NCBI GenBank assembly: GCA_040755995.1
Contig: JBFMAF010000035.1
Span: 224,001 to 288,000, forward strand
Direction of reading: 5' to 3'
Source: Acidobacteriota bacterium
GTDB lineage: Bacteria > Acidobacteriota > CAIWXX01
DNA: 64,000 nucleotides
The translations under genes were made by a program, and so were the position numbers. Positions 1 through 64,000 of the stretch are shown one piece after another. Under the pieces are notes generated by a model. It saw only the letters and a program-made list of their open reading frames with translations, was not told the origin of the DNA and did not search any database. How positions within the stretch are numbered: the first letter of the stretch is position 1; every line of letters starts with the position of its first letter.

Positions 1-1
1 C

Positions 2-679
2 GGGGATGACTCTTCGTGGTACTCCGGCATGTTCGATGTCGACGGCGAACTGCTCTACTTCCCGCACGCCCGTGGGCTGTCGATCTTCGATGTCTCTGAT
101 CCGTCGAGTATCGAGCCGCTGGGCCTGCTGCCGACGCAGGACCCAGCAGAACATGTCTCCGTCGAAGGCGATCGTGCTTACGTCGCCGCGGTGCACCTCA
201 ACCCGGACTCGCTGATCAAGAGAATCGACCTCTATGTCGTCAACGTGAGTCATCCAGGCAGCCCGGCGCTGGTCGGGAAGCTGCTCGGTCTCACCCGCGC
301 AGACTTCACCAACGACATCGAAGTCGAGAGCGGTTACGTGTACCAGCTCGTGGCGGGCCCGGGCTATGGGCTGGGCGTCGTGGGGGACGGACGCATGCTG
401 ATCACCGACGTTCGCGAGCCGGGCACACCGGTGCTCGCCTCGGAGGTCCCGACGAGCCCCACCAGAAACGGATATGCGATGAGGCTCTGCGTGCGAGGCC
501 ATTTGGTCTATGTGGCCGACGGACTGGAGGGAGTGAGCGTCTGGTCGGTTGGCGACCGGTCTCACCCGCAGTTTCTGCGAAGCCAGCAGACTCCGGGTTT
601 TGCCATGGCTGTGTGGGTCGACCAGAACAGACGGGTCCATGCAGCGGATTCGAGCAGCTACCTGAGATGGAAACGGTGA
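2..679 (+). CDS. LVIVD-repeat beta-propeller protein, C-terminal part (frame open from the window edge)
   Basis: Repeats such as GLSIFDVSDPS, LYVVNVSHPGSP, MLITDVREPGTP and VYVADGLEGVSVWSV. No stop between position 2 and the ATG at 29. Confidence 0.7.
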   Translation, partial: GDDSSWYSGMFDVDGELLYFPHARGLSIFDVSDPSSIEPLGLLPTQDPAEHVSVEGDRAYVAAVHLNPDSLIKRIDLYVVNVSHPGSPALVGKLLGLTRADFTNDIEVESGYVYQLVAGPGYGLGVVGDGRMLITDVREPGTPVLASEVPTSPTRNGYAMRLCVRGHLVYVADGLEGVSVWSVGDRSHPQFLRSQQTPGFAMAVWVDQNRRVHAADSSSYLRWKR

Positions 680-694
680 GCTTCGTCGCCGCCC

Positions 695-1306
695 GTGCCG
701 GCGGCCATCCAGGGCGACGCTAGCTCATCGACGAACCCCCATGTTGCAGATGCGGGAGTCTGCTCGGACCCATTGTACGACCTGGCTGCTCCTGCTGCTC
801 CGGAAGACCGCATCTATGCCGCCTATGAGGACATCGGGCTTTGGCGCAGCAACAATGGGGGAGGCAGCTGGAAGCAGCTCTTCTGGTACATAGATGGAAG
901 CCCCGGTTTCAGCGACGGCTGTTCGGGAATCCACGTGAATCCGGCCGATGGGAACGAATTGTATGGAGTCGCTTCCAGTTGGTCCGAGGGCCTGAGGGAA
1001 GATGACTCGGGGTCCGCGTTGCTGCATTCCACCGATGGCGGTTTGAGCTGGGTGGATCTTACTCGGGCTATCGCAGGCGGCGGCGGAAGGGGCACTGCCG
1101 CTGTGGACTTTTCACGGCCGGAGTCCTCGCGACTGATTCTGTTCGCGCAGCACGGCGGGACTTTGCACCGAAACACGTGGAATCGACTACCTCTCAGTCT
1201 GCCGCACACGGGGATCTATTCGCTGTCGATTCCACCCTGGGGTGCAAGCCGCATTCTCATTGGGACGCGCGGGGGCGGAATCACAACCTCCAGAATTCCA
1301 GACTGA
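695..1306 (+). pseudogene. BNR/Asp-box repeat (sialidase/VPS10-like propeller) protein fragment
   Basis: Asp-box motifs GLWRSNNGGGSW and LLHSTDGGLSW. No signal peptide or clear RBS, and too short for a full propeller. Confidence 0.45.
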
Positions 1307-1347
1307 GACTTCTAACAAGCCTGGGCCTCAGACCCACGAGGTTCTCT

Positions 1348-1437
1348 CGTACCCGTACCCAGGCCGGGGCCGGTGCCCGCACCCGTGCCCGTACCCGATT
1401 GGGACGAGCATCGGGAAGGGGTACGGGAGCGGGTACG
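1348..1437. repeat. Hexamer-based (RCCCGY) imperfect inverted repeat element, copy 1
   Basis: Left arm ACCCGT/GCCCGT units; right arm CGGGAA/GGGGTA/CGGGAG/CGGGTA (reverse-complement units). Shares blocks with 7024-7096. Confidence 0.75.
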
Positions 1438-1634
1438 CGCCCCCGTTGCGCGGCCCATGACGTGACACGCGGATTCGATGCCAGGCGTAAGCTGCTTATT
1501 TTGCGACATCTCGTGGGTGGCTGCGTCGTCAAACGCAGCAGCGTTCGGCAGTAAGCGGGTGACGCGGAGGTGCGAAAGGAGTAGAATACCTGCGGCATGG
1601 AAGACATCGGCTCGGCGATCCGTCTTCGGCCTCA

Positions 1635-4600
1635 TTGATGCTACTAGCCGCCGGATCGCAACAGTGGATCACACACCTCTCTGGTAGCGGAGCCGGCGCA
1701 CGACTGCGCACAGCGATGTGTGGTGCGGATCACGCCGCAGATCGTGGCGCAAGAGCCGGCGTCTCCTCGTTGTTGTGCGCGCTCATGCTGTACGCAACGC
1801 CACTCGCCGCACTCGATCCTCAGAAGGCCATCACACAGTACGGCCTCGATCGGTGGACTCGATCCGACGGCCTGCCCTCGAACACAGTCAATGCCATTCT
1901 GCAGGCAAGCGATGGCTACCTCTGGATCGGAACTGAAGAAGGCCTGGCCCGCTTCGACGGCGTGCGGTTCCAGGTCTTTGATTCGAGGAACACAGAAGCG
2001 CTGACTGAACATTACGCAAGGAGTCTCTTCGAGGATCGAGACCGCACACTTTGGATCGCGACTCCCAACTACCTGGTGTCCTGGCGAGACGGACGATGGA
2101 GCCGTCAGCCGCTGCCGGAGGCCTACTCGGGCCTGAAGAGACTCACTTTCTACCAGTCGCACGACGGACGCATTTGGGTCGGGGGCAGCAGTAGCGTCGG
2201 CACGCTTGCCGGTGGCGCCATCACCGAGCTCAGGGACACGAAAGGTGCGTCTCTGCGTGGGTCGAGGGCGATCTTCGAGACGACAGATGGCATTTGGTTT
2301 GGGTCGGCGGGCCTTTCGCTGATGAAGGCCGGGGTGCTTTCGACCGTCTGCCCTTCCGTCGCCGGAGTTCGGCTGCAGTGCGCGGTGGCTGACCGGACCG
2401 GCACGATCTGGTTCGGCACCTCCGGCGGTGGGTTGGGACGCTACATCGACGGCCAGTGCTCATACCTGACTGCTCGCGACGGCCTCTCCGGCAGTGCGAT
2501 CACTACGCTTCACCTCGATCGCGACGGAAGCCTGTGGATCGGTCCGATCAACGGCAGCTTGCAGCGATACCGCGACGGCCGGCTGGAGGCTCTCGGCGAG
2601 GACGAGTTGCATAGCAACCAGATCATGAGTCTGTGCGAGGACGGCGAGGGAAACATCTGGATCGGCACTAACGGAGGCGGCCTCGGCCGTCTGCGCGACG
2701 GGAAGTGCACGACGTTCTCGAATCGGGAAGGATTGGGGGGTGCGTATGTGCAGGCCATCGCTGAGGGGGCCGATGGAACCTTGTGGGTTGGCACCGCGGA
2801 TGGAGGTCTCAGCCGGATCAACGACCGGACCGTGACGGCCCGTTACACGGTGAAGGACGGCCTTGCGAGCAACTACGTGACGTGTCTCTGGAGAGACCAC
2901 GACGGAACGCTCTGGATAGGTACCGACGGAGGACTGAATCGCATGTCCGAAGGCCGGATCCGGACGGGTCCGGCCGGAGCCGGCGCAGCAGGCTCGATCT
3001 TCCTATCGATCTTCGAAGACCGCGAGGGCGTGCTGTGGATGGGTACGACCAAGGGCCTGTTCGAGTACCGAGACGGAGTGGCGACGCTGTCGCACGGGAT
3101 CACCGACATCCCGGGCTGTATCGCCCAGGACCGCAGTGGGCGACTCTGGGTCGGCACGGCCGGCGGCGGCTTGAGGTGCATTTCCGGAGGGGCACTCCAC
3201 TCCTACGCTACGAAAGACGGGCTGGGCAGCAATATCGTCACGTGCCTGTATGAGGACGAAGCAGGCGCGATCTGGATCGGGACAGGGGGCGGGGGACTCA
3301 CACGCTTTCGCGCCGGCCGGCTTGCGAGTGTCACGACGCGCCAAGGGCTGTTCGCCGACATGATTCTCAGCATCCTGCCGGACGCCCATGGGAACCTCTG
3401 GATGAGCACCAACAACGGGATCTTCTGCGCGCGCAAGAGCGATCTGGATCGATGCGCCGACGGTGGAGCTGAGCGTTTGTCTTGCATGTCGTTCGATGAG
3501 TCGGACGGGATGAGGAATCGGGAGTGCTTCGGGCTCGTGCAGACGCCTGCTGTGAGAGCCCGCGATGGCGTCTTATGGTTTGCCACTGTAGACGGCGCCG
3601 TCCGGATCGACCCCGAGCGGCTCCCATCAGAGTCGTCACCGCTTCCCATTCACATAGAGCAGATGATCGTCAACGACAAGCTCGTGGGCGACAGCATGGG
3701 CGGCAGCAGCGGGTTCCCCTCCGCGCTTTCCCCCGGGAGCAGCCGTGTCGAGATCGCCTACACGGGACTCCTGTTTGCTGATCCGGCGGGAGTACGGTTC
3801 CGCTACAGACTGGAAGGTCTCGATGACGGTTGGGTTGAGGGAAAGAATCGGCGCCAGGCCTTCTACACGAATGTGCCCCCGGGGCGGTACACTTTTCGAG
3901 TGACCGCCGCACGCCGGGACGGCGCTTGGACCGACTCGGGCGACTCGATCAGTTTTCGCATCCTCCCCCATTTCTACGAAACGACCTGGTTCTACGCCCT
4001 GGTGGCGATGATGATGCTGGGGGCGGCGTATGGAGGATACCGCTATCGGCTGCAGACGCTGCTGGAGCTCGAGCGTGTGCGAACGCGCATCGCCGCCGAT
4101 CTGCATGACGATATCGGGATCGGCTTGACGCACATCACCATCATCAGCGAGCTCATCCACACGCAGCTCCGGAACACGCAGCGCGAAGCAGCGGAGCTCG
4201 CCTCGCAGACAGCCGATACCGCGCGCGGCCTCGTGGATTCCCTAACAGATGTGGTCTGGGCCATTGATCCGAAGATGGACCGTGTCGAGAACCTGCTCAT
4301 CAGAATCCGTCAATTCGCTTCGACGGTCCTGGAAGCCAAGGGCATCCGCTTCCAGATGCGGGCGCCCGAGACCCTGGCAGGGACAAGGCTCCGGGCCGAC
4401 GTCCGGCGTCAGGTCCTGCTCACCTGCAAGGAAGCCGTCAACAACATCGTCAGGCATGCAGCATGTTCCTCCGTCACGTTGGACCTGGCTGTCCGCGACG
4501 GGCACATCACGGGCGAGATCGTCGACGATGGGCAGGGATTCGACACAGAAAACTACGTCCCAAAAGGTAGCGGCCGAGGCCTGACAAGCATGCGCGAGCG

Positions 4601-4682
4601 AGTGGCGCGACTGGGTGGCTCCCTCACCTTCGCTTCGCAGCCAGGACGCGGAACACGAGTGGTCTTTTCGATCCCGCTTTAG
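1635..4682 (+). CDS. Sensor histidine kinase: two-component regulator propeller repeats + Y_Y_Y + TM + HisKA_3/HATPase (true start probably 1716 or 1785)
   Basis: Many D-x-x-G-x-LWIGT-x-x-GL repeats; YTNVPPGRYTFRV (Y_Y_Y); TM WFYALVAMMMLGAAYGG; H-box RIAADLHDDIG; EAVNNIVRHA, DDGQGF and GRGL boxes. Confidence 0.92.
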   Translation: MMLLAAGSQQWITHLSGSGAGARLRTAMCGADHAADRGARAGVSSLLCALMLYATPLAALDPQKAITQYGLDRWTRSDGLPSNTVNAILQASDGYLWIGTEEGLARFDGVRFQVFDSRNTEALTEHYARSLFEDRDRTLWIATPNYLVSWRDGRWSRQPLPEAYSGLKRLTFYQSHDGRIWVGGSSSVGTLAGGAITELRDTKGASLRGSRAIFETTDGIWFGSAGLSLMKAGVLSTVCPSVAGVRLQCAVADRTGTIWFGTSGGGLGRYIDGQCSYLTARDGLSGSAITTLHLDRDGSLWIGPINGSLQRYRDGRLEALGEDELHSNQIMSLCEDGEGNIWIGTNGGGLGRLRDGKCTTFSNREGLGGAYVQAIAEGADGTLWVGTADGGLSRINDRTVTARYTVKDGLASNYVTCLWRDHDGTLWIGTDGGLNRMSEGRIRTGPAGAGAAGSIFLSIFEDREGVLWMGTTKGLFEYRDGVATLSHGITDIPGCIAQDRSGRLWVGTAGGGLRCISGGALHSYATKDGLGSNIVTCLYEDEAGAIWIGTGGGGLTRFRAGRLASVTTRQGLFADMILSILPDAHGNLWMSTNNGIFCARKSDLDRCADGGAERLSCMSFDESDGMRNRECFGLVQTPAVRARDGVLWFATVDGAVRIDPERLPSESSPLPIHIEQMIVNDKLVGDSMGGSSGFPSALSPGSSRVEIAYTGLLFADPAGVRFRYRLEGLDDGWVEGKNRRQAFYTNVPPGRYTFRVTAARRDGAWTDSGDSISFRILPHFYETTWFYALVAMMMLGAAYGGYRYRLQTLLELERVRTRIAADLHDDIGIGLTHITIISELIHTQLRNTQREAAELASQTADTARGLVDSLTDVVWAIDPKMDRVENLLIRIRQFASTVLEAKGIRFQMRAPETLAGTRLRADVRRQVLLTCKEAVNNIVRHAACSSVTLDLAVRDGHITGEIVDDGQGFDTENYVPKGSGRGLTSMRERVARLGGSLTFASQPGRGTRVVFSIPL

Positions 4683-4910
4683 CTACTCAGCCTGAGACCC
4701 CCCACCCTCCTCTGGTATCCACGCAAACGACGGTGGCCCCGAAATTGCCCCCACGACCCAATCGTGGTCACTTCGCTCCCGGCTGCGGGAATTTGACTCA
4801 ATCGCAACACTTTTTTCGCCTCAAGCCATTCTAGCGGCGTGCTGCGACTGCACCGGCGAATCCCCTGCCGAAACGATCATGAGAGAATCGCGAAAGGAGC
4901 AAGAAGGAGG

Positions 4911-5330
4911 TAGTCGCAGAAGAGAGTATTGCTCGGAGGCATTCTCGGAGGCATCGCAATGTTTGTCTGGGGCGCCGTGTCACACAATGGTGCTCCCTGG
5001 TGGGGCGTCGGCGGCGGCGCCCGCTCAGCCGTCACCCGCGCGAGCACTCTCAGACCCGGCCCAGTCGTCGTTCCAAACCCGGTCACCGAACTTCCCCTGC
5101 AGACCAAGGGCGCCTTCACCGACACGTATGTCGCTGGCAATGTGGGCGCCGGGATTCTCAACCGATTTTCAGTCACGTTCGACTACAGCCGCCAACTGAT
5201 GATCCTCGAACCGAATGCCCACCACGACGTCGCGGACGATTTTGACCGCGCAGGCATGTGGATCAATCTGGACGGTAGTTTCTTCAGTGTCGTGGACATC
5301 ACCGCCGGCAGCCCCGCGGCTGAGGCTTGA
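4911..5330 (+). pseudogene. Chimeric remnant: N-terminus of a small membrane protein joined to an internal aspartyl-protease/PDZ protein fragment
   Basis: KRVLLGGILGGIAMFVWGAVSH (then MVLP in a shifted frame) followed by GNVGAGILNRFSVTFDYSRQLMILEPN...DRAGMWI...AGSPAAEA*. It stops inside the PDZ motif, and the in-frame codon after the AGGAGG RBS is TAG. Confidence 0.55.
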
Positions 5331-5339
5331 CCACATGCT

Positions 5340-5587
5340 GAGTCGCACACTCGAGGAGAACAGGTGAAACCTCCGGATGCTGGTTGGTGTATCAAGAGGT
5401 TGCACTCCCACCTGCCTCCAGCGTCAGTGCTCTTCCACACGCACGCGCTGTCGCTGCTACCGATGTAGAGGATGTCCGGCATGCTCGGGTCAGCCTCGAT
5501 ATCCAGGATCGTCCCATGCTCCACTGGTTCCGGGAGTCTGCGCCAGCTTGCCCCGCCATCCGTGCTTCTCAGGATCGACGACGACAT
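5340..5587 (-). pseudogene. BNR/Asp-box repeat protein fragment
   Basis: ILRSTDGGASWRRL...DIEADPSMPDILYIG...VWKSTDAGGRW. In-frame stop shortly upstream; no signal peptide. Confidence 0.5.
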
Positions 5588-5627
5588 CCTTGACTTATCG
5601 TTGCTCGGCCACTAGATTCAGCGGTAC

Positions 5628-6992
5628 ATGAGAGATAGCACTGAGCTGCAAGGCCCCACGTGCAGGCCCGCATGTCGCAGTTGCACCAGCTACCGTCCCG
5701 CCGCTTCACGGGCTACCGTGCTTCGCGCCGTGCGCGCCGTGCGCGCCGGCACGCTTGTCCTCATCGTTCTTTCGGCTGCTGCCGCCGCGGCAGACGACGA
5801 CTCCAAGCGTCTCAGACTCCGCGGGCTCCTGGACTTCCGGATCGGCGCCACCGACAAGACCGAGAGCTGGCTCGACGGTGGGCTCGGGAAGCTGCGCTAC
5901 GGCGGCGATGGGCGCGCCAGTGGGGCGCTGGCACGGCTCTCACAGTGCTCCATCCTGTTCTCGTTGCGTGCGAATGACTCCACATCCGTCCGCGCTCAGG
6001 TCAACATCGACGCCGACCCACGGAGCTACGATCTCGGGAGCCGCATCCAGCCCATTGAGGCGTACCTGAGTTACAGACCGGTGCTCTCGCCGTACCTCCG
6101 CCTGAAGACCCGCGCCGGTCTCTTCTTCCCTGAGATCTCGCTGGAGAACACCGGGCCGGGCTGGACGACTCCGTACACGATCACGCCGTCGGCCGCCAAC
6201 AGCTGGATCGGCGAGGAGGTAAGGACGATCGGGGCGGAGGCCTCTCTCGTGGGCGGATACCTCAGCAACGAATTCACATTCACGTTCGCCGCATACGGCT
6301 ACAACGATCCGGCGGGCGTCCTGCTGGCCTGGCGCGGGTGGGCGATCCATGATCGGCAGACCGGCGCCTGGGAACGCCTCCCGCTCATACGCCCCGCACT
6401 CTACTCGCGCCGAGGCCACCTGCCTGCCTACGCCACGCCGTTCGACCCCTTCAGAGAGATCGACGGGAGAGTTGGATGGTACTCTTCGGCACGCTGGAAG
6501 AGCGGCGGATGGCTCGACACAAACTACTTCTACTACGACAATCGAGCCGATCCTCTCGCATTCGACGGCTCGCAGTATGCGTGGCACACGCGATTCTCGA
6601 ACCTGGGCGTTCACCTCTCGACGCCAGGCAACCTCGATCTCCTCGGGCAGAGCATGTGGGGATGGACCATGATGGGAGGGCCGACGCCTCGTGTCTATAC
6701 TGGATTCTATGCTAACTACGTCATGCTCAGCCAGACCTGGGGCCCATCCCGTTTTTCCATACGCTTCGACCGCTTCTGGAACACAGACCTGGATCATCGG
6801 GGTCCTTCAGACGATAACGGCGAGTCCGGAACGGGCTGGACCGGAGCGATGATCGTCAACACTACCGAGCACAACAGAATCGCCGTCGAGCTGATCCATC
6901 TGCGCAGCCGCAGGCCGGAACGCGATTCGCAAGATCTTCCCGTGGAGGCAGCCGAGGTACTGGTCCAGCTCAGCTTTCGTATTCTGATATAG
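5628..6992 (+). CDS. Outer-membrane beta-barrel (porin-like) hypothetical protein; true start likely near 5718-5739
   Basis: Signal-like LVLIVLSAAAAAA; aromatic-rich alternating strands; WLDGGLGKLRYG and GLFFPEISLENTGPGWTTPYTITPSAANSWIGEE motifs; C-terminal QLSFRILI. Confidence 0.75.
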   Translation: MRDSTELQGPTCRPACRSCTSYRPAASRATVLRAVRAVRAGTLVLIVLSAAAAAADDDSKRLRLRGLLDFRIGATDKTESWLDGGLGKLRYGGDGRASGALARLSQCSILFSLRANDSTSVRAQVNIDADPRSYDLGSRIQPIEAYLSYRPVLSPYLRLKTRAGLFFPEISLENTGPGWTTPYTITPSAANSWIGEEVRTIGAEASLVGGYLSNEFTFTFAAYGYNDPAGVLLAWRGWAIHDRQTGAWERLPLIRPALYSRRGHLPAYATPFDPFREIDGRVGWYSSARWKSGGWLDTNYFYYDNRADPLAFDGSQYAWHTRFSNLGVHLSTPGNLDLLGQSMWGWTMMGGPTPRVYTGFYANYVMLSQTWGPSRFSIRFDRFWNTDLDHRGPSDDNGESGTGWTGAMIVNTTEHNRIAVELIHLRSRRPERDSQDLPVEAAEVLVQLSFRILI

Positions 6993-7023
6993 CGAGACCG
7001 CCCTCAGAGTGACAGGCTCCTGA

Positions 7024-7096
7024 CGTACCCGTACGCAGGCTCAAGGCCGGTACGCGCACCCGTACGGGCCGGGGCCGCGTTCGGGAACGGGTACGG
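7024..7096. repeat. Hexamer-based imperfect inverted repeat element, copy 2 (between convergent genes)
   Basis: CGTACCCGTACGCAGGC...GGCCGGTACGCGCACCCGTAC...TCGGGAACGGGTACGG aligns with 1348-1437. Confidence 0.75.
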
Positions 7097-7105
7097 TTTC
7101 CGTTC

Positions 7106-9166
7106 TTATTCGGCGAGATGTATGCGGAGCAACGCGGCGTAAAGATCCTGCGCCGATGCGGGGCGGCGGTCGGGGCGCTTTGACATGCTGCCGACGATGA
7201 GCCGGTCGAGCGTGTCGGGCAAGTCCGGCCTCAGACTCGCCGGCGCCGGCGGGTCCTGATGCAGGTGCGCGTCGAGCACGTCGCGCGGCGTCCCCGAGAA
7301 CGGCGGGCTCCCGGTGAACATCTCGAACATAACCGCGCCGACCGCATAGAGATCGCTTCGGGCGTCCAGCGGCTCGCATCGCACCTGCTCGGGGCTCATG
7401 TAGCTCGGCGTTCCGACGAGCGCCCCCTCCCGCAACAGCGGATCCGCTATCCTCTCCGACTTGGCGATGCCGAAATCCATGAGCTTCACCGTGCCGTTCG
7501 GCAGCACCATGATGTTCTGCGGCTTGATGTCGCGATGGATGATGCCTGCGTCGTGTACAGCGGCGAGGCCGCGGCAGAGCTGCTTGGCGATCTGCAAGCC
7601 CGGCCCCAGGGCCAGGGCTCCTCGCTTCTCGATCACGTCACGGAGGGTCATGCCCGGCACGTATTCCATCGTGAGGAAGTACACTCCTTGTGCCTCGCCG
7701 AGGTCGTGCACGCGGACCACGTTCGGGTGGCTGATCTTGCGAGCCGTGCGAATCTCGATCTTGACGCTCTGCATGGAGGATGTGCCTGGTCCGAGGGCGT
7801 GCGAGCTCAGCACCTTCAACGCCACCTCCTCTTCCAGCTCCAGGTCGTCCGCCAGGAAGACGGTGCCCATGGCTCCGGCGCCGAGCACGGACCTCACTCG
7901 ATAGCGATTAGCCACGGTCGCGTCCTGCTGAAACACCGGCCTGCCGGCATGCTCGGAGAGCGGAACCTGGGTGGCGGCGTTCGTGGTGCTGGCCCGGCCC
8001 AACGGTACCAGCATCCTCTCGAGGGCGCGCTTCTCTTTCAGCTCGGTCACCATCCCGCGGAAAGCACGCGCGAGCGCGCCGATCTCGCCGCCGGCTCTCT
8101 CGGGCAGCGGGAACTCCAACTCGCCTTCACGGATCCGGCCGGCACCGATCGCGAGCTGCTGCAGCGGTCGCGCCAGCCTGCGGCCGAGCAGAAACGACAC
8201 CGGCGCCGCGACGAGAATCGCCAGACCTCCCACGACGAACAACGTCCGCCGGATCTGCCGGAACGCAGCCAGTTCCTGAGCCATCGATCGCGCCACCACG
8301 AAGGCTCCGTAGGGCTCGCCCGCTGCGCTCTGGATGGGCACTGCCATGCCGATCAGCCGGTCTCCAGCATGGGTCACCTCGAACGGCCCGAAAGACTCGG
8401 CGTTCTCGAACACGCCCTCTACGGCCCCGTCCACCGAGGCGAACGTGCGTGCAAAGTCCTGCGCCTCGAGAAGCCCGGTGGCGACCGACACTGCCACTTC
8501 GGGGCTCGAGCCGCGCCGAGCCCTGTTTACGAGGAAGGCGATGTCGCCGCGCGTCAATCCCTGCAAGGCAGCGGCCTGCCGCTTCTCCAGAGCGAACGAC
8601 GCTGCCAGCACACCGTCGAGATGTGCCATCTCCCCGGCGCCAGATACTACCGGCGTGGCGGCTACCACTGACAGTACATTCCCCTCGAGAATGACGGCGG
8701 TAGATTCATGCCAGGTTCGCAACGGTTCGCTGACCCAGGCCACGCCGCCGAACTGCTGCCCGACTCCCTCGCCTTCCGCACGGTCGCTCCGCGCCAACGA
8801 CGCGGCATCGGGTCCGAACAAGAACACCGTCTTGGCTCCTGCAAGCACCTGCACGGAGTCGAGCGCGAACTCGTGGCGCGTGCTCACGTTGACGCTCGGG
8901 TCGAATATCGCCTTCGTCCCGGGTTCGCCGGCAAGGGAATGGACCTGGTCGGCCAGGCGCATCTCCAGGTCTGAAAGGTAGCTCCGGAAAATCGGGGCAG
9001 CGCGGTCGAGATCGCCGCGAATTGTCTGCTGTGCGATGATCGCCGAACGCCAGTCGATGATGGCGACCGCGATCCCGAGAGCCGCAAGCAGTAGGATTGT
9101 CGCGGCCAGAGAGAAGCGCGTGCCGAGCCCGATCGATCGCAGCCGGTTGGTGCCCGTCGCGCTCAC
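7106..9166 (-). CDS. Membrane Ser/Thr protein kinase: TM - periplasmic Cache-like sensor - TM - HAMP - Hanks kinase
   Basis: Two hydrophobic helices; HAMP RPLQQL...GEIGALARAFRGM; kinase motifs LGAGAMGTV, VALK, HRDIKPQN, DFG, GTPSYMSPE. GTG start at 9166 after GAAGGG; the ORF track extends to 9319. Confidence 0.9.
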   Translation of the reverse strand: MSATGTNRLRSIGLGTRFSLAATILLLAALGIAVAIIDWRSAIIAQQTIRGDLDRAAPIFRSYLSDLEMRLADQVHSLAGEPGTKAIFDPSVNVSTRHEFALDSVQVLAGAKTVFLFGPDAASLARSDRAEGEGVGQQFGGVAWVSEPLRTWHESTAVILEGNVLSVVAATPVVSGAGEMAHLDGVLAASFALEKRQAAALQGLTRGDIAFLVNRARRGSSPEVAVSVATGLLEAQDFARTFASVDGAVEGVFENAESFGPFEVTHAGDRLIGMAVPIQSAAGEPYGAFVVARSMAQELAAFRQIRRTLFVVGGLAILVAAPVSFLLGRRLARPLQQLAIGAGRIREGELEFPLPERAGGEIGALARAFRGMVTELKEKRALERMLVPLGRASTTNAATQVPLSEHAGRPVFQQDATVANRYRVRSVLGAGAMGTVFLADDLELEEEVALKVLSSHALGPGTSSMQSVKIEIRTARKISHPNVVRVHDLGEAQGVYFLTMEYVPGMTLRDVIEKRGALALGPGLQIAKQLCRGLAAVHDAGIIHRDIKPQNIMVLPNGTVKLMDFGIAKSERIADPLLREGALVGTPSYMSPEQVRCEPLDARSDLYAVGAVMFEMFTGSPPFSGTPRDVLDAHLHQDPPAPASLRPDLPDTLDRLIVGSMSKRPDRRPASAQDLYAALLRIHLAE

Positions 9167-9233
9167 CCACCCTTCGATGCGCCCGGGGACACGTCGCGCG
9201 GGCGACGTCGGAATTACCGCCGGATCGTTTTCG

Positions 9234-10013
9234 CTAGTAGCGCGTTTCGTCGTCATCTGGTGGCGGGTAGTCTTTTCCGAACTTGTTCTTGTGAGGCTGC
9301 GGCGTCCATCTCGACACATCGAGCTCGACCCGCGTGTCGGTCAGCACTCCAGGCTGGATCACGATCCTCCGTTCATTCTCGCCGCCCTGCTCGTGCCATG
9401 TCTTCAGCAGCCACGTACCAGCCGGCACGTCCTTCAGCTCAGCGTCACCCGAGGCCGTTGTCTGGGCGAAGAAGTCGCTGTCGACAACCACGAGAACAGC
9501 GCTCATGGTCGGATGGATATTGCAGTAGATCCGGACGATTCCGGGTCTGGCGAATCGAAAAGCGCGCGTTGTTCCGTTGCGATACAGACCGAGGTCGAAA
9601 CGGGCCGCCTCCGAGAGGCTGAAGATGTTGTGATAGATCCGGTCGTAATTGGGGAAGGCGACCGTCGTGCCAACTTTCACCATTTCGACGTGAGGCTCGA
9701 AGCGCTTCTCCCTCTGCGCGATCTCTGCGGCGAGCCGACCGGGCTGTTCTTGCTGGAAAACCCCGGGCAGCCAGACGACGGCGTCGACGCCGGGCTTCTC
9801 CACCGAGTTGCCAGCGAGCAGGACCACGTGCACGCGCAGGCTCCCGGTGCCCTGCGCCGGCGCCTCTTGAGCGCAGAGCAGCAACGATACGATCAGAGCT
9901 GCGACGATGGGCACCAGGGCGGCCACGCTGCGTGCGCTGGCGCTTCCAGCTGCAGGGCAACGGCCGCGCGCCTCAGCCGGCCACGCAAGGTCCTGACCGG
10001 GTTCTTCGAACAT
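9234..10013 (-). CDS. Exported cupredoxin-like protein with carboxypeptidase-regulatory-like C-terminal domain (start probably near 9927)
   Basis: Signal peptide VAALVPIVAALIVSLLLCAQEA; type-1 copper-like ligands HNIFS and YCNIHPTM; F-P-N-x-D motif. Confidence 0.82.
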   Translation of the reverse strand: MFEEPGQDLAWPAEARGRCPAAGSASARSVAALVPIVAALIVSLLLCAQEAPAQGTGSLRVHVVLLAGNSVEKPGVDAVVWLPGVFQQEQPGRLAAEIAQREKRFEPHVEMVKVGTTVAFPNYDRIYHNIFSLSEAARFDLGLYRNGTTRAFRFARPGIVRIYCNIHPTMSAVLVVVDSDFFAQTTASGDAELKDVPAGTWLLKTWHEQGGENERRIVIQPGVLTDTRVELDVSRWTPQPHKNKFGKDYPPPDDDETRY

Positions 10014-10134
10014 ACGCGACTGAGTCTAAGCGGCAGATCGACGCCTGTCAACGAAGGACCATGCATGCATGTGGCCGGGCCCAGGCAGCAGCGAGGGTTG
10101 CGCATCGCGCGCGGGAGTGTTATGACCATCAGCG

Positions 10135-10872
10135 ATGGAGACGATGAACCACGCCATCCTCTACGAAGATGCCGCCGTCGTCGTTGCGGACAAGCCGGCT
10201 GGAGTAGGTGTGATACCGAGCAGGCAGCCCGGATCGGACGAGACATGCTTTCGTGATGCAGTCAGTCTTCAGCTCGGAATCCGCCTGTTCGTCGTCCATC
10301 GTCTCGACGCGCTGACCAGCGGAGCAGTGCTCTTCGCCAAGAACGCGGATGCACATCGATTCCTCTGCGGATGCTTCGAGGCGGGGCGGATCCGGAAGCG
10401 CTACATCGCGGTGGTGACCGGCCGCCCGCCCGCCAGGACGCGCATCGATGTGCCGTGGCACGCGGCTCGTCGAGGCAAAGCGCGGCCGGCAGAGCGCGGA
10501 GAAGCCGGCGCGCGCCGCTGCGTGACCGATATCATGACGCTGTGCCAATCGCCCGAGGGGGCGCTCGTCGCGGCCTTCCCGCTCACCGGACGCCTGCACC
10601 AGATCCGGATGCACCTGCGCGCTATCGGCTGCCCGATCATCGGCGATCCGCTGTACGGAGTCGGCGCAGCGCGTTCGCACCCTCGACTTCTGCTCCATCA
10701 TCAGGCGATTCGCGTTCCGGCTCCGAGTGGCGACTCGGCCGTGCTAGTGACTTCTCCGCTGTCCCCTGAGATCGTGGCCGCGATCGACTCGTTCGGCCTG
10801 GACGCCGCCACCGCACAGATTACGGGTGATCCCTTCGCGTGCCCGGCTACCTCGCCACGAATAGCAGGGTAA
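10135..10872 (+). CDS. RluA-family RNA pseudouridine synthase
   Basis: DKPAG, catalytic HRLD, TGRLHQIRMHL and PIIGDPLY. Confidence 0.92.
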   Translation: METMNHAILYEDAAVVVADKPAGVGVIPSRQPGSDETCFRDAVSLQLGIRLFVVHRLDALTSGAVLFAKNADAHRFLCGCFEAGRIRKRYIAVVTGRPPARTRIDVPWHAARRGKARPAERGEAGARRCVTDIMTLCQSPEGALVAAFPLTGRLHQIRMHLRAIGCPIIGDPLYGVGAARSHPRLLLHHQAIRVPAPSGDSAVLVTSPLSPEIVAAIDSFGLDAATAQITGDPFACPATSPRIAG

Positions 10873-11737
10873 CTCCCGCCACCGACACCAAGGTGCCAAG
10901 CACGGCCCGGAACGTGACTCGCTCATGCAACGCGAAGTGGGAGACCGGCAGCAGGATGATCGGGGCAAGGGACATCAAGGTGGATGCGATGCCTATGTGG
11001 GTATGCGCCACGGCATAGAGTGAGAGGACCACGCCGAAGACGGGCCCCGCAAGTGTGCCGAGAGAGGTGGCCGCGAGCGCACGCGGGTCTCGCATCTTGC
11101 GGAAGTCCGACGCCGCCTGCCTGCGCATCGCGGCGACGGCCCCGATGATCAGGGTGGCAGCGGCCAGGCGGATGAGGTTCGCGGAGAAAGGCGAGAGGCC
11201 GCCAGCCATGCCGACCTTGGAGAGCAGCAGCCCGCCCGCCTGTCCGGCGGCTCCTCCGACTCCCATCAGGATGCCGGCCAGGCGGTAGCGTGTGCCGCTC
11301 CGCTGCTCCTCGTTGGTCTCCGCAACAACCACCGCGATCCCGGCCAACGTCACTCCGATTGCGATGATCTGCAAGACGCTCAGAGTCTCGCCCAGAAAGA
11401 CCCAACCGAGCAATGCGCCCATGATCGGCGCAAGCGTCATGATGAGCATCGACAGTCGGGCTCCGATGTGGACAAAGGACTCGAACAACAGGCTGTCGCC
11501 GATGGCGAAGCCCACCAACCCCGAGAGCGCCATCCAGAAGAGCTCGGTTCGCCGGGCGCCGAATGGGAACGGCGTGCCGAGAAGCAGCAGATGGATCACG
11601 GAGAGGAGGAGCAGGGCCAACCACAGACGGACGTGATTAACCGTAGGCGAGCCGGCCCGCTCGCCTGCCTTGCCGAACGCAACCGAGCTACACGACCAGC
11701 AAACCGATGTCAGCAACGCCGCCGTCTCACCGATCAT
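10847..11737 (-). CDS. DMT/EamA-family transporter
   Basis: About 10 TM helices in two EamA repeats (LGWVFLGETLS, HFALHERVT). Confidence 0.9.
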   Translation of the reverse strand: MIGETAALLTSVCWSCSSVAFGKAGERAGSPTVNHVRLWLALLLLSVIHLLLLGTPFPFGARRTELFWMALSGLVGFAIGDSLLFESFVHIGARLSMLIMTLAPIMGALLGWVFLGETLSVLQIIAIGVTLAGIAVVVAETNEEQRSGTRYRLAGILMGVGGAAGQAGGLLLSKVGMAGGLSPFSANLIRLAAATLIIGAVAAMRRQAASDFRKMRDPRALAATSLGTLAGPVFGVVLSLYAVAHTHIGIASTLMSLAPIILLPVSHFALHERVTFRAVLGTLVSVAGVTLLFVAR

Positions 11738-11905
11738 GTCTCACCTGCTAGGCGCCGCATGATATCACCGGCCGGGCGTTCCCCGAAGCCCCGGCCGGAT
11801 GCACATGCAGCGCGATCCGATTGGCGGCGAATTCCCGCGCCGAGGTTTCGACGTGGGTATTGAGCAGTGAGCAGGACTGGCCGTGGCCGACCGGCTAGCC
11901 CCAGC

Positions 11906-13570
11906 TCACCGGAACTTGTTCGAAATCTTGTTGTTCGTCTCGTCGTCCTCTGCGACCGTCTTGCCGCTGTCGACATCGGCGATCACGTACTTGTCTTTGG
12001 CTCCCGGCGTCGCGCGCAATTTGAACGAGTATGTCGCGAAGGCTGCCAGTCCGGGGACGTTCACGGTCTTGACGAGCGTCGCTTTGCGCCCGGTGGCGTT
12101 CTTCTTCGAGAAGTAGACCTTGATGGTGAAGGGGCCGGCGGCGGCAGCTCCGTTGTTCACGCACTTGAAGGTTCCCTTCAGCTTCGATCTCTTGAATCCG
12201 ACGCTGCTCCAGGAACCGGTCAGATCGGGTGCGGCCGGCGAGCTGCAGAACGACGTGACCGCGGCCGGTGTCGCGTAGGGAACGGCCGCGGAATCGACTC
12301 CCACAGCGGCGGTATTGACCGTCGTTGCGGTGGTCGCAGTCGCAGCTATCGAGGGCTGAGTCGGGGTGATCGCGGTGTTCTGAATGTTGCAGGAAGGATC
12401 GATGTCCCCGTTGGAGTCTGTTCGGCTTATCAGAACGGCCTGTTTGGACGCGAGAGTAGTTCCTCCGGCAAATGCGAAGCCTCCATCAGGCAGCAATCTC
12501 ACTCGGGTGTAGCTGTCGTTCGCAGAGGGGCTGCCTGCCTGTTCTTGCCAAGTGACCGCGCCGCCGGCGCCAAGCTTCACGGCCCACGCATTGTAGCCCA
12601 TCGCCCCCACGTTCAGCTCTCCGGCGGCGATGTAGCCGCCGTCGCTCGCCTGCCGGACATCGCTCAGAAACGGATACTCCGGTGCCGATTGCGCAACGAA
12701 CGTGTGCCATGCAACGGCTCCGGTGGGCGTCAGCTTCAGGATACTGCTATCGAGCATCGCTCCGCCCAGCGCGGCGCTCAGGATGTAGCCGCCGTCGGAG
12801 GTTTGCTGGATGCTGTTCACCCACCCCATGATGCCGTTTCCATAGCCCATCTGCCACTTGATGTTGCCGGACAAGTCGATCTTGAGGCACCAGATCTGGG
12901 TATTCGGGCTGGCAAAGGAGCTGCTGGTACCTCCCACGATGAAGCAGTTGTCCGACGTCAGCTCCATCCAATCGCCTCCGTCGCGACCGGCGCCACCGAA
13001 CGCTTTCTGCCAGGTGAGGTTTCCGGATGCGTCGAGTCTCAGGCACCACAAGTCCTGATCGCCTGTGCCGAAGGATCCTGTGGAGCCCACGACGATGTAG
13101 CCGCCTCCGGGAAGTACCGCGCAAGAGCTCCCGAAGTCAGGAGCCGTTCCGCCATACGTCTTCTGCCAGATGATGTTGCCGTACGCGCCGAGCAGGAGGC
13201 ACCAGAGGTTGGCGTCACCTGCGCCATACGACATCGTGTAGCCCGTCACAAAGTAGCTGCCGTCGTCGAGTGGACACACATCACGGAAGGTGTCGAACTT
13301 CCCCGTTGTCCCGTATCCCCATTGCCAGGAGACATTCCCCAGGGCATCGAGCTTCGCGCACCACGCATCGATCTCACCCAACAGGCTTCGGTACCCAACT
13401 GCAATGTAGCCGCCGTCACTGGTAGGCTCGATCGAAGTGACGTAGTAGTTCATGGTGGATTCCCCGATCCCTTCCGCCCACCGCGCGGCAGCATCTGACG
13501 TGCCCGCAGCTAGCAGCACGACCAAGCCGGTCAATGCGAAGACGCTCAGGCGGGATTTCATCTTGGTCAT
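11906..13570 (-). CDS. Secreted beta-propeller repeat protein with Thr/Ala linker and C-terminal CARDB-like domain
   Basis: GGAGG RBS; signal peptide; repeats W-Q-K-x-Y-G-G and Q-T-S-D-G-G-Y-I-x-x-G; C-terminal PDL...NNGAAAAGPF...VDSGKTVAEDDETNN. Confidence 0.82.
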   Translation of the reverse strand: MTKMKSRLSVFALTGLVVLLAAGTSDAAARWAEGIGESTMNYYVTSIEPTSDGGYIAVGYRSLLGEIDAWCAKLDALGNVSWQWGYGTTGKFDTFRDVCPLDDGSYFVTGYTMSYGAGDANLWCLLLGAYGNIIWQKTYGGTAPDFGSSCAVLPGGGYIVVGSTGSFGTGDQDLWCLRLDASGNLTWQKAFGGAGRDGGDWMELTSDNCFIVGGTSSSFASPNTQIWCLKIDLSGNIKWQMGYGNGIMGWVNSIQQTSDGGYILSAALGGAMLDSSILKLTPTGAVAWHTFVAQSAPEYPFLSDVRQASDGGYIAAGELNVGAMGYNAWAVKLGAGGAVTWQEQAGSPSANDSYTRVRLLPDGGFAFAGGTTLASKQAVLISRTDSNGDIDPSCNIQNTAITPTQPSIAATATTATTVNTAAVGVDSAAVPYATPAAVTSFCSSPAAPDLTGSWSSVGFKRSKLKGTFKCVNNGAAAAGPFTIKVYFSKKNATGRKATLVKTVNVPGLAAFATYSFKLRATPGAKDKYVIADVDSGKTVAEDDETNNKISNKFR

Positions 13571-13658
13571 CACGACTCCTCCTTCGGTTCGGTCCTGGTC
13601 AACGTCCACGTGCATCGCGCCGCGCGCGATCTAGTGCCTGCCACACATGCTGGGAATT

Positions 13659-13674
13659 TGCACAATCTGTGCCA
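13659..13674 (-). promoter_or_regulatory. Putative sigma-54 (-24/-12) promoter
   Basis: The minus strand reads TGGCACAGATTGTGCA (GG-N10-GC), about 90 bp upstream of the ATG at 13570. Confidence 0.6.
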
Positions 13675-13867
13675 CATCATACCACGGTCGCCGCGCATGG
13701 TTTCCAATGACTTCGTCAGACGTTGGGATGGGGGGGCCGTGTAGCTCCGTACACACCATAGAACCATCGGTCACGGCTGCAATCCGTGAAAAAGCGCATC
13801 CGCGCAGACGATTCGGCGTGTGTACTCCTGTCCGCACGGCCTGGGTACGGTCGTTCCCAGCACAGGT

Positions 13868-15283
13868 CTACTCCTTTTCAGTCTGAGGTTCCCGCACCGT
13901 GGGCTGGACGCGCCGCTCCGGCTCCACGCTCAGTGCGCCTTCTGCGACTGAAGACGCGATGCTCAGGGCTCCACCGGCGGCCGCACTATCAGCTAGCGAC
14001 AGCATCCCCTGACCCACCTTACCAGTCCTCTCCCGGATCGCAGCGATGGCCTGTCGAGCCCTCGGTCTCAGCTCAGGCTGCTCGCCATACTCAATGTCGA
14101 TCAGCGCCAGGATGTCGTCGACCGTGCCGCACTCGCCGAGGGCCGCTATGGCTGCGCATCTGACTTCGGTCTCGGTGTTTTCGAGCGCCTTGAGCAGGGA
14201 GCGCCGCGCAGCTGGGGTGCCGGTGCGTCCGAGGGCACACGCCGCGGCCAGTCTGACATCTGCATCTCGCGCGCCGAGCAGCAGGTCACTCAGTGCATCC
14301 ACGCTCCCCGTATCTCGCATCTTACCCAGGGCCTCGACCCCTGCTAAGACCACCTCATTCTCGGGCCGCACGAGAGCTGCACGAATAGCACTCGGTGCGG
14401 CTGCCCCGGAGGTCGCGCCGAGTGCACGCACGGCGCGCAAGCCGAGCGGGGTGGGCGCGGAGAGGGCGGCCTCGGCGAGCATCTGGATGCCCCATTCTCC
14501 CAGCGCCTCCCCTGCGCGAATCGTCATGTCCCACGATTGGAGGGACGGGACCTGCCCTAGAGCATCCCGGACTGCCTGCGTCTGCGGCAGGGTCAATAGC
14601 ATGTCGAGGTTCTTCGAGCGCACCGACTCCTTTGACTCCGCGAACAGATTCTCGATCAGGCGTCTCTCAGTGGTTCCTTCGCGAGTCAATCGATCGGTCA
14701 ATCCAGCGGCTCTGGATATGGACGCGGTGAGCTCGTCCAGCTCGCTCAGAGTCAGCAGATTCGCGTCGGAGTGCATGCCTGACTGATCTATGGTCCATCC
14801 TTGGGCCCCAACCAGCTCGATCATCAGCGAGCGAGTCTCCGCGTCGAGAAGGCCGACTATGCCGGGCACGTCCTCCCCGGCGACGACAACGAGCGCGTCG
14901 AAGGCGTCGTCACCCACGTTGATGTCCGCGTGCGAGACTGTCTTCCACAGTGTTGCTGCGAATCCCTCGGGGGCAACCCGCATGGGGACGGGGAATCCCC
15001 CTGGCGGACTGGTGTGTACCGCAACCGTTCCTTGCCGGCCGGGTCCTATTTCAACTCGCAGCTCCTGGCCCAACAACTTGCCGGAAGCCACCAGGGACCC
15101 GGCGTCGGGGAACCCAGCGCTGCGAGGCTGCGTGTGCAGCCCCATCTGCTTCACCCACTGCATCACTCGTTGGTCGACATCGTCGCCCTCCGATCTGACC
15201 TGCCTAATCACCCACACGCAGAAGGCTGCGCCAACCAGGCCGATCGGGACGAGGATCAGAAGCGGCAAGGATTCCGGGTCCAT
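13868..15283 (-). CDS. Membrane-anchored HEAT/PBS-lyase repeat protein
   Basis: GAGGAG RBS then MDPESLPLL; N-terminal TM; repeats VRLAAACALG, VRCAAIAALG and VVLAGVEALG. Confidence 0.78.
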   Translation of the reverse strand: MDPESLPLLILVPIGLVGAAFCVWVIRQVRSEGDDVDQRVMQWVKQMGLHTQPRSAGFPDAGSLVASGKLLGQELRVEIGPGRQGTVAVHTSPPGGFPVPMRVAPEGFAATLWKTVSHADINVGDDAFDALVVVAGEDVPGIVGLLDAETRSLMIELVGAQGWTIDQSGMHSDANLLTLSELDELTASISRAAGLTDRLTREGTTERRLIENLFAESKESVRSKNLDMLLTLPQTQAVRDALGQVPSLQSWDMTIRAGEALGEWGIQMLAEAALSAPTPLGLRAVRALGATSGAAAPSAIRAALVRPENEVVLAGVEALGKMRDTGSVDALSDLLLGARDADVRLAAACALGRTGTPAARRSLLKALENTETEVRCAAIAALGECGTVDDILALIDIEYGEQPELRPRARQAIAAIRERTGKVGQGMLSLADSAAAGGALSIASSVAEGALSVEPERRVQPTVREPQTEKE

Positions 15284-15324
15284 CCAGGTGCAACTCCTCG
15301 TGCGTACGAGTATGACGATCGGTG

Positions 15325-16428
15325 TCAGTTGCGAACGCGGGGTGGTCTCGCGGCCGGCGGCCGGCTCTCCAGAGAATCGCTCCATTCCGGCGCACTCGCC
15401 GTGGATGCGTCGTCGCGGTTGACCTCTTCGAGCGAGCTCGCCACTGCATCCATTTCATGGTCGAGCTTTTCGAGGCCGCGGCGGAGGCCTGCGCCCGCAA
15501 CATCGGCGGATGCGGAGTCGGCCGAGCGGGCGCGCAGGACCTGGGTGTGAAGGCTCTCGAGCGCGTACAGTATGCGCGTGCCTTCGGCCTCCAGGCGCGC
15601 CGCCGCCGTGAGCAGGTCGGCTCGCTGGGAGATCTGCGCGTCCAGGGCTCGGAGCGCATCCGAGAGGCGCCTGCGCACCACCTCGTCCTGCTCCGCTGCG
15701 ATCCGCCGATCGAGCTCGTCGTGTTCCCGGCGCAAGCGGTTGTCGTCCTCGGCCTTGACCGCGGAACGCAACTCGAGCTCACGCTTCGCAAGATCTCTAC
15801 ATGCCTGTCGCAGCGACTCGACCGTCTTCTCCGGGGTGCCGATGACGTCGCTGACCGTTCGCGGCGCGGTCTTGAGATCGGCCAGGATTCTTCCGCACAC
15901 TGCTTCCGCGCGAGCCAGACGCGCACCGATCGCCTCCGCAACGGCTTTATCAGCGGGCGAAACCGAAGGGACCTGCGGTCGAGCCGTCTCGGCTTCCGGC
16001 GCCGGAAGCGCCGCCTGCCGGCGACGATGGAGGCCGCGGGCGATGAGCGAGGTCGAGGCCATGGCGAATCCGAAGGCCGGGAACAACAGCCACCAGAGTC
16101 CCGGTTGAGTCAATGCGACGAACACCATCGCGGCCGCGGCGCCGCCGAATACGATCCCCTGCGGCAGGCTCGCCGCCCGGTGCTCCTCGCGCCGACGCCT
16201 TCGTTCCGCCTCGCGACGTGCGTGCCGATCGAGCCGGCTCTCCATCCGCTCGGCGGCCCTGTCTATGATGTGAGCGCTCGCCGCGGCTGCGATTGTTTCG
16301 ACCAGCCGCGCGTGCGAATGGTGGCCCTTGGCAAGGGCTTCGTTGATGCGCTGCGCCGACGCCTCGAATCGCCTCGCCCAGTCCTCCACCTGTCTGGCCC
16401 ACGGCGGACTTTGTCTATCCTCAGCCAT
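15325..16428 (-). CDS. Hypothetical protein with two TM helices and a long coiled coil
   Basis: GIVFGGAAAAMVFVAL and LWWLLFPAFGFAMA helices; charged heptad-rich C-terminal half. Confidence 0.65.
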   Translation of the reverse strand: MAEDRQSPPWARQVEDWARRFEASAQRINEALAKGHHSHARLVETIAAAASAHIIDRAAERMESRLDRHARREAERRRRREEHRAASLPQGIVFGGAAAAMVFVALTQPGLWWLLFPAFGFAMASTSLIARGLHRRRQAALPAPEAETARPQVPSVSPADKAVAEAIGARLARAEAVCGRILADLKTAPRTVSDVIGTPEKTVESLRQACRDLAKRELELRSAVKAEDDNRLRREHDELDRRIAAEQDEVVRRRLSDALRALDAQISQRADLLTAAARLEAEGTRILYALESLHTQVLRARSADSASADVAGAGLRRGLEKLDHEMDAVASSLEEVNRDDASTASAPEWSDSLESRPPAARPPRVRN

Positions 16429-16564
16429 GGACGCCTGCTCGAGAGAATAGCCGATCTCTCACGGGGCAATGATGAGCGGCCGTGGCGCGGATGTCAAGCA
16501 TCGAGCGACAAATCCGGCGGTTGCCAATCTGCGTTCTTGTGGTGAGAGAGAGAGGTGATGCTGC

Positions 16565-17428
16565 GTGCGATCGATAGAGATGGTTGCCCTGCTGCTCATT
16601 TGCGTCTTCGGCCACGCGGGATGTCCCGGGGAGATTGGGTTCAACACGCAAGCTCCACCTGCGCCGGCCGCAAATGCCCCGTACACGGGCACGCTGGAGT
16701 CACGCATTCCACCGCCACCTGGATTCCGGAGGGTACCGGTGGAGCCCGAGAGTTTCGCGGCCGCTCTGCGCCGGCTGCCCCTCAAGCCCCTGGGTTCTCC
16801 CGTTCTGCTCTATGACGGCCGGCCGACGTCTCGACAGGATGTCCACGCCGCAGTCGTCGACATGCCGATCGGCAATCGCGACATCCACCAGTGCGCCGAT
16901 GCGGTGATACACCTCAGAGCCGAGTATCTCCGGTCTGCTGGCAGGCAGGACGAGATCTCCTTCAGATTCGTGTCAGGCTTCCGAGCGTCGTGGCCTCGCT
17001 GGAAAGAGGGTTGGCGGCCGATCGTTCACGGCAATCGCGTCAACGAACGCGAGACCGAGGCGCCGGACGCATCGGAACGGGCTTTTCGGGCCTACATGGA
17101 GACTGTGTTCCAATATGCCAACACATACTCGCTTGCGAACGAGATGCAGGCAGTCCAGAGCGTCCGCGACATGAGGATCGGCGACGTCTTCGTCCGCGGA
17201 GGTTTCCCCGGTCACGCGGCGATCGTAGCCGACATGGCAGAGAGCTCGGACGATTCGCGCGTCTTCCTGCTGCTCCAGAGCTACATGCCGGCTCAGGAGA
17301 TCCACGTGCTCAAGAACCCGGCGGACGGCGGTGCCTGGTATCCTGTCGATTTCGACCGGGTCCTCAACACGCCTGAGTGGACGTTCGTCGCAGCAGACCT
17401 TCATCGATTCGCGCAAGAGCGGTCGTGA
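16565..17428 (+). CDS. DUF4846-like exported/lipoprotein
   Basis: Signal peptide; RIPPPPGFRR, QCADAVIHLRAEYL, GGFPGHA and QSYMPAQEIH motifs. Confidence 0.78.
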   Translation: MRSIEMVALLLICVFGHAGCPGEIGFNTQAPPAPAANAPYTGTLESRIPPPPGFRRVPVEPESFAAALRRLPLKPLGSPVLLYDGRPTSRQDVHAAVVDMPIGNRDIHQCADAVIHLRAEYLRSAGRQDEISFRFVSGFRASWPRWKEGWRPIVHGNRVNERETEAPDASERAFRAYMETVFQYANTYSLANEMQAVQSVRDMRIGDVFVRGGFPGHAAIVADMAESSDDSRVFLLLQSYMPAQEIHVLKNPADGGAWYPVDFDRVLNTPEWTFVAADLHRFAQERS

Positions 17429-17470
17429 GGAGGCGGTGTTTCGGACGGAGCCTGACGACGAAGGTGATTC

Positions 17471-18979
17471 TCAGAACCGGATCACAGCTTCGACGCGCAC
17501 GCCTCCGAACGCCGGAACGTACTTGCAAACCCCGCCCGAGCACTTGGTGCCGCCGCGGGTCTCTCCCGCGAAGATGCTCAGCAGATGCCGCTTCATCAGC
17601 TTGATCTCAGCCTGAGCATAGTAGAAGTTCTCCTTCCCATTCTCGAAGAGCTCGCTTGGAAGGTTGGAGCTTTCCCAGACACCCGCCAGCGAGAACAACT
17701 GGGATTTGGCGATGGAGACCGCGAGCTTGTTCCGCTGGTACTGGACGTAGTCGCCGTCGAGCTGCGCCCGCCGGTATTCGACCGTGCTGCTGAAGGCCCA
17801 CGGGAGCGGCACCTCCAGGAAGGCACGACCGTAGGTCGTCGGCCCTGAGAATTGGAAGTAGTAGCCGCCCCCGTCCTCTTGTCGCCTTCCGAGAGAGGCT
17901 TCGATGTGAAACCCGCTCTCGAACGACCGCTCGTAGCCGAGCGCGTAGGCGTCGATCTGTCGTGCATATGCCGGATACGGCGGGCGGCGCGACGCGCGTT
18001 GCGCATAATGCGCGTAATAGCCGGAGAAAATGTCAGGACCTCGCGTGTAGTCAGCCCGGATTCTGGCCGCCTGCAGGTTCTCGCGATCGACGGCGAAGAA
18101 GTCGGCCAGAAGCTCTTCGCTCTGCACCTCCAGGATGGGTGGCGTACTGTACTGGAAGAAGTAGTCTTTCAGCGACTCGTACTCCGTCGTGATCGACAGA
18201 TCGCCCGTGTGCACCGCGGCCTCTACATATGCTGCCTGTCCGTTGGTTGCGCCATTCGGGTAAGGGCGCGAGAAGGATGACCCGGCCAACTCGATGTAGA
18301 TTTCCACCGCGCCATCAGGATCCTGCAGCGTCACATTCAGGCCAGCCGTGTCGACGTCGCGATCCTCGTCCTTCATCCTGGCCTTCACGGCGCTCGCGCC
18401 TGTGCCCAGCCACCGGGCGAGCCTCAGCGACACTGTTCCACCGTAGATGTCATCGCCTGCCGCGGTGCTCCCGCGCACGCGCCCGCCGACAGCCTCCGCC
18501 TGGATTCTCTCGCCGAGGTACCTCAGGCGCCCCCCTCGGATCGTGTCGTCAACCTGGTTCTCCATGCCGTAGCTCTCGTGGGTCTTTACTACACTGAGGG
18601 CGGTGCCGCGGCCAAACGCGGCAAAGAAGTCACCCGCCGTTGCCGTGAGCGCGCTGCCCCTGTACTCCAGGTACCACTTGTGCACCTCGGCATCCGAGTC
18701 ACTCCGGTCAAATGCGTTGATGTCCAGCTGAATCCCGCCGATCACGGGGCCGCGCGACAGATCAAGAATAGTCCTCGAATAGAATTCCCACCGGTCGTGA
18801 TCCGGTGCGTGCGTGCGTTCGAGAAACGAGTCGCTGAACGAGCGGTACAACAGCGTCGTGCTCCCCTGGATCGAGAAAGGTATCCCGGCCAATTCCGTTG
18901 CGAATGAGATGTTCTGGGTAAGAAGGGTGCCGGCGACGAATGCGCAGGATGCGCCGAACAGGGCGGCCGGTTGCTTCAT
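17471..18979 (-). CDS. DUF6029-like outer-membrane beta-barrel protein
   Basis: Signal region; GDFFAAFGRGTAL; C-terminal RGGTKCSGGVCKYVPAFGGVRVEAVIRF ending in Phe. Confidence 0.75.
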   Translation of the reverse strand: MKQPAALFGASCAFVAGTLLTQNISFATELAGIPFSIQGSTTLLYRSFSDSFLERTHAPDHDRWEFYSRTILDLSRGPVIGGIQLDINAFDRSDSDAEVHKWYLEYRGSALTATAGDFFAAFGRGTALSVVKTHESYGMENQVDDTIRGGRLRYLGERIQAEAVGGRVRGSTAAGDDIYGGTVSLRLARWLGTGASAVKARMKDEDRDVDTAGLNVTLQDPDGAVEIYIELAGSSFSRPYPNGATNGQAAYVEAAVHTGDLSITTEYESLKDYFFQYSTPPILEVQSEELLADFFAVDRENLQAARIRADYTRGPDIFSGYYAHYAQRASRRPPYPAYARQIDAYALGYERSFESGFHIEASLGRRQEDGGGYYFQFSGPTTYGRAFLEVPLPWAFSSTVEYRRAQLDGDYVQYQRNKLAVSIAKSQLFSLAGVWESSNLPSELFENGKENFYYAQAEIKLMKRHLLSIFAGETRGGTKCSGGVCKYVPAFGGVRVEAVIRF

Positions 18980-19006
18980 GGCAGCCAGGTGAGGCAGGCC
19001 CGCGGG

Positions 19007-19507
19007 CTACGGCCCGAGCAGCTCCATGACGTCCTTCTCGACCTGCTTTTCGTCCCCGGCCGAGTACCCCTGGTACATTCGTCGTATCCTGCCTTCACGG
19101 TCGACGAGCATTGTGAGGGGAAGGGACTTCTCCGGCGCATACAGTCTCGCGACCTCGGCCTTGCTGTCGAGCAGGATCGGGAACGTCAGCTTGTAGCGCC
19201 GCACGTGAGCTCGGATCTTGGCGACGTCCCCGGGCTCATCGATGCTGATCCCGGCTACGAGCAGCCCACGCTCGCCCAGCCGCTCGTAGAGCCGCTGCAG
19301 ATGAGGGTGCTCGCGCGCGCACGGCTCGCACCACGTCGCGAAGAACGTGATCAGGAGAACGCCCTTGCCGAGATGCTCGTTCAGCACGAACTTCCGGCCG
19401 TCGAGGGTTGGGAGCGTGAAGTTGGGCATCCGGTCGGCCGCCTGTGCCACAGCCGCGAAGAGGCCGAGCAGTGTCAGCAGAAGAGTCACTCTGCCCGGCA
19501 CGGTCAT
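19007..19507 (-). CDS. TlpA/ResA-family thiol-disulfide oxidoreductase
   Basis: Signal peptide MTVPGRVTLLL; FFATWCEPC; cis-Pro SLP. Confidence 0.9.
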   Translation of the reverse strand: MTVPGRVTLLLTLLGLFAAVAQAADRMPNFTLPTLDGRKFVLNEHLGKGVLLITFFATWCEPCAREHPHLQRLYERLGERGLLVAGISIDEPGDVAKIRAHVRRYKLTFPILLDSKAEVARLYAPEKSLPLTMLVDREGRIRRMYQGYSAGDEKQVEKDVMELLGP

Positions 19508-19539
19508 TTGCCACCCGCACGGGGTGCGCAGTCCGGCGT

Positions 19540-20409
19540 TCACTTGCTGAGCGCCTGAACGATCGCCGGCTCGATCTTGCTGTCCGGGAAGCCGACGTCT
19601 TTGTACACGATCGTCTGCTTCCGGTCGATCACCACGTTCAGCGGGATGTAGCCATCGTCGTTGTAGAGGTCCCACGCGAGCTCGTTCGTGTCGGCGAGGA
19701 CCGGGAACTGGAGTCCGTAGCTCTTCGCCCACGTCGAGCAGTCCGCTTGATCCGGCGGGTTGCCGTTGTAGTCCTCTATCAGCACGCTGAGAATGACGAA
19801 TCCGCGATCCCGGTATTTCTCAAAAAGCGCCTCTGCTTCGCTCGCCTCATCCTGGCAGGGGCCGCACCACATCGCGGACAGATCGAGCAGCACCACCTTC
19901 CCGGCGTAGTCCCTAAGCGACCTCGCAGCTCCATCCTGGTCCGTCAGCGTGAAATTGATCGCCTGCTGTCCGACCTGAGTGCCCGGCGTCGGAAGTACGA
20001 TCTGCTTCGTGCCGCTGAAGTTGCCCGCCGCATCGCGCAGCTTCACGTTCAGCTTGACATACCTGCTCTGGTCGCAGGCTACCTGGATCTTGACGGTGTC
20101 CGTTCCGGTGGCGAGCTGGTACTTCGGCTTGGTGAGCTGCACGCTGACTTCGCTCGTGGACCCCGAGGACCGCACTATGACGACCTTCAGGAACCCATTC
20201 CGGAGATTCAGCCCCATGTCCGAGAACGTGAACTTCAAGGCGACGGTGGTCGTCTTGCCCTGAGAGATCACGGTGGGCGCGGCCGTGATGGTCTTGATCA
20301 CCGGGATGTCACCGGCGACCGGCGCTTCCGAGGCCCGGGCCGCCGGGACCAAAGCGAGCGCAATCAGCGTTCCCAGAGAGGCCAACCTCCGAAGTGTGCA
20401 TACGACCAT
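19540..20409 (-). CDS. Exported protein: Ig-like N-terminal domain fused to a TlpA-like redoxin domain
   Basis: AAAGGAG RBS; signal peptide; beta-rich N-domain ending DAAGN; AMWCGPC; YIP. Confidence 0.85.
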   Translation of the reverse strand: MVVCTLRRLASLGTLIALALVPAARASEAPVAGDIPVIKTITAAPTVISQGKTTTVALKFTFSDMGLNLRNGFLKVVIVRSSGSTSEVSVQLTKPKYQLATGTDTVKIQVACDQSRYVKLNVKLRDAAGNFSGTKQIVLPTPGTQVGQQAINFTLTDQDGAARSLRDYAGKVVLLDLSAMWCGPCQDEASEAEALFEKYRDRGFVILSVLIEDYNGNPPDQADCSTWAKSYGLQFPVLADTNELAWDLYNDDGYIPLNVVIDRKQTIVYKDVGFPDSKIEPAIVQALSK

Positions 20410-20517
20410 CACGGTTGCTCCTTTCCGCAAATGCTCTGCCCGACGCAGGCCAGTATAGCGAAACGGTGCGCCATCCCTCAAGCGAAATGAAGCGCCTGGG
20501 CCCTCCGCTGCAAGAAC

Positions 20518-20533
20518 TGTGACACGCGTCACA
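20518..20533. promoter_or_regulatory. CRP/FNR-family binding site
   Basis: Exact TGTGA-CACGCG-TCACA (the arms extend to CTGTGAC/GTCACAG) in a divergent intergenic region. Confidence 0.6.
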
Positions 20534-20605
20534 GCGGCATGTAACTTAAACCAAACTGGGAACCACACGGTCTATATAGACAAGGCCGTTGCGAGGAGGA
20601 ATGAC

Positions 20606-21466
20606 ATGATCTTGAAAGCGCTGCACGCGATCGCTCTCCTGGGAGTCCTGACAAGCGCAGTGTCAGCAAGACCCGCGGATCTCTCGCCGTGGGAATCCGA
20701 CCAGGTGGCTGCCCAGGTCCGGTCGCTGAACATCGTCAATCAACTCAATCTCACGCCAGCCCAGCTGGACCAGATCATCCCGCTCGCTCAGCAGGACGTG
20801 ACCGAGCGAAGCGCGCTCGTGCAGAGACGCGAGGCGGCTGAGCCGCAGCTGCTGGCCGCCGCTTCACGCCTGCGCGAGGAGCTCAAGGACGGGTTCAACA
20901 CGACACCCGCGGCCGAGCAGGAATGGCACCGCGTCCACGGCCCGCTGCTCGACATGTTCCTGGACTACAGGCAGCATCGCGACGAGCGAATCACCGCCGC
21001 GATGCAGGTCCTGACTCCCAACCAGCTCGCCCTGATCTCGCGTTTCAAGCCCTGCGTAGTGCCGATCAAGGACTACCGTGACCCGGCCCGCATCGGGCAG
21101 GCGTCAGCCGGGTCGAGGATCGAGGAGGGGCTCGAGCGTCTGCGGGAGATCCCCGAGCCACTGTTCCAGAGAATCCGGCCTCGCTTGCACGAGCGTCTCT
21201 CCGAGAAGTTGCGCCTCCACTATGACCCTGCCGAGCTGACTCAGAAGGTGCGCGCGTTCGAGCGCGCGGTGAACGAGGTGCGCGCAATGTCAGACCTCGA
21301 TTTCGAGGCCAAGAAGTCGATGATCGCGGAGGAGCTGGCTCCGGCCGAGCACGCTGCGGAGGGGCAGGAGCTGCGCGGGCGCACAGGCGAGTTCCTGTTG
21401 TCCCCAGAGGGGCTCGATGTCCTGGAAACGAAGCGCGCACTCGTGAAATCGGGCGAGTCACGATGA
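20606..21466 (+). CDS. Exported alpha-helical protein with LTxxQ motifs (Spy/CpxP-like)
   Basis: GAGGAGG RBS; signal peptide; LNLTPAQL and VLTPNQL; stop overlaps the next start (ATGA). Confidence 0.65.
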   Translation: MILKALHAIALLGVLTSAVSARPADLSPWESDQVAAQVRSLNIVNQLNLTPAQLDQIIPLAQQDVTERSALVQRREAAEPQLLAAASRLREELKDGFNTTPAAEQEWHRVHGPLLDMFLDYRQHRDERITAAMQVLTPNQLALISRFKPCVVPIKDYRDPARIGQASAGSRIEEGLERLREIPEPLFQRIRPRLHERLSEKLRLHYDPAELTQKVRAFERAVNEVRAMSDLDFEAKKSMIAEELAPAEHAAEGQELRGRTGEFLLSPEGLDVLETKRALVKSGESR

Positions 21467-22635
21467 TCCGGCCCATGCCGCTGCGGCGCCGCGAGTTCAT
21501 CCGGCGCGCCTGCGCCGCCGGAGCAGGCATCTGCCTCGCTTGCGCGCGGCCGTTCGCGAGGCCGGCGGTGGCCGAGGCCGCCGGTCGCGAAGCGCGCTAC
21601 TACAGGCGCTTGTCAGGAGGAAGGGTCCACTGCTACCTGTGCCCGTGCAACCCATCGATGCAGGCATGTGGGGTCCTGGAAGACGGCGAGACCTGCTGGT
21701 GCCACGTGAGGACGAATCGTGCCGGCCGGCTCTACGTCACCAACTACGCGCGCCTCGCCGCGATCCACATCGACCCTGTGGAGAAGAGCCCTCTGTATCA
21801 CGTAATGCCGGGGGCGAAGGTCATGGCCGTGGCAGCGCCCGGTTGCAGCCTCGCTTGCATCTGCTGTCAGAATTGGGAGATGTCGCAGGTCGGGGTCGAC
21901 GATCTGGAGACGATCGAGGCGTCTCCGAGTGAGATCGTCGATCGAGCCGTCCAGACGCGATCCACCGGCATCGCGTTCACGTACACGGAGCCCGTGGTGT
22001 ATTTCGAGTATGTGGTCGACACCGCCGCCATCGCGCGCAAACGCGGCCTGCGGGTTCTCGTCTCCACGGGCGGTTACATCACCACCGAGCCGTTGCGCGA
22101 ACTCTGCCGGTATGTGGACGCATTCTCGGTGAGCGTGAAGGGGTTCAGTGAGAAGTTCTACCTGGACAACTGCCGCGGGAGTTTCAAGGTGGTGCTGGAG
22201 AGTCTGAGGACGATCCGGGAGGAAGGGGTGTGGCTCGAGATCCCGGTTCTGATTATCCCCGGCCTCAGCGACAGGATCCAGGATGTGTCGTGGTTCTGTG
22301 GTTGGGTGAGGGACAATCTGGGCACGGAGGTACCGGTCCACTTCATTCGATTCTCGCCGGCGTACCGTCTGCAGAACCTGTCGCCGACCCCTGTGCGTGT
22401 TCTGGAGGCGGCGCGGACGGCGGCGACCAGGGCAGGCCTTCGGTACGCGTACATTGGCAACGTCCCCGGCCACGACGCGAACAACACCAACTGCCCGTCC
22501 TGCGGCCGGCTGCTGATCCAGCGTCTGGGCTTTCAGACCATCGGCAACGCGCTGGTTCCGGCGCGCAATGCTGGATCGCCGCAGCACGACTCGTGCCCGG
22601 CGTGCGGGCAGCAGATCCCGGGCCTCTGGCGCTGA
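21463..22635 (+). CDS. amrS: AmmeMemoRadiSam-system radical SAM enzyme with Tat signal
   Basis: RRREFI twin-arginine signal; DPVEKSPLYH; CSLACICCQNW (CxxxCxxC); AFTYTEP; YIGNVPGH; CPSCG and CPACG. Confidence 0.88.
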   Translation: MIRPMPLRRREFIRRACAAGAGICLACARPFARPAVAEAAGREARYYRRLSGGRVHCYLCPCNPSMQACGVLEDGETCWCHVRTNRAGRLYVTNYARLAAIHIDPVEKSPLYHVMPGAKVMAVAAPGCSLACICCQNWEMSQVGVDDLETIEASPSEIVDRAVQTRSTGIAFTYTEPVVYFEYVVDTAAIARKRGLRVLVSTGGYITTEPLRELCRYVDAFSVSVKGFSEKFYLDNCRGSFKVVLESLRTIREEGVWLEIPVLIIPGLSDRIQDVSWFCGWVRDNLGTEVPVHFIRFSPAYRLQNLSPTPVRVLEAARTAATRAGLRYAYIGNVPGHDANNTNCPSCGRLLIQRLGFQTIGNALVPARNAGSPQHDSCPACGQQIPGLWR

Positions 22636-22942
22636 GCACTTTGCCGCTTCAGCGCCGGAACTCTTGCGAAGTACACGTCATCCACGGAAGCCGCTGGAAG
22701 CGAAGAGTGGCCACGCAACGTAATTTCGGGCGACCGGGTGAGCCACAACATGACTCCCTTCTGGGGGTCAGCTAGCCGCGAATCGAACTGAAGGATTTCC
22801 CTCGGCACGCGCTCGCGGTCGATCTCGGAGGAAGATTCGATATCGACTTCTCCAGACATGCTCGCAGGATCTTGGATTGCCGGTTTGGTGTCAATTGCTG
22901 CCGCCCTCCAGTTGCTGAAGCCGCTGAGGAGGACGTGTAACG

Positions 22943-22951
22943 TGGTAGAAT
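22943..22951 (+). promoter_or_regulatory. Extended -10 promoter for the TA operon
   Basis: TG-G-TAGAAT followed by a GAGGTG RBS and the ATG at 22972. Confidence 0.5.
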
Positions 22952-22971
22952 TGGTTCTGTGAGGTGGTGAG

Positions 22972-23208
22972 ATGACGACAGCGGTCAAGGCAGTCTACGA
23001 GGACGGTGTGTTCAAGCCTAAGGAACCCGTGCAGCTGGAGGAGCACGCCGAGGTGGAGGTGATGATCCCTGCCCATGTGCCTGTGGACGACGACGATCCC
23101 ACGGGCTGGAGGGCGGCCGAGGAGATGGTCGGCTGCATTACTGAGGAACTGGTCGGCGAAGACGTCGCCGTCAACCACGACCGATACATCTACCGCCGCG
23201 ACCCGTGA
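22972..23208 (+). CDS. AF2212/DUF104-like antitoxin
   Basis: AVYEDGVFKP N-terminal motif; C-terminal HDRYIY; overlaps the PIN gene (GTGA). Confidence 0.82.
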   Translation: MTTAVKAVYEDGVFKPKEPVQLEEHAEVEVMIPAHVPVDDDDPTGWRAAEEMVGCITEELVGEDVAVNHDRYIYRRDP

Positions 23209-23636
23209 TCTTCGTCGACACCGGGTTCTTCTTCGCGCTGTTCGCAATCGAGGAGCGCGCCAGGCACACGCAGGCCCGGCAGCTTCTCTCAACCATGCGG
23301 GGACGCAAACTCTCCGATATGTTGATCACGACAGACCACATTGTGCTTGAGACCCTCACGCTCATTCAGACGACGGTGAAGCGGAACGCTCATGCGCGCG
23401 CGGTCTTCGTGGGTGAGAAGCTGTATGCCGAGCGGCTTGCCCGAATCTACCGAACCAACTTCGAGGAGCAGGTGGAGGCCTTCGCCTATCTCAAGCAGCA
23501 TCGGGACAAGCCCTTTAGCGCGGTCGACTGTTTGAGTTTCGTGGTGATGCTCAAACTCGGCATCCAGGAAGCATGGACTTTCGATGGGCACTTCACGCAC
23601 CGCTTCGTCGCGCGCCCTGGCCCGAAGCAGAAGTAG
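23205..23636 (+). CDS. vapC: PIN-domain VapC-family toxin
   Basis: IFVDTG, VLET, SAVDC and TFDGHF; the acidic tetrad is intact. Confidence 0.88.
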   Translation: MIFVDTGFFFALFAIEERARHTQARQLLSTMRGRKLSDMLITTDHIVLETLTLIQTTVKRNAHARAVFVGEKLYAERLARIYRTNFEEQVEAFAYLKQHRDKPFSAVDCLSFVVMLKLGIQEAWTFDGHFTHRFVARPGPKQK

Positions 23637-23764
23637 TCTCCCGGACACCCCCACATTCGCCCAGGATAGCCGCTGGATTGGTCTAACCAGCAATCTACCG
23701 CCCTCGTCCTTGCATCATGCGATCATGACCGCACGACGGCCCTTCAATCTGCAATCTGAAATCC

Positions 23765-25276
23765 TCACAGGTACCGGTCGATGCTGCGCATTTGGATCGC
23801 CTCGGCCACGTGATGGTGCGAGATGTGGTCGGCATTCTCCAGGTCGGCGATCGTCCGGCTGACGCGCAGGATGCGGTTGTAGGCTCTGGCGCTTATGCCG
23901 ACCTGCCTGGAGGCCGCATCGAGCAGCGACATGATTCGGTCGTCCACCACGCAGTGTTTCTTGATGCCGCGGCTGTCCAGCCGGGCGTTGACGCGAGCGG
24001 TCCGGGATCGCTTCGCCTGAACGTCCCGAGCGGTACGGACCCGCTGCCGGATAGCGGTGGACGCCTCGCCCGAGCGCTCCGCGCGGAGCTCCTTCAGGTT
24101 CACAGCGGGCACTTCCAGCTGGATGTCGATGCGGTCGAGTATCGGGCCGCTGATGCGGCCGAAGTATTTCTGCCGCTGCAGCGGCGTGCAGGCGCACGTT
24201 CGCGTAGGGTCTCCGAAATAGCCGCACGGGCAGGGATTCACGGCAGCCACGAGCATGAACCGGCATGGGAACGTGAGCGATTGCTGCGCGCGCGAGATCG
24301 TGACGATGCCGTCTTCGAGCGGCTGCCTGAGCCCCTCAAGCGCAGCCCTCGAGAACTCGACGAATTCGTCCAGGAAAAGAACCCCGTTGTGGGCCAGGCT
24401 GACCTCGCCCGGCTTCGGATGTCCGCCTCCGCCGATGAGTCCGGCGTCTGAGACGGTGTGATGCGGAGCTCTGAACGGGCGCGTTCGGACGGCGCCCCTG
24501 CCGTCGGTTAGACCTGCGGCAGAGTAGATCTTCGTGCACTCGATGATTTCATCGAGGCACATCGGTGGCATGATCGAAGGCAGGCGGCGGGCGAGCATCG
24601 TCTTGCCTGCGCCCGGAGGTCCGACCAGCAGGACGTTGTGACCGCCGGCCGCGGCTATCTCCATGGCTCGCTTGGCCGTCTCCTGGCCCTTCACATCCTG
24701 GAAGTCCTCGACCGGAGAATCTTCTGCCGCCGGAGCCGGGTCGGGTCGCGAGATCTCGGCAGCCTGCCCCGACAGCACGGCAATGACCTCGGAGAGGTGC
24801 CTGGCGGCGAGCACCGCGACACCGTCCACCAGAAGCGCTTCGGCTGCGTTCTCGGCCGGAAGGATGATGCCCCGGAGCCCGCGGTCGCGCGCCAGCACCG
24901 CGGAAGCGAGAGCGCCGCGCACTGGGCGGAGGCAGCCGTCGAGAGCGAGCTCGCCCGAGAGCAGGTAGTCGCCGACGCGTGGGAGGTCGGCCACACCGGA
25001 GGCCAGCAGAATTCCGATGGCGATCGGGAGGTCGAACGAGCCGCCTTCCTTGCGCAGCTCCGCCGGCGCGAGATTCACCGTGATTCGGGATGAAGCCAGT
25101 TTCAGCCCCGAGTTCTTGCAGGCGCTGATGATCCGCTCGCGGCTCTCACGCACCGTCGCATCGGGCAGGCCGACGACGGTGTAGTAGGGAAAGCCGGAGC
25201 TTGTCGAATCCACCTCGACCTCGACCAGCACGGCGTCGATGCCGACGAGCGTCGATGTTATCGTCTTGGCCAGCAT
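23765..25276 (-). CDS. comM: YifB/ComM Mg-chelatase-like AAA ATPase
   Basis: VGLPD, NLAPA, GELALDG, Walker A GPPGAGKT, RPFRAPHH, LFLDE and NPCPCG. Confidence 0.95.
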   Translation of the reverse strand: MLAKTITSTLVGIDAVLVEVEVDSTSSGFPYYTVVGLPDATVRESRERIISACKNSGLKLASSRITVNLAPAELRKEGGSFDLPIAIGILLASGVADLPRVGDYLLSGELALDGCLRPVRGALASAVLARDRGLRGIILPAENAAEALLVDGVAVLAARHLSEVIAVLSGQAAEISRPDPAPAAEDSPVEDFQDVKGQETAKRAMEIAAAGGHNVLLVGPPGAGKTMLARRLPSIMPPMCLDEIIECTKIYSAAGLTDGRGAVRTRPFRAPHHTVSDAGLIGGGGHPKPGEVSLAHNGVLFLDEFVEFSRAALEGLRQPLEDGIVTISRAQQSLTFPCRFMLVAAVNPCPCGYFGDPTRTCACTPLQRQKYFGRISGPILDRIDIQLEVPAVNLKELRAERSGEASTAIRQRVRTARDVQAKRSRTARVNARLDSRGIKKHCVVDDRIMSLLDAASRQVGISARAYNRILRVSRTIADLENADHISHHHVAEAIQMRSIDRYL

Positions 25277-25347
25277 GCCATCCCGTCCTTGCCTTCACGA
25301 GGCGCCGGCCAAGCTGCACCAAATGGCGAGGCACGGCCTCGCCGAAA

Positions 25348-27201
25348 CTACTTCTTGCCCCGATAGATGGTCAGTCTGTCCCCCGGGTAGATCGCCCGGC
25401 TGCTCGATAGCCCGTTGAGGCTCATGATGGACTCGACGGTCGTCCGGTAGTTGCTGGCAATCCGGCCGAGCGTGTCGCCCTTCCTCACTAGATAGGTTAC
25501 CTTTTCATAGGAGGACGTACCGGACGAGGCAGTAGACCCTGACGTCGACGCGCTGCCGACGACGAGCCTGTCTCCGGGGTGGATCAGCGTGGACCTGAGC
25601 CCGTTCTTCGCCATGAGTGCCGCAGGTGACAGATCGAATGCGCGGGCGATGGTGTAGATCGTGTCTCCGCTCCGCACGATGTAGACCTTGCCGGTTGCGG
25701 TGGTGCTGGCGGTCCGTGTGGAGGTATAAGAGCTGCTGGAGCCTCCGGCTTGGGCTATGAGCTTTGCGCCCATTGGGATGATTATCCTGCTGCCTGCTGC
25801 GACCTCCGGCTTCTCCAGCGAGTTGGCCTGTAATATGGCCGTGACGCTCGTGCCGTACTGGCTAGCCAACTTCGTCAGCGTGTCGCCCGCCTCGATCGTC
25901 CTCAGCCTCCAGGTGACGCGCTTATCCGCCGGGATCATGGCGAAGTTTGCGGCGAAGGTCTCGCTGCAATGAACGGGCAGTCGCAACGGGTAGTTGGTCA
26001 CCCCCTTGGGCGTCGTCAGACGCCGAAGCTCCGGGTTCAGCGCCTGCACCTCGGACAGGGTCGTATCGGCGCACTCCGCCACAAGCCGCAGATCGGTAGT
26101 CGTCGGCACGGTGATCGTCTCGAACTCGACCGGCCTGTCAGGGGCGATGGCAAAGCCGTATTTCTCCTGGTTCTTCGCGATGAGCATTCCGGCAAGGATT
26201 GCCGGCACATAGTTCTTGGTCTCTATCCTGAGGTACTTGCTCTCGGCCAGCTCCCAGAATGTGGTCTTGCCCGTCTTGTTCAGGGCGTACTCGACCTTCT
26301 TCTCGCCTGCGTTGTACGCGGCCATCGCCAGGTACCAGTCGCCGAACATGGCGTAGAGGTCGCGGAGATAGGCGGCGGCGGCACGCGTCGCCTTCTCGGG
26401 ATCCGACCGTTCATCGACCCACCAATCGCTCTTCAGCCCGTACCGCTTGCCTGTACCGGAGATGAACTGCCACATGCCCATGGCCTTTGCGCGGCTGTAT
26501 GCGTGAGGCTTGAACGAGCTTTCGATCAGCACCATGTAGGCGAGATCCTGCGGCATTCCTTCCTCTTTCAGAATCCCGCGGATGAGGTCCAAATAGCGGC
26601 CGCTTCTCCAGAGCCCGCCCTCGATCTCGTCGCGCCGCCGGTTCTGGAATGAGCTGATGAAAGCCAGCACCTTCGAGTTGACGGTCACCGGGATATCGTA
26701 ATCGGCCGGGTCGATCTCCCCCTCGATCCTCTGAATGAGCTCGCTGGTCTCCGGCGCGCTCGGCGGCTCTTCGACTGGAGCGTCAAGCTCGTCGATCGAC
26801 GCCGGCTCCAGCGGCACCTCCGTGAATCCGTCGCCCTCCTTGAACGCCGCCAGCTCGCGGTTCCGTATCTCGGTGACATACTCTTCAAACGCGGCGTTCA
26901 GCCGCGGATCTTCCGTCGGGCTCACGCTGGAGGTCAGGAACGCGTCGATACAGAGATCAAAGTCGCGCCTGGCCTTGTCCAGATGACCGTTCACGAACTC
27001 CTCGTCCCCCATCTCGAAGTAGTACTTGGCGGTGTCCAGGATATCCCTGATCCGCGCCTCGTCGGGGCTCATCAGGGTCTCCGGAGGGATCGCCGGAGCC
27101 GTAACGTCGGGGCCCTTCGTTCTCACGGCTCCCCCGCCGCAAGAGACCGTCACCGCGGCCCCGATCAGAAGAACAAGATACTGGCGTATCCGTCGCACCA
27201 T
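25348..27201 (-). CDS. mltD: Lipoprotein lytic transglycosylase with three LysM domains (MltD-like)
   Basis: Lipobox VTVSC; SLT motifs IESSF, GMWQF and AAYNAG; three LysM repeats. Confidence 0.9.
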   Translation of the reverse strand: MVRRIRQYLVLLIGAAVTVSCGGGAVRTKGPDVTAPAIPPETLMSPDEARIRDILDTAKYYFEMGDEEFVNGHLDKARRDFDLCIDAFLTSSVSPTEDPRLNAAFEEYVTEIRNRELAAFKEGDGFTEVPLEPASIDELDAPVEEPPSAPETSELIQRIEGEIDPADYDIPVTVNSKVLAFISSFQNRRRDEIEGGLWRSGRYLDLIRGILKEEGMPQDLAYMVLIESSFKPHAYSRAKAMGMWQFISGTGKRYGLKSDWWVDERSDPEKATRAAAAYLRDLYAMFGDWYLAMAAYNAGEKKVEYALNKTGKTTFWELAESKYLRIETKNYVPAILAGMLIAKNQEKYGFAIAPDRPVEFETITVPTTTDLRLVAECADTTLSEVQALNPELRRLTTPKGVTNYPLRLPVHCSETFAANFAMIPADKRVTWRLRTIEAGDTLTKLASQYGTSVTAILQANSLEKPEVAAGSRIIIPMGAKLIAQAGGSSSSYTSTRTASTTATGKVYIVRSGDTIYTIARAFDLSPAALMAKNGLRSTLIHPGDRLVVGSASTSGSTASSGTSSYEKVTYLVRKGDTLGRIASNYRTTVESIMSLNGLSSSRAIYPGDRLTIYRGKK

Positions 27202-27218
27202 CTCTTTCCTGCCGAAAG

Positions 27219-27248
27219 CTTATACCATGCAACAGTTCGATCGGTCAA
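27219..27248 (-). promoter_or_regulatory. Putative sigma-70 promoter for mltD
   Basis: Minus strand TTGACC-N18-TATAAG with a TG extension. Confidence 0.45.
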
Positions 27249-27433
27249 AAGTTTTTTTCGGGTTTTCGGCGTGCGGCCTACGCCGAGTCAGATGCATCGG
27301 CCCCACGTGGGCCGGAATTCGGAAGGAGAAAAACGGCCAAGACCAGAAAGCCGCGCCTGGGCTGTATCACCCTTCACCTTGCACCATTCAGAGCCGGTGG
27401 CGCCGGCGGCCGCCGGCCGCGGAGACCCCGTGC

Positions 27434-30109
27434 CTACTCCTCCACCGGCGCGAAGCGGCCCTGGAAGAAGCGCAGGTGCGGCGGCTCGTAGACGAAGCGC
27501 AGGCCCTTGATCGTGTGGCGCCGCTCGTAGAGCCGGATGATCCCGTCGGCCGTCGCCCGCAAGTGATCCTCGCTGTAGACGCGCCGCGGGATCGTCAGGC
27601 GCACCAGCTCGAGCGACGGCCGGTAGTTCTTGCCGGTTTGCGCGTCACGGCCCTTTGAAACGTTGCCCCGCTCCATCACCCGCACGCCGGTCTCGATGTA
27701 GATCTCGGCCGCCAGTCGCTGCGCCGGGTACTCATCCTGGTCGATGTGCGGCAGGAAGCGCCTCGCATCGATGAAGATCGCGTGGCTGCCCGGAGGCATC
27801 ACGATGGGGACGCCCTCATGGAGGAGCCTCCCGCCGAGATACGCGGCCTGTTCGACGCGCGATCTGATGTATCGATCATCCAGCATCTCCTTGACACCCA
27901 GAGCCATCGCGGCGAGCTCCGAGGCCGACAGCCCGCCGTCTCTCACGTTGCCCTCGTAGACCCGCAGCATCTCTTCGGCCTTCGCCTTCAGCTCCTCGTT
28001 CTCCTTGAACGCCAGGAGGCCGCCCATGTTGATCAGGAAGTCCTTCTTGCCCGAGACGGTGCAGCCGTCCCCGTAGAGCATCATCTCGCGGAGAATGTCG
28101 CGTATGCGGGTCTTGCGATACCGGGGATCGCGCTTCTGAATGAAGTATGCGTTCTCCACAGCCCTTGTCGCATCGAACAGCACCGGGATCTCCTTCGAGC
28201 TGCAGTAGGTGTACACCTCTTTCATGTTGTCCATGCTGACCGGCTGGCCTCCGGCCATATTCACCGAGTGCTCGAAAGAGATGTAAGCCACCTTGCCGGC
28301 GCCATGCTTGTCCACGACGGCGCGCAGCTTGTCCATGTCGATGTTGCCCTTCCACGGGAAATCGTTCGTCGGATCGTGCGCCGCGTCCACGATGATGTCG
28401 ATGAAGACACCTCCGGCCATTTCCTGGTGGAGCTTCGTCGTGGTGAAGTACATGTTGCCTGGGACCAGCTGGCCGGGCTTGATCATGATCTGGCTAAGAA
28501 TGTGCTCGGCCGCCCGCCCCTGGTGCGTCGGAACGACGTGCTCGTAGCCGTAGATGTCCTTGATCGCGGCCACGAAGTGCTGGTAGGCGTCGCTTGTGGC
28601 GGGAGTTGTCCGGGCGGCATCGTGGGCGGCCCACTGGTCGGTGCTCATCGCCGAGGTTCCGGAATCCGTGAGCAGGTCGATGGATACATCGGCCGACCTC
28701 AGCAAGAACGTGTTGTAGCCCGCCTCGCGAACGGCCTTCTCCCGCTGGCTCCGATTGATCTGCGCGATCCTCTCGATCGTATGAATCAAGAACGGATTGC
28801 AGTCGAATTCGAACTCGTCCAGATCCGCGAAGATCGAGCGGAAACGGAGCTGGTCGTGCCACTTGCCGGTGCCCGCCGGATCGAGCCCGGCGACCTTGTC
28901 GCGCTGCCTGTAGACGTTGATCACCGCGCGGGCGATCTGGTCGAGCTGCGCGTTGGTCAGCGCGAGCCGCGGCACCTGTATGGGCACAAGGCTGTCGCGC
29001 CCCACCAGGCCGGCGACGAGCGCGCGCACGCCCGAGGTCTGGTATAGAGCGCAGGCAAAGGCGTGCTGTGCGTAAGACCTGATTTGCGGCAGCACTTCGT
29101 CGGCCTTCACGTAGGCTCCGTCGCACCCGCGCTCGAGCGGTACGCCCGCTTCCTTCAACTTCGCCGTGAACCTCTCGGCCTGGTGCATGATCCAGTGCAC
29201 CTCCGGCTCGATGCACATCTCGTCCAGCCCCCTGGCAAGCACCTCCATGGTCCTGCCCGACATGCCTCCGTAGGTGTGCAGCCCCTCGTATACGACCACC
29301 TCGTTGATGAACTTCTCGTGGTGGGCGGGATTGTCGGTGGCGATCAGCCCGCCGGTGCTGCACCTGGCATCCTGAGCGCCGTCGAACACAAGCACGTGCG
29401 CCGTCTTGGCGATCTGCTTGACTATCTCCGCTATCGTCCGATGACCGTACGCAGGCTCGTGGCGCTGGACATACCAGGCGTTCTCCACGATCCTCGAAGC
29501 GTCCATGACCAGGCGCAGCCCGTGCCGGTCGGCGGCCGCGCGCACGGCCATCAGGTTCGCCATGCTGAACGGGTGCTGCCCATCGGCAAATGTCTGCATC
29601 CCCACGAACGCAACCCCGCCCTTCGAGAGCGTCGATTCCAGCCTGCGGACATCCACGTTGCCCGTGAACAGACTCTCCTCGTGGTCGCGAACGTCGATCA
29701 CACTGATCCCACGAGGCGACAGGTGGTCGATGCGCGTGAGCGCGTTGCTGGTGATGGCGGATCCCTTCGGCAGCATGGTCGAGGCCACGAGCTTCACGCT
29801 GCCGGTCAGATTGTGCGTCGGGCAAACGTACGTGTGCCCGAACACCCTCGTGACTACGTGCTGCAGCGTCTCGAAGTTGCGCGCGCCCGCATACGCCTCG
29901 TCGCCGATCAACTGTCCCGCCAGCTGCTCCTGGCTGTAGGCGCCGGTGCCGGTCGAGCACATGTCGAAGCTGACCTGCGACGGCGTCAGGTTGAATACGT
30001 TGAAGTGCGCGCTCGCCAGGTGCTTCTTCCGCTCTTCGAGCGCAGGGAACGCGATCAGACGGACCGTCTTTATCTTGTGAGGTTCGTGCAGAGGGATCCT
30101 GTTGCTCAT
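27434..30109 (-). CDS. Tandem-duplicated beta-eliminating lyase (tyrosine phenol-lyase-like), two fused protomer-length domains
   Basis: N-half has EPHKIK, GDEAYAG and YEGLHTYGG. C-half has DLLTDSGT, PTHQGR, GNMYFTTT, DATR, SGKKD, MERG, RLTIPRRVY and LRFF. At 891 aa it is about twice a TPL/TnaA subunit. Confidence 0.92.
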   Translation of the reverse strand: MSNRIPLHEPHKIKTVRLIAFPALEERKKHLASAHFNVFNLTPSQVSFDMCSTGTGAYSQEQLAGQLIGDEAYAGARNFETLQHVVTRVFGHTYVCPTHNLTGSVKLVASTMLPKGSAITSNALTRIDHLSPRGISVIDVRDHEESLFTGNVDVRRLESTLSKGGVAFVGMQTFADGQHPFSMANLMAVRAAADRHGLRLVMDASRIVENAWYVQRHEPAYGHRTIAEIVKQIAKTAHVLVFDGAQDARCSTGGLIATDNPAHHEKFINEVVVYEGLHTYGGMSGRTMEVLARGLDEMCIEPEVHWIMHQAERFTAKLKEAGVPLERGCDGAYVKADEVLPQIRSYAQHAFACALYQTSGVRALVAGLVGRDSLVPIQVPRLALTNAQLDQIARAVINVYRQRDKVAGLDPAGTGKWHDQLRFRSIFADLDEFEFDCNPFLIHTIERIAQINRSQREKAVREAGYNTFLLRSADVSIDLLTDSGTSAMSTDQWAAHDAARTTPATSDAYQHFVAAIKDIYGYEHVVPTHQGRAAEHILSQIMIKPGQLVPGNMYFTTTKLHQEMAGGVFIDIIVDAAHDPTNDFPWKGNIDMDKLRAVVDKHGAGKVAYISFEHSVNMAGGQPVSMDNMKEVYTYCSSKEIPVLFDATRAVENAYFIQKRDPRYRKTRIRDILREMMLYGDGCTVSGKKDFLINMGGLLAFKENEELKAKAEEMLRVYEGNVRDGGLSASELAAMALGVKEMLDDRYIRSRVEQAAYLGGRLLHEGVPIVMPPGSHAIFIDARRFLPHIDQDEYPAQRLAAEIYIETGVRVMERGNVSKGRDAQTGKNYRPSLELVRLTIPRRVYSEDHLRATADGIIRLYERRHTIKGLRFVYEPPHLRFFQGRFAPVEE

Positions 30110-30122
30110 TTCTGTCTCCCTT

Positions 30123-30170
30123 CCTGAGACTCAGGCGGAATACTATAGACCGGCGCAGCAAGGTGGTCAA
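30123..30170 (-). promoter_or_regulatory. Sigma-70 promoter plus downstream palindrome upstream of the tandem lyase
   Basis: Minus strand TTGACC(30170-30165)-N17-TATAGT(30147-30142); palindrome CCTGAGACTCAGG at 30123-30135 next to the RBS. Confidence 0.65.
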
Positions 30171-30215
30171 ACCCGGCGAGGCGCTCCTGTCGTAGTGAGT
30201 GCAGAGCGGGCGGGC

Positions 30216-30698
30216 CTACGCCCGGCGGCCGGGCCGGATGGTGCCGCCGGCGGGCTCGTCATCTGCCAGCTGCTTCCGAACTCCCGCCAGGAGCTTTCGA
30301 TCCGAGAGGTCGGCCAGAGAGAACTCGGCTAGGACATTCCTGATCCGCTTGTTGATCAGCGACCAGATAAGCCGGCATTCACACGAATCGCTCAACATAC
30401 AAAGATCCGGATCGCCCACGCACTCGACAATACTGATCTGGCCGATCGAGGCCTCGACGATCTCTCCGATCTTGATCTTCTGCGGCTCACGAGCGAGGAA
30501 ATACCCGCCGCCGCGCCCGCTTACTGCCCTGATGAGCCCCCTGTTCTTCAGGGCGATGACAAGCTGCTCGAGGTACTTGTTCGAAATCCTGGTACGTTCA
30601 GAGATCTCCTTCAGGCTGACTGGCAGGCCGTCCTCTTGGTGCCTGGACATGTCGAGCATCATTCTCAGGGCGTATCGCGCGCGGGTCGAGAGTTTCAT
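30216..30698 (-). CDS. Rrf2-family (IscR/NsrR-like) transcriptional regulator
   Basis: MKLSTRARYALR, YLEQL and GRGGGY; Cys cluster ECVGDPDLCMLSDSCEC. Confidence 0.92.
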   Translation of the reverse strand: MKLSTRARYALRMMLDMSRHQEDGLPVSLKEISERTRISNKYLEQLVIALKNRGLIRAVSGRGGGYFLAREPQKIKIGEIVEASIGQISIVECVGDPDLCMLSDSCECRLIWSLINKRIRNVLAEFSLADLSDRKLLAGVRKQLADDEPAGGTIRPGRRA

Positions 30699-30748
30699 AC
30701 GGACATATATTGGCCTGAGACGCCTTGCTAATCAAGTGAGAGTGAGAG

Positions 30749-31831
30749 TCAGACAGGGCGCCCGGCCTTCCGGCGTGCAGCTACCGCACGAACAACCTCG
30801 ATCAAGAGTGTAAGCATGGTCAACGGAAGCACCACCGAAGCGGTCAGGTCCGCGATGAGCCCCAGCCGAGCGTGCCCGGTGGCGTAGCGCACGACGTAAG
30901 CAGAATAGAGGAGGTAGTAGCCGAGAAAAAGCGCGCCTTCCCACCGCGCGAACAGGCGCCCGGTTATCATGAACGGCAGGCAGATGAGTGAAACGCCGAG
31001 CAGCACGGGAAGATCGAACTGCAGGAGCTGCGGGCCGATCCGCAGACCTCCAGGCACGACCGCCGCGGACAAGCCGAGGATGGCCAGGATGTTGCTGATG
31101 TTGCTTCCGATCACGTTCCCGATGGCGATGTCGCGCTGGCCGCGGATCGTCGCCACGACCGAGGTGGCGACCTCCGGGAGCGAAGTTCCCGCGGCCACCA
31201 CGGTAAGCCCTATGATCAGGTCGCTGACGCCGACGGCCCGCGCGATTTCAACGGCGCTTCCTACCAACCACCGGGCGCCCAGCACCATGAGCGCGAGGCC
31301 GGCCGCCACCAGCCCCGAGCCCAGAAGCCAGCCGGCCCCTCTCCGTAGACGACCGCTCTCTGCATCCTTCCCAGGTCCCTCGCGCCTTCGTCCGGCACGA
31401 ATGCAGAGCAGTGAGTATGCGCCGGCGCCGCAGGCCAGCAGCAAGCCTTCGAGGCGGCTGATACGGCCGTCGAGCGAGATGCATATCAGGAGTACTGTCG
31501 CCGCGATCATGATCGGAACGTCGCGCCGGAGAAGCTGTGGGGTCACAACGAGAGGCGAAATGGTCGCGCACAGTCCCAGGATCAGAAGCGTGTTGAAGAG
31601 GTTGCTCCCGACCACGTTCGCGACCGCGATGTCGGGGTTGCCGCGGATCGCGGCCAGGACGCTCACCAGCATCTCGGGAGCGCTTGTTCCGTAAGCGACC
31701 ACCGTCAGGCCGATCACGAGCGATGAGATGCCCAGGCGCACTGCCAGCCGCGAGGCGCCACGGACAAGCGCATCCGCGCCAGCCGCGAGCAGAGCGAGGC
31801 TGAGCGCGAGAATCAGCCCCTGCATCCACAT
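30749..31831 (-). CDS. Calcium/sodium antiporter (YrbG/CaCA family)
   Basis: Two alpha repeats: GTSAPE...NVVGSN and GTSLPE...GNVIGSN. Confidence 0.92.
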   Translation of the reverse strand: MWMQGLILALSLALLAAGADALVRGASRLAVRLGISSLVIGLTVVAYGTSAPEMLVSVLAAIRGNPDIAVANVVGSNLFNTLLILGLCATISPLVVTPQLLRRDVPIMIAATVLLICISLDGRISRLEGLLLACGAGAYSLLCIRAGRRREGPGKDAESGRLRRGAGWLLGSGLVAAGLALMVLGARWLVGSAVEIARAVGVSDLIIGLTVVAAGTSLPEVATSVVATIRGQRDIAIGNVIGSNISNILAILGLSAAVVPGGLRIGPQLLQFDLPVLLGVSLICLPFMITGRLFARWEGALFLGYYLLYSAYVVRYATGHARLGLIADLTASVVLPLTMLTLLIEVVRAVAARRKAGRPV

Positions 31832-31993
31832 CGCTCACCCACCTGTGGTGGCACATGATACTACACCTCTCAGCGAGGCGCGGCCTCGAAGGCCAGTCCG
31901 GTCGCGCTTCGCCTGCAGAATTCCCAGCTCCCGTGTCTCTTGGAAATCGGCGGCAGGCCTGTGCTATCCTGCCGGAGGAGAAACTTTTCGCTG

Positions 31994-34057
31994 ATGAAGA
32001 GGCTGGCTCCGTTGATCGTGCCGCTGCTCTGGGCTTCCGGCCTCCTCTTTTCCGACGAGAAGCTGCTCCCCAAGCACCAGGAGTGGATCGAGGACGTTTC
32101 TCCGATAATCACGAAGACGGAACGGGATGTCTTCGCTGCGCTGCGCACGTCCGCCGAGCGCGACAAGTTCATTCTCCTCTTCTGGCGCGCTCGTGATCCG
32201 CTGCCCGACACATCTCAGAACGAGTTCGAGAAGGAGTACAGAGAAAGGCTTTGGTTCGCCGACCAGACCTTCGGGCATGACTCGCCGAAGCGGGGCAGCC
32301 GGACTGATCGAGGCTTCTACTATCTTCTGCTCGGGCCGCCCATCGAGCGGCGTCTGTTTACGACGCAGTCGGACATGTGGCCGCTGGAGCTCTGGTTCTA
32401 CAAGGGCCCTGGCCAGTACGGCCTGCCGCCCTTCTTCTACCTCGTCTTCTACCAGCCGCAGGGCATCGGCGATTACAGGCTCTACTACCCCGGCATCGAC
32501 GGTCCGGAGAAGCTCGTCTCGTCGCGCATGTCGGTCAATCCCGGCCAGCGGGGTGTCGCGCTTCAGATACTGAAGAGGACGAGCTCGGAGCTCGCGGGCG
32601 CCTCGCTCAGCTACATCCCGGGCGAGCAGCCCGGCGGGCTCGGCAGCCCTTCCTCGGCCAGCCTCCTGGCTTCCATCAAACAGCTGCCGGAGAAGCAGTA
32701 CTCGGCCGGCTATGCGCGTTCCTACCTGTCGCTAAAGGATCACGTGGAGGCGGACTACCTTACGAACTACCTCAACAGCTCCTTCCAGGTGAAGATCTTC
32801 AGGCAGGGCGGCCAGCCGTTCATCCACTGGACGATCGAGCCGGAGAAGATGAACTTCGGAACGCGTGGGGACGATATCTATGCCAGCTTCGAGCTGGTTA
32901 TAAGGCTGGAGGATGCGCAAGGGTCGCCGATTTTGGAAAAATCTGAGGAGATACCGCTTCATCTGACCGCCGAGCAATTCAAGAGCCATGAGCGCCAGAG
33001 GTTCGCCTTCCAGGACGTGCTCGCCGTGATCCCGGGCGAGCATCGCGCCGTGCTCCTGCTGAAGAACAAGACGGCCCGCGATTTCTCTTCATTCGAGACT
33101 GGCCTTTCCGTGCCGGGCGGCGGCGAGGCCCGGCTCAGCGCGCCGCTGCTTTTTCACGGACGAGACGCCGTGCCCGAGTCGCAGAAGTCGAAGCCGAAGG
33201 CCTTTGTTGTCGACGGCGTTTCGTATTTCGTCGATGCGCGCAACGAATTCATGCCGGCCGAGACGATCGGCGTCCTCGTTCAGGCGTGGAACTTCGAGCG
33301 CCTGGGACTCAGTGCGAGTCCTTCAGCGGTGCTTGAGATCGTGTCGCTTGACGATGGAAAGACATTGGCCACCCTGCCTCTGTCTTCTACCAGCTCTACA
33401 GATGATACGCGTGCGAACGGTCTGACACTCGTGGCGACCTACTCGTTGGCAGATGTCAAACCGGGGTACTACCGGGTGGAGGTGTCGGCAGTCGGGCCGG
33501 ACGGTAAGAGGCTCCTGACGGAGAAAGAGAGCTTCACTGTGCTCGCCAGGCAGCATCCGACGGTGCCGTGGGTTTACGCGCGGTTGCATGAGCCGTTCCC
33601 CGGTCCGGAGCATCTGATGATGCTGGGAGCCGAGTACTTCGCGGCGAGGGATTACGGCAGCGCGCGGGATGCGCTGAGCAAGGCGCTGCAGGCGCAGGAC
33701 GACCCCGCTGCCCGACTGCTCCTGGCCAAGTCCCTGTACGGGCAGGGCAGCTATAGGGAATCCCTGGACCAGGCCATTCCTCTTTACCAGCGGAAGCCGG
33801 AGCCGGAGACGGCCAAGCTCATCGCTCTCGATTTCGCGGCTCTCCACGACTGGGCTTCATCCGTCGAGTATCTCGAGAAGCTCATGGGCGAGACCACCGA
33901 AATCGGCGTGCTCAACCTGGCCGCCGAGTGCTATCTCAACCTCGGCTATCCCGAAAAGGCGCTGCCCCTCGTCCAGAAATCGCTTGCACTTCTCCCCAAC
34001 CAGCCGTCGATGAAGGAAATCGAGGCCCAGGCGAGGAAGCGCCTGGGACGGGAGTAG
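31994..34057 (+). CDS. GWxTD-domain protein with C-terminal TPR repeats
   Basis: Signal peptide; FILLFWRARDP...NEF; motif GSRTDRG..Y...GPP; TPR-like helices at the C-terminus. Confidence 0.85.
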   Translation: MKRLAPLIVPLLWASGLLFSDEKLLPKHQEWIEDVSPIITKTERDVFAALRTSAERDKFILLFWRARDPLPDTSQNEFEKEYRERLWFADQTFGHDSPKRGSRTDRGFYYLLLGPPIERRLFTTQSDMWPLELWFYKGPGQYGLPPFFYLVFYQPQGIGDYRLYYPGIDGPEKLVSSRMSVNPGQRGVALQILKRTSSELAGASLSYIPGEQPGGLGSPSSASLLASIKQLPEKQYSAGYARSYLSLKDHVEADYLTNYLNSSFQVKIFRQGGQPFIHWTIEPEKMNFGTRGDDIYASFELVIRLEDAQGSPILEKSEEIPLHLTAEQFKSHERQRFAFQDVLAVIPGEHRAVLLLKNKTARDFSSFETGLSVPGGGEARLSAPLLFHGRDAVPESQKSKPKAFVVDGVSYFVDARNEFMPAETIGVLVQAWNFERLGLSASPSAVLEIVSLDDGKTLATLPLSSTSSTDDTRANGLTLVATYSLADVKPGYYRVEVSAVGPDGKRLLTEKESFTVLARQHPTVPWVYARLHEPFPGPEHLMMLGAEYFAARDYGSARDALSKALQAQDDPAARLLLAKSLYGQGSYRESLDQAIPLYQRKPEPETAKLIALDFAALHDWASSVEYLEKLMGETTEIGVLNLAAECYLNLGYPEKALPLVQKSLALLPNQPSMKEIEAQARKRLGRE

Positions 34058-34087
34058 CGTTTCAGATTCACCGAATGGCGCCGAGCG

Positions 34088-35392
34088 TCATCGCTTCACC
34101 GCCTTGAGCGTCTCGCGGAAGACATCCAGAGTCGTATCGACGTCAGCCTCGGAGTGAGCGAGGCACATGAACCACGGCTCGCGCGGGTCGTGGTCGGTCA
34201 TCACTCCGCGCTCTACCATCGCTTTGACCAGCGCCAGGAAGTACTGCTTGTCGCTCCGATTCCACGACCGTTGGTCTGTGACCTTCTCGACTCCGACGGC
34301 ATACGAGAACATGGACGGGAATCCGTTCATGCAGAAGGGGATGCTCATTTCGGCAAAAATTCGGCAGATCCCGTCCATGAGGCGCCGGCCGCGCTTCTCG
34401 ATAGTCTTGAGCACCGGTTCGCGCTCGAGCACCGTGAGAGTGGCCCAGGCCGCGGCCACACCGGGCTTGTTGTTGGTGAATGTCCCGCCCTGAGCGACGC
34501 CGTGCCCGACGAGTGACATGATTTCTTTCTTGCCGGCGAAGGCCGCCAGCGGGTAGCCGTTCGCCAGGGCCTTCGCGTAGGTGGCCATGTCAGGCTTGAT
34601 GCCGTAGTACTCTTGGGCTCCGCCGTTGGCGATGCGGAAGCCGGTCTTGACCTCGTCGAGGATGAAGACGATTCCGTACTTGTCGCACTGGCTGCGAATG
34701 AAATGGAGGAAGCCGTCCTGCGGCAGTATTGCGCCGCAATTGCCCATGCACGGCTCGGTGATGATGGCCGCCACCTGCTCGCCGGCGGACCTCAGCGTCT
34801 GCTCCAGGATTTCAGGTTCGTTGAACGGCAGCGTGATGATGAGCTCGTTCAGCGCCCGCGGGATTCCGGAGCTTGCCGGAACCGCGATCGGGTTTCGCGG
34901 ATGGCCGTACGCTTCCGCCGGGGCGTAGGTCGACCACAGAGTGTAGTCCTGCATGCCGTGGTAGCACCCCTCGAACTTGACGATCTTCTCGCGACCCGTG
35001 AAGGCCCGCGCTACTCGGATCGCGTGCATGGTCGCTTCGGTGCCGGAGCAGGCGAAGCGCACCATCTCGATTGCGGGACACATCCGGATCATCTTCTCGA
35101 CCACCTCGATCTCGAGCTCGTACGTCATGGCCGCCATCGAGCCGTTGTCGATTTCCTCCTTGACCTTGGCATTGACCTCGTCGTCGGCATGACCCAGAAT
35201 GATCGGGCCGAACGCCAGGCGGTAGTCAATGTACCTGTTCCCGTCTGCGTCCCAGAGATAGGCTCCTTTCGCCTTCTTCATGTAGGGCGTCACCCCCTCG
35301 CCCCAGTAACGGAAGTTCGAATTGACGCCTAGCGGCATGACCTTGGATGCTCTCTGTTGAAGCGCTCTGTTCTCTTCCCAACGGATTTTCAT
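34088..35392 (-). CDS. Class-III PLP aminotransferase (GSA-aminomutase-like)
   Basis: DADGNRYID, SGTEAT, FEGCYHG, DEVKTGFR, PLP Lys in YAKALANG and GGTF. Confidence 0.9.
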   Translation of the reverse strand: MKIRWEENRALQQRASKVMPLGVNSNFRYWGEGVTPYMKKAKGAYLWDADGNRYIDYRLAFGPIILGHADDEVNAKVKEEIDNGSMAAMTYELEIEVVEKMIRMCPAIEMVRFACSGTEATMHAIRVARAFTGREKIVKFEGCYHGMQDYTLWSTYAPAEAYGHPRNPIAVPASSGIPRALNELIITLPFNEPEILEQTLRSAGEQVAAIITEPCMGNCGAILPQDGFLHFIRSQCDKYGIVFILDEVKTGFRIANGGAQEYYGIKPDMATYAKALANGYPLAAFAGKKEIMSLVGHGVAQGGTFTNNKPGVAAAWATLTVLEREPVLKTIEKRGRRLMDGICRIFAEMSIPFCMNGFPSMFSYAVGVEKVTDQRSWNRSDKQYFLALVKAMVERGVMTDHDPREPWFMCLAHSEADVDTTLDVFRETLKAVKR

Positions 35393-35411
35393 GCTAGATA
35401 CCTCTCAGTCG

Positions 35412-35906
35412 TTAGTCGGTCCGGCCGGCGTTGCGTGCCTGCACAGTGCTGCCGGGAATGGACCACTGGTAAACGTCCTTCAGGACGATCGGCACAATGG
35501 ATATGGTCGTCTTTCGCACGCCGGGTATCTTCCCGATCGTTCCGGTTACGAAGCTGTATATCTCAGCGGTGTCCTTTCCCACGACCTGGATCGAGATGTC
35601 CATCGCACCGATGGAACAAGCTACGTAGGAGACGCATTCGTATTCTGTCGCCTTCCGCGCCACGTCCATCACCGCGCTGGACTCGACCTCCAGCAGTATG
35701 TCCGCCCGCGTCGTCAGGTCGAATGCCTGAGGACTGACGATCGGGCGAATCTGGATCACGCCATCCGCGACCATTCGCTCGATCCGGTATCGCACCACAC
35801 GCTCGCTGATGCCTCCGATCCGGCGCGCGATCTCAGCCGCCCGCATGCGGCCGTCTTCCATGAGCAGCTCCACGGTCAGGCGGTCGATCTTGTCGATTTC
35901 ATACAT
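35412..35906 (-). CDS. Lrp/AsnC-family regulator
   Basis: IDKIDR...DGRM..AEIARRIG..SERVVRYRI HTH; C-terminal RAM domain. Confidence 0.92.
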   Translation of the reverse strand: MYEIDKIDRLTVELLMEDGRMRAAEIARRIGGISERVVRYRIERMVADGVIQIRPIVSPQAFDLTTRADILLEVESSAVMDVARKATEYECVSYVACSIGAMDISIQVVGKDTAEIYSFVTGTIGKIPGVRKTTISIVPIVLKDVYQWSIPGSTVQARNAGRTD

Positions 35907-36027
35907 GATTCAATCCACATACGTCGATTAGCGACATGATTCTTGTATCATAACGTCCTTTCGGACGCAAGTCGAGTGGTCCAGGCGAGCAGGCGTGTAG
36001 GGCAGCTCTGCGCGCGGCGTTTCGAGA

Positions 36028-37266
36028 TCAGTTGATCTGCGTCTCGAACCTGCGGGTGACGCGCAGGTTGCGGCGCCCCAGCTCGGCGACGAACTCATCG
36101 CGCACGCCGCGGTCCAGGATCTCCGGCGCGACGACACCTTTGTCCTTGATCCTCCCCTTGACCACGAGCTCGGCGTAGATCGCGGCGGGCGTGCTCGTTC
36201 CGTACGACACGCAGGTCGCTCCGGGAATCCGCCCGTTGACCCACTTGATGTCGGGCGGGAAGACGTAGTACGTGATGCTCGCCGGCTTCCCGCCCTTTTC
36301 GCCGATGCAGTCTACGGCCACCACACCGTGATCGGTGATCTCGCCGGCCAGGGCGAGCCTGGCCAGCTCGTCGGCCGGAGGGTTGGGCGGCAAGGTGGCG
36401 ACGTACACATCAATCGGCCTGACCTTGGTGCCGTCTTTCAGCGTCACCGGGTGTTTGCTCACTAGGCCTGAGCTCACCAGGGCGAGCTCGGCGTCGATGC
36501 CTGCTTCAGGTCCCCCCATCTTGAAGTCGACGTAGCGCAGCCCCTTGTCGCCGAACTTCCGCGGAAGCAGGCGCGGCAGCGTGCTGACCTCCTCATGGTC
36601 GTGGCAGATCACTGTGCCCAGGCCGAACGGCTTTGGGAACATGTATTTCTCGCGACGGCCATAGATCTCGACGCGCTTGAACTCGCCGTCCTCGTAGAGC
36701 AGCGGCGGTTGCGCACAATCCGTGAGGTAGGTTTCCTGCGACCAGACCTGCAGCGGCACCGGCGACTCGAAGATGGAAAAGTCCTTGATGCGGATCTCGT
36801 AGCACCTGTCGAGGTCCTCGTAGCCGTTGGCTGCGAAGGTGTTCGTGACGCCCGGGTCCATCCCTGTGCTCAACAGCGCACTGAGCCCGGCCGCGCGGAA
36901 GTCCCCGTCGAGCTCCAGCTGCTCCAGAAAGACCTCGTCGATCGTCTTGGTTGCGGTCTGGCCTGAAGCCATGTCCTGGTAGTCCACCCCGGCCCTGAGG
37001 CAAGCCCTCATGATGGCCACGTTGAACTCGGGCGTGACGGCGTTCACAACGAGTTTGGCGCCGCCGGCGGCCCTGGCCACTGCGTCCTGATCGCCGGCGT
37101 CGATTCTCATCGCCCTGGCCTTGCCGTTGCCGGCCTGGCCGGCTACGAAGCGCGCCCGGGACTCGTTGGAGTCGGCGACGATGATTTGGGTGATCCCGGG
37201 GCAGCGTCCGAAGTTCCAGGTGAGCACCTGGCCCTGCATGCCGGCTCCTACGACGAGGACTCTCAT
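36028..37266 (-). CDS. Saccharopine-dehydrogenase-family protein (carboxy(nor)spermidine dehydrogenase-like)
   Basis: Rossmann VVGAGMQG; YQDMA; GMDPGVTN; HEEV; GVVAPE. Confidence 0.85.
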   Translation of the reverse strand: MRVLVVGAGMQGQVLTWNFGRCPGITQIIVADSNESRARFVAGQAGNGKARAMRIDAGDQDAVARAAGGAKLVVNAVTPEFNVAIMRACLRAGVDYQDMASGQTATKTIDEVFLEQLELDGDFRAAGLSALLSTGMDPGVTNTFAANGYEDLDRCYEIRIKDFSIFESPVPLQVWSQETYLTDCAQPPLLYEDGEFKRVEIYGRREKYMFPKPFGLGTVICHDHEEVSTLPRLLPRKFGDKGLRYVDFKMGGPEAGIDAELALVSSGLVSKHPVTLKDGTKVRPIDVYVATLPPNPPADELARLALAGEITDHGVVAVDCIGEKGGKPASITYYVFPPDIKWVNGRIPGATCVSYGTSTPAAIYAELVVKGRIKDKGVVAPEILDRGVRDEFVAELGRRNLRVTRRFETQIN

Positions 37267-37480
37267 GATGTCATCCTTCCTGCGGCTCTTGGCTCCGCTT
37301 GCGACGCATTCCGTGGGCTTATACCAGAAAGGCGTAATCGTTCACAAGGATCGCGCCGGGTTGGCCACCAATGACCACGCGCGCAGGCGGGTCGCAGGCG
37401 TGGCGGCGCGCGGCGTGCCCCCTCTCGCTGGCGCGCCGAGGTATCTTCTCCGGCGGCGTCGACTGGTGTAGCATGTCAGG

Positions 37481-37984
37481 GTGGTGAAGGGGAGCATCGG
37501 CATGGACGCGAGTAGATCGGTAAACCCGGTTCTCGAGAAATGGAACAGGCTGAGCAGGAGCGCCGTCGGGCGCTGGGTATTCAGCCGCGGCCTTGCGTTG
37601 TTCGTCCCCTACTCCGGGACAATCGGACCACAGGTGCAGCGCCTTGAGCCGGGCCGGGCCGTGATCCGCATGCGAGACCGGCGGCGCGTCCGCAATCACT
37701 TGCGCTCAATCCACGCCGCCGCGCTGCTCAATCTGACCGAGCTCACTGGCGGGCTGCTCGCGACCGTCTCCATGCCGGCCGACGCGCGGATGATCATCAC
37801 CGGTGTGTCGGTAGACTTCCTGAAAAAGGCCAGAGGGCTGCTCGAGGCGGAAGGCAGCTGCCCCGTGCCGCAGTCGAACGAGCGCGCCGAGATCGAAGTC
37901 CAGGTCGCGATCCGCGACACCTCGTCCGAAGTCGTCGCACGCGGCACTGTCAGAGCCCTCGTCGGACCGGTCCCGGCCAAGTAG
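37481..37984 (+). CDS. Hotdog-fold thioesterase-like protein (DUF4442/PaaI)
   Basis: PYSGTI, VRNHLRSIHAAAL and VDFLKKARG. Confidence 0.85.
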   Translation: MVKGSIGMDASRSVNPVLEKWNRLSRSAVGRWVFSRGLALFVPYSGTIGPQVQRLEPGRAVIRMRDRRRVRNHLRSIHAAALLNLTELTGGLLATVSMPADARMIITGVSVDFLKKARGLLEAEGSCPVPQSNERAEIEVQVAIRDTSSEVVARGTVRALVGPVPAK

Positions 37985-38028
37985 CGCAAGGAGCGCGCGT
38001 TCCTCAGCGCTCGCCATAGGCGGGCCTG

Positions 38029-38121
38029 TCAACGCGTCACACACGGCCATCCGCCGCCGGCCAGCTCGACTGCTTCCACCGGGGGCATTCCCGGGGCTCC
38101 GGTACTCTGCTTTGTTTGCAT
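38029..38121 (-). other. 30-codon ORF with a very strong RBS (small protein or truncated gene remnant)
   Basis: GAAAGGAGGA-agatc-ATG; MQTKQSTGAPGMPPVEAVELAGGGWPCVTR*. Confidence 0.4.
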
Positions 38122-38165
38122 GATCTTCCTCCTTTCTCTCTCGTATCAGGAATGCGAAGAAGCTT

Positions 38166-38206
38166 GATGGGCCGAGGCTTGCCAGCGTCGTCAGCATCGG
38201 CCCATC
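38166..38206 (-). terminator. Stem-loop downstream of the DUF6448-like gene
   Basis: 10-bp perfect stem GATGGGCCGA/TCGGCCCATC; only a weak U-tract. Confidence 0.4.
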
Positions 38207-38216
38207 GTTTCATCCA

Positions 38217-38849
38217 TTAGTGATGCTCGTGTGCCGGCGCGGGCTCTTCCGCGGCACCATGGTGTCCGGCCGGGCCGACGGCGTCGGCGTGGAGCCGCTC
38301 GACATAGTGCACAAACTGCACGTACGCCTCAACGTACTCTCTTCCGGCCTCCACGTTGTGATCGGCGTGCTTTCGTTTTTCGGAAGCCAGGGCGAACCGG
38401 GCATCGATTCCATCAGTCACGGCCTTCGACACAGCCTTGGCGAGGCTGTCAGCAGAACCGCTATCCAGCGCCCTGTCCGCCTCCGCCACCACCGGCTCCA
38501 CGGCTCCCGCAGGTTTCAGCCCCGTAAAGGGCGCTCCTTCGCCTGCCCTGTGGATTCTCACGAGCGTCTCGAAGAAATACATATCTGCGAGCTCACGCGC
38601 CTCGGGCCCTTTGGCTCTCACGGCCAGGGTTTTCTGGAACGCCTCGCGTATCTGCCCCTCGTCTTCCTTGCGCACCCACTTGAGCGTTGCCGTGACGTCG
38701 CCCTTCTCGAGCGCTGCCTTGGCATCCTTGACGACCGGCCCGTCCAGCGTGTCGCAGTGTGCCCACACTGAGAGCGGGGTGAAAAGCGCGATCCCGCCTG
38801 CCAGCAAGACAGGCAGCACCCATCCGAATCTGACCAGTTTCAGGTTCAT
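38217..38849 (-). CDS. DUF6448-like exported protein
   Basis: Signal peptide then AHCDTLDGPVV; FFETLVRIHRAGEGAPFTGLKPAG; His-rich tail. Confidence 0.82.
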   Translation of the reverse strand: MNLKLVRFGWVLPVLLAGGIALFTPLSVWAHCDTLDGPVVKDAKAALEKGDVTATLKWVRKEDEGQIREAFQKTLAVRAKGPEARELADMYFFETLVRIHRAGEGAPFTGLKPAGAVEPVVAEADRALDSGSADSLAKAVSKAVTDGIDARFALASEKRKHADHNVEAGREYVEAYVQFVHYVERLHADAVGPAGHHGAAEEPAPAHEHH

Positions 38850-38923
38850 GTTCTTCCTCCTCTATTGAACCCATCTGGAGTCCGCTTATCCTGGACTCCC
38901 CTTGAACAACGAAAGATCTCTCT

Positions 38924-40339
38924 CTACCGGTCGACGCCTGACTTCAGGTCTCCGGTTGCCTTTTGAAATGTCACCTTGGCGACACGACAGGTGTAGTGTG
39001 CTTCAACCATTATCGCATCGGCCTTCGCGAAGGCCGCCTCGCTGTCGAGCAGATCGGTCAGCGTTCCAGCCCCCACGGCGTATCGTTCACGGGAAAGACG
39101 TGCACTCTCCGCCGCGTCCTCACGCAGGCTCCTGGTTGCCTCGACTGCCTGATATGCCTCCTTGAGTCTTGAATACGCCGACGTAACCTGTTGCTGCACC
39201 GCCAGCACCAGCGCTCGCGTTTCATCCTCTGCCTTCCTGAGCTCCGCTCGCGCCGCTGCCGTCTGGTGCCTGGACAGGTACCCGTTGAAGACCGGCACCT
39301 CCACCGCTATGCCCACTGACCAGTCCTTGTCCTCAGGCACGAAATCCGCGTCGCGCCAGCCGAATCGGGCGGAGGCCTTCACCTTTGGCAAGAAGGAGCT
39401 GCGGGCCAAGTCGACTGCGCTCTGGTTGAGTGCAATCCGGTCAAGTGCGGCTTTCAGCTCGGGCCTGCTATGCAGCGCGATGTCGAATGCGCTCGTGAGG
39501 TCTTTCATCCCGGGCGGGTCGATCTCCGCGTCAGGTGCTGCCAGATCCAGAGCCGTATCAGCCGGGAGGCCGATTGCGGCGTCGAGGTCCGCCTGGGCCA
39601 CTCGCACCGCACCCTCCGCTCGCACGACGGCCAGCTTCGCATCGGCGACCTCGGTACGGGCTCGCACAACATCGACCAGCGGCACTGCTCCAGCAGCCTT
39701 CTTCTCCTCCGCCAGCCGCAAGTGATCCTCGGCGCGGCCGAGACTGCTCTTTGCGACTGACAGACTGTCCTGAGCGGCCAGCAGCGCATAGTACGCGCGG
39801 TGAACGCGGTAGATGACGTCCTGTCTGGTCAGTGCAACGTCTTCCCCCGCCACGGCCTGCTTCGCCCGCGCTCCTCGCTCTTCCGCCCGCCGCTGGCCGC
39901 TGTCGAAAACAGTATACCTGAGGTTCAACCCCAGGCCCCAATCGTCGGTCGGCCCGATGATGTCCGTAGGCAACGAAGTAGAGAGCCCGGCCGGCAGAAA
40001 CGCATGACTTTCCCACCGGCGGTATTGGGCATCGAGACTCACCGTTGGATATCGTGCCGCGCGTGCTGCGCCCACGGCCTCAGTGGCGGAGATCAACCCT
40101 TCGCGTGCCGCGCGCTGAACCGGATTCTGGTCCAGCGCAATCCTGACTGCTGCCTCCAGACTAAGCGGTTGTGACGTGGACTCTGGAGAAGCCACGTGAC
40201 TGATCTCCGCTGCTCGGGGCAAGTAGGCTTCAATGGCCGGGCGATCGAGCTGGGCCGCCGGCAGCAAGCCGGACGCGGACAGCAGCACCACCATGCCGCT
40301 GATTACAAATCCTATCGTGAACCTCATTAGATCGCTCAT
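38924..40339 (-). CDS. TolC-family outer-membrane efflux protein
   Basis: LSLEAAVRIAL, two OEP repeats, and RYAVGAGTLTDLLD. Confidence 0.92.
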   Translation of the reverse strand: MSDLMRFTIGFVISGMVVLLSASGLLPAAQLDRPAIEAYLPRAAEISHVASPESTSQPLSLEAAVRIALDQNPVQRAAREGLISATEAVGAARAARYPTVSLDAQYRRWESHAFLPAGLSTSLPTDIIGPTDDWGLGLNLRYTVFDSGQRRAEERGARAKQAVAGEDVALTRQDVIYRVHRAYYALLAAQDSLSVAKSSLGRAEDHLRLAEEKKAAGAVPLVDVVRARTEVADAKLAVVRAEGAVRVAQADLDAAIGLPADTALDLAAPDAEIDPPGMKDLTSAFDIALHSRPELKAALDRIALNQSAVDLARSSFLPKVKASARFGWRDADFVPEDKDWSVGIAVEVPVFNGYLSRHQTAAARAELRKAEDETRALVLAVQQQVTSAYSRLKEAYQAVEATRSLREDAAESARLSRERYAVGAGTLTDLLDSEAAFAKADAIMVEAHYTCRVAKVTFQKATGDLKSGVDR

Positions 40340-40351
40340 GGTTGCTACTCC

Positions 40352-41482
40352 TTACGCGAGGGTCTTCTTGAAGCGAGTGATGGCGAGTACAAGCATCACG
40401 CTCCCGAGGATCGCTAGTGCCGCCATCTGGGTCCACAGAACCGAGGGGCCCACGCCCTTCAAGAAGATGCCCCGGATGATGACGAGGAAATACCGCAGCG
40501 GGTTGATCAGCGTCAGCCACTGCACAACCTGCGGCATGTTCGAGATGGGGAACATGAAACCGGAAAGCAGCACGGCTGGAAAGTAATAGAAGAAGGTGCT
40601 CATCATGGCCTGCTGCTGCGTCCTGCTCACGGTCGAGATCAGGAGACCCGCCCCCAGGGTGCTCATGAGGTACAGGCCGGTGGCAGCGAGCAGCAGCCAC
40701 AGGCTGCCTCGCAACGGGACTTGGAACCAGTAGAGCGCGATGACGGTGATGAGAACGACGTCCAGAAACCCGATGATGGCAAATGGCAAGGTCTTGCCCA
40801 GGATGAACTCGGTTTTGGTGATCGGCGTGACGATGATCTGCTCGATCGTTCCGACTTCCTTCTCACGGACCACGGCCATGCTTGAGAGCAGCAGCGTCAC
40901 CAGCATGACGAGCAGGGCGATGACGCCGGGCACATAGAAGTACCGGCTCTCGAGGTTTTCGTTGAACCATGCGCGAGTCGCGAGATCGATCCGGCCGGAT
41001 GCCGGCACGGCGCCTGTGGAACGCTGGAGGCGCTCCAGCAACACCTGCTCGCTGTACTGCCCGACGATCGTTGTGGCGTACTTGAGGACGATTCCTGCGG
41101 TATTGGAATCCGAGCCGTCCAGGATGATTTGCATTGGTGCGGTCCGCCCCTTCGCCAGGGTCTCACCGAAGCCCCGGTTGACGCGCATGACGGCCTTCAC
41201 CTTCCCGCGATCGATCAATTCCTGCGCGCGGCCGTCGCTATCGACGTACTCGGCGATCATGAAGTATCCGCTGCCGCCAAAACGCCGTGCGATCTCGCGG
41301 CTCGCAGGGCTGTTGTCCAGGTCGTAGACGGCGGTCGGAATCCTCGTGACGTCGGTGGTCACGGCATATCCGAATACGAGAGCCTGGATGATCGGCATCA
41401 TGATGATCACCGCCTTCATCCGTGGATCGCGCAAGACATGGATGAATTCCTTGATGAGCATGTGCTTGAATCGCTCGAACAT
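40352..41482 (-). CDS. ABC-2 permease (YbhR-like)
   Basis: KEFIHVLRDPR, REKEVGTIEQ and LLSGFMFPI. Confidence 0.92.
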   Translation of the reverse strand: MFERFKHMLIKEFIHVLRDPRMKAVIIMMPIIQALVFGYAVTTDVTRIPTAVYDLDNSPASREIARRFGGSGYFMIAEYVDSDGRAQELIDRGKVKAVMRVNRGFGETLAKGRTAPMQIILDGSDSNTAGIVLKYATTIVGQYSEQVLLERLQRSTGAVPASGRIDLATRAWFNENLESRYFYVPGVIALLVMLVTLLLSSMAVVREKEVGTIEQIIVTPITKTEFILGKTLPFAIIGFLDVVLITVIALYWFQVPLRGSLWLLLAATGLYLMSTLGAGLLISTVSRTQQQAMMSTFFYYFPAVLLSGFMFPISNMPQVVQWLTLINPLRYFLVIIRGIFLKGVGPSVLWTQMAALAILGSVMLVLAITRFKKTLA

Positions 41483-41500
41483 AGCTGGCGCCCATTCCTT

Positions 41501-42637
41501 TCAGGCCTCGAGTTTCTTCCTGAACTTGAGGTTGGCGAGGAGGACCACGGCGGTTCCGAAGACTGCCAGCAGCGCCGCCTCCATGCCGAGCACAGCGGGT
41601 CCGACTCCCTTGAGATAGATCCCCTTGAGAATCCCAACGAAGTAGCGGGCGGGGACCACGTACGTGATGACTTGCACGGCACGAGGCATGTTCCCGATGT
41701 CGTACATGAAACCCGACAGGAGGAACGATGGGAGGAAGGTCAGGACCATGGCAAGCTGTGTCGCCACGAGCTGGCTCTTGGTGACGATGCTGATCAACAT
41801 GCCGAGCGAAAGCGCGCCGACCAGGAACACGGCTGCGGTGACGAAGAGAATTGCGACGTTGCCACGCAGAGGCACACGGAACAGGTACTCGCCCAGAAGA
41901 ACCGACAGGAGCACGTCGATCATCCCGATCGCGAAGTAAGGCATGAGCTTGCCGGCGATGAGCTCCGGCCCTCTGACCGGGGTCGAGATGAGCTGCTCCA
42001 TTGTGCCTGACTCCCACTCGCGCGCCACCGTCAGCGACGTCATCAACGCCGCGATGACCATCATGATGACAGCGATGAGCCCGGGCACGATGTAGTTGCG
42101 GCTCTCCATGTCGGGGTTGAACCAGACTCGTGGGCGCAGGTCGACGGGCAACTGCTGTGTGCTTCCGGCCGTGCGGCTCGCTTTCTGGAGCGCAATCTGG
42201 AGCGAGTACGTGCGCGTGATGGCCTCGGCATACCCGATGGCTATCTGTGCGGTGTTGGCGTCGCTTCCGTCGACGATCGCCTGCACCGTCGCGGGCCGCC
42301 CTGCCTCTATGCGGCCGGCGAGATCCACGGGTAAGACGATAGCCATCAACGCGGTCCCGTCATCGATAGATCGCTCGATCTCTCCGTACGAGCCCAGACT
42401 GCGCTTCAACGAGAAGTAGGGTGAGGCCGCGAACCGGCGGATGAGCTCGCGGCTCAGCGGCGTGTTGCTCTGATCCCACACGACAAGCGGGACGTTGTCC
42501 ACGTCGAGAGTCAGCGCATAGCCGAAGAGGAGCAGGAGCAGCAGCGGAATGGCGATGCCCATGCCGAGGCTGCGTGGATCGCGGATGATATGTATGCTCT
42601 CTTTGCGCGCGATTGCCCAGAGCCGTCTGAAGCTCAT
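41501..42637 (-). CDS. ABC-2 permease (YbhS-like)
   Basis: MSFRRLWAIARKE, REWESGTMEQL and LLSGFMYDI; the start overlaps the upstream stop. Confidence 0.92.
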   Translation of the reverse strand: MSFRRLWAIARKESIHIIRDPRSLGMGIAIPLLLLLLFGYALTLDVDNVPLVVWDQSNTPLSRELIRRFAASPYFSLKRSLGSYGEIERSIDDGTALMAIVLPVDLAGRIEAGRPATVQAIVDGSDANTAQIAIGYAEAITRTYSLQIALQKASRTAGSTQQLPVDLRPRVWFNPDMESRNYIVPGLIAVIMMVIAALMTSLTVAREWESGTMEQLISTPVRGPELIAGKLMPYFAIGMIDVLLSVLLGEYLFRVPLRGNVAILFVTAAVFLVGALSLGMLISIVTKSQLVATQLAMVLTFLPSFLLSGFMYDIGNMPRAVQVITYVVPARYFVGILKGIYLKGVGPAVLGMEAALLAVFGTAVVLLANLKFRKKLEA

Positions 42638-43605
42638 TTTTTCACCTCCGCAAGGGGACGCTTTTCTCGATCCCGCCCTTCGATCAACGAGACGAAAACG
42701 TCCTCGAGCGACGGAACAACTTTGGTCATCCTCGACACCGCAAGACCGTGCTCGGCCAGCGCAAGTGGTATCGCCCGCCGGACCTGGTCGGCGTTCTCTG
42801 TCACCACATGGAGGCCGTGTCCGAAGAGCGCTGCCTCGCGCACTCCCTCCAGCTTCTCCACGTATGCCATGGCCTCTTGCGGGCGTTCGCAACGGATTTC
42901 GATGACATCTTCCTTCATGTGGGCGATCTTGAGATCTCTCGGCGTTCCCAATGCGATCAGCTCCCCGCGGTAGATCAGACCCAGACGGTCGCAGTATTCG
43001 GCCTCTTCCATGTAGTGAGTCGTGACGAAGATCGTAGTCCCGCGCTTCGCGAGGGCGTATATCAGATCCCAGAAGGCCCGGCGGCTGATCGGGTCGACAC
43101 CGGACGTGGGCTCGTCCAGGAAGATGACCGGAGGCTCGTGCAGGATAGCACAGCCCAGAGACAGCCGCTGCTTCCAGCCGCCCGAAAGGATCCCGGTCCG
43201 CGTCTTGCGGTGCTCCTTGAGCCCCGCCATCTCGAGCACCCACTCCTTCCGCTCCACTTTCTTCGCGCGTGGGATTCGGTAGATCCCGCTGTAGAAATCG
43301 ATGTTCTCCTCGACAGTGAGATCTTCATAGAGGGAGAACTTCTGGCTCATGTACCCGATGCTGGATTTGATTTTCTCGGGCTCGGTCAGGAGGTCGAAGC
43401 CTGCGACCGTCCCTTTGCCAGAAGTAGGAAGCAATATGCCGCTGAGCATGCGGATCGTCGTGGATTTGCCGGCTCCGTTAGGCCCGAGGAATCCGAAGAT
43501 CTCCCCCTTCTTGACATCCAGGCTGACGCGGTTGACGGCGACGAAACTGCCGAACCGCTTCTCGATGTTTTCCACCGTCACCGCCGATTCACGGCCGTTG
43601 TTCAT
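42634..43605 (-). CDS. ABC transporter ATP-binding protein (YbhF C-half-like)
   Basis: GPNGAGKS, LSGGWKQR and FLDEPTSGVDP. Confidence 0.93.
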   Translation of the reverse strand: MNNGRESAVTVENIEKRFGSFVAVNRVSLDVKKGEIFGFLGPNGAGKSTTIRMLSGILLPTSGKGTVAGFDLLTEPEKIKSSIGYMSQKFSLYEDLTVEENIDFYSGIYRIPRAKKVERKEWVLEMAGLKEHRKTRTGILSGGWKQRLSLGCAILHEPPVIFLDEPTSGVDPISRRAFWDLIYALAKRGTTIFVTTHYMEEAEYCDRLGLIYRGELIALGTPRDLKIAHMKEDVIEIRCERPQEAMAYVEKLEGVREAALFGHGLHVVTENADQVRRAIPLALAEHGLAVSRMTKVVPSLEDVFVSLIEGRDREKRPLAEVKK

Positions 43606-44530
43606 GTTGAGACTCCGTACTGCTCAGCACCGAGACGAACACGTCTTCCAGCGAGGGCTCGACAACCTGGGCATCCTCCACATCAAGCCCCGATTCGCCC
43701 AGACGCGCCTTGACGGCCTGGATGGTGTCGTGGGGAGAGATACTGAGCACATGGATCCGATCCCCGAAGAGACTTACAGACTGCGAAGGTAGCAGATCGC
43801 GGAGCACTTCGACGGCCTCGCGTGCGTTTGACGAACGGACTTCGATCAGACTGCCGCGCATCATCCGCTTGACGCGATCGGGAGTGTCAACGGCGAGCAG
43901 TCTGCCTTTGTGCATGAGCCCTACGCGGGCGCAACGTTCGGCCTCGTCCAGGTAGGCCGTCGACACGAAGATCGTCACGCCCTCCTGCAGAAGCTGATAC
44001 AGGATCCTCCAGAAGTCGCGGCGAGAGACCGGATCGACCCCGTTTGTCGGCTCATCCAGCAAGAGCACCTTCGGCGTGTGGATCAGGGCGCAGGCAAGAC
44101 CGAGCTTCTGCTTCATGCCGCCGGAGAGATTGCCGGCCAGACGGCGCTTGAATGGAGCGAGGTTGCTGAAAGAAAGAAGCCGTTCGATCTTATCCTCACG
44201 TCCTGCACGCGCAACGCCGTAGATGTCCGCGTAGAAGTTGACGTTCTCAATCACCGTCAGGTCGGGATACAGGCCGAACCGCTGGCTCATGTAGCCAATC
44301 TCCGTCTTGATGGTCTCGGCGTCCTTCACTATGTGCTTGCCCATCACAAACGCCTCGCCCTCGGTCGGATCCAGGATGGCCGCGAGCATGCGCATGGTCG
44401 TGCTCTTTCCGGCTCCGTCCGGCCCAACCAGCCCGAAGATCTCGCCCTGGCCTATCTCGAGCGAGAGCCTATCTACCGCGCGCAGTTCGCCGAACCGCTT
44501 GCCGAGGCCGTTGGTCTTGATGGCAGCCAT
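43589..44530 (-). CDS. ABC transporter ATP-binding protein (YbhF N-half-like)
   Basis: GPDGAGKS, LSGGMKQK and LLDEPTNGVDP. Confidence 0.93.
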   Translation of the reverse strand: MAAIKTNGLGKRFGELRAVDRLSLEIGQGEIFGLVGPDGAGKSTTMRMLAAILDPTEGEAFVMGKHIVKDAETIKTEIGYMSQRFGLYPDLTVIENVNFYADIYGVARAGREDKIERLLSFSNLAPFKRRLAGNLSGGMKQKLGLACALIHTPKVLLLDEPTNGVDPVSRRDFWRILYQLLQEGVTIFVSTAYLDEAERCARVGLMHKGRLLAVDTPDRVKRMMRGSLIEVRSSNAREAVEVLRDLLPSQSVSLFGDRIHVLSISPHDTIQAVKARLGESGLDVEDAQVVEPSLEDVFVSVLSSTESQHEQRP

Positions 44531-44537
44531 GGCGTCT

Positions 44538-45524
44538 TCAGTTCGCCGTCTGGATCTCAGCATCGGCGGGCATTCCAGGCTTCAGCTCCTGGTCCGGATT
44601 CGGAATGTCGATCTTGATTCGATAGACGAGTTTCACGCGCTCTTTCTCGGTCTGCACATTCTTCGGAGTGAACTCAGCCTGCGAGGCAATGAAGGTGATT
44701 CGCCCTTGGTAGCGCTTCTCCGGGTAGCTATCGGTACTGACTTCCACGCGTTGCCCGAGCTTGACCCGTCCAAGATCGGTCTCGTTGATGTATGCGCTGA
44801 GCCAGACGCCGGCCACGTCTCCGACGGTGACCACAGGGGTGCCGGGTGCGACGTATTCTCCAGGTTCAACGTTGTCGGACAGGACGACCCCGGTGATCGG
44901 CGACGCGAGCTCTGCGTAGCCGAGGCGTGTCTCGGCGATGGCGAGTGACTCGCGGGCCAGTTGGAGGCCCGCACGCGCCTGCTCGATCCGCTCCGCACGA
45001 GGGCCGTTCCGTAATAGCTTGAGCCTCTCGTCGACCTCACGCACGCGGGCGTTGGCAGCCTCGTATGCTGCGCTGCTGGCCTCCAGCTCGCGGCTCGATA
45101 TGATTTCCTTTTCGAACAAGGCCCGCTGGCGAGGAAGCTCAACTCTCCACCGCTCCGCTTCGGCCCGCGCACGATCGACGGCGGCCGTCGCCTCGGCGAT
45201 CTCCTCTGGACGGAAGCCCGCCTCGAGCTCCGCCAGTGCTGCCTGAGCGGCCATGATGGCGGCGCGCCGCGCAGCGACCTCCTTCATCAGCTCGGATGCG
45301 TCGAGCCTGGCCACGGTCTGGCCTAGTCTGACCGGCTCCCCCTCGGAAACCGCACGTTCGATGACTCTGCCTGGCAGCTGGAAGCTCAAGTCCAGCTCGG
45401 TCACTTCGATGTTTCCCGATAGCTTCAGTGTGTTCACGGTCTCGCCTGCGTCGCCCGAGACAAAATAGAAGCCGCCAACGGCTCCAACCGCGACAACAGC
45501 GATGGCAATCACAAGTTTCTTCAT
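44538..45524 (-). CDS. HlyD-family periplasmic adaptor (YbhG-like)
   Basis: N-terminal TM, lipoyl halves, AEFTPKNVQT and LKPGMPAD. Confidence 0.92.
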   Translation of the reverse strand: MKKLVIAIAVVAVGAVGGFYFVSGDAGETVNTLKLSGNIEVTELDLSFQLPGRVIERAVSEGEPVRLGQTVARLDASELMKEVAARRAAIMAAQAALAELEAGFRPEEIAEATAAVDRARAEAERWRVELPRQRALFEKEIISSRELEASSAAYEAANARVREVDERLKLLRNGPRAERIEQARAGLQLARESLAIAETRLGYAELASPITGVVLSDNVEPGEYVAPGTPVVTVGDVAGVWLSAYINETDLGRVKLGQRVEVSTDSYPEKRYQGRITFIASQAEFTPKNVQTEKERVKLVYRIKIDIPNPDQELKPGMPADAEIQTAN

Positions 45525-45546
45525 GCTCCTACCTCCTGGGCGCGAC

Positions 45547-46209
45547 TCAGACCGGTGAGACCGGTCCTGGTCCGTCCGCCGCCTTGCACATGAGGCCGTT
45601 CAGAACCAAATCGGCCAGTTGTGTACCGATGTCCGAAGGTGACTCGGCGGTAGCTTCTGGCAGCGATTCGATCTTCGCCAGCCGCGGCCTGATCGGAGCG
45701 CTCGCCAACAGGAACAGGATGCTCCCGGCGATCATGAAGTGCGTCAACAGCGGATTGACATCGCGGAATATCCCCTGTTCCTGGCCCTCCACAAGCACCG
45801 TTCGAATGGTCGAGAAAACGCCTGCCATGCCTCTGAGAGCGCTCTCGGGCAGGTTCGCGCCGCCCGACGCGATTTCTCGCAGCATGATCTGCGGCAGGTG
45901 CCGGGATTGCCCGACTGCCTGGGCAACTGCCAATACCACCGCCCGGAATTTGTCCTCAGGCGTGTTGGCTGCCTGCAGGTTAGCAGATATGCCTTCGTTC
46001 GCCCGCTTCAGCGTGTCGAGTACCACTTCGCCGTAGAGCTCCGCCTTGTCACCGATGTGATAGTAGAGCATCGCCTTGTTGACGCCGGCCCGCTCGGCGA
46101 TCTGATCTACTCGCGCTCCATCATAGCCTTCGGATGCGAATATCTCCGCCGCGGCTTTCAGAATCCGTTCGGTGGTCCCGCCCGTTTGCTTCCTCTCGGC
46201 ATCTTCCAT
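45547..46209 (-). CDS. TetR/AcrR-family regulator
   Basis: ILKAAAEIFASEGYDGARVDQIAERAGVNKAMLYYH HTH. Confidence 0.93.
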   Translation of the reverse strand: MEDAERKQTGGTTERILKAAAEIFASEGYDGARVDQIAERAGVNKAMLYYHIGDKAELYGEVVLDTLKRANEGISANLQAANTPEDKFRAVVLAVAQAVGQSRHLPQIMLREIASGGANLPESALRGMAGVFSTIRTVLVEGQEQGIFRDVNPLLTHFMIAGSILFLLASAPIRPRLAKIESLPEATAESPSDIGTQLADLVLNGLMCKAADGPGPVSPV

Positions 46210-46234
46210 CTCGCCTCCTCAACTAGCCGTTTGG

Positions 46235-46279
46235 TTTAACCATTTAGTTAAATATAAGACAGCGATCCCGATTTGTCAA
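46235..46279 (-). promoter_or_regulatory. Sigma-70 promoter with overlapping TetR-type operator
   Basis: TTGACA(46279-46274)-N17-TATATT(46256-46251); inverted repeat TTTAAC-N6-GTTAAA at 46235-46252 over the start site. Confidence 0.8.
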
Positions 46280-46410
46280 GTCCCAGCAGGGCTGGTTGGC
46301 TTCGGACAATCGTCCGACACCTTTGTTTTCAGTACGTTGTGGAATTCCCGAGGATCATGCAGTTCGGCCGCTGGATCAGGCGAGGAGACGCCTCAGGCGG
46401 GATTGGCGCG

Positions 46411-48747
46411 TCAGGATGGCGGATTGGCGCTGGCCGCGGGCGCGGCGGCCAGCTGCTGCCCTTTCTCGGCGTACTTCCGGGACGAGGCCTGGTCGCCCAG
46501 CCGGTTGTAGAGGTCGGCTAGGAGGAAGTAGCCGAGCGGCAGCTCGGATCGATCGGGCTTGAGGTCGATTCCCTTCTTCACCAGCTCTATGGCCTCCTGG
46601 TATCGCTCGCCGCGGTGCAGATGAATTCGCGCCAGGTAGAAGTACGTGAGCGGGAACTCCGGGTCCGAGTCCAGGCACTTTTCCAGATACCGGTATTCCT
46701 TCGCTTCGTCCCCGGTCTCGCGGTAGAGCCGAGACAGGTTGTACGTGGCCTTGAAGTGTTTGGGGGAGCATTCGAGCTCCTTCAAGTACTCGGCCTCGGC
46801 CTCCCGCAGCTTGCCCTCCTTCTCGTGCATCTGCGCCCAGTTGTAGTGCAGGTTGGAGAGGCTCGGATTCAGTTGCATGGCCTTGTCGAGATGTTCCCGC
46901 GCGCGCGGCAAGTCGTCCTTTACGATGTAGATCGCCCCGAGCACGTTGTGCGAGGACGCCGACTCAGTGTTGAGCGACAGACATGTCTCGAAGTATGAAA
47001 TAGCCTTGTCGTACTTCTTCTGGACGAAGCTCATGTTCCCCAGCATGAAATAGAGCTGCGGCTCGCGAAAGCCCTTGCTGAGGTAATCCAGCACGAACGC
47101 CTCGGCTTCGGCGAATTGCCTCATCCCTTCGTATGCGAGCGCCACGTTGATGGCGGCGAAGGTGTCGTCCGGCTTGCGGCCGAGGACCTGCTTGAAATAC
47201 TCGATCGCCTCCGTGTACTTCTGCTGTTGGAAGTAGATGTTCCCGATCGAGAAATAGGCGTCGGTGATCTCGGGATCGGTCGCGATGATCCCCTGGATGA
47301 TCTTGACAGCCTCATCCGGCTTGTCGCCCATCCCCACTTCCCGAGCGCGCGAGAGCTCGTTGTAGACCGCAATCTTCTCCTTGGGATTCGCCAGCTTCTT
47401 GCCCTCGAGCATCGCCGGGTCGGAAAACGAGCCGATGTAGCCGAGAGCCGCGAGCTTCTCCCGCGTCTCCTCATCGATCTTCGTGTAGTCGGTTTCGAAG
47501 GCGTTCTTGCTCGAGTCACGAATGAAGGCTTCCGCCTCGCCGTTCAGCTCCTGGTAGACGTCTCGCCGGGACGATATGAGGTTCCTTTCTTCGCGGGGAT
47601 CCTCGACGACGTCGTAGAGCTCGGGTTCCGGAGAGAGAATCAGTTTGTACCTTTCGTTCTGGACGCTCTTGAGGTCGGACCAACCGTAGTGGAACCGGGG
47701 ATAGTAGGTCTCGGAGTAGGCCAGCGGTGGGTTCTTTCTACTACGGCCGTAGAACGCCGGGAGCAGGCTCTTGCCTTGAACCTGGGCCGGGATGGAAATT
47801 CCGGCCATTTCACAGACTGTCGGCATCAGGTCGGCGAGGCTCACGACCTCGGGCGAGACGACACCCTGGAACCTCTCGAACGGAGTGACGATGATGAGCG
47901 GCACCTGGATCGCCCCCTGGTAGACGAAGAACCCGTGACTGGACTCTTCATGCTCGCCCAGGCTCTCGCCGTGATCCCCGGCGATCAAGAGGAAGGTCCG
48001 GTCGAGGAGGTCGTTCCGGTCGAGGAACTGCCACAGCCTCTCGATCTGGGAGTCTGCAAAGGCGATCTCGCCCAGGTAAGGGTGCTCGACGTACTGCTCT
48101 GAAAATGGAGCCGGCGGTTCGTACGGAGAATGCGGGTCGTACAAATGGACCCAGACGAAGAAATTCCCCAGCCTGTTCTTCTCGAGCCAGGGGATCACTT
48201 CGTCGACGACCTCGTTGGCCGGCCGCTGGACCGTCCCGAGCGAGATTCGTTTGAACTTGCTGAGATCGAATCGGTCGAAGTAGGTATCGAAGCCCTGGTT
48301 CAGTCCCCACTTGGAGTCGAGCACGTAGGCGGCGACGAACGCGCCTGTCTCGTATCCCCTGCGCTTGAAGAGCTCGGCCATCGTCTCGATCCCCTCCGGG
48401 ACGATGAACCCGCCGTTGTCGCGCACCCCGTGGAAGAGCGGCAAGGTGCCGGTCATGATGGTTGTGTGCGACGGCAGCGTGAGTGGGGTCTGCGCGAAGC
48501 ACTTCTCGAACCTAACGCCGCGCGCGGCGAGGCGGTCGATCGCCGGCGTCTCGACCCGCGTGCATCCGTAGCAGGCCAGGCGATCGGCCCGCGTCGTGTC
48601 GAGAGTGATCAGGATCAGGTTGAAGTCGCGGCCGCCCCTGAGCCGGGCGAAGTCCGGCTCACGAAGGAAGAGCCTGTATGCCGCGCCAAGAATGGCAGCC
48701 GCTGCGATAAAAACGACGAACGCGATCGCCCACCGGCGTCTTCTCAT
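46411..48747 (-). CDS. Sulfatase-like alkaline-phosphatase-superfamily enzyme with C-terminal TPR repeats
   Basis: ITLDTTRAD, TPLTLPSH, HLYDPH, GDHGE and LAALGY, followed by multiple TPRs. Confidence 0.88.
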   Translation of the reverse strand: MRRRRWAIAFVVFIAAAAILGAAYRLFLREPDFARLRGGRDFNLILITLDTTRADRLACYGCTRVETPAIDRLAARGVRFEKCFAQTPLTLPSHTTIMTGTLPLFHGVRDNGGFIVPEGIETMAELFKRRGYETGAFVAAYVLDSKWGLNQGFDTYFDRFDLSKFKRISLGTVQRPANEVVDEVIPWLEKNRLGNFFVWVHLYDPHSPYEPPAPFSEQYVEHPYLGEIAFADSQIERLWQFLDRNDLLDRTFLLIAGDHGESLGEHEESSHGFFVYQGAIQVPLIIVTPFERFQGVVSPEVVSLADLMPTVCEMAGISIPAQVQGKSLLPAFYGRSRKNPPLAYSETYYPRFHYGWSDLKSVQNERYKLILSPEPELYDVVEDPREERNLISSRRDVYQELNGEAEAFIRDSSKNAFETDYTKIDEETREKLAALGYIGSFSDPAMLEGKKLANPKEKIAVYNELSRAREVGMGDKPDEAVKIIQGIIATDPEITDAYFSIGNIYFQQQKYTEAIEYFKQVLGRKPDDTFAAINVALAYEGMRQFAEAEAFVLDYLSKGFREPQLYFMLGNMSFVQKKYDKAISYFETCLSLNTESASSHNVLGAIYIVKDDLPRAREHLDKAMQLNPSLSNLHYNWAQMHEKEGKLREAEAEYLKELECSPKHFKATYNLSRLYRETGDEAKEYRYLEKCLDSDPEFPLTYFYLARIHLHRGERYQEAIELVKKGIDLKPDRSELPLGYFLLADLYNRLGDQASSRKYAEKGQQLAAAPAASANPPS

Positions 48748-48842
48748 GACGCCGCCATCTTAGCCCACTACACGTCCCAATGACACGGGCCGTGAATCAG
48801 TGACCGCGGGACATACTCGTCGCGGCCCGGATGGGGCGCGCA

Positions 48843-48905
48843 GACGCGGTGAGTGGAGAGCTACCGGTTCGAATCACCGCGTCTCCGTGTCACCGCGTCC
48901 GCGTC
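48843..48905. repeat. Intergenic TCACCGCGTC repeat/hairpin
   Basis: GACGCGGTGA pairs with TCACCGCGTC, which occurs twice in tandem with a CCGTGTC-type spacer. Confidence 0.55.
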
Positions 48906-48971
48906 AGGACGGACTTAGACTAACTTGTCAGCATATCCCCCGGTCCCGAGGCCGAATCCTCCGATACGTCC

Positions 48972-50225
48972 TCAGAACTTGTAGCCGAAGCTCAGGTTGA
49001 AGAGGTGCGCGGTAGTGGAGTAGGTGCCGCCGAGCAGCTCCGGCATGTGCAGGTTCTCGCTCTTCCTGTCGCCGAACATGACGAGCAGGTAGGCGAAGTC
49101 GAACGTGGCCTTTCCTTTGGTGAAGCCGACGCCGAGGGCAACGTCGTGGCGATTGGCATCGGGCAAGGTTGGGTCGAGGGTTTCGTCCGGAACCGGACTC
49201 GGATCGTAAATGTATCCGCCTCTAAGCGCGACAGCCTCACTGAGCTTGTACTCGGTGCCGATTCGCCACAGCCAGGAATCGTCGTAGTCCTGCGGCATGG
49301 CCGTGTTGTAAGGAACTGAGGGATTCCCGGGCGCCTTGTCGATGTGCAGCGGGATCTCCTTTGCGCCTGACCAGCCGTACCAATCGATATCCGTTTCGAG
49401 GGTGAACTTCTCGGCCGGCTTGAAGGCCACGCCGATCGTCAGGAACTTCGGCATGTGGATCTCTGCGGAGCCCGAGCTGTCCACGAACAGCGGCTTGACC
49501 GCAGGGTTGGGCACGGTGTAGGTCGCATCGCCGTCATATTCGATGTCGGCGCTATGGCGGTAGGTGACTGCGAAGCTCGCCTTGTCGCCCGCCTTGGCGA
49601 GGAAACCGAAGTTGAACGACGCTGCGCTGCCGTCTCCCGTCATCTCGAAGCCGGCATCCCCGAGGTACCCGTAGATCGGGTGGACGACCGGGATCTTCTG
49701 CGTGAGTTCCACCGATGAGAGGATGTAATCAAACCCTACGCCCAGCGACATGTTCGGAGTCAGCTCGAACGCGACCACAGGGTTGAGATAGAACGTCTTG
49801 AGATCGGTCTTGATCGCCCTGTACCTGCCCCTCCACTCCGCCGGCCACTCGGTGCCGAGGCCGAATGGCGTGAAGAAGCCGAAACCGGCCGTGATCTTCT
49901 CGTGAACGGGATATGTCACGTAGAAGTGCGATGGGTAGTAGAGTTGTGATTCCTGGTCGGTGACCGTGCCAGTCGCCGTGGTGTAACTGCCGCTTGGCTT
50001 GATCAGGGCCGTCCCCAGCCCGAGCTCCAGGCCTTCGCTGCCGACGATTCCGGCAGGATTGTAGAAGACGGCGAAGGCACCTTTGGCGCTTGCGGTCCAT
50101 GCCCCTGCCATGCCCACGGCCACTGCACCGTGCTCATAGATCTCGTAGCCACCGGCGAAAACCGCACTGCAACTAAACAACGAGAACAGAACCCCCAGGA
50201 CTGTAATAATAGTAACCCGCTTCAT
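48972..50225 (-). CDS. FadL/OmpP1/TodX-family outer-membrane transporter
   Basis: Signal peptide; hatch motif VFYNPAG; TPFGLGTEW; PDANR; C-terminal Phe. Confidence 0.9.
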   Translation of the reverse strand: MKRVTIITVLGVLFSLFSCSAVFAGGYEIYEHGAVAVGMAGAWTASAKGAFAVFYNPAGIVGSEGLELGLGTALIKPSGSYTTATGTVTDQESQLYYPSHFYVTYPVHEKITAGFGFFTPFGLGTEWPAEWRGRYRAIKTDLKTFYLNPVVAFELTPNMSLGVGFDYILSSVELTQKIPVVHPIYGYLGDAGFEMTGDGSAASFNFGFLAKAGDKASFAVTYRHSADIEYDGDATYTVPNPAVKPLFVDSSGSAEIHMPKFLTIGVAFKPAEKFTLETDIDWYGWSGAKEIPLHIDKAPGNPSVPYNTAMPQDYDDSWLWRIGTEYKLSEAVALRGGYIYDPSPVPDETLDPTLPDANRHDVALGVGFTKGKATFDFAYLLVMFGDRKSENLHMPELLGGTYSTTAHLFNLSFGYKF

Positions 50226-50290
50226 CTTGCCTCCTTGTGCTGCGAGTTTGCGTTTCATTCCCTACTGCAGGAAAAGCATCAATATGCCAG

Positions 50291-53086
50291 TTAGAACGTA
50301 AGCCGCACGCCGACTCTGACGCGCCTGGGCAGGACCAGCCCGTACAGGTCGTGGCCCTGGGTCGATGGAGCGTATGCCGGGTCGGTGCTCCAATCGTAGC
50401 CGATGCGCGTGCCCCAGCTGGTGATGGTGTCGTCGTTGAACACGTTGAAGACGTCCAACATCAGTCCCAGCTGGTAGTTGGAAGCCAGCGCGAATTTCTT
50501 CTCCAAACGGATATCGAGCGCGCTGGCGATGGGGTAGTGGTGCGAGCCCGCCGGCTCTGTGTTGAATGTGATTCGGCCCTGGTCGAAGTCCTTGCTCCCG
50601 GTCCTGTACCTCTGGGCCCAGGCATTCCCGGTGATCGCGTGAAAATAGGCGTTGAAGAAGATGTTGTACGGGAGGACGTAGGTTCCCTGGAGCTTCAGCA
50701 TGTGCGTCGGGTCGTTCGTCACGTGACCGTCGGCGTTGACCCAGAAGTTCGGGTCGTAGGTCGCCCGCCCCCACCCTATGTCCTCGTACGTGGAATTGTT
50801 GATCGTGCCCTTGGCCTGCGAGTAGACGTACGATGCGATGAGCTGCCACTTGTCGGAGAACCGCTTGTTGAAGAGGAACTCGATGCCCCAGTAGTTGCGG
50901 TAAGGGTTGGTAGAGGTGCCCGTGACATTCTTGTACAGGTCACGGATCTTGTCCAGGTTCGTGATGTGCCACTCCGCCGCGTCCCCCGATGTGAGGTTGT
51001 AAAGCGTGTACCACCTGCCCAGCTCTTCGACGTAGTAGGGAACGGCCTCGTAGGTGGCCAACGAGTTATATGGCCCGATGAAGTTGTGATAGCTGCGGTT
51101 GATGTAGGTGACCGAGAATGAGGCATCTTTGAGAACCTCTCTCTCGATACCTGCTGTGAACTGCCTCATGAACGGATGCTCGATGCCTTCGTCAACTACC
51201 CATTGTCCGTGCCTGACCCGATGGTCTTCGTACCAGTACTGGCCGCCGGAGTCCCAGTAGTACTGAACCCAATCAGAAAACGTGGGACTCAGCCTGTCCA
51301 AGATCGCGGAGTACATGCCATCGGTGAACTCCCCGTAGTGGGCCTTGAACACGGTGGAGCTGTCTCCGAGGAGGTCGAGCGTGAATCCGAGGCGAGGCGC
51401 AACGCGGAACGCGCTGTACTGGTTTCCAGAGAGCTCCGCCACTCTGCCCCAGTTCTGGCTAAGACGCAGCCCGACGTTGACATTCATGCGGTTTGTGATC
51501 TCCCACGAGTCCTGCGCAAACGTCTCCAGCCGTGTGATGTGCGTCCGGGCGTTGTAGCCCTCATACTGGTACGCGCTGTAGTTGCCGTTGTATCCGTATC
51601 CCCAATAGTCGTAGTAGCGCCAGTGGTTCTCACCGGTGTACGAGAAGAGGTTCCTCACCCGGGAGTGCTCGAACTCCACGCCGAACTTGAAGTCGTGCTT
51701 CCCCTTGATAAACTCGTCCGCGTAGTGCGTCATGCTGGCATTGGCCTGGACCCTCGACCTCGGGTGCTCTTCGTATGCCCCATAGTTGTAGTACGTCCAT
51801 CTCGCCTGGTCACCCGGAATGTCCGGATTGTCATTGATGAAGTAGTGCATGTTGACGTTCCGGCCGGTCCGCGGCTCGAGATTGTAGTAGCCGTTGAAAT
51901 AGGCAGCCTTGAAGTCTATGAGAGTCTTGGAGCTCAAGAGGTGCGTGAGGTTGCCGTTGAGCACGATCTCCGGGTCGATCTGGTCGACAGTCGCGTCAGG
52001 CATCACCGTGGCCTCAGCGCCGCGGTACGTGCCGTCGTAGTCGTCGTATTCGACGGCCCCGCTGAGGTTCGTATCAGGCGTGAGCTGAGACGTCAGCTTC
52101 AGGTAGAACCTCGGCTGCTTGTAGTCCTGTGGGTACGGGAAGCCCGTGACCCAGTCCTTGGAACGATACCACTGCGTCCCTCCGAAGAACCAGAGCTTGT
52201 CCTGGATGATCGGCCCCCCGAGATGGGCGTTGGCGTCGAGAATGCTCTCGAGCGGGGACGTGATGTTCGGCCAATCCTCGACATACGCGGAGTTGTTCTC
52301 GGCGCCCCATAACCCCGCTGGCCAGGTCCCATCCAGGTCCTTCCGCTCCGGGTGCCCCTGGAAGTCCACTTCGAAATGACCGGAAAACTGGTTGCCGCCA
52401 GACTTGGTCACGATATTGAAAATGACGCCCGTGAAGTTCCCGTACTCGGCCGGCAAGCCGATACCCATGACCTTCGCTTCCTCGATGATGTTGTAATCGA
52501 CAAAAACCCACGCCGTGCCGCCATCGGGATCGCCTACGCCGACGCCGTCGAGCTGATACGAGATGCCGCGGCCGTCTCCGGCGCCGTAAGCAACATCCCT
52601 GGTGACGCCCGGGGCGAGGTTGACAACATCCGTTGAGAACTGTGTGTTCGGGATGTTGCGCAGGATTTCGTCGGAGAGCGTGACGGAAGCCGTCTCTGAG
52701 GACCTGACGTCCACGGTCGGAGCCTCCGCGACGACCGTGACCTGCTCGGAGATGGCCGCCGGTTTCATCGTGATGTCGACGCTCAATGTCGTCGTCGTGG
52801 AGACGCGCATGTTCTCCTGAACGACCGTCCCCCAATCAGAGAGCTCGGCCTTGAGCTTGTAGTCACCCGGCGGGAGAGCGGGGAAACGGAACTCGCCCGA
52901 GAGATCCGTGACCGTGGACCGGGCGCCCATCAGGCTCGGGCTGGTCAGGGTCACGCTGACCCCGGGTATGGCTGCATCCTGCTCGTCTACCACGCGGCCG
53001 CGGATTGCACCGGTCTCGCGTGACTGGGAATAGCAAAGCATCTCCCCGGCGAGCACTACAAGAACAGCGACCAGAGACTTCTTCAT
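50291..53086 (-). CDS. TonB-dependent receptor, Oar-like, with N-terminal carboxypeptidase-regulatory-like domain
   Basis: GGAGG RBS, MKKSL signal; GAIRGRVVDEQ..IPGVSV; AEYGNFTG..NIVTKSGGN; LGGPIIQDKLWFF; DVFNVFN; C-terminal PRRVRVGVRLTF. Confidence 0.92.
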   Translation of the reverse strand: MKKSLVAVLVVLAGEMLCYSQSRETGAIRGRVVDEQDAAIPGVSVTLTSPSLMGARSTVTDLSGEFRFPALPPGDYKLKAELSDWGTVVQENMRVSTTTTLSVDITMKPAAISEQVTVVAEAPTVDVRSSETASVTLSDEILRNIPNTQFSTDVVNLAPGVTRDVAYGAGDGRGISYQLDGVGVGDPDGGTAWVFVDYNIIEEAKVMGIGLPAEYGNFTGVIFNIVTKSGGNQFSGHFEVDFQGHPERKDLDGTWPAGLWGAENNSAYVEDWPNITSPLESILDANAHLGGPIIQDKLWFFGGTQWYRSKDWVTGFPYPQDYKQPRFYLKLTSQLTPDTNLSGAVEYDDYDGTYRGAEATVMPDATVDQIDPEIVLNGNLTHLLSSKTLIDFKAAYFNGYYNLEPRTGRNVNMHYFINDNPDIPGDQARWTYYNYGAYEEHPRSRVQANASMTHYADEFIKGKHDFKFGVEFEHSRVRNLFSYTGENHWRYYDYWGYGYNGNYSAYQYEGYNARTHITRLETFAQDSWEITNRMNVNVGLRLSQNWGRVAELSGNQYSAFRVAPRLGFTLDLLGDSSTVFKAHYGEFTDGMYSAILDRLSPTFSDWVQYYWDSGGQYWYEDHRVRHGQWVVDEGIEHPFMRQFTAGIEREVLKDASFSVTYINRSYHNFIGPYNSLATYEAVPYYVEELGRWYTLYNLTSGDAAEWHITNLDKIRDLYKNVTGTSTNPYRNYWGIEFLFNKRFSDKWQLIASYVYSQAKGTINNSTYEDIGWGRATYDPNFWVNADGHVTNDPTHMLKLQGTYVLPYNIFFNAYFHAITGNAWAQRYRTGSKDFDQGRITFNTEPAGSHHYPIASALDIRLEKKFALASNYQLGLMLDVFNVFNDDTITSWGTRIGYDWSTDPAYAPSTQGHDLYGLVLPRRVRVGVRLTF

Positions 53087-53228
53087 GATGGCCTCCAAAG
53101 GGCGTTCGCCATGGACATCAGGGCCGACTGGGACAGCTGCGGGGTCTGGGAGGCCGACGGGCTGGAGGCGAAAGAGCCTGAGGCCCAAGCGAGCCTGCTG
53201 CCAGAGGTGCCCGACATAGAATGGCCCC

Positions 53229-53257
53229 AATATAGAGAGGCTGCGTGCGCCTGTCAA
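53229..53257 (-). promoter_or_regulatory. Sigma-70 promoter for the TBDR-FadL operon
   Basis: TTGACA(53257-53252)-N17-TATATT(53234-53229). Confidence 0.75.
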
Positions 53258-53373
53258 GGAGAATTACACGATCACCGCCCCCGCATCACACTCTCTCTAC
53301 ACGATGCGCGGCGGGAGCGGCCTCGCGTGCTTCATCCGTCTGAGGCCCCGCCTCGCCAGCCCTCGGTCTCGGC

Positions 53374-54768
53374 CTACGCAATCCTCCGGCGGTCCAGCGC
53401 CGTAACCGCGAAGAAGGCAACCAGGCTGATGAGCCAGGTGAAGTAGATCGGATGAGGGAGGAAATGCCAGCTTGCAGGCGCCGCGAGCCAGCCCGCTAGC
53501 GAGAGATACGTGGCGACCATCGTCCAGGTCGCCGACGATTGACGGCACACTGCCGGCCAGAACATCGTCATCAGCACGACCAGAGTGAAGGCGGTGGTGA
53601 GCGTCAAGCCGATCAGCAGCATCTTGAGGATTCCGCTCACGAAGAGAGCGAGCAGGTAGGTCACAACACTCAGGGCCAGCACGGTCAAGCGGCAGACAGC
53701 ACGCCCGTGCACGTCCCCCAAGCCAGGCCTGATGAAACGCTTCACAATGTCGTTCAGGACCAGGCTCGCGCTCCCCATCAGCAGCGCGGAGGCCGTACTG
53801 ACGTCGGCGGCCCACAGTCCCGAGAGCACAAGGCCTGCGGCCAGCGGCGGCAGGTCGAGCACGGCGCGCGGAAGCGCTTCGGCTGCCACGATGCTCGGAT
53901 GCAACACCGCAGCAGCCATGCCGATGATCGCGCAGAGGAAGCCGACGGGGAAGATGAGGAGCCCTCCGAGCAGAAACCCCCACCGTGCGCTGCGGTCGTC
54001 CTTCGACGCGAAGCTGATCTGGACGACGGCCTGGGTCGACTGGGCGGTCGTGATCATGACCATGAACCAGCCTGCGATAAGCCCCGCACCCACGGCCCAG
54101 AGATCGAACCCCGGGTGCCCCGCCGGAAGTTGCCGCAAGAGCCCCGCGAATCCCCCGATCCGTCCAACTGTCAAGACGACCCCCGCGACGATCCCGACAT
54201 AGATGACGGCCACGTTCAGCACGTTCGTAAGACCGGTCGCCCACAATCCGCCGATCAGCGTGATGCCGATGAAGACGACCGCCGTCACCACCATACCGCT
54301 CCTGAACGTGAACACGCCCGGCATGAGAGATGACAGGATGGCACCGCCCGCTACGTATTGCAGCGACGTTACGACGACCTGAATGGCGAGCTGGCCGAGT
54401 ACGGCCAGCACGCGGGCGGCCGTGCCATAGTGGCGATCGAAGAACTCCGGCAGTGTGGTCAGCTCGAGCCGCCGGTAGCGCCCGGCCGTGAGCAGTCCCA
54501 TCACGAAAGCGCCGGCGGCCCAGGCCGCGTTGTACCAACCAGCGGAGAAGCCTGACTTGTACGCGGCCTCGGCAACCCCGATCGTCGATGCGCCTCCGAC
54601 GGCGAGCCCTGCGAGCGCCGCCGCCGTCACCCAGTACGGCAGCTGCCTCCCGGCCAGCAGGTACCCGACGATCCCGCCGGACGCGGCCAGGCGTTGCGAC
54701 CACCAGGTGACTGCGAACAGCGCCACCACATAGCACGCGACGACGGCGAGCGGCACCCAGTGCGTCAT
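53374..54768 (-). CDS. Sodium:solute symporter (SSS) family protein
   Basis: YLLAGRQLP, TTLPEFFDRHYG, GGLWATGLTN and WAADVSTAS; about 13 TM helices. Confidence 0.92.
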   Translation of the reverse strand: MTHWVPLAVVACYVVALFAVTWWSQRLAASGGIVGYLLAGRQLPYWVTAAALAGLAVGGASTIGVAEAAYKSGFSAGWYNAAWAAGAFVMGLLTAGRYRRLELTTLPEFFDRHYGTAARVLAVLGQLAIQVVVTSLQYVAGGAILSSLMPGVFTFRSGMVVTAVVFIGITLIGGLWATGLTNVLNVAVIYVGIVAGVVLTVGRIGGFAGLLRQLPAGHPGFDLWAVGAGLIAGWFMVMITTAQSTQAVVQISFASKDDRSARWGFLLGGLLIFPVGFLCAIIGMAAAVLHPSIVAAEALPRAVLDLPPLAAGLVLSGLWAADVSTASALLMGSASLVLNDIVKRFIRPGLGDVHGRAVCRLTVLALSVVTYLLALFVSGILKMLLIGLTLTTAFTLVVLMTMFWPAVCRQSSATWTMVATYLSLAGWLAAPASWHFLPHPIYFTWLISLVAFFAVTALDRRRIA

Positions 54769-54780
54769 TGCCTATGCCGG

Positions 54781-54822
54781 CGAAGTCGACTTCGCGTCCG
54801 TGAACGTGGACGTGACCGGGAC
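54781..54822. repeat. Palindrome plus CGTGRM-like hexamer repeat
   Basis: CGAAGTCGACTTCG then CGTGAA CGTGGA CGTGAC CGGGAC. Confidence 0.5.
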
Positions 54823-54860
54823 CTTGTGGGCCGCACCGCTCAAGCAGGCCGTGTGAGCGG

Positions 54861-56939
54861 CTACTGCACCTTCACCCGCACGTCCACCGCCACGGGGGCC
54901 GCGGGGGCCGGGTAGGCGAAGACCGGGTTCACGTCCATCTCTACGATGTCGCGGAAATCGGCGACGAGGCGCGAGACTCTCACGAGCGTCTCCTCCAGAG
55001 CCCCCAGGTCGACGCCGGCCTGGCCGCGGACGCCTTCCAGCAGCGGGAAGGCCTTGATGTCGCGCATCGCCTGCCTCGCCTCGATACGCGTCATCGGCGC
55101 CACGCAGAAGGTGACGTCCTTCATCACTTCGACGAAAAGGCCACCGAGACCGAACATGATGAGCGAGCCCAGGCCCGGAGCGGCCGATGCGCCGATGATG
55201 AGCTCGCGTCCCGCCTGCTTCTGCTCCTGCAGAATGTACGCCGCGCCTCGGCCCTTGAAACGGCGCTGCATTTCGCCGAAAGCCGACGCCAGCTCCGGGG
55301 CGCTCCCGATGCCCAGGACGACCCCGCCCTCGTCGGTCTTGTGTACTACGTCTGTAGAATCTACCTTCAGCACGCACGGGAAGCCCACTCGCCCAGCCGC
55401 GGCCTCAAGCTCGTCCTCCCGGGCGATCACCGCCATCCGGGGAACGCCGATCCCGTAAGCGGAAAGCAGGCTGAAGGCGTCGAGCTGGCTGAGGTAGGCG
55501 CCCTTGCCGCGGTACCGCCCAACGATCGCCTCGGCCGCCGCCCGGTCGACAGCCATCTCCTCCGGCGCCTCCACATTGCGGTCGCGGTAAGCGCCGTAGC
55601 GGGCCATGGCGGCCAGCGCACGGGCTCCGTCTTCTGCGAACTCGTAAACCGGGACTCCGGTCGAGCGCAGCTGGGTGATGATTCCAGCCCATTTCTCGAA
55701 AGTCTCCACGACCACCACGACGGGCTTCGCCGCCCCTTCCGTGGCTTCCTTGATCCTCCTGGCGATGGCTTCCAGGTCGACGAACGGAGCCGTCACGAAG
55801 AACACCAGCACCATGTCGACTCCGTCCTCCTTGAGGAGCGTGTCGACGGCGGAGTAGAAGTGGTCCGCGCCCGCTGTCGCCACCACGTCGACGGGGTTGC
55901 CGAGGCTGGCCTCGGCGTACAGGCTCTCCTTCAGGCGCTGCCGGCCGGCCTCGGACCATTTCGCCAGAACCAGGCCGTTGTCGACAGACTCGTCGACCGC
56001 CTGTATTCCGGGGCCTCCGGTGTTGGTGATGATCCCGATCCTGCGACCCTTCGGCACCGGCTGGCACGAAAGCGCGATGGCGGCCTTGATCATCTCGTCG
56101 CTGTCGTGGAGCTCGACGACACCGGCCTTCTTGAACATCGCGGTGGCCATTGCAGCCTGGTCGACGAGCGTGCCCGTGTGCGACGAGACAGCGACGGTGC
56201 CCTCGCGGGTCCGCCCCGCCTTGATCGCCAGTATGGGCTTGCGCGGCGTGATCGCGCTGGCGACGCGCAGGAAGGCCGCCGGGTCCTTGAAGCTCTCTAT
56301 CTGCATCATGATCGCGACCGTGCCATCGTCCTGGCCGTAGTACTCGAGCAGCTCCGGCATCGTCAGATCGCACTCGTTGCCGTACGAGCAGTACAGGCGG
56401 TGGCCCAGGCCCACCTTGTGCAAATGGAGCTTGAGGAGCTCGCCCATGCCGCCGCCCTGGGCGATGATCGAAATGTTGCCCGGTTTCATCGGCACGAACG
56501 TGAAGTTCGCGTAAGCGGAAACCTCAGGATCCGAGTTCTGCACGCCTTGCGAATTCGGCCCAAAGATGCGTATGCCGTGCTTGTGGGCGAGCGCGACCAT
56601 CTCGCGTTCGCGCTTGATCCCCTCCTCGCCCACCTCCTTGAATCCCGCCGTGTGCACTATCGCAAACTTGACCCCCTTCTTGCCGCACTCCTCGATCACA
56701 CCGGGCACCAGCTTGTAGTTGACCGAGATGTTGACGAGATCGATCTCGTCCGGAACGTCGAGAACCGACTTGAAGCACCTGTACGTGGCGATGTGCCGGT
56801 CCTTGGGATTGATCGGGTAGATCGGCCCCTTGAAGCCGTGCGCAGCCAGGTTGCGGATAACGATGTGACCGATCGAGAACGGATTGTTCGACGCGCCGAT
56901 GACGGCGATCGAGCGCGGCTTGAAGAGCCCGTCAAGCAT
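54861..56939 (-). CDS. ADP-forming acyl-CoA synthetase (acetate-CoA ligase family, alpha-beta fusion)
   Basis: FKPRSIAVIGAS CoA-binding domain; phospho-His in SSHTG; NPVD; beta-domain HKTDEGGV; EMDVNP. Confidence 0.92.
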   Translation of the reverse strand: MLDGLFKPRSIAVIGASNNPFSIGHIVIRNLAAHGFKGPIYPINPKDRHIATYRCFKSVLDVPDEIDLVNISVNYKLVPGVIEECGKKGVKFAIVHTAGFKEVGEEGIKREREMVALAHKHGIRIFGPNSQGVQNSDPEVSAYANFTFVPMKPGNISIIAQGGGMGELLKLHLHKVGLGHRLYCSYGNECDLTMPELLEYYGQDDGTVAIMMQIESFKDPAAFLRVASAITPRKPILAIKAGRTREGTVAVSSHTGTLVDQAAMATAMFKKAGVVELHDSDEMIKAAIALSCQPVPKGRRIGIITNTGGPGIQAVDESVDNGLVLAKWSEAGRQRLKESLYAEASLGNPVDVVATAGADHFYSAVDTLLKEDGVDMVLVFFVTAPFVDLEAIARRIKEATEGAAKPVVVVVETFEKWAGIITQLRSTGVPVYEFAEDGARALAAMARYGAYRDRNVEAPEEMAVDRAAAEAIVGRYRGKGAYLSQLDAFSLLSAYGIGVPRMAVIAREDELEAAAGRVGFPCVLKVDSTDVVHKTDEGGVVLGIGSAPELASAFGEMQRRFKGRGAAYILQEQKQAGRELIIGASAAPGLGSLIMFGLGGLFVEVMKDVTFCVAPMTRIEARQAMRDIKAFPLLEGVRGQAGVDLGALEETLVRVSRLVADFRDIVEMDVNPVFAYPAPAAPVAVDVRVKVQ

Positions 56940-57771
56940 TCTTCTCTCCTTTGGCTATTCTGATGGCGTTGCCGGAGGTCGACGCGAGGATTGCAGCGCC
57001 GAGGGCGCCGGTGAGCTGCGGGCGAGGAGGCACCGTGACGCCTCGGCCCAGCTTCTGCGCAAAAATGTCGGCGACAGTAGGATTGTATTCGACGACACCG
57101 CCTGTCAATACAACTTCTCCGTCCATGGGATCCATCTCGACGACGCGGTGAATGACCGACAGAAACGTCCCCCGCACGATTCGTTCCACCGGCACGCCGC
57201 GCCGGAGGTGCGACAGCACCTCCGTCTTTGCAAAAACCGTGCAGAAGCTCGACAGCTGCACAGCATCGCTGGTGCTTCGCGCCAGGCGGTCCATGTCGCT
57301 CAGAGGGATCCCGAGCCGCAGCGCGATCTCTTCTATGAAGGCTCCAGTGCCTGCGGCGCACTTGCGATTCATCTTGAAGCCGAGCCGGCGGCCTTCGGCG
57401 TCGAGCCGGATGACCTTGTTGTCCTGCCCGCCGATGTCGATGATCGTGATGGCCCGGGGGAAGTAATGATAACAACCGACGCCATGACAATGGATCTCGG
57501 TGATCGACTCCCGGGCGAAGGAGACGTTGTCCCGGCCGTAGCCGGTAGAGACCGTGTAGGCCACTTCGTCCTTGCCGGCGCCGACCTGCGACAGAGCCGT
57601 CTCGAGCGCGGCCTTGGAGGTCGCATCGTAGTCGACACCCGAAAGCATCGCGACATGAGCCTTGATGGACCTGGTGTCGTCGATCAGCACGAGTTTCGTG
57701 GCGGAGGCCCCTACGTCGACACCGCAGTAGACTCTGCGGGACGCTTCTGTGTGCTGTAGCTTCTCAACCAT
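56932..57771 (-). CDS. 2-hydroxyacyl-CoA dehydratase activator (BadF/BadG/BcrA/BcrD ATPase)
   Basis: GVDVGASATK, TGYGR, DIGGQDNK, MNRKCAAGTG, SSFCTVFA and GALGAA. Confidence 0.93.
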   Translation of the reverse strand: MVEKLQHTEASRRVYCGVDVGASATKLVLIDDTRSIKAHVAMLSGVDYDATSKAALETALSQVGAGKDEVAYTVSTGYGRDNVSFARESITEIHCHGVGCYHYFPRAITIIDIGGQDNKVIRLDAEGRRLGFKMNRKCAAGTGAFIEEIALRLGIPLSDMDRLARSTSDAVQLSSFCTVFAKTEVLSHLRRGVPVERIVRGTFLSVIHRVVEMDPMDGEVVLTGGVVEYNPTVADIFAQKLGRGVTVPPRPQLTGALGAAILASTSGNAIRIAKGEKNA

Positions 57772-57852
57772 TCGCTACCGTCTCACCCCCGCCCCCTGTC
57801 CGCAGCAAGACTCCGTGTCGATCCTCAGCCACCGACTCATGGCCGACCACCT

Positions 57853-57884
57853 ATTCCGCATTCCGGATTCCGAATTCCGCATTC
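57853..57884. repeat. Heptamer tandem repeat (ATTCCGN) x4
   Basis: ATTCCGC ATTCCGG ATTCCGA ATTCCGC ATTC. Confidence 0.7.
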
Positions 57885-59139
57885 AATTATGGTGGTCGTG
57901 AAGCTGTTCGATCAGCGCCTCGAACTGAGTCCGTGCCTGCTCGTCCGAGTACAGTCGCAGGTCGTTCAGGTCGCCGTTGATGACGACGTAGGGCAGGCCC
58001 AGCTTCTTGGCAAGCCTGCCGGGCATGCCGTAGCGGTTGTTGGAGTTGTTCGGGCAGGTCTTGGCGTCGTGGTAGATGAACCCGTCGATCTGGTAGTCGC
58101 GGGCCATCGACGCAAGGTACTCTTCCTTGAACGACTCGGCGCGCACGATGAAGAGCTCGGTATAAGCCCGGGCCATTCCTTCGAACGGGTCGGGGCACTC
58201 GATCGCCTCGAAGATCCAGCTGTTGCAGTAGGTGGACGCCACCACACAGGACTGATGTCTCGCAAACAGCTCGGCGTGTTCGCGGAGCTTGCCCCAGACG
58301 GGCATGCCTTCCCAGTAGAAGCGCAGTGCTTCGGCGTCGACGGCTCCGACGTTGCCCTGCACACGCTCCTCGAGCTCCGCGACGAGGATCTCGTAGTACC
58401 GCTCGGCGCGCGGGTCGCCGCGCAGCACGACGGCGGGCCCCATGTGTATCGTGCCGTCGAAGAAGGTCAGGGGCGACGGCCGGTGCTCGGCGCTCCTCAG
58501 CACCCGTTTCCAGAGCTTGGTGCAGCGGAGCGAGGAGGCCATGACATCCCTGAGGCGATCGACGTCGAACCGGGCGCCGGAGACGGACTCGAGCGTTCGG
58601 ATGAGCGCCCTGTACTGGCCGATGAGCCCGTTCAGGTGGTCGGCGGTTATGTCGCCGACGCTTCGCGGAGTCTCGATTCCGATGAACGGCACACCGAACT
58701 CACGCTGGTAGAAGGCCAGCCAATCCTGCACGTCGCGGCACTGGTTGGTGTTGTAGACGAGCACGTCCGGGCGCGGCACGCTCTCGATCCCGAATGCCTT
58801 TGTCAGAGGCGTGGACTTGCGCAGGTACGAGCCCACGTCGCTCGTCAGGTATGAGCAGATGTCCGGTGAGTAACCGATAGCGTTGGCCGCGGGTATGAGG
58901 TCCGCGGCGACGCGCGATGAGCCCAGCATGGCGCCGTGGTTCTCGGGGAAGTAGACGAGGAAGCCGAACGCCCGCAGCAGCTCCGCGGGTCCCACACTGG
59001 TGCACCACGCAACCGGCGCCGACCGCGTGCGCGCGGCCTCATCGAGCTCCTTGAAGTATTCAGCCATGAGATCCCGCATCGGCCCTGCCGAGCGGATCTT
59101 CTTGATCGCGACGCTCTTCTCCTTCGCCTCTGAACTCAC
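57883..59139 (-). CDS. 2-hydroxyacyl-CoA dehydratase / benzoyl-CoA reductase-family Fe-S subunit
   Basis: PENH, DICSY, NQCRD, KTCPN and GDLNDLR...QARTQFEAL. Confidence 0.88.
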   Translation of the reverse strand: MSSEAKEKSVAIKKIRSAGPMRDLMAEYFKELDEAARTRSAPVAWCTSVGPAELLRAFGFLVYFPENHGAMLGSSRVAADLIPAANAIGYSPDICSYLTSDVGSYLRKSTPLTKAFGIESVPRPDVLVYNTNQCRDVQDWLAFYQREFGVPFIGIETPRSVGDITADHLNGLIGQYRALIRTLESVSGARFDVDRLRDVMASSLRCTKLWKRVLRSAEHRPSPLTFFDGTIHMGPAVVLRGDPRAERYYEILVAELEERVQGNVGAVDAEALRFYWEGMPVWGKLREHAELFARHQSCVVASTYCNSWIFEAIECPDPFEGMARAYTELFIVRAESFKEEYLASMARDYQIDGFIYHDAKTCPNNSNNRYGMPGRLAKKLGLPYVVINGDLNDLRLYSDEQARTQFEALIEQLHDHHN

Positions 59140-59224
59140 GACCCTGTCCCTCCTGCAGATTCCAAAAGTCGCATGGACAATCGAGTGGAGTTGCCCCTAG
59201 CCGCTCTAACCAAAGTCCATCGCC

Positions 59225-59253
59225 AACGTAACATCGCCCCGTGGAATTGTCAA
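59225..59253 (-). promoter_or_regulatory. Sigma-70 promoter for the dehydratase-activator-ligase-symporter genes
   Basis: TTGACA(59253-59248)-N17-TACGTT(59230-59225) with a TG extension. Confidence 0.6.
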
Positions 59254-59364
59254 TTTGATCTCTGTCGCGCCAGCGCAGCCATTACGGGCCAGAGCGAGCC
59301 CGGAGGGTCGCGAGGGAAATGGATGGACGCTGAAGTGTATCGAGCGGACTGGGTGGGTAGGGAC

Positions 59365-59670
59365 CTACTTGATCTCTGCTGGACTCACCGGTAGCACCAG
59401 ACTGATCAACAACTTCTCCTCGTCGTCGAGTCCGGCCCTGTCGATGATGGCCCAGAGGAGCTCTTGTTTCGCACGCTCGTTCTTGATTTTATCGAATTGA
59501 CGTGAAATCACCATCACGTGAATGTTGTCTTTGTACCCATCGGATATGTCTACCAGAGCTTCATCCGGCGGGAGTGCTTTAGGGAAAGCCTCCGCGAGGA
59601 TCTGTTTCACCTTGTCCCGGTTCACCCGCTGCCGGCGCGGCTCTGCCACCGTACCATGCGTCGTCTTCAT
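59365..59670 (-). CDS. Small BolA-like / degenerate nucleotidyltransferase-like protein
   Basis: NIHVMVISRQFDKIKNERAKQELLW resembles the BolA H-x-x-V-V-S-x-x-F pattern; it lies 12 bp downstream of the HEPN gene. Confidence 0.6.
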   Translation of the reverse strand: MKTTHGTVAEPRRQRVNRDKVKQILAEAFPKALPPDEALVDISDGYKDNIHVMVISRQFDKIKNERAKQELLWAIIDRAGLDDEEKLLISLVLPVSPAEIK

Positions 59671-59682
59671 TTCCGGTATCTC

Positions 59683-60120
59683 CTAGCAGCGGTTGCTGTC
59701 AATCCAAGCACACACCCTGCCTACGGCTTCCAGGAAGGTCTGTGCAGCCTCGGGTGGCAAGTTCCAAGGATCATACCGCCAGGAGACTCGCCAAGAATTC
59801 ACGGGACCGGCAAAATCTCGCCATACGTCGCTTCGTTGGAGACTGCTGTACAGCGGCAATTCCCTTGCGAGTGCATCGAGACCATGGTGATAGATGTCCT
59901 GGTCGGTGAACTTCCTCTTCTCGATCAGTTGTTCGAGCGTCTGGCAGCCGAAGACTTCCATGGCGATGGCCTTGAGTCTGCATTCGATCGCATACCCACC
60001 AAGGTAGCACGCCGCTCGTGTGTGGTTTCGGCCCGCACGCAGCACCGCCCGGGCATCCATGAGGCGCTTCAGCGCTGCCTTGCGAATGTCAGTCAATCCA
60101 TGGTGCTCGCGTCTGCTCAT
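59683..60120 (-). CDS. HEPN-domain protein
   Basis: DARAVL...ACYLGGYAIECRLKA...HGLDAL...WRVSWRYD...AQTFLEAV pattern. Probably leaderless: TACAAT ends 7 nt before the ATG. Confidence 0.78.
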   Translation of the reverse strand: MSRREHHGLTDIRKAALKRLMDARAVLRAGRNHTRAACYLGGYAIECRLKAIAMEVFGCQTLEQLIEKRKFTDQDIYHHGLDALARELPLYSSLQRSDVWRDFAGPVNSWRVSWRYDPWNLPPEAAQTFLEAVGRVCAWIDSNRC

Positions 60121-60282
60121 TCGGCCCATTGTAGATCGAATCTCAAACGGGTAGCAATCGGGAAAGTGCAGGCACTCAGCTGCCATCCGAGTATGTGGAA
60201 GAAGCGCCCGCAATGAGAGCCGGGGTGGGCAGCGCCGTAGGGCGGGTCCGCCCATGCCCGTTGCCGCCCGCCGGCTTGAGGG

Positions 60283-60744
60283 CTACGCCGCGACGTGGGG
60301 CGCGGGGGCCTTGCCCCAGGTCGTGCCCGGTTGCTCGATGGTGTAGAAGACCTTGATCTCCTCGGACTCCTCCACAAGCCTCGGCACCACCTGGATCTCC
60401 ATGCCGATCTGCACAGTGTCCCGGGGGATCGTTTCGCCGATCCACGCGAGCAGGCGTCCGCCGTCATCGAGGTCTACGACGCCGACCGTGTAGGGCGCTA
60501 CGTCCTCGAAGCCGGTGGGTGCCGCATGGATCGTGGAGTAGGTGTACAGCTTGCCCTTGCCGTTCCACTCGCGGAATGAGAACTCGCCTGACAGGCATTG
60601 CGGGCAGTCGGCGCGAGGAGGGAACGTGGCGTATCCGCATGACTTGCAGACCGACCCCATCAGGCGGCCGTCCTTCAGGTGGACCGCGAAGTCCTGCACT
60701 TTGGAATACGGAACGAAGCTGACCTTGCCGAACCAGCTGAACAT
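60283..60744 (-). CDS. DUF35 Zn-ribbon + OB-fold protein
   Basis: CKSCG...PPRADCPQC; GKLYTYS; PYTVGVVDL. Confidence 0.92.
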   Translation of the reverse strand: MFSWFGKVSFVPYSKVQDFAVHLKDGRLMGSVCKSCGYATFPPRADCPQCLSGEFSFREWNGKGKLYTYSTIHAAPTGFEDVAPYTVGVVDLDDGGRLLAWIGETIPRDTVQIGMEIQVVPRLVEESEEIKVFYTIEQPGTTWGKAPAPHVAA

Positions 60745-60747
60745 GTC

Positions 60748-61905
60748 CTAACCCCTCCTGAACACGTGCACGAATGCGTATTGGCCGATTCCGCCGATAT
60801 TGTGCGTAAGCCCCACATCGGCTCCAGGCACCTGGCGCTCGCCGGCCTGGCCCCGCAGCTGCTTCACCACCTCGTAGGCCATCGACGCGCCCGTTGCGCC
60901 GATCGGATGCCCCTTGGCCTTCAGCCCGCCGTCGACATTGACCGCCACCGGGCCTCCTATGTACGACCGCCTGTCAGCGATGAACCTGCCGCCCTCGCCC
61001 TTCTCGCAGAACCCCAGGTCCTCGTACGCCATGATCTCGGCGATCGTGAAGCAGTCGTGCACCTCGGCAACCTTGATGTCGCGGGCGGTGACGCGAGCCA
61101 TCTTGTAGGCCTGGCGCGCCGCTTCCGTGGCTGACGGCAGCGCGACGAGATCCGGGCGCCTCAGCACCGACATGCTGGCACTCGCGCAACCGACCCCATC
61201 CAGCCACACCACGCGATCGCCCGCGATCGCTCTGGCGCGATCTTCATGCGCCAGGATCAGGCATGCCGCGCCGTCGGCATTGGCGCAGCAGTCGTAGACG
61301 CAGAAGGGAGACGCCACGTCCTCGGATGCGAGCGCCTTCTCCAGCTGGATCTCCTTCTGGAACATCGCGTAAGGATTGCGCGCACCGTAGTAGTGGTTCT
61401 TCACCGCTACCTGCAGCAGTTGTTCGCGAGTCGTGCCGAACATGTGCATGTGGCGAGTGGCGAACATCGCATAGTAGGCGGGGAATGTGGTCCCGAAGAC
61501 CGACTCCCACTGCACCTCCCCTACTCGTCCCATCAAAGCCAGAATCTCGGCCGTCGACAGCTCCGTCATCTTCTGGCAGCCGATGACGACGACGACACGG
61601 TGCAGCCCGCTCTGGATCGCCATCCACGCCGTGCGCAGCGCGGCGCTCCCCGATGCGCACGCGACCTCGGTGAGCCATGTCGGGGCCGGCGTGAGGTTCA
61701 GGTACTCCTGCACGACCCCGGCGACCGAACGCTGCTTGTGGTATTCGGGCACTGCGCCGATCACCGACGCCTCGATCTCGTCGCGCGAGATGCCGGCATC
61801 CTTAACAGCCATGGCGAATGCCTCGAATGCGATCTCCTGCACGGTCGCATCGCTGCGCCGGCCGAATTTCGTATGACCGATTCCTACAACTCCAATTCGT
61901 GCCAT
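60748..61905 (-). CDS. SCP2-type (nonspecific lipid-transfer-like) thiolase
   Basis: GGAGG RBS; EVACASG, EVHDCF, GHPIGATG and HNIGG. Confidence 0.92.
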   Translation of the reverse strand: MARIGVVGIGHTKFGRRSDATVQEIAFEAFAMAVKDAGISRDEIEASVIGAVPEYHKQRSVAGVVQEYLNLTPAPTWLTEVACASGSAALRTAWMAIQSGLHRVVVVIGCQKMTELSTAEILALMGRVGEVQWESVFGTTFPAYYAMFATRHMHMFGTTREQLLQVAVKNHYYGARNPYAMFQKEIQLEKALASEDVASPFCVYDCCANADGAACLILAHEDRARAIAGDRVVWLDGVGCASASMSVLRRPDLVALPSATEAARQAYKMARVTARDIKVAEVHDCFTIAEIMAYEDLGFCEKGEGGRFIADRRSYIGGPVAVNVDGGLKAKGHPIGATGASMAYEVVKQLRGQAGERQVPGADVGLTHNIGGIGQYAFVHVFRRG

Positions 61906-61960
61906 CCGTCCCTCCGTGTATCGCCCCGGGCCCATCTCGACCGCCGGGCCCGTCAAGTCA

Positions 61961-62003
61961 CTCCGTCTCCGTTTCCGTTTCCCCGCTTCTCCGTTTCCGT
62001 TCC
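61961..62003. repeat. YTCCGT hexamer tandem repeat
   Basis: CTCCGT CTCCGT TTCCGT TTCCCC ... CTCCGT TTCCGT. Confidence 0.55.
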
Positions 62004-62055
62004 ATCCGTGCACGACGCACGCCGATGCTTGCGTCTGCACAAGGCCGTAACGCCT

Positions 62056-62805
62056 CTATATGTACTGTCCGCCGTCGATCTTGATGACTTCGCCCGTGAT
62101 GTGGCGGGAGAGGTCCGAGCAAAGGAAGGCGACCAGGTGGGCCACGTCCTCGGGGGTCGCGAAGCGTCCCACGACGGTCTCATCCATTGCTTTCTTGAGG
62201 AACTCGGGGGCGATGTTTTTCATCATCTCTGTCAGAACCATGCCGGGTGCGATCACATTCACGTTGACGTTGAATTTCCCCAGTTCCTTTGCCAGCGTCT
62301 TGGACAGCGCGATCTCACCGCCCTTGGATGCAGCGTAGTTGGCCTGGAAAGCCTTGCCTCGCATCCCGTTGATCGACGAGATGTTGACGATCTTGCCGTA
62401 CTTCTGGTCTTTGAAGACGATGCCGGCCGCCTTGTTGTAGTTGAAGTAGCCCTTGAGGTTCGTGGTGATCACGGTGTCCCACTGCTGCTCGGTCATCTTC
62501 CAGATGGCCCCGTCCCAGGTAATGCCGGCGTTGCACACCAGCATGTCGAGACGGCCGAAGGTCTCGACGGTCTGCTTCACCATGCGCTCGGCGTCGGCGT
62601 AGCTTGCGACGTCGGCCTTGACCGCGAGCCCTCTCCGCCCGAGCTTGCCTATCGCCTCGACCACCTCATTAGCTTCCTTGTCATGGCGGCGGTAGTTCAC
62701 GGCCACGTCTACACCTTCGCGGGCGAGTTCGAGAGCGATCGCACTCCCGATCCCCATGCTCCCGCCCGTAACGATCGCCCCCTTTCCTCTAAGTCCAAGA
62801 TCCAC
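62056..62805 (-). CDS. Short-chain dehydrogenase, 3-oxoacyl-(CoA/ACP) reductase-like
   Basis: TGGSMGIG, CNAG, NISS, YAASK and IAPG. Confidence 0.92.
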   Translation of the reverse strand: MDLGLRGKGAIVTGGSMGIGSAIALELAREGVDVAVNYRRHDKEANEVVEAIGKLGRRGLAVKADVASYADAERMVKQTVETFGRLDMLVCNAGITWDGAIWKMTEQQWDTVITTNLKGYFNYNKAAGIVFKDQKYGKIVNISSINGMRGKAFQANYAASKGGEIALSKTLAKELGKFNVNVNVIAPGMVLTEMMKNIAPEFLKKAMDETVVGRFATPEDVAHLVAFLCSDLSRHITGEVIKIDGGQYI

Positions 62806-62824
62806 GTCTATCCTCCATTCTTAT

Positions 62825-62879
62825 CCGTTCCCGTACCCGTCCGCGCGCCGGCTTCCGGCCTGGGCACGACGGAGCGGGT
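62825..62879. repeat. Degenerate third copy of the hexamer inverted-repeat element
   Basis: CCGT TCCCGT ACCCGT ... GGGCAC GACGGAGCGGGT. Confidence 0.45.
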
Positions 62880-62909
62880 GATGATTCATCGCTCTGAGGC
62901 CGCGGCTCG

Positions 62910-63902
62910 CTAGAAGTGCCTGAGGTACTCAGGAATATCGTCCGGCGCTCTCACACCCGACTTGATCTCCTGGGTAATGACCATGGACGTCAAGAAGACG
63001 TTCGCGTCCACATTGATGTTCTCGAACGACAGGCCGGCCTTCGCGATCTTCCCGTTGATGTACTCGATTTCGGTCGGGCACTTGTTCTGGAGGTCGACCC
63101 ACATGGAGGGCATATGGTCGCCGCCGCGCATCAGGTAGGCGATGCAGTACTCCCGCGCGTCTTCGCCGTAGTGGTAGCCGAGGGCGGCTGCGACCGAGAG
63201 CCCTTCCCTGATGAGAATGTCGGCCAGGTGCTTCGTGTGCACGTACGTCATTGCCTGCCGCATGGTGATGCCCGAGGTCGCACAGAGGGCGCTCAGCGCC
63301 GAGTTGAGGATGGTCTTGAAGAACGTCAGTTTCTTGACATCGTAAGTCGGGACCACTTCGGTCGTCAGACCGGCCTTGTTCATGACGGCGGCCAGCGTGT
63401 CCAGCACCGGGAGGCCTGCGTTCTTCAGCGGCCCGAGGTAATTAGGTGGGGTGAACCACAGCAGGGACACGGTGCCGTCGGCGGGCGAGACGCCTCCCGC
63501 GTAGTTCACAGTCCCCCTGGCTACGCGATCCGGTGGGAAGAACTTGCCCACTTCGTCCTCGGGTCCGATGCCGTTCTGGAAGCTCACGACCACGGTGCCG
63601 GGATGAAGCACCTTCTGGAGCTCCGGGAGGATTGTCTTGAGCGTCCACGTCTTGGTGCAGATGAAGAGAGCCATGGGCTTGTGATTCCGGAGCTCCTCAA
63701 GGGATCTCAGGATGGTGAAGGATCTGGAGGCCATGGTCATCGTCCCCGACACTTCCAGACCGCGTTCGCAGAGCTGCTGCGCGCGGCTGGGGGCCGATTC
63801 AATCAGAAGCACGTCCTGGCCGGCCGACGCAAGGCCGGCGGCCAGGATCGATCCGACCGGACCCGCGCCAAGGACCGCCATCGTGTTCTCCCCTGTGCTC
63901 AT
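62910..63902 (-). CDS. Ketopantoate reductase (PanE/ApbA) family 2-oxoacid reductase
   Basis: VLGAGPVG, CTKT, SFQNGIG, FKTILN, PSMWVD and TEIEYING. Confidence 0.88.
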   Translation of the reverse strand: MSTGENTMAVLGAGPVGSILAAGLASAGQDVLLIESAPSRAQQLCERGLEVSGTMTMASRSFTILRSLEELRNHKPMALFICTKTWTLKTILPELQKVLHPGTVVVSFQNGIGPEDEVGKFFPPDRVARGTVNYAGGVSPADGTVSLLWFTPPNYLGPLKNAGLPVLDTLAAVMNKAGLTTEVVPTYDVKKLTFFKTILNSALSALCATSGITMRQAMTYVHTKHLADILIREGLSVAAALGYHYGEDAREYCIAYLMRGGDHMPSMWVDLQNKCPTEIEYINGKIAKAGLSFENINVDANVFLTSMVITQEIKSGVRAPDDIPEYLRHF

Positions 63903-64000
63903 GTCAAACTCCTTTGGCGCGGCTGCCTGGGTGTCTTCCGCAACTCCTGCCAGGCAGGAACTTCGCGTTGCGCCATGCGCAGATCTCGCGCCATCCTTCG

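Follow-up and report, generated by a model that had tools for sequence, protein, structure and literature searches.

A tandem tyrosine phenol-lyase-like protein with complementary active-site losses in its two halves: a putative single-chain pseudo-heterodimer

A single reading frame of 891 codons in a 64,000-nucleotide stretch of Acidobacteriota DNA (contig JBFMAF010000035.1, positions 224,001 to 288,000; hereafter the window) encodes two tyrosine phenol-lyase (TPL)-like domains, of which the N-terminal one (N-half) and the C-terminal one (C-half) have retained and lost catalytic residues in mirror image. As each half keeps the active-site parts lost by the other, the chain should form a single working site, and we consider it likely, with a probability of roughly 0.78, that two TPL-like PLP domains of fold type I here form a pseudo-heterodimer within a single chain, with one composite active site. 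TPL and tryptophanase (TnaA) are textbook PLP enzymes, and in the literature outside subscription-only papers no published description of a fused, tandem or pseudo-dimeric form of either was found, in agreement with a previous sequence-only reading of the window, which knew of no described TPL of such architecture.

Two TPL-like domains in one reading frame

The proposal of that reading that the 891-aa frame consists of two TPL/TnaA-like domains was borne out, with the junction now placed at residue 434/435 (nt 28807/28808) and the gene assigned to the minus strand, and all motifs that it had quoted recurred at the checked positions in both halves (Table 1). Both halves are true homologues of solved TPLs: in HMMER comparisons with solved structures, C-half residues 435-886 align with positions 3-453 of chain 1c7g_A (E 1.6e-161) and N-half residues 9-410 with positions 6-438 of 9j3u_A (E 1.6e-58). 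Residue numbering was mapped onto Citrobacter freundii and Erwinia herbicola TPL via HMMER alignments of each half. No extra linker separates the domains, the end segment of the N-half passing directly into the N-terminal strand of the C-half. Recurrence of the same junction in 19 complete genome loci and in about 120 clusters of independent assembly argues against an assembly artefact. A search of sequencing runs with nt 28500-29100 gave none sharing more than 0.10 of the words of this segment, and no RNA run containing it.

Family assignment was approached with profile models. The whole protein as well as the N-half alone pass the 27-bit gathering cut-off of Pfam PF01212 (Beta_elim_lyase; scores in Table 1), and the Pfam scan of the whole protein returned PF01212 and a weak PF01041 match only, thus no membership in the glycine decarboxylase P-protein family. 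Among the NCBIfam models, the C-half scores highest on the TPL equivalog TIGR02618 (629.9 bits versus 432.5 and 413.3 bits for the two tryptophanase models). The whole protein reaches 868.2 bits on TIGR02618 and passes its cut-off of 720.7, a value which overstates the fit because it is the sum of two stretches; as single domains the C-half (629.9 bits) and the N-half (245.2 bits) both stay below the cut-off, so that the TPL assignment depends on four specificity residues. On the tryptophanase equivalogs TIGR02617 and NF053783 (cut-offs 825.8 and 750) the whole protein scores 601.3 and 667.5 bits, below both thresholds, and the C-half alone, at 413.3 and 432.5 bits, lies well under them.

Table 1. 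Coordinates of the tandem lyase gene, its halves and its active-site motifs in the window.
Feature	Residues	Position (nt)	Strand	Basis
Tandem lyase ORF, ATG start, 891 aa plus stop (27434-27436)	1-891	27434..30109	minus	Pfam PF01212, two stretches, 304.4 bits
N-half, TPL-like, without PLP lysine, predicted donor of trans residues	1-434	28808..30109	minus	TPL chains, E ~1e-57; PF01212 90.2 bits
C-half, full PLP/substrate-binding TPL-like domain, without trans residues	435-891	27437..28807	minus	1c7g_A, E 1.6e-161; TIGR02618 629.9 bits
N-half loop GDEAYAG; Glu71 = TPL Glu69, Tyr73 = TPL Tyr71 (general acid)	69-75	29885..29905	minus	alignment; predicted interface 70-77
N-half PTHNLT, where the C-half has PTHQGR	97-102		minus	
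N-half DGAQD, replaces SGKKD; Gln246 at the PLP-lysine position (dead pocket)	243-247	29369..29383	minus	alignment; Gln 120/121, Met 1/121
N-half loop YEGLHTYGG; Leu277 = TPL Met288, Tyr280 = TPL Tyr291	274-282	29264..29290	minus	alignment; 275-283 invariant; 276-278 and 282-287 in predicted interface
C-half DLLTDSG, contains Gly484	478-484		minus	
C-half degenerate loop AARTTPAT, replaces GDEAYAG; Thr501 at the Glu69, Pro503 at the Tyr71 position	498-505	28595..28618	minus	alignment
C-half PTHQGR; Gln530, Gly531, Arg532 = TPL Gln98, Gly99, Arg100 (cofactor binding)	527-532	28514..28531	minus	kept in 121/121
C-half NMYFTTT; Phe555, Thr556 = TPL Phe123, Thr124	552-558	28436..28456	minus	alignment; 121/121
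C-half FDATR, contains Asp646 and Arg649	645-649		minus	
C-half SGKKD; Lys689 = TPL Lys257 (PLP Schiff-base lysine)	686-690	28040..28054	minus	alignment; Lys 121/121
C-half degenerate loop EGNVRDGG; Asn721 at the Met288, Asp724 at the Tyr291 position	719-726	27932..27955	minus	Asp 120/121, Asn 1/121
C-half VMERG; Arg814 = TPL Arg381	811-815	27665..27679	minus	alignment; 121/121
C-half RLTIPRR; Arg837 = TPL Arg404	837-843	27581..27601	minus	alignment; 121/121
C-half LRFF; Phe881, Phe882 = TPL Phe448, Phe449	879-882	27464..27475	minus	alignment; 121/121

Complementary residues and their conservation

All cofactor and substrate residues of TPL are kept in the C-half, which has lost the counterparts of Tyr71, Glu69 and Tyr291, and the N-half shows the reverse. 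The cofactor ligands of the C-half correspond to TPL Gln98, Gly99, Arg100, Asp214, Arg217 and Ser254 together with Lys257, and all of these are kept throughout the 121 close homologues of the alignment; in the N-half the positions of Lys257, Gln98, Gly99, Arg100 and Ser254 are substituted and only Asp214 and Arg217 are retained. Likewise, the set of TPL specificity and catalytic residues Thr124, Arg381, Phe448, Phe449 and Arg404, among which we take Phe448, Phe449 and Arg404 to be functional residues of TPL, is intact in the C-half, each member in 121/121. Presumably, TPL Gly52, Asn262 and Glu69 constitute the K+ site, the counterparts of which would here be Gly484 and Asn694 of the C-half and Glu71 of the N-half. 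In TPL each subunit bears Tyr71 and Tyr291, by which identical subunits complete one another's sites, but the C-half carries Pro503 and Asp724 in their places and the tyrosines are found in the N-half only. As the C-half is thus without Tyr71, Glu69 and Tyr291 and the N-half without Lys257 and the pocket, there can be at most one working site per pseudo-dimer. Roles for Lys257, Tyr71, Arg381 and Thr124 of TPL are given in passages of PMC10170061.

The mirror-image pattern, which had been read from the single sequence, was recovered by alignment and is identical in 121 of 121 close homologues, far beyond chance. Invariant throughout are Glu71, Tyr73, Leu277 and Tyr280 of the N-half and, in the C-half, Lys688, Lys689, Gln530, Gly531, Arg532, Phe555, Thr556 and Asn617 as well as Asp646, Arg649, Ser686, Arg814, Arg837, Phe881 and Phe882. 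A tyrosine never occurs in the C-half at the position of Tyr71 (0/121; Pro 90, Ser 14, Ala 12, Thr 3, Val 1, Asp 1) or at that of Tyr291 (0/121). The pattern is equally present in 19 of 19 complete tandem genome loci, which belong to named MAGs spanning seven phyla or more and in which the lysine position of the N-half is occupied by Gln (17), His (1) or Glu (1). Within the N-half, six of the seven columns of segment 69-75 have a conservation of 1.0 (121/121; Ala72, 0.98), as does every column of 275-283, while the homologous C-half loops range from 0.5 to 0.96 (AARTTPAT, 0.51-0.96). Residues of the predicted N-half interface are enriched in columns conserved to at least 95% (31/55 vs 131/379; Fisher p 0.0026).

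The search for further tandem homologues found the complementary pattern in all aligned close relatives, yet at greater distance some tandem forms depart from it. Deeply divergent tandem relatives carry the PLP lysine in both halves and some of them also the tyrosine in both (P0136, P0139); in the deep-branching P0132 the N-half is intact and the C-half without trans residues, and the remaining tandem forms lose pocket residues of the N-half, with P0137 and P0142 still aligning a lysine at the lysine position. In a tree, the N-halves of all tandem forms cluster together and not with their own C-halves, a grouping which lends no support to the origin by duplication that the sequence-only reading had suggested, while conservation and models support the other part of that suggestion, an intramolecular dimer with one composite site. 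Evolutionarily, tethered domains might tolerate the loss of one site, after which complementary losses would lock the halves together.

A split two-gene form was not found among the 19 matches inspected of the best 150 N-half matches (1938 phmmer matches altogether) nor at the loci L037, L058 and L078, three genome loci with long matches but short reading frames, where adjoining, separate and fully intact TPL-like and TnaA-like genes are located. Short top matches resembling a stand-alone N-half (P0124, P0125, P0126 and P0129) turned out to be fusions truncated by the end of a contig, and the candidate P0143 reads on into unrelated sequence. Gene neighbourhoods were compared for 23 loci (20 tandem and 3 adjacent-gene loci and the window): the largest shared-neighbour group comprises only 4 of the 23, all from Gemmatimonadota-type MAGs, which does not amount to a conserved operon partner, and the Rrf2 regulator upstream in the window is not common to the other loci of this comparison. 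Among uncultured bacteria of soil and water the tandem gene is widespread; its annotation reads plainly 'tryptophanase' or 'tyrosine phenol-lyase', its peculiarity being invisible in current annotation.

Packing of the halves and alternative readings

In the proposed mechanism the two halves would pack mutually like the two subunits of the TPL or tryptophanase catalytic dimer. The C-half would supply Lys689 and the cofactor ligands Gln530, Gly531, Arg532, Asp646, Arg649 and Ser686, the substrate residues Phe555, Thr556, Arg814, Arg837, Phe881 and Phe882 and also Gly484 and Asn694, and the N-half would contribute Glu71, Tyr280 and the general acid Tyr73 from across the interface. The opposite, mirror-image site would be dead on both sides, with the N-half lacking the lysine and phosphate- or carboxylate-binding residues and the C-half having neither Tyr71 nor Tyr291 to lend. 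Each 98-kDa chain is expected to bind one PLP and to catalyse beta-elimination, most likely the cleavage of L-tyrosine into phenol, pyruvate and ammonia; the oligomer is probably a homodimer matching the canonical tetramer. The premise of trans-acting tyrosines is backed by studied enzymes: in Escherichia coli TnaA the general-acid Tyr74 and a second tyrosine, Tyr307, reach each site from the partner subunit within the catalytic dimer (PMC2770544), as does Tyr-72* in Proteus vulgaris TIL (PMC11301627).

AlphaFold2 modelled the whole chain with a pLDDT of 92.6 and a pTM of 0.91, and residues 411-440 across the junction reach 10-residue block means of 92-94. In Foldseek the model matches 1c7g_A with a TM of 0.98 on the target and an rmsd of 1.3 A, with 51-53% identity to solved TPLs, but as only one half at a time was aligned for the whole model (query TM about 0.5), this comparison is uninformative on half packing. 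Complex prediction of the C-half, PLP included, against the N-half gave a score of 0.87 (best of three controls, 0.00). In the calibration, 116 of 157 solved complexes attained this mark, as did 2 of 215 mismatched pairs; the present job differed from the calibration in using its own alignment and a ligand, and its score may reflect solved dimers of TPL and TnaA on which the model was trained. Contact agreement among the runs was at least 92% and partner pLDDT at least 91. The predicted half-to-half interface resembles the TPL/TnaA catalytic dimer, Glu71 of the N-half being predicted to touch Gly484 and Asn694 of the C-half, and Arg532 of the C-half to touch residue 273 of the N-half; Lys689 and Tyr280 are absent from the named interface residues.

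The complementary site could alternatively form between chains, the N-half tyrosines being lent to the C-half of a second chain in a domain-swapped dimer, as would suit the joining of the halves without added linker and the interlocking of canonical tetramers by N-terminal arms (described in part of PMC10170061); intrachain and swapped pairing are indistinguishable in the complex prediction, which was run on separate chains and fits either. The single-chain AlphaFold2 model, on the other hand, is confident throughout, including the junction, and so implies a defined intrachain packing, which makes the swap quite unlikely in our view, and we infer an intramolecular assembly. Less probable still is a C-half that would be active without trans residues, for example when paired with another C-half, in which case the N-half would have no catalytic part and would serve stability, regulation or localisation. 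Such a role would fit the strong conservation of the dead N-half pocket in the close family (DGAQD at least 0.98, Asp203 120/121, Arg206 121/121) and the occurrence of single-domain relatives that carry Phe in place of Tyr71 (P0185, P0195, P0194, P0209, P0238, P0248). However, the catalytic tyrosine is required in the studied enzymes, activity of E. coli Y74F being negligible (PMC2770544) and Tyr-72* being described as the proton donor in a passage of PMC11301627, and the two trans loops are the most conserved parts of the N-half, GDEAYAG together with E275, G276, Y280, G281 and G282 being invariant in 61 of 61 sequences that include forms only 35-52% identical.

Within the preferred reading of a composite-site pseudo-heterodimer, the substrate is the less certain element, and beta-elimination or beta-substitution on an amino acid other than tyrosine is a serious, though on balance unlikely, option. 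It would be compatible with the score of the C-half below the TPL cut-off, with the replacement of the trans pocket residue Met288 by Leu in the N-half loop, with the lack of conserved neighbour genes indicating tyrosine catabolism among the loci compared, and with a canonical 450-aa tryptophanase-like gene already present in the same genome, separate from the tandem. Tyrosine, by contrast, is favoured by the ranking of TPL as the top NCBIfam model for the C-half, by the 51-53% identity to solved TPLs over the aligned structure and by the invariance in 121/121 of Phe448 and Phe449, presumably functional in TPL; equally invariant are Thr124 and Arg381, to which passages of PMC10170061 ascribe a part in TPL catalysis. 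It is conceivable, if doubtful, that the tandem lyases represent a living series of a one-way evolutionary ratchet, in which the dead N-half pocket (DGAQD, Asp203, Arg206) would have been reused for a ligand, such as PLP bound non-covalently or a metabolite by which the live site is tuned via the shared interface.

Comparison with known systems

The C-half has the same fold as TPL (EC 4.1.99.2; Citrobacter freundii, Erwinia herbicola; 2ez1, 1tpl, 1c7g), an industrial catalyst for L-DOPA (PMC10170061). In canonical TPL, four identical chains of about 456 aa assemble into a homotetramer whose four sites are equivalent, whereas here two diverged copies are combined in 891 aa. Tryptophanase (EC 4.1.99.1; 1ax4, 2c44; TIGR02617) is a sister family whose catalytic dimer works on the same principle, and from which the C-half differs by the TPL-type Thr (not Asp) after Phe123, by Arg381 and by Phe448 (not His). 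In a homo-oligomer every mutation hits all sites; the natural single chain puts 'cis' and 'trans' residues on separate, independently mutable halves and would allow clean tests of the partner-subunit contribution that are impossible in the homo-oligomer. Given the distant tandem relatives with both lysines, the family could also serve for studying the transition from a homomer to an obligate asymmetric pair.

A conceptual parallel is provided by heterodimeric ABC exporters, which possess two composite interface sites, one degenerate and one catalytic (PMC7756269); they are related neither in fold nor in chemistry, and the comparison implies no homology. The closest architectural precedent is the glycine decarboxylase P-protein (GLDC/GcvP) in its single-chain form. 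P-proteins, of which two-subunit (alpha/beta) forms also exist, have their active site between the halves. Passages of PMC7259800 describe this fold-type-I PLP enzyme of about 1000 aa as carrying PLP on a lysine in the C-terminal part (human GLDC Lys754), with the lysine of the N-terminal PLP fold replaced by glutamine, so that the P-protein and the tandem lyase agree both in the order of their halves and in the replacement of Lys by Gln. The P-protein belongs to a different family and catalyses decarboxylation with a lipoyl-protein partner, and the likeness is one of design, not of descent. The tandem lyase would thus represent, besides the P-protein, a second and independent case in which a fold-type-I PLP dimer has been fused into a pseudo-dimer, one half of which is dead through a change of Lys to Gln.

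Two complementary halves in one chain

The tandem lyase is real, conserved and well supported. The sequence-only reading had its coordinates and residue numbering right when the ORF was re-read, its strand (minus) being the addition made here, and every motif quoted there was found at its given position. The description as two joined domains related to tyrosine phenol-lyase (TPL) and tryptophanase (TnaA) also holds, as each half aligns separately to solved TPLs, the C-half (residues 435-886 with chain residues 3-453 of 1c7g_A, E 1.6e-161) in a full-length alignment and the N-half (residues 9-410 with chain residues 6-438 of 9j3u_A, E 1.6e-58) more weakly but to the same enzymes. Pfam matches PF01212 (beta-eliminating lyase) in two stretches, and the N-half on its own passes with 90.2 bits against a cut-off of 27. 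No linker is added at the junction, the C-terminal segment of the N-half continuing directly as the N-terminal strand of the C-half.

Mapping of both halves by HMMER alignment in C. freundii TPL numbering bore out the proposed mirror-image residue loss. The C-half retains Thr49, Asp50, Gly52, Gln98, Gly99, Arg100, Phe123, Thr124, Asn185, Asp214, Arg217, Ser254, Lys256, Lys257 (Lys689), Arg381, Arg404, Phe448 and Phe449, and carries Thr501, Pro503, Asn721 and Asp724 at Glu69, Tyr71, Met288 and Tyr291. The N-half retains Glu69 (Glu71), Tyr71 (Tyr73) and Tyr291 (Tyr280), with Leu277 at Met288, Asn-Leu-Thr at Gln98-Gly99-Arg100, Asp243, Ala245 and Gln246 at Ser254, Lys256 and Lys257, and Ala and Pro at Arg381 and Arg404. 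At the Arg100 position of the dead N-half pocket, residue 102 is Thr here and Leu in 117 of 121 family members.

According to one account, TPL binds PLP on Lys257, a residue at an interface to which the neighbouring 'catalytic dimer' subunit contributes its large domain, and uses Tyr71 as general acid and Arg381 as general base, Thr124 being crucial (PMC10170061). That the general-acid tyrosine comes from the partner subunit is backed by two others: Tyr74 and Tyr307 of one E. coli tryptophanase subunit bond the neighbouring subunit's PLP phosphate, Y74F having negligible activity (PMC2770544), and the proton donor Tyr-72* of P. vulgaris tryptophan indole-lyase is supplied by the other catalytic-dimer chain (PMC11301627). 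The reading of the tandem lyase as a pseudo-heterodimer, in which one composite site would join cis residues of the C-half with trans residues of the N-half, is supported computationally, by residue pattern and by model.

Predicted interface and conservation

AlphaFold2 (61-sequence alignment) modelled the whole chain with a mean pLDDT of 92.6, a pTM of 0.91 and a high-confidence junction region, the remaining four models reaching mean pLDDT values of 79-83, and in a Foldseek search the model aligned with TPL chains (TM 0.98 on target, rmsd 1.2-1.3 Å), each match spanning one half only. When the C-half with PLP was predicted in complex with the N-half, the score was 0.87, against 0.00 for the best of three controls, with at least 92% contact agreement between runs and a partner pLDDT of at least 91. 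Among solved complexes 116 of 157 reach the mark for this score, among mismatched pairs 2 of 215, counts that apply only roughly since a custom alignment and a ligand were used. As TPL and TnaA dimers are already solved, the pass indicates likeness to these dimers and is not evidence of binding between the halves, and memory of them may be its source. The N-half contributes residues 70-77, 276-278 and 282-287 to the predicted interface. Glu71 (Glu69) contacts Asn694 (TPL Asn262), Gly484 (Gly52) and Thr485, and residue 273 contacts Arg532 (Arg100); in the model, these contacts are of the catalytic-dimer interface type. Presumably, the K+ site of TPL likewise joins Glu69 from one subunit with Gly52 and Asn262 from the other. 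Interface residues of the N-half are enriched in highly conserved columns (31/55 versus 131/379, Fisher p 0.0026), an enrichment not seen for those of the C-half (31/56 versus 198/401, p 0.48).

A word-seeded search with 8000 candidates scored gave 1390 proteins with E <= 1e-3, the best 120 of which are all 885-934 aa long, 69-77% identical at 99-100% query coverage and, where the source gives a name, called 'tryptophanase' or 'tyrosine phenol-lyase'. In a MAFFT alignment of these with the window protein (n = 121), the complementary pattern is kept throughout. Glu71, Tyr73, Leu277 and Tyr280 of the N-half do not vary, its lysine position holds Gln in 120 and Met in one, and all 18 listed cis positions of the C-half are unchanged in 121/121. 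Its Tyr71 position is occupied by Pro (90), Ser (14), Ala (12), Thr (3), Val (1) or Asp (1), never by Tyr, and the Tyr291 position by Asp (120) or Asn (1). Loop conservation is sharply asymmetric: N-half residues 69-75 score 1.0 except Ala72 (0.98) and residues 275-283 all 1.0, versus 0.5-0.96 in the homologous C-half loops. Constraint acts on both halves: conservation reaches at least 95% in 162/434 N-half and 229/457 C-half columns, and pairwise identity averages 0.70 and 0.77, respectively.

Distant forms, origin and distribution

An exhaustive phmmer search with the N-half against 1.84 billion representatives returned 1938 matches, 127 at <=1e-30; the 150 matches listed (P numbers below) include eleven tandem proteins that are complete (847-928 aa) and whose N-halves share just 30-38% identity with that of the window protein. 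Aligned with L-INS-i, 18 tandem proteins entered as separate halves, together with 37 single-domain enzymes and 5 embedded domains, made up 78 rows. Glu69, Tyr71 and Tyr291 occur in 18/18 N-halves, the cofactor set plus Arg404 in 18/18 C-halves, and Tyr291 in 0/18 C-halves. The complementary loss is not universal across tandem forms: the N-halves of P0132, P0136 (its N-terminal part confirmed) and P0139 have the complete cofactor set including Lys257, those of P0137 and P0142 align a Lys at the lysine position with other ligands missing, and Tyr71 persists in the C-halves of P0136 and P0139, as in that of P0142, where deletions make the alignment doubtful. These distant forms would be consistent with evolution from a tandem carrying two lysines toward the one-site design, or possibly with the reverse. 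Since the C-halves of P0132, P0136, P0137 and P0139 lack Arg381 and have mostly lost the Phe448/Phe449 pair (only Phe448, only in P0132), they are probably not tyrosine-specific.

Other relatives differ in layout. P0152 (625 aa) and P0172 (706 aa) seem to represent another, truncated type of tandem: a hydrophobic N-terminus is followed by lyase-copy remnants (weak HMM stretches of the N-terminal arm and the C-terminal small-domain part only) and then by a full lyase domain in which no cis or trans residue is missing. Complete TPL/TnaA-like domains lie inside the much longer P0166 (3002 aa), P0173 (1552 aa) and P0191 (805 aa), and the PDB matches include a polyketide-pathway lyase domain (9cen). 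The single-domain P0185, P0195, P0194, P0209, P0238 and P0248 keep the PLP lysine with Phe at Tyr71 and Ala or His at Tyr291, and probably catalyse a different reaction, without a general-acid tyrosine.

Of the proposed origin by duplication and fusion, internal duplication of a single gene is not demonstrated, because in a quick 76-row IQ-TREE tree (LG+C20+F+G4 by PMSF, SH-aLRT only; the aberrant single-domain P0232 and P0260 excluded) none of the 18 N-halves is sister to its own C-half. All N-halves lie to the same side of a branch with support 90, and the C-halves are spread over three positions, of which starred branches force at least two; long branches (P0137_N, P0138_N, P0142_N) and odd composition in many rows make deep nodes unsure. 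In the main TPL-like tandem clade, the C-half branching order is mirrored by the N-halves, which fits co-descent following one fusion. Separate intact TPL-like and TnaA-like genes adjoin head to tail in three other genomes, and such a pair could be the starting point of fusions. Fusion of two already diverged paralogues and internal duplication are equally possible.

Scanning a single genome for each species turned up 619 relatives, the best 80 of which include 19 complete tandem genes (L009-L027) and one truncated tandem (L072), labelled Eisenbacteria, Planctomycetales, Acidobacteria, Gemmatimonadota, Polyangiaceae, Dokdonella, Gammaproteobacteria, Saccharicrinis, Bacteroidales and Chloroflexota, with L011 only 'bacterium' and L072 'uncultured bacterium'. 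Nineteen of these loci are titled MAG, the exception being L023 (Gammaproteobacteria bacterium PRO6), which bears no cultured-strain name. The expectation that tandem homologues of about 890 aa conserve the complementary loss is upheld by the close homologues and by 19/19 complete loci (N-half lysine position Gln 17, His 1, Glu 1), and not by all of the distant forms. Among 40 relatives of the window genome (same family or phylum), an N-half-type match occurs in one only (G001, 72% identity, 926-aa open frame), one further match being a single-domain gene. Identity of about 70% across phyla and this patchy distribution suggest horizontal spread.

Coordinates of the tandem lyase, its surroundings and related genes (window positions unless a locus is named)
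Feature	Position	Strand	Remark
Tandem lyase	27434..30109	minus	ATG ORF, 891 codons
Codon of residue 102	29804-29806		N-half, Thr102
Sigma-70-like site TTGACC-17-TATAGT	30170-30142	minus	between Rrf2 regulator and tandem lyase
Rrf2-family transcriptional regulator, 160 aa	30216-30698	minus	PF02082, E 2.2e-35
Class-III aminotransferase	34088-35392	minus	
Saccharopine dehydrogenase-like gene	36028-37266	minus	
Single-domain tryptophanase-like gene, 450 aa	L003 1369-2721, contig C5	plus	window genome
Adjacent TPL-like and TnaA-like genes	L037 3962-6770		Actinomycetota MAG; ORFs overlap
Adjacent TPL-like and TnaA-like genes	L058 3974-6922		Planctomycetota MAG
Adjacent TPL-like and TnaA-like genes	L078 3911-6946		Symbiobacterium MAG

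Function and known systems

The genomic context gives no help on function. The Rrf2 regulator, 106 bp upstream of the lyase, was found next to the tandem gene in none of the 22 other loci; no neighbour gene is conserved over the 23 loci, the biggest shared group comprising 4. The single promoter-like site between regulator and lyase is no more than in shuffled sequence (mean 0.8). Other neighbours are a Na/Ca exchanger, a LysM/SLT transglycosylase and a ChlI-like ATPase; for the aminotransferase and the saccharopine dehydrogenase-like gene, a few kb off, no link to the tandem lyase was found. The window genome (7.7 Mb, 99.84% complete) also holds a canonical tryptophanase-like gene whose motifs are all intact (GDEAYAG, PTHQGR, SAKKD, PTYGG) and whose specificity residues are the Asp and His of TnaA type; its scores, 584.5 and 508.8 bits, fall under the cut-offs of the two TnaA equivalogs.

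As TPL is the best NCBIfam model for the C-half (629.9 bits; TnaA equivalogs 432.5 and 413.3) and its TPL-type residues are unvaried, the tandem lyase may be read as a TPL-like beta-eliminating lyase; the most likely substrate would be L-tyrosine, at somewhat better than even odds. The whole protein exceeds the TPL equivalog cut-off of 720.7 with 868.2 bits because the scores of two halves are summed, the halves alone reaching 629.9 (C-half) and 245.2 bits (N-half). Broad claims fail at two points: the catalytic half alone stays below the equivalog cut-off, and not every tandem form shows the complementary loss.

The tandem lyase shares its family with TPL and tryptophanase and departs from their canonical design. 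The sequence-only reading knew of no described TPL with such an architecture, and our search of the literature, most subscription journals lying outside it, likewise found no published tandem or fused TPL-like lyase, whose occurrence appears undescribed. The principle of a one-site fused pseudo-dimer is already known from the glycine decarboxylase P-protein, by analogy the closest documented architectural precedent: as described, this fold-type-I protein of about 1000 aa carries PLP on Lys754 in its C-terminal part, and glutamine replaces the lysine in its N-terminal PLP fold (PMC7259800), so that, by this account, the order of the halves and the Lys-to-Gln swap are alike in two unrelated families.
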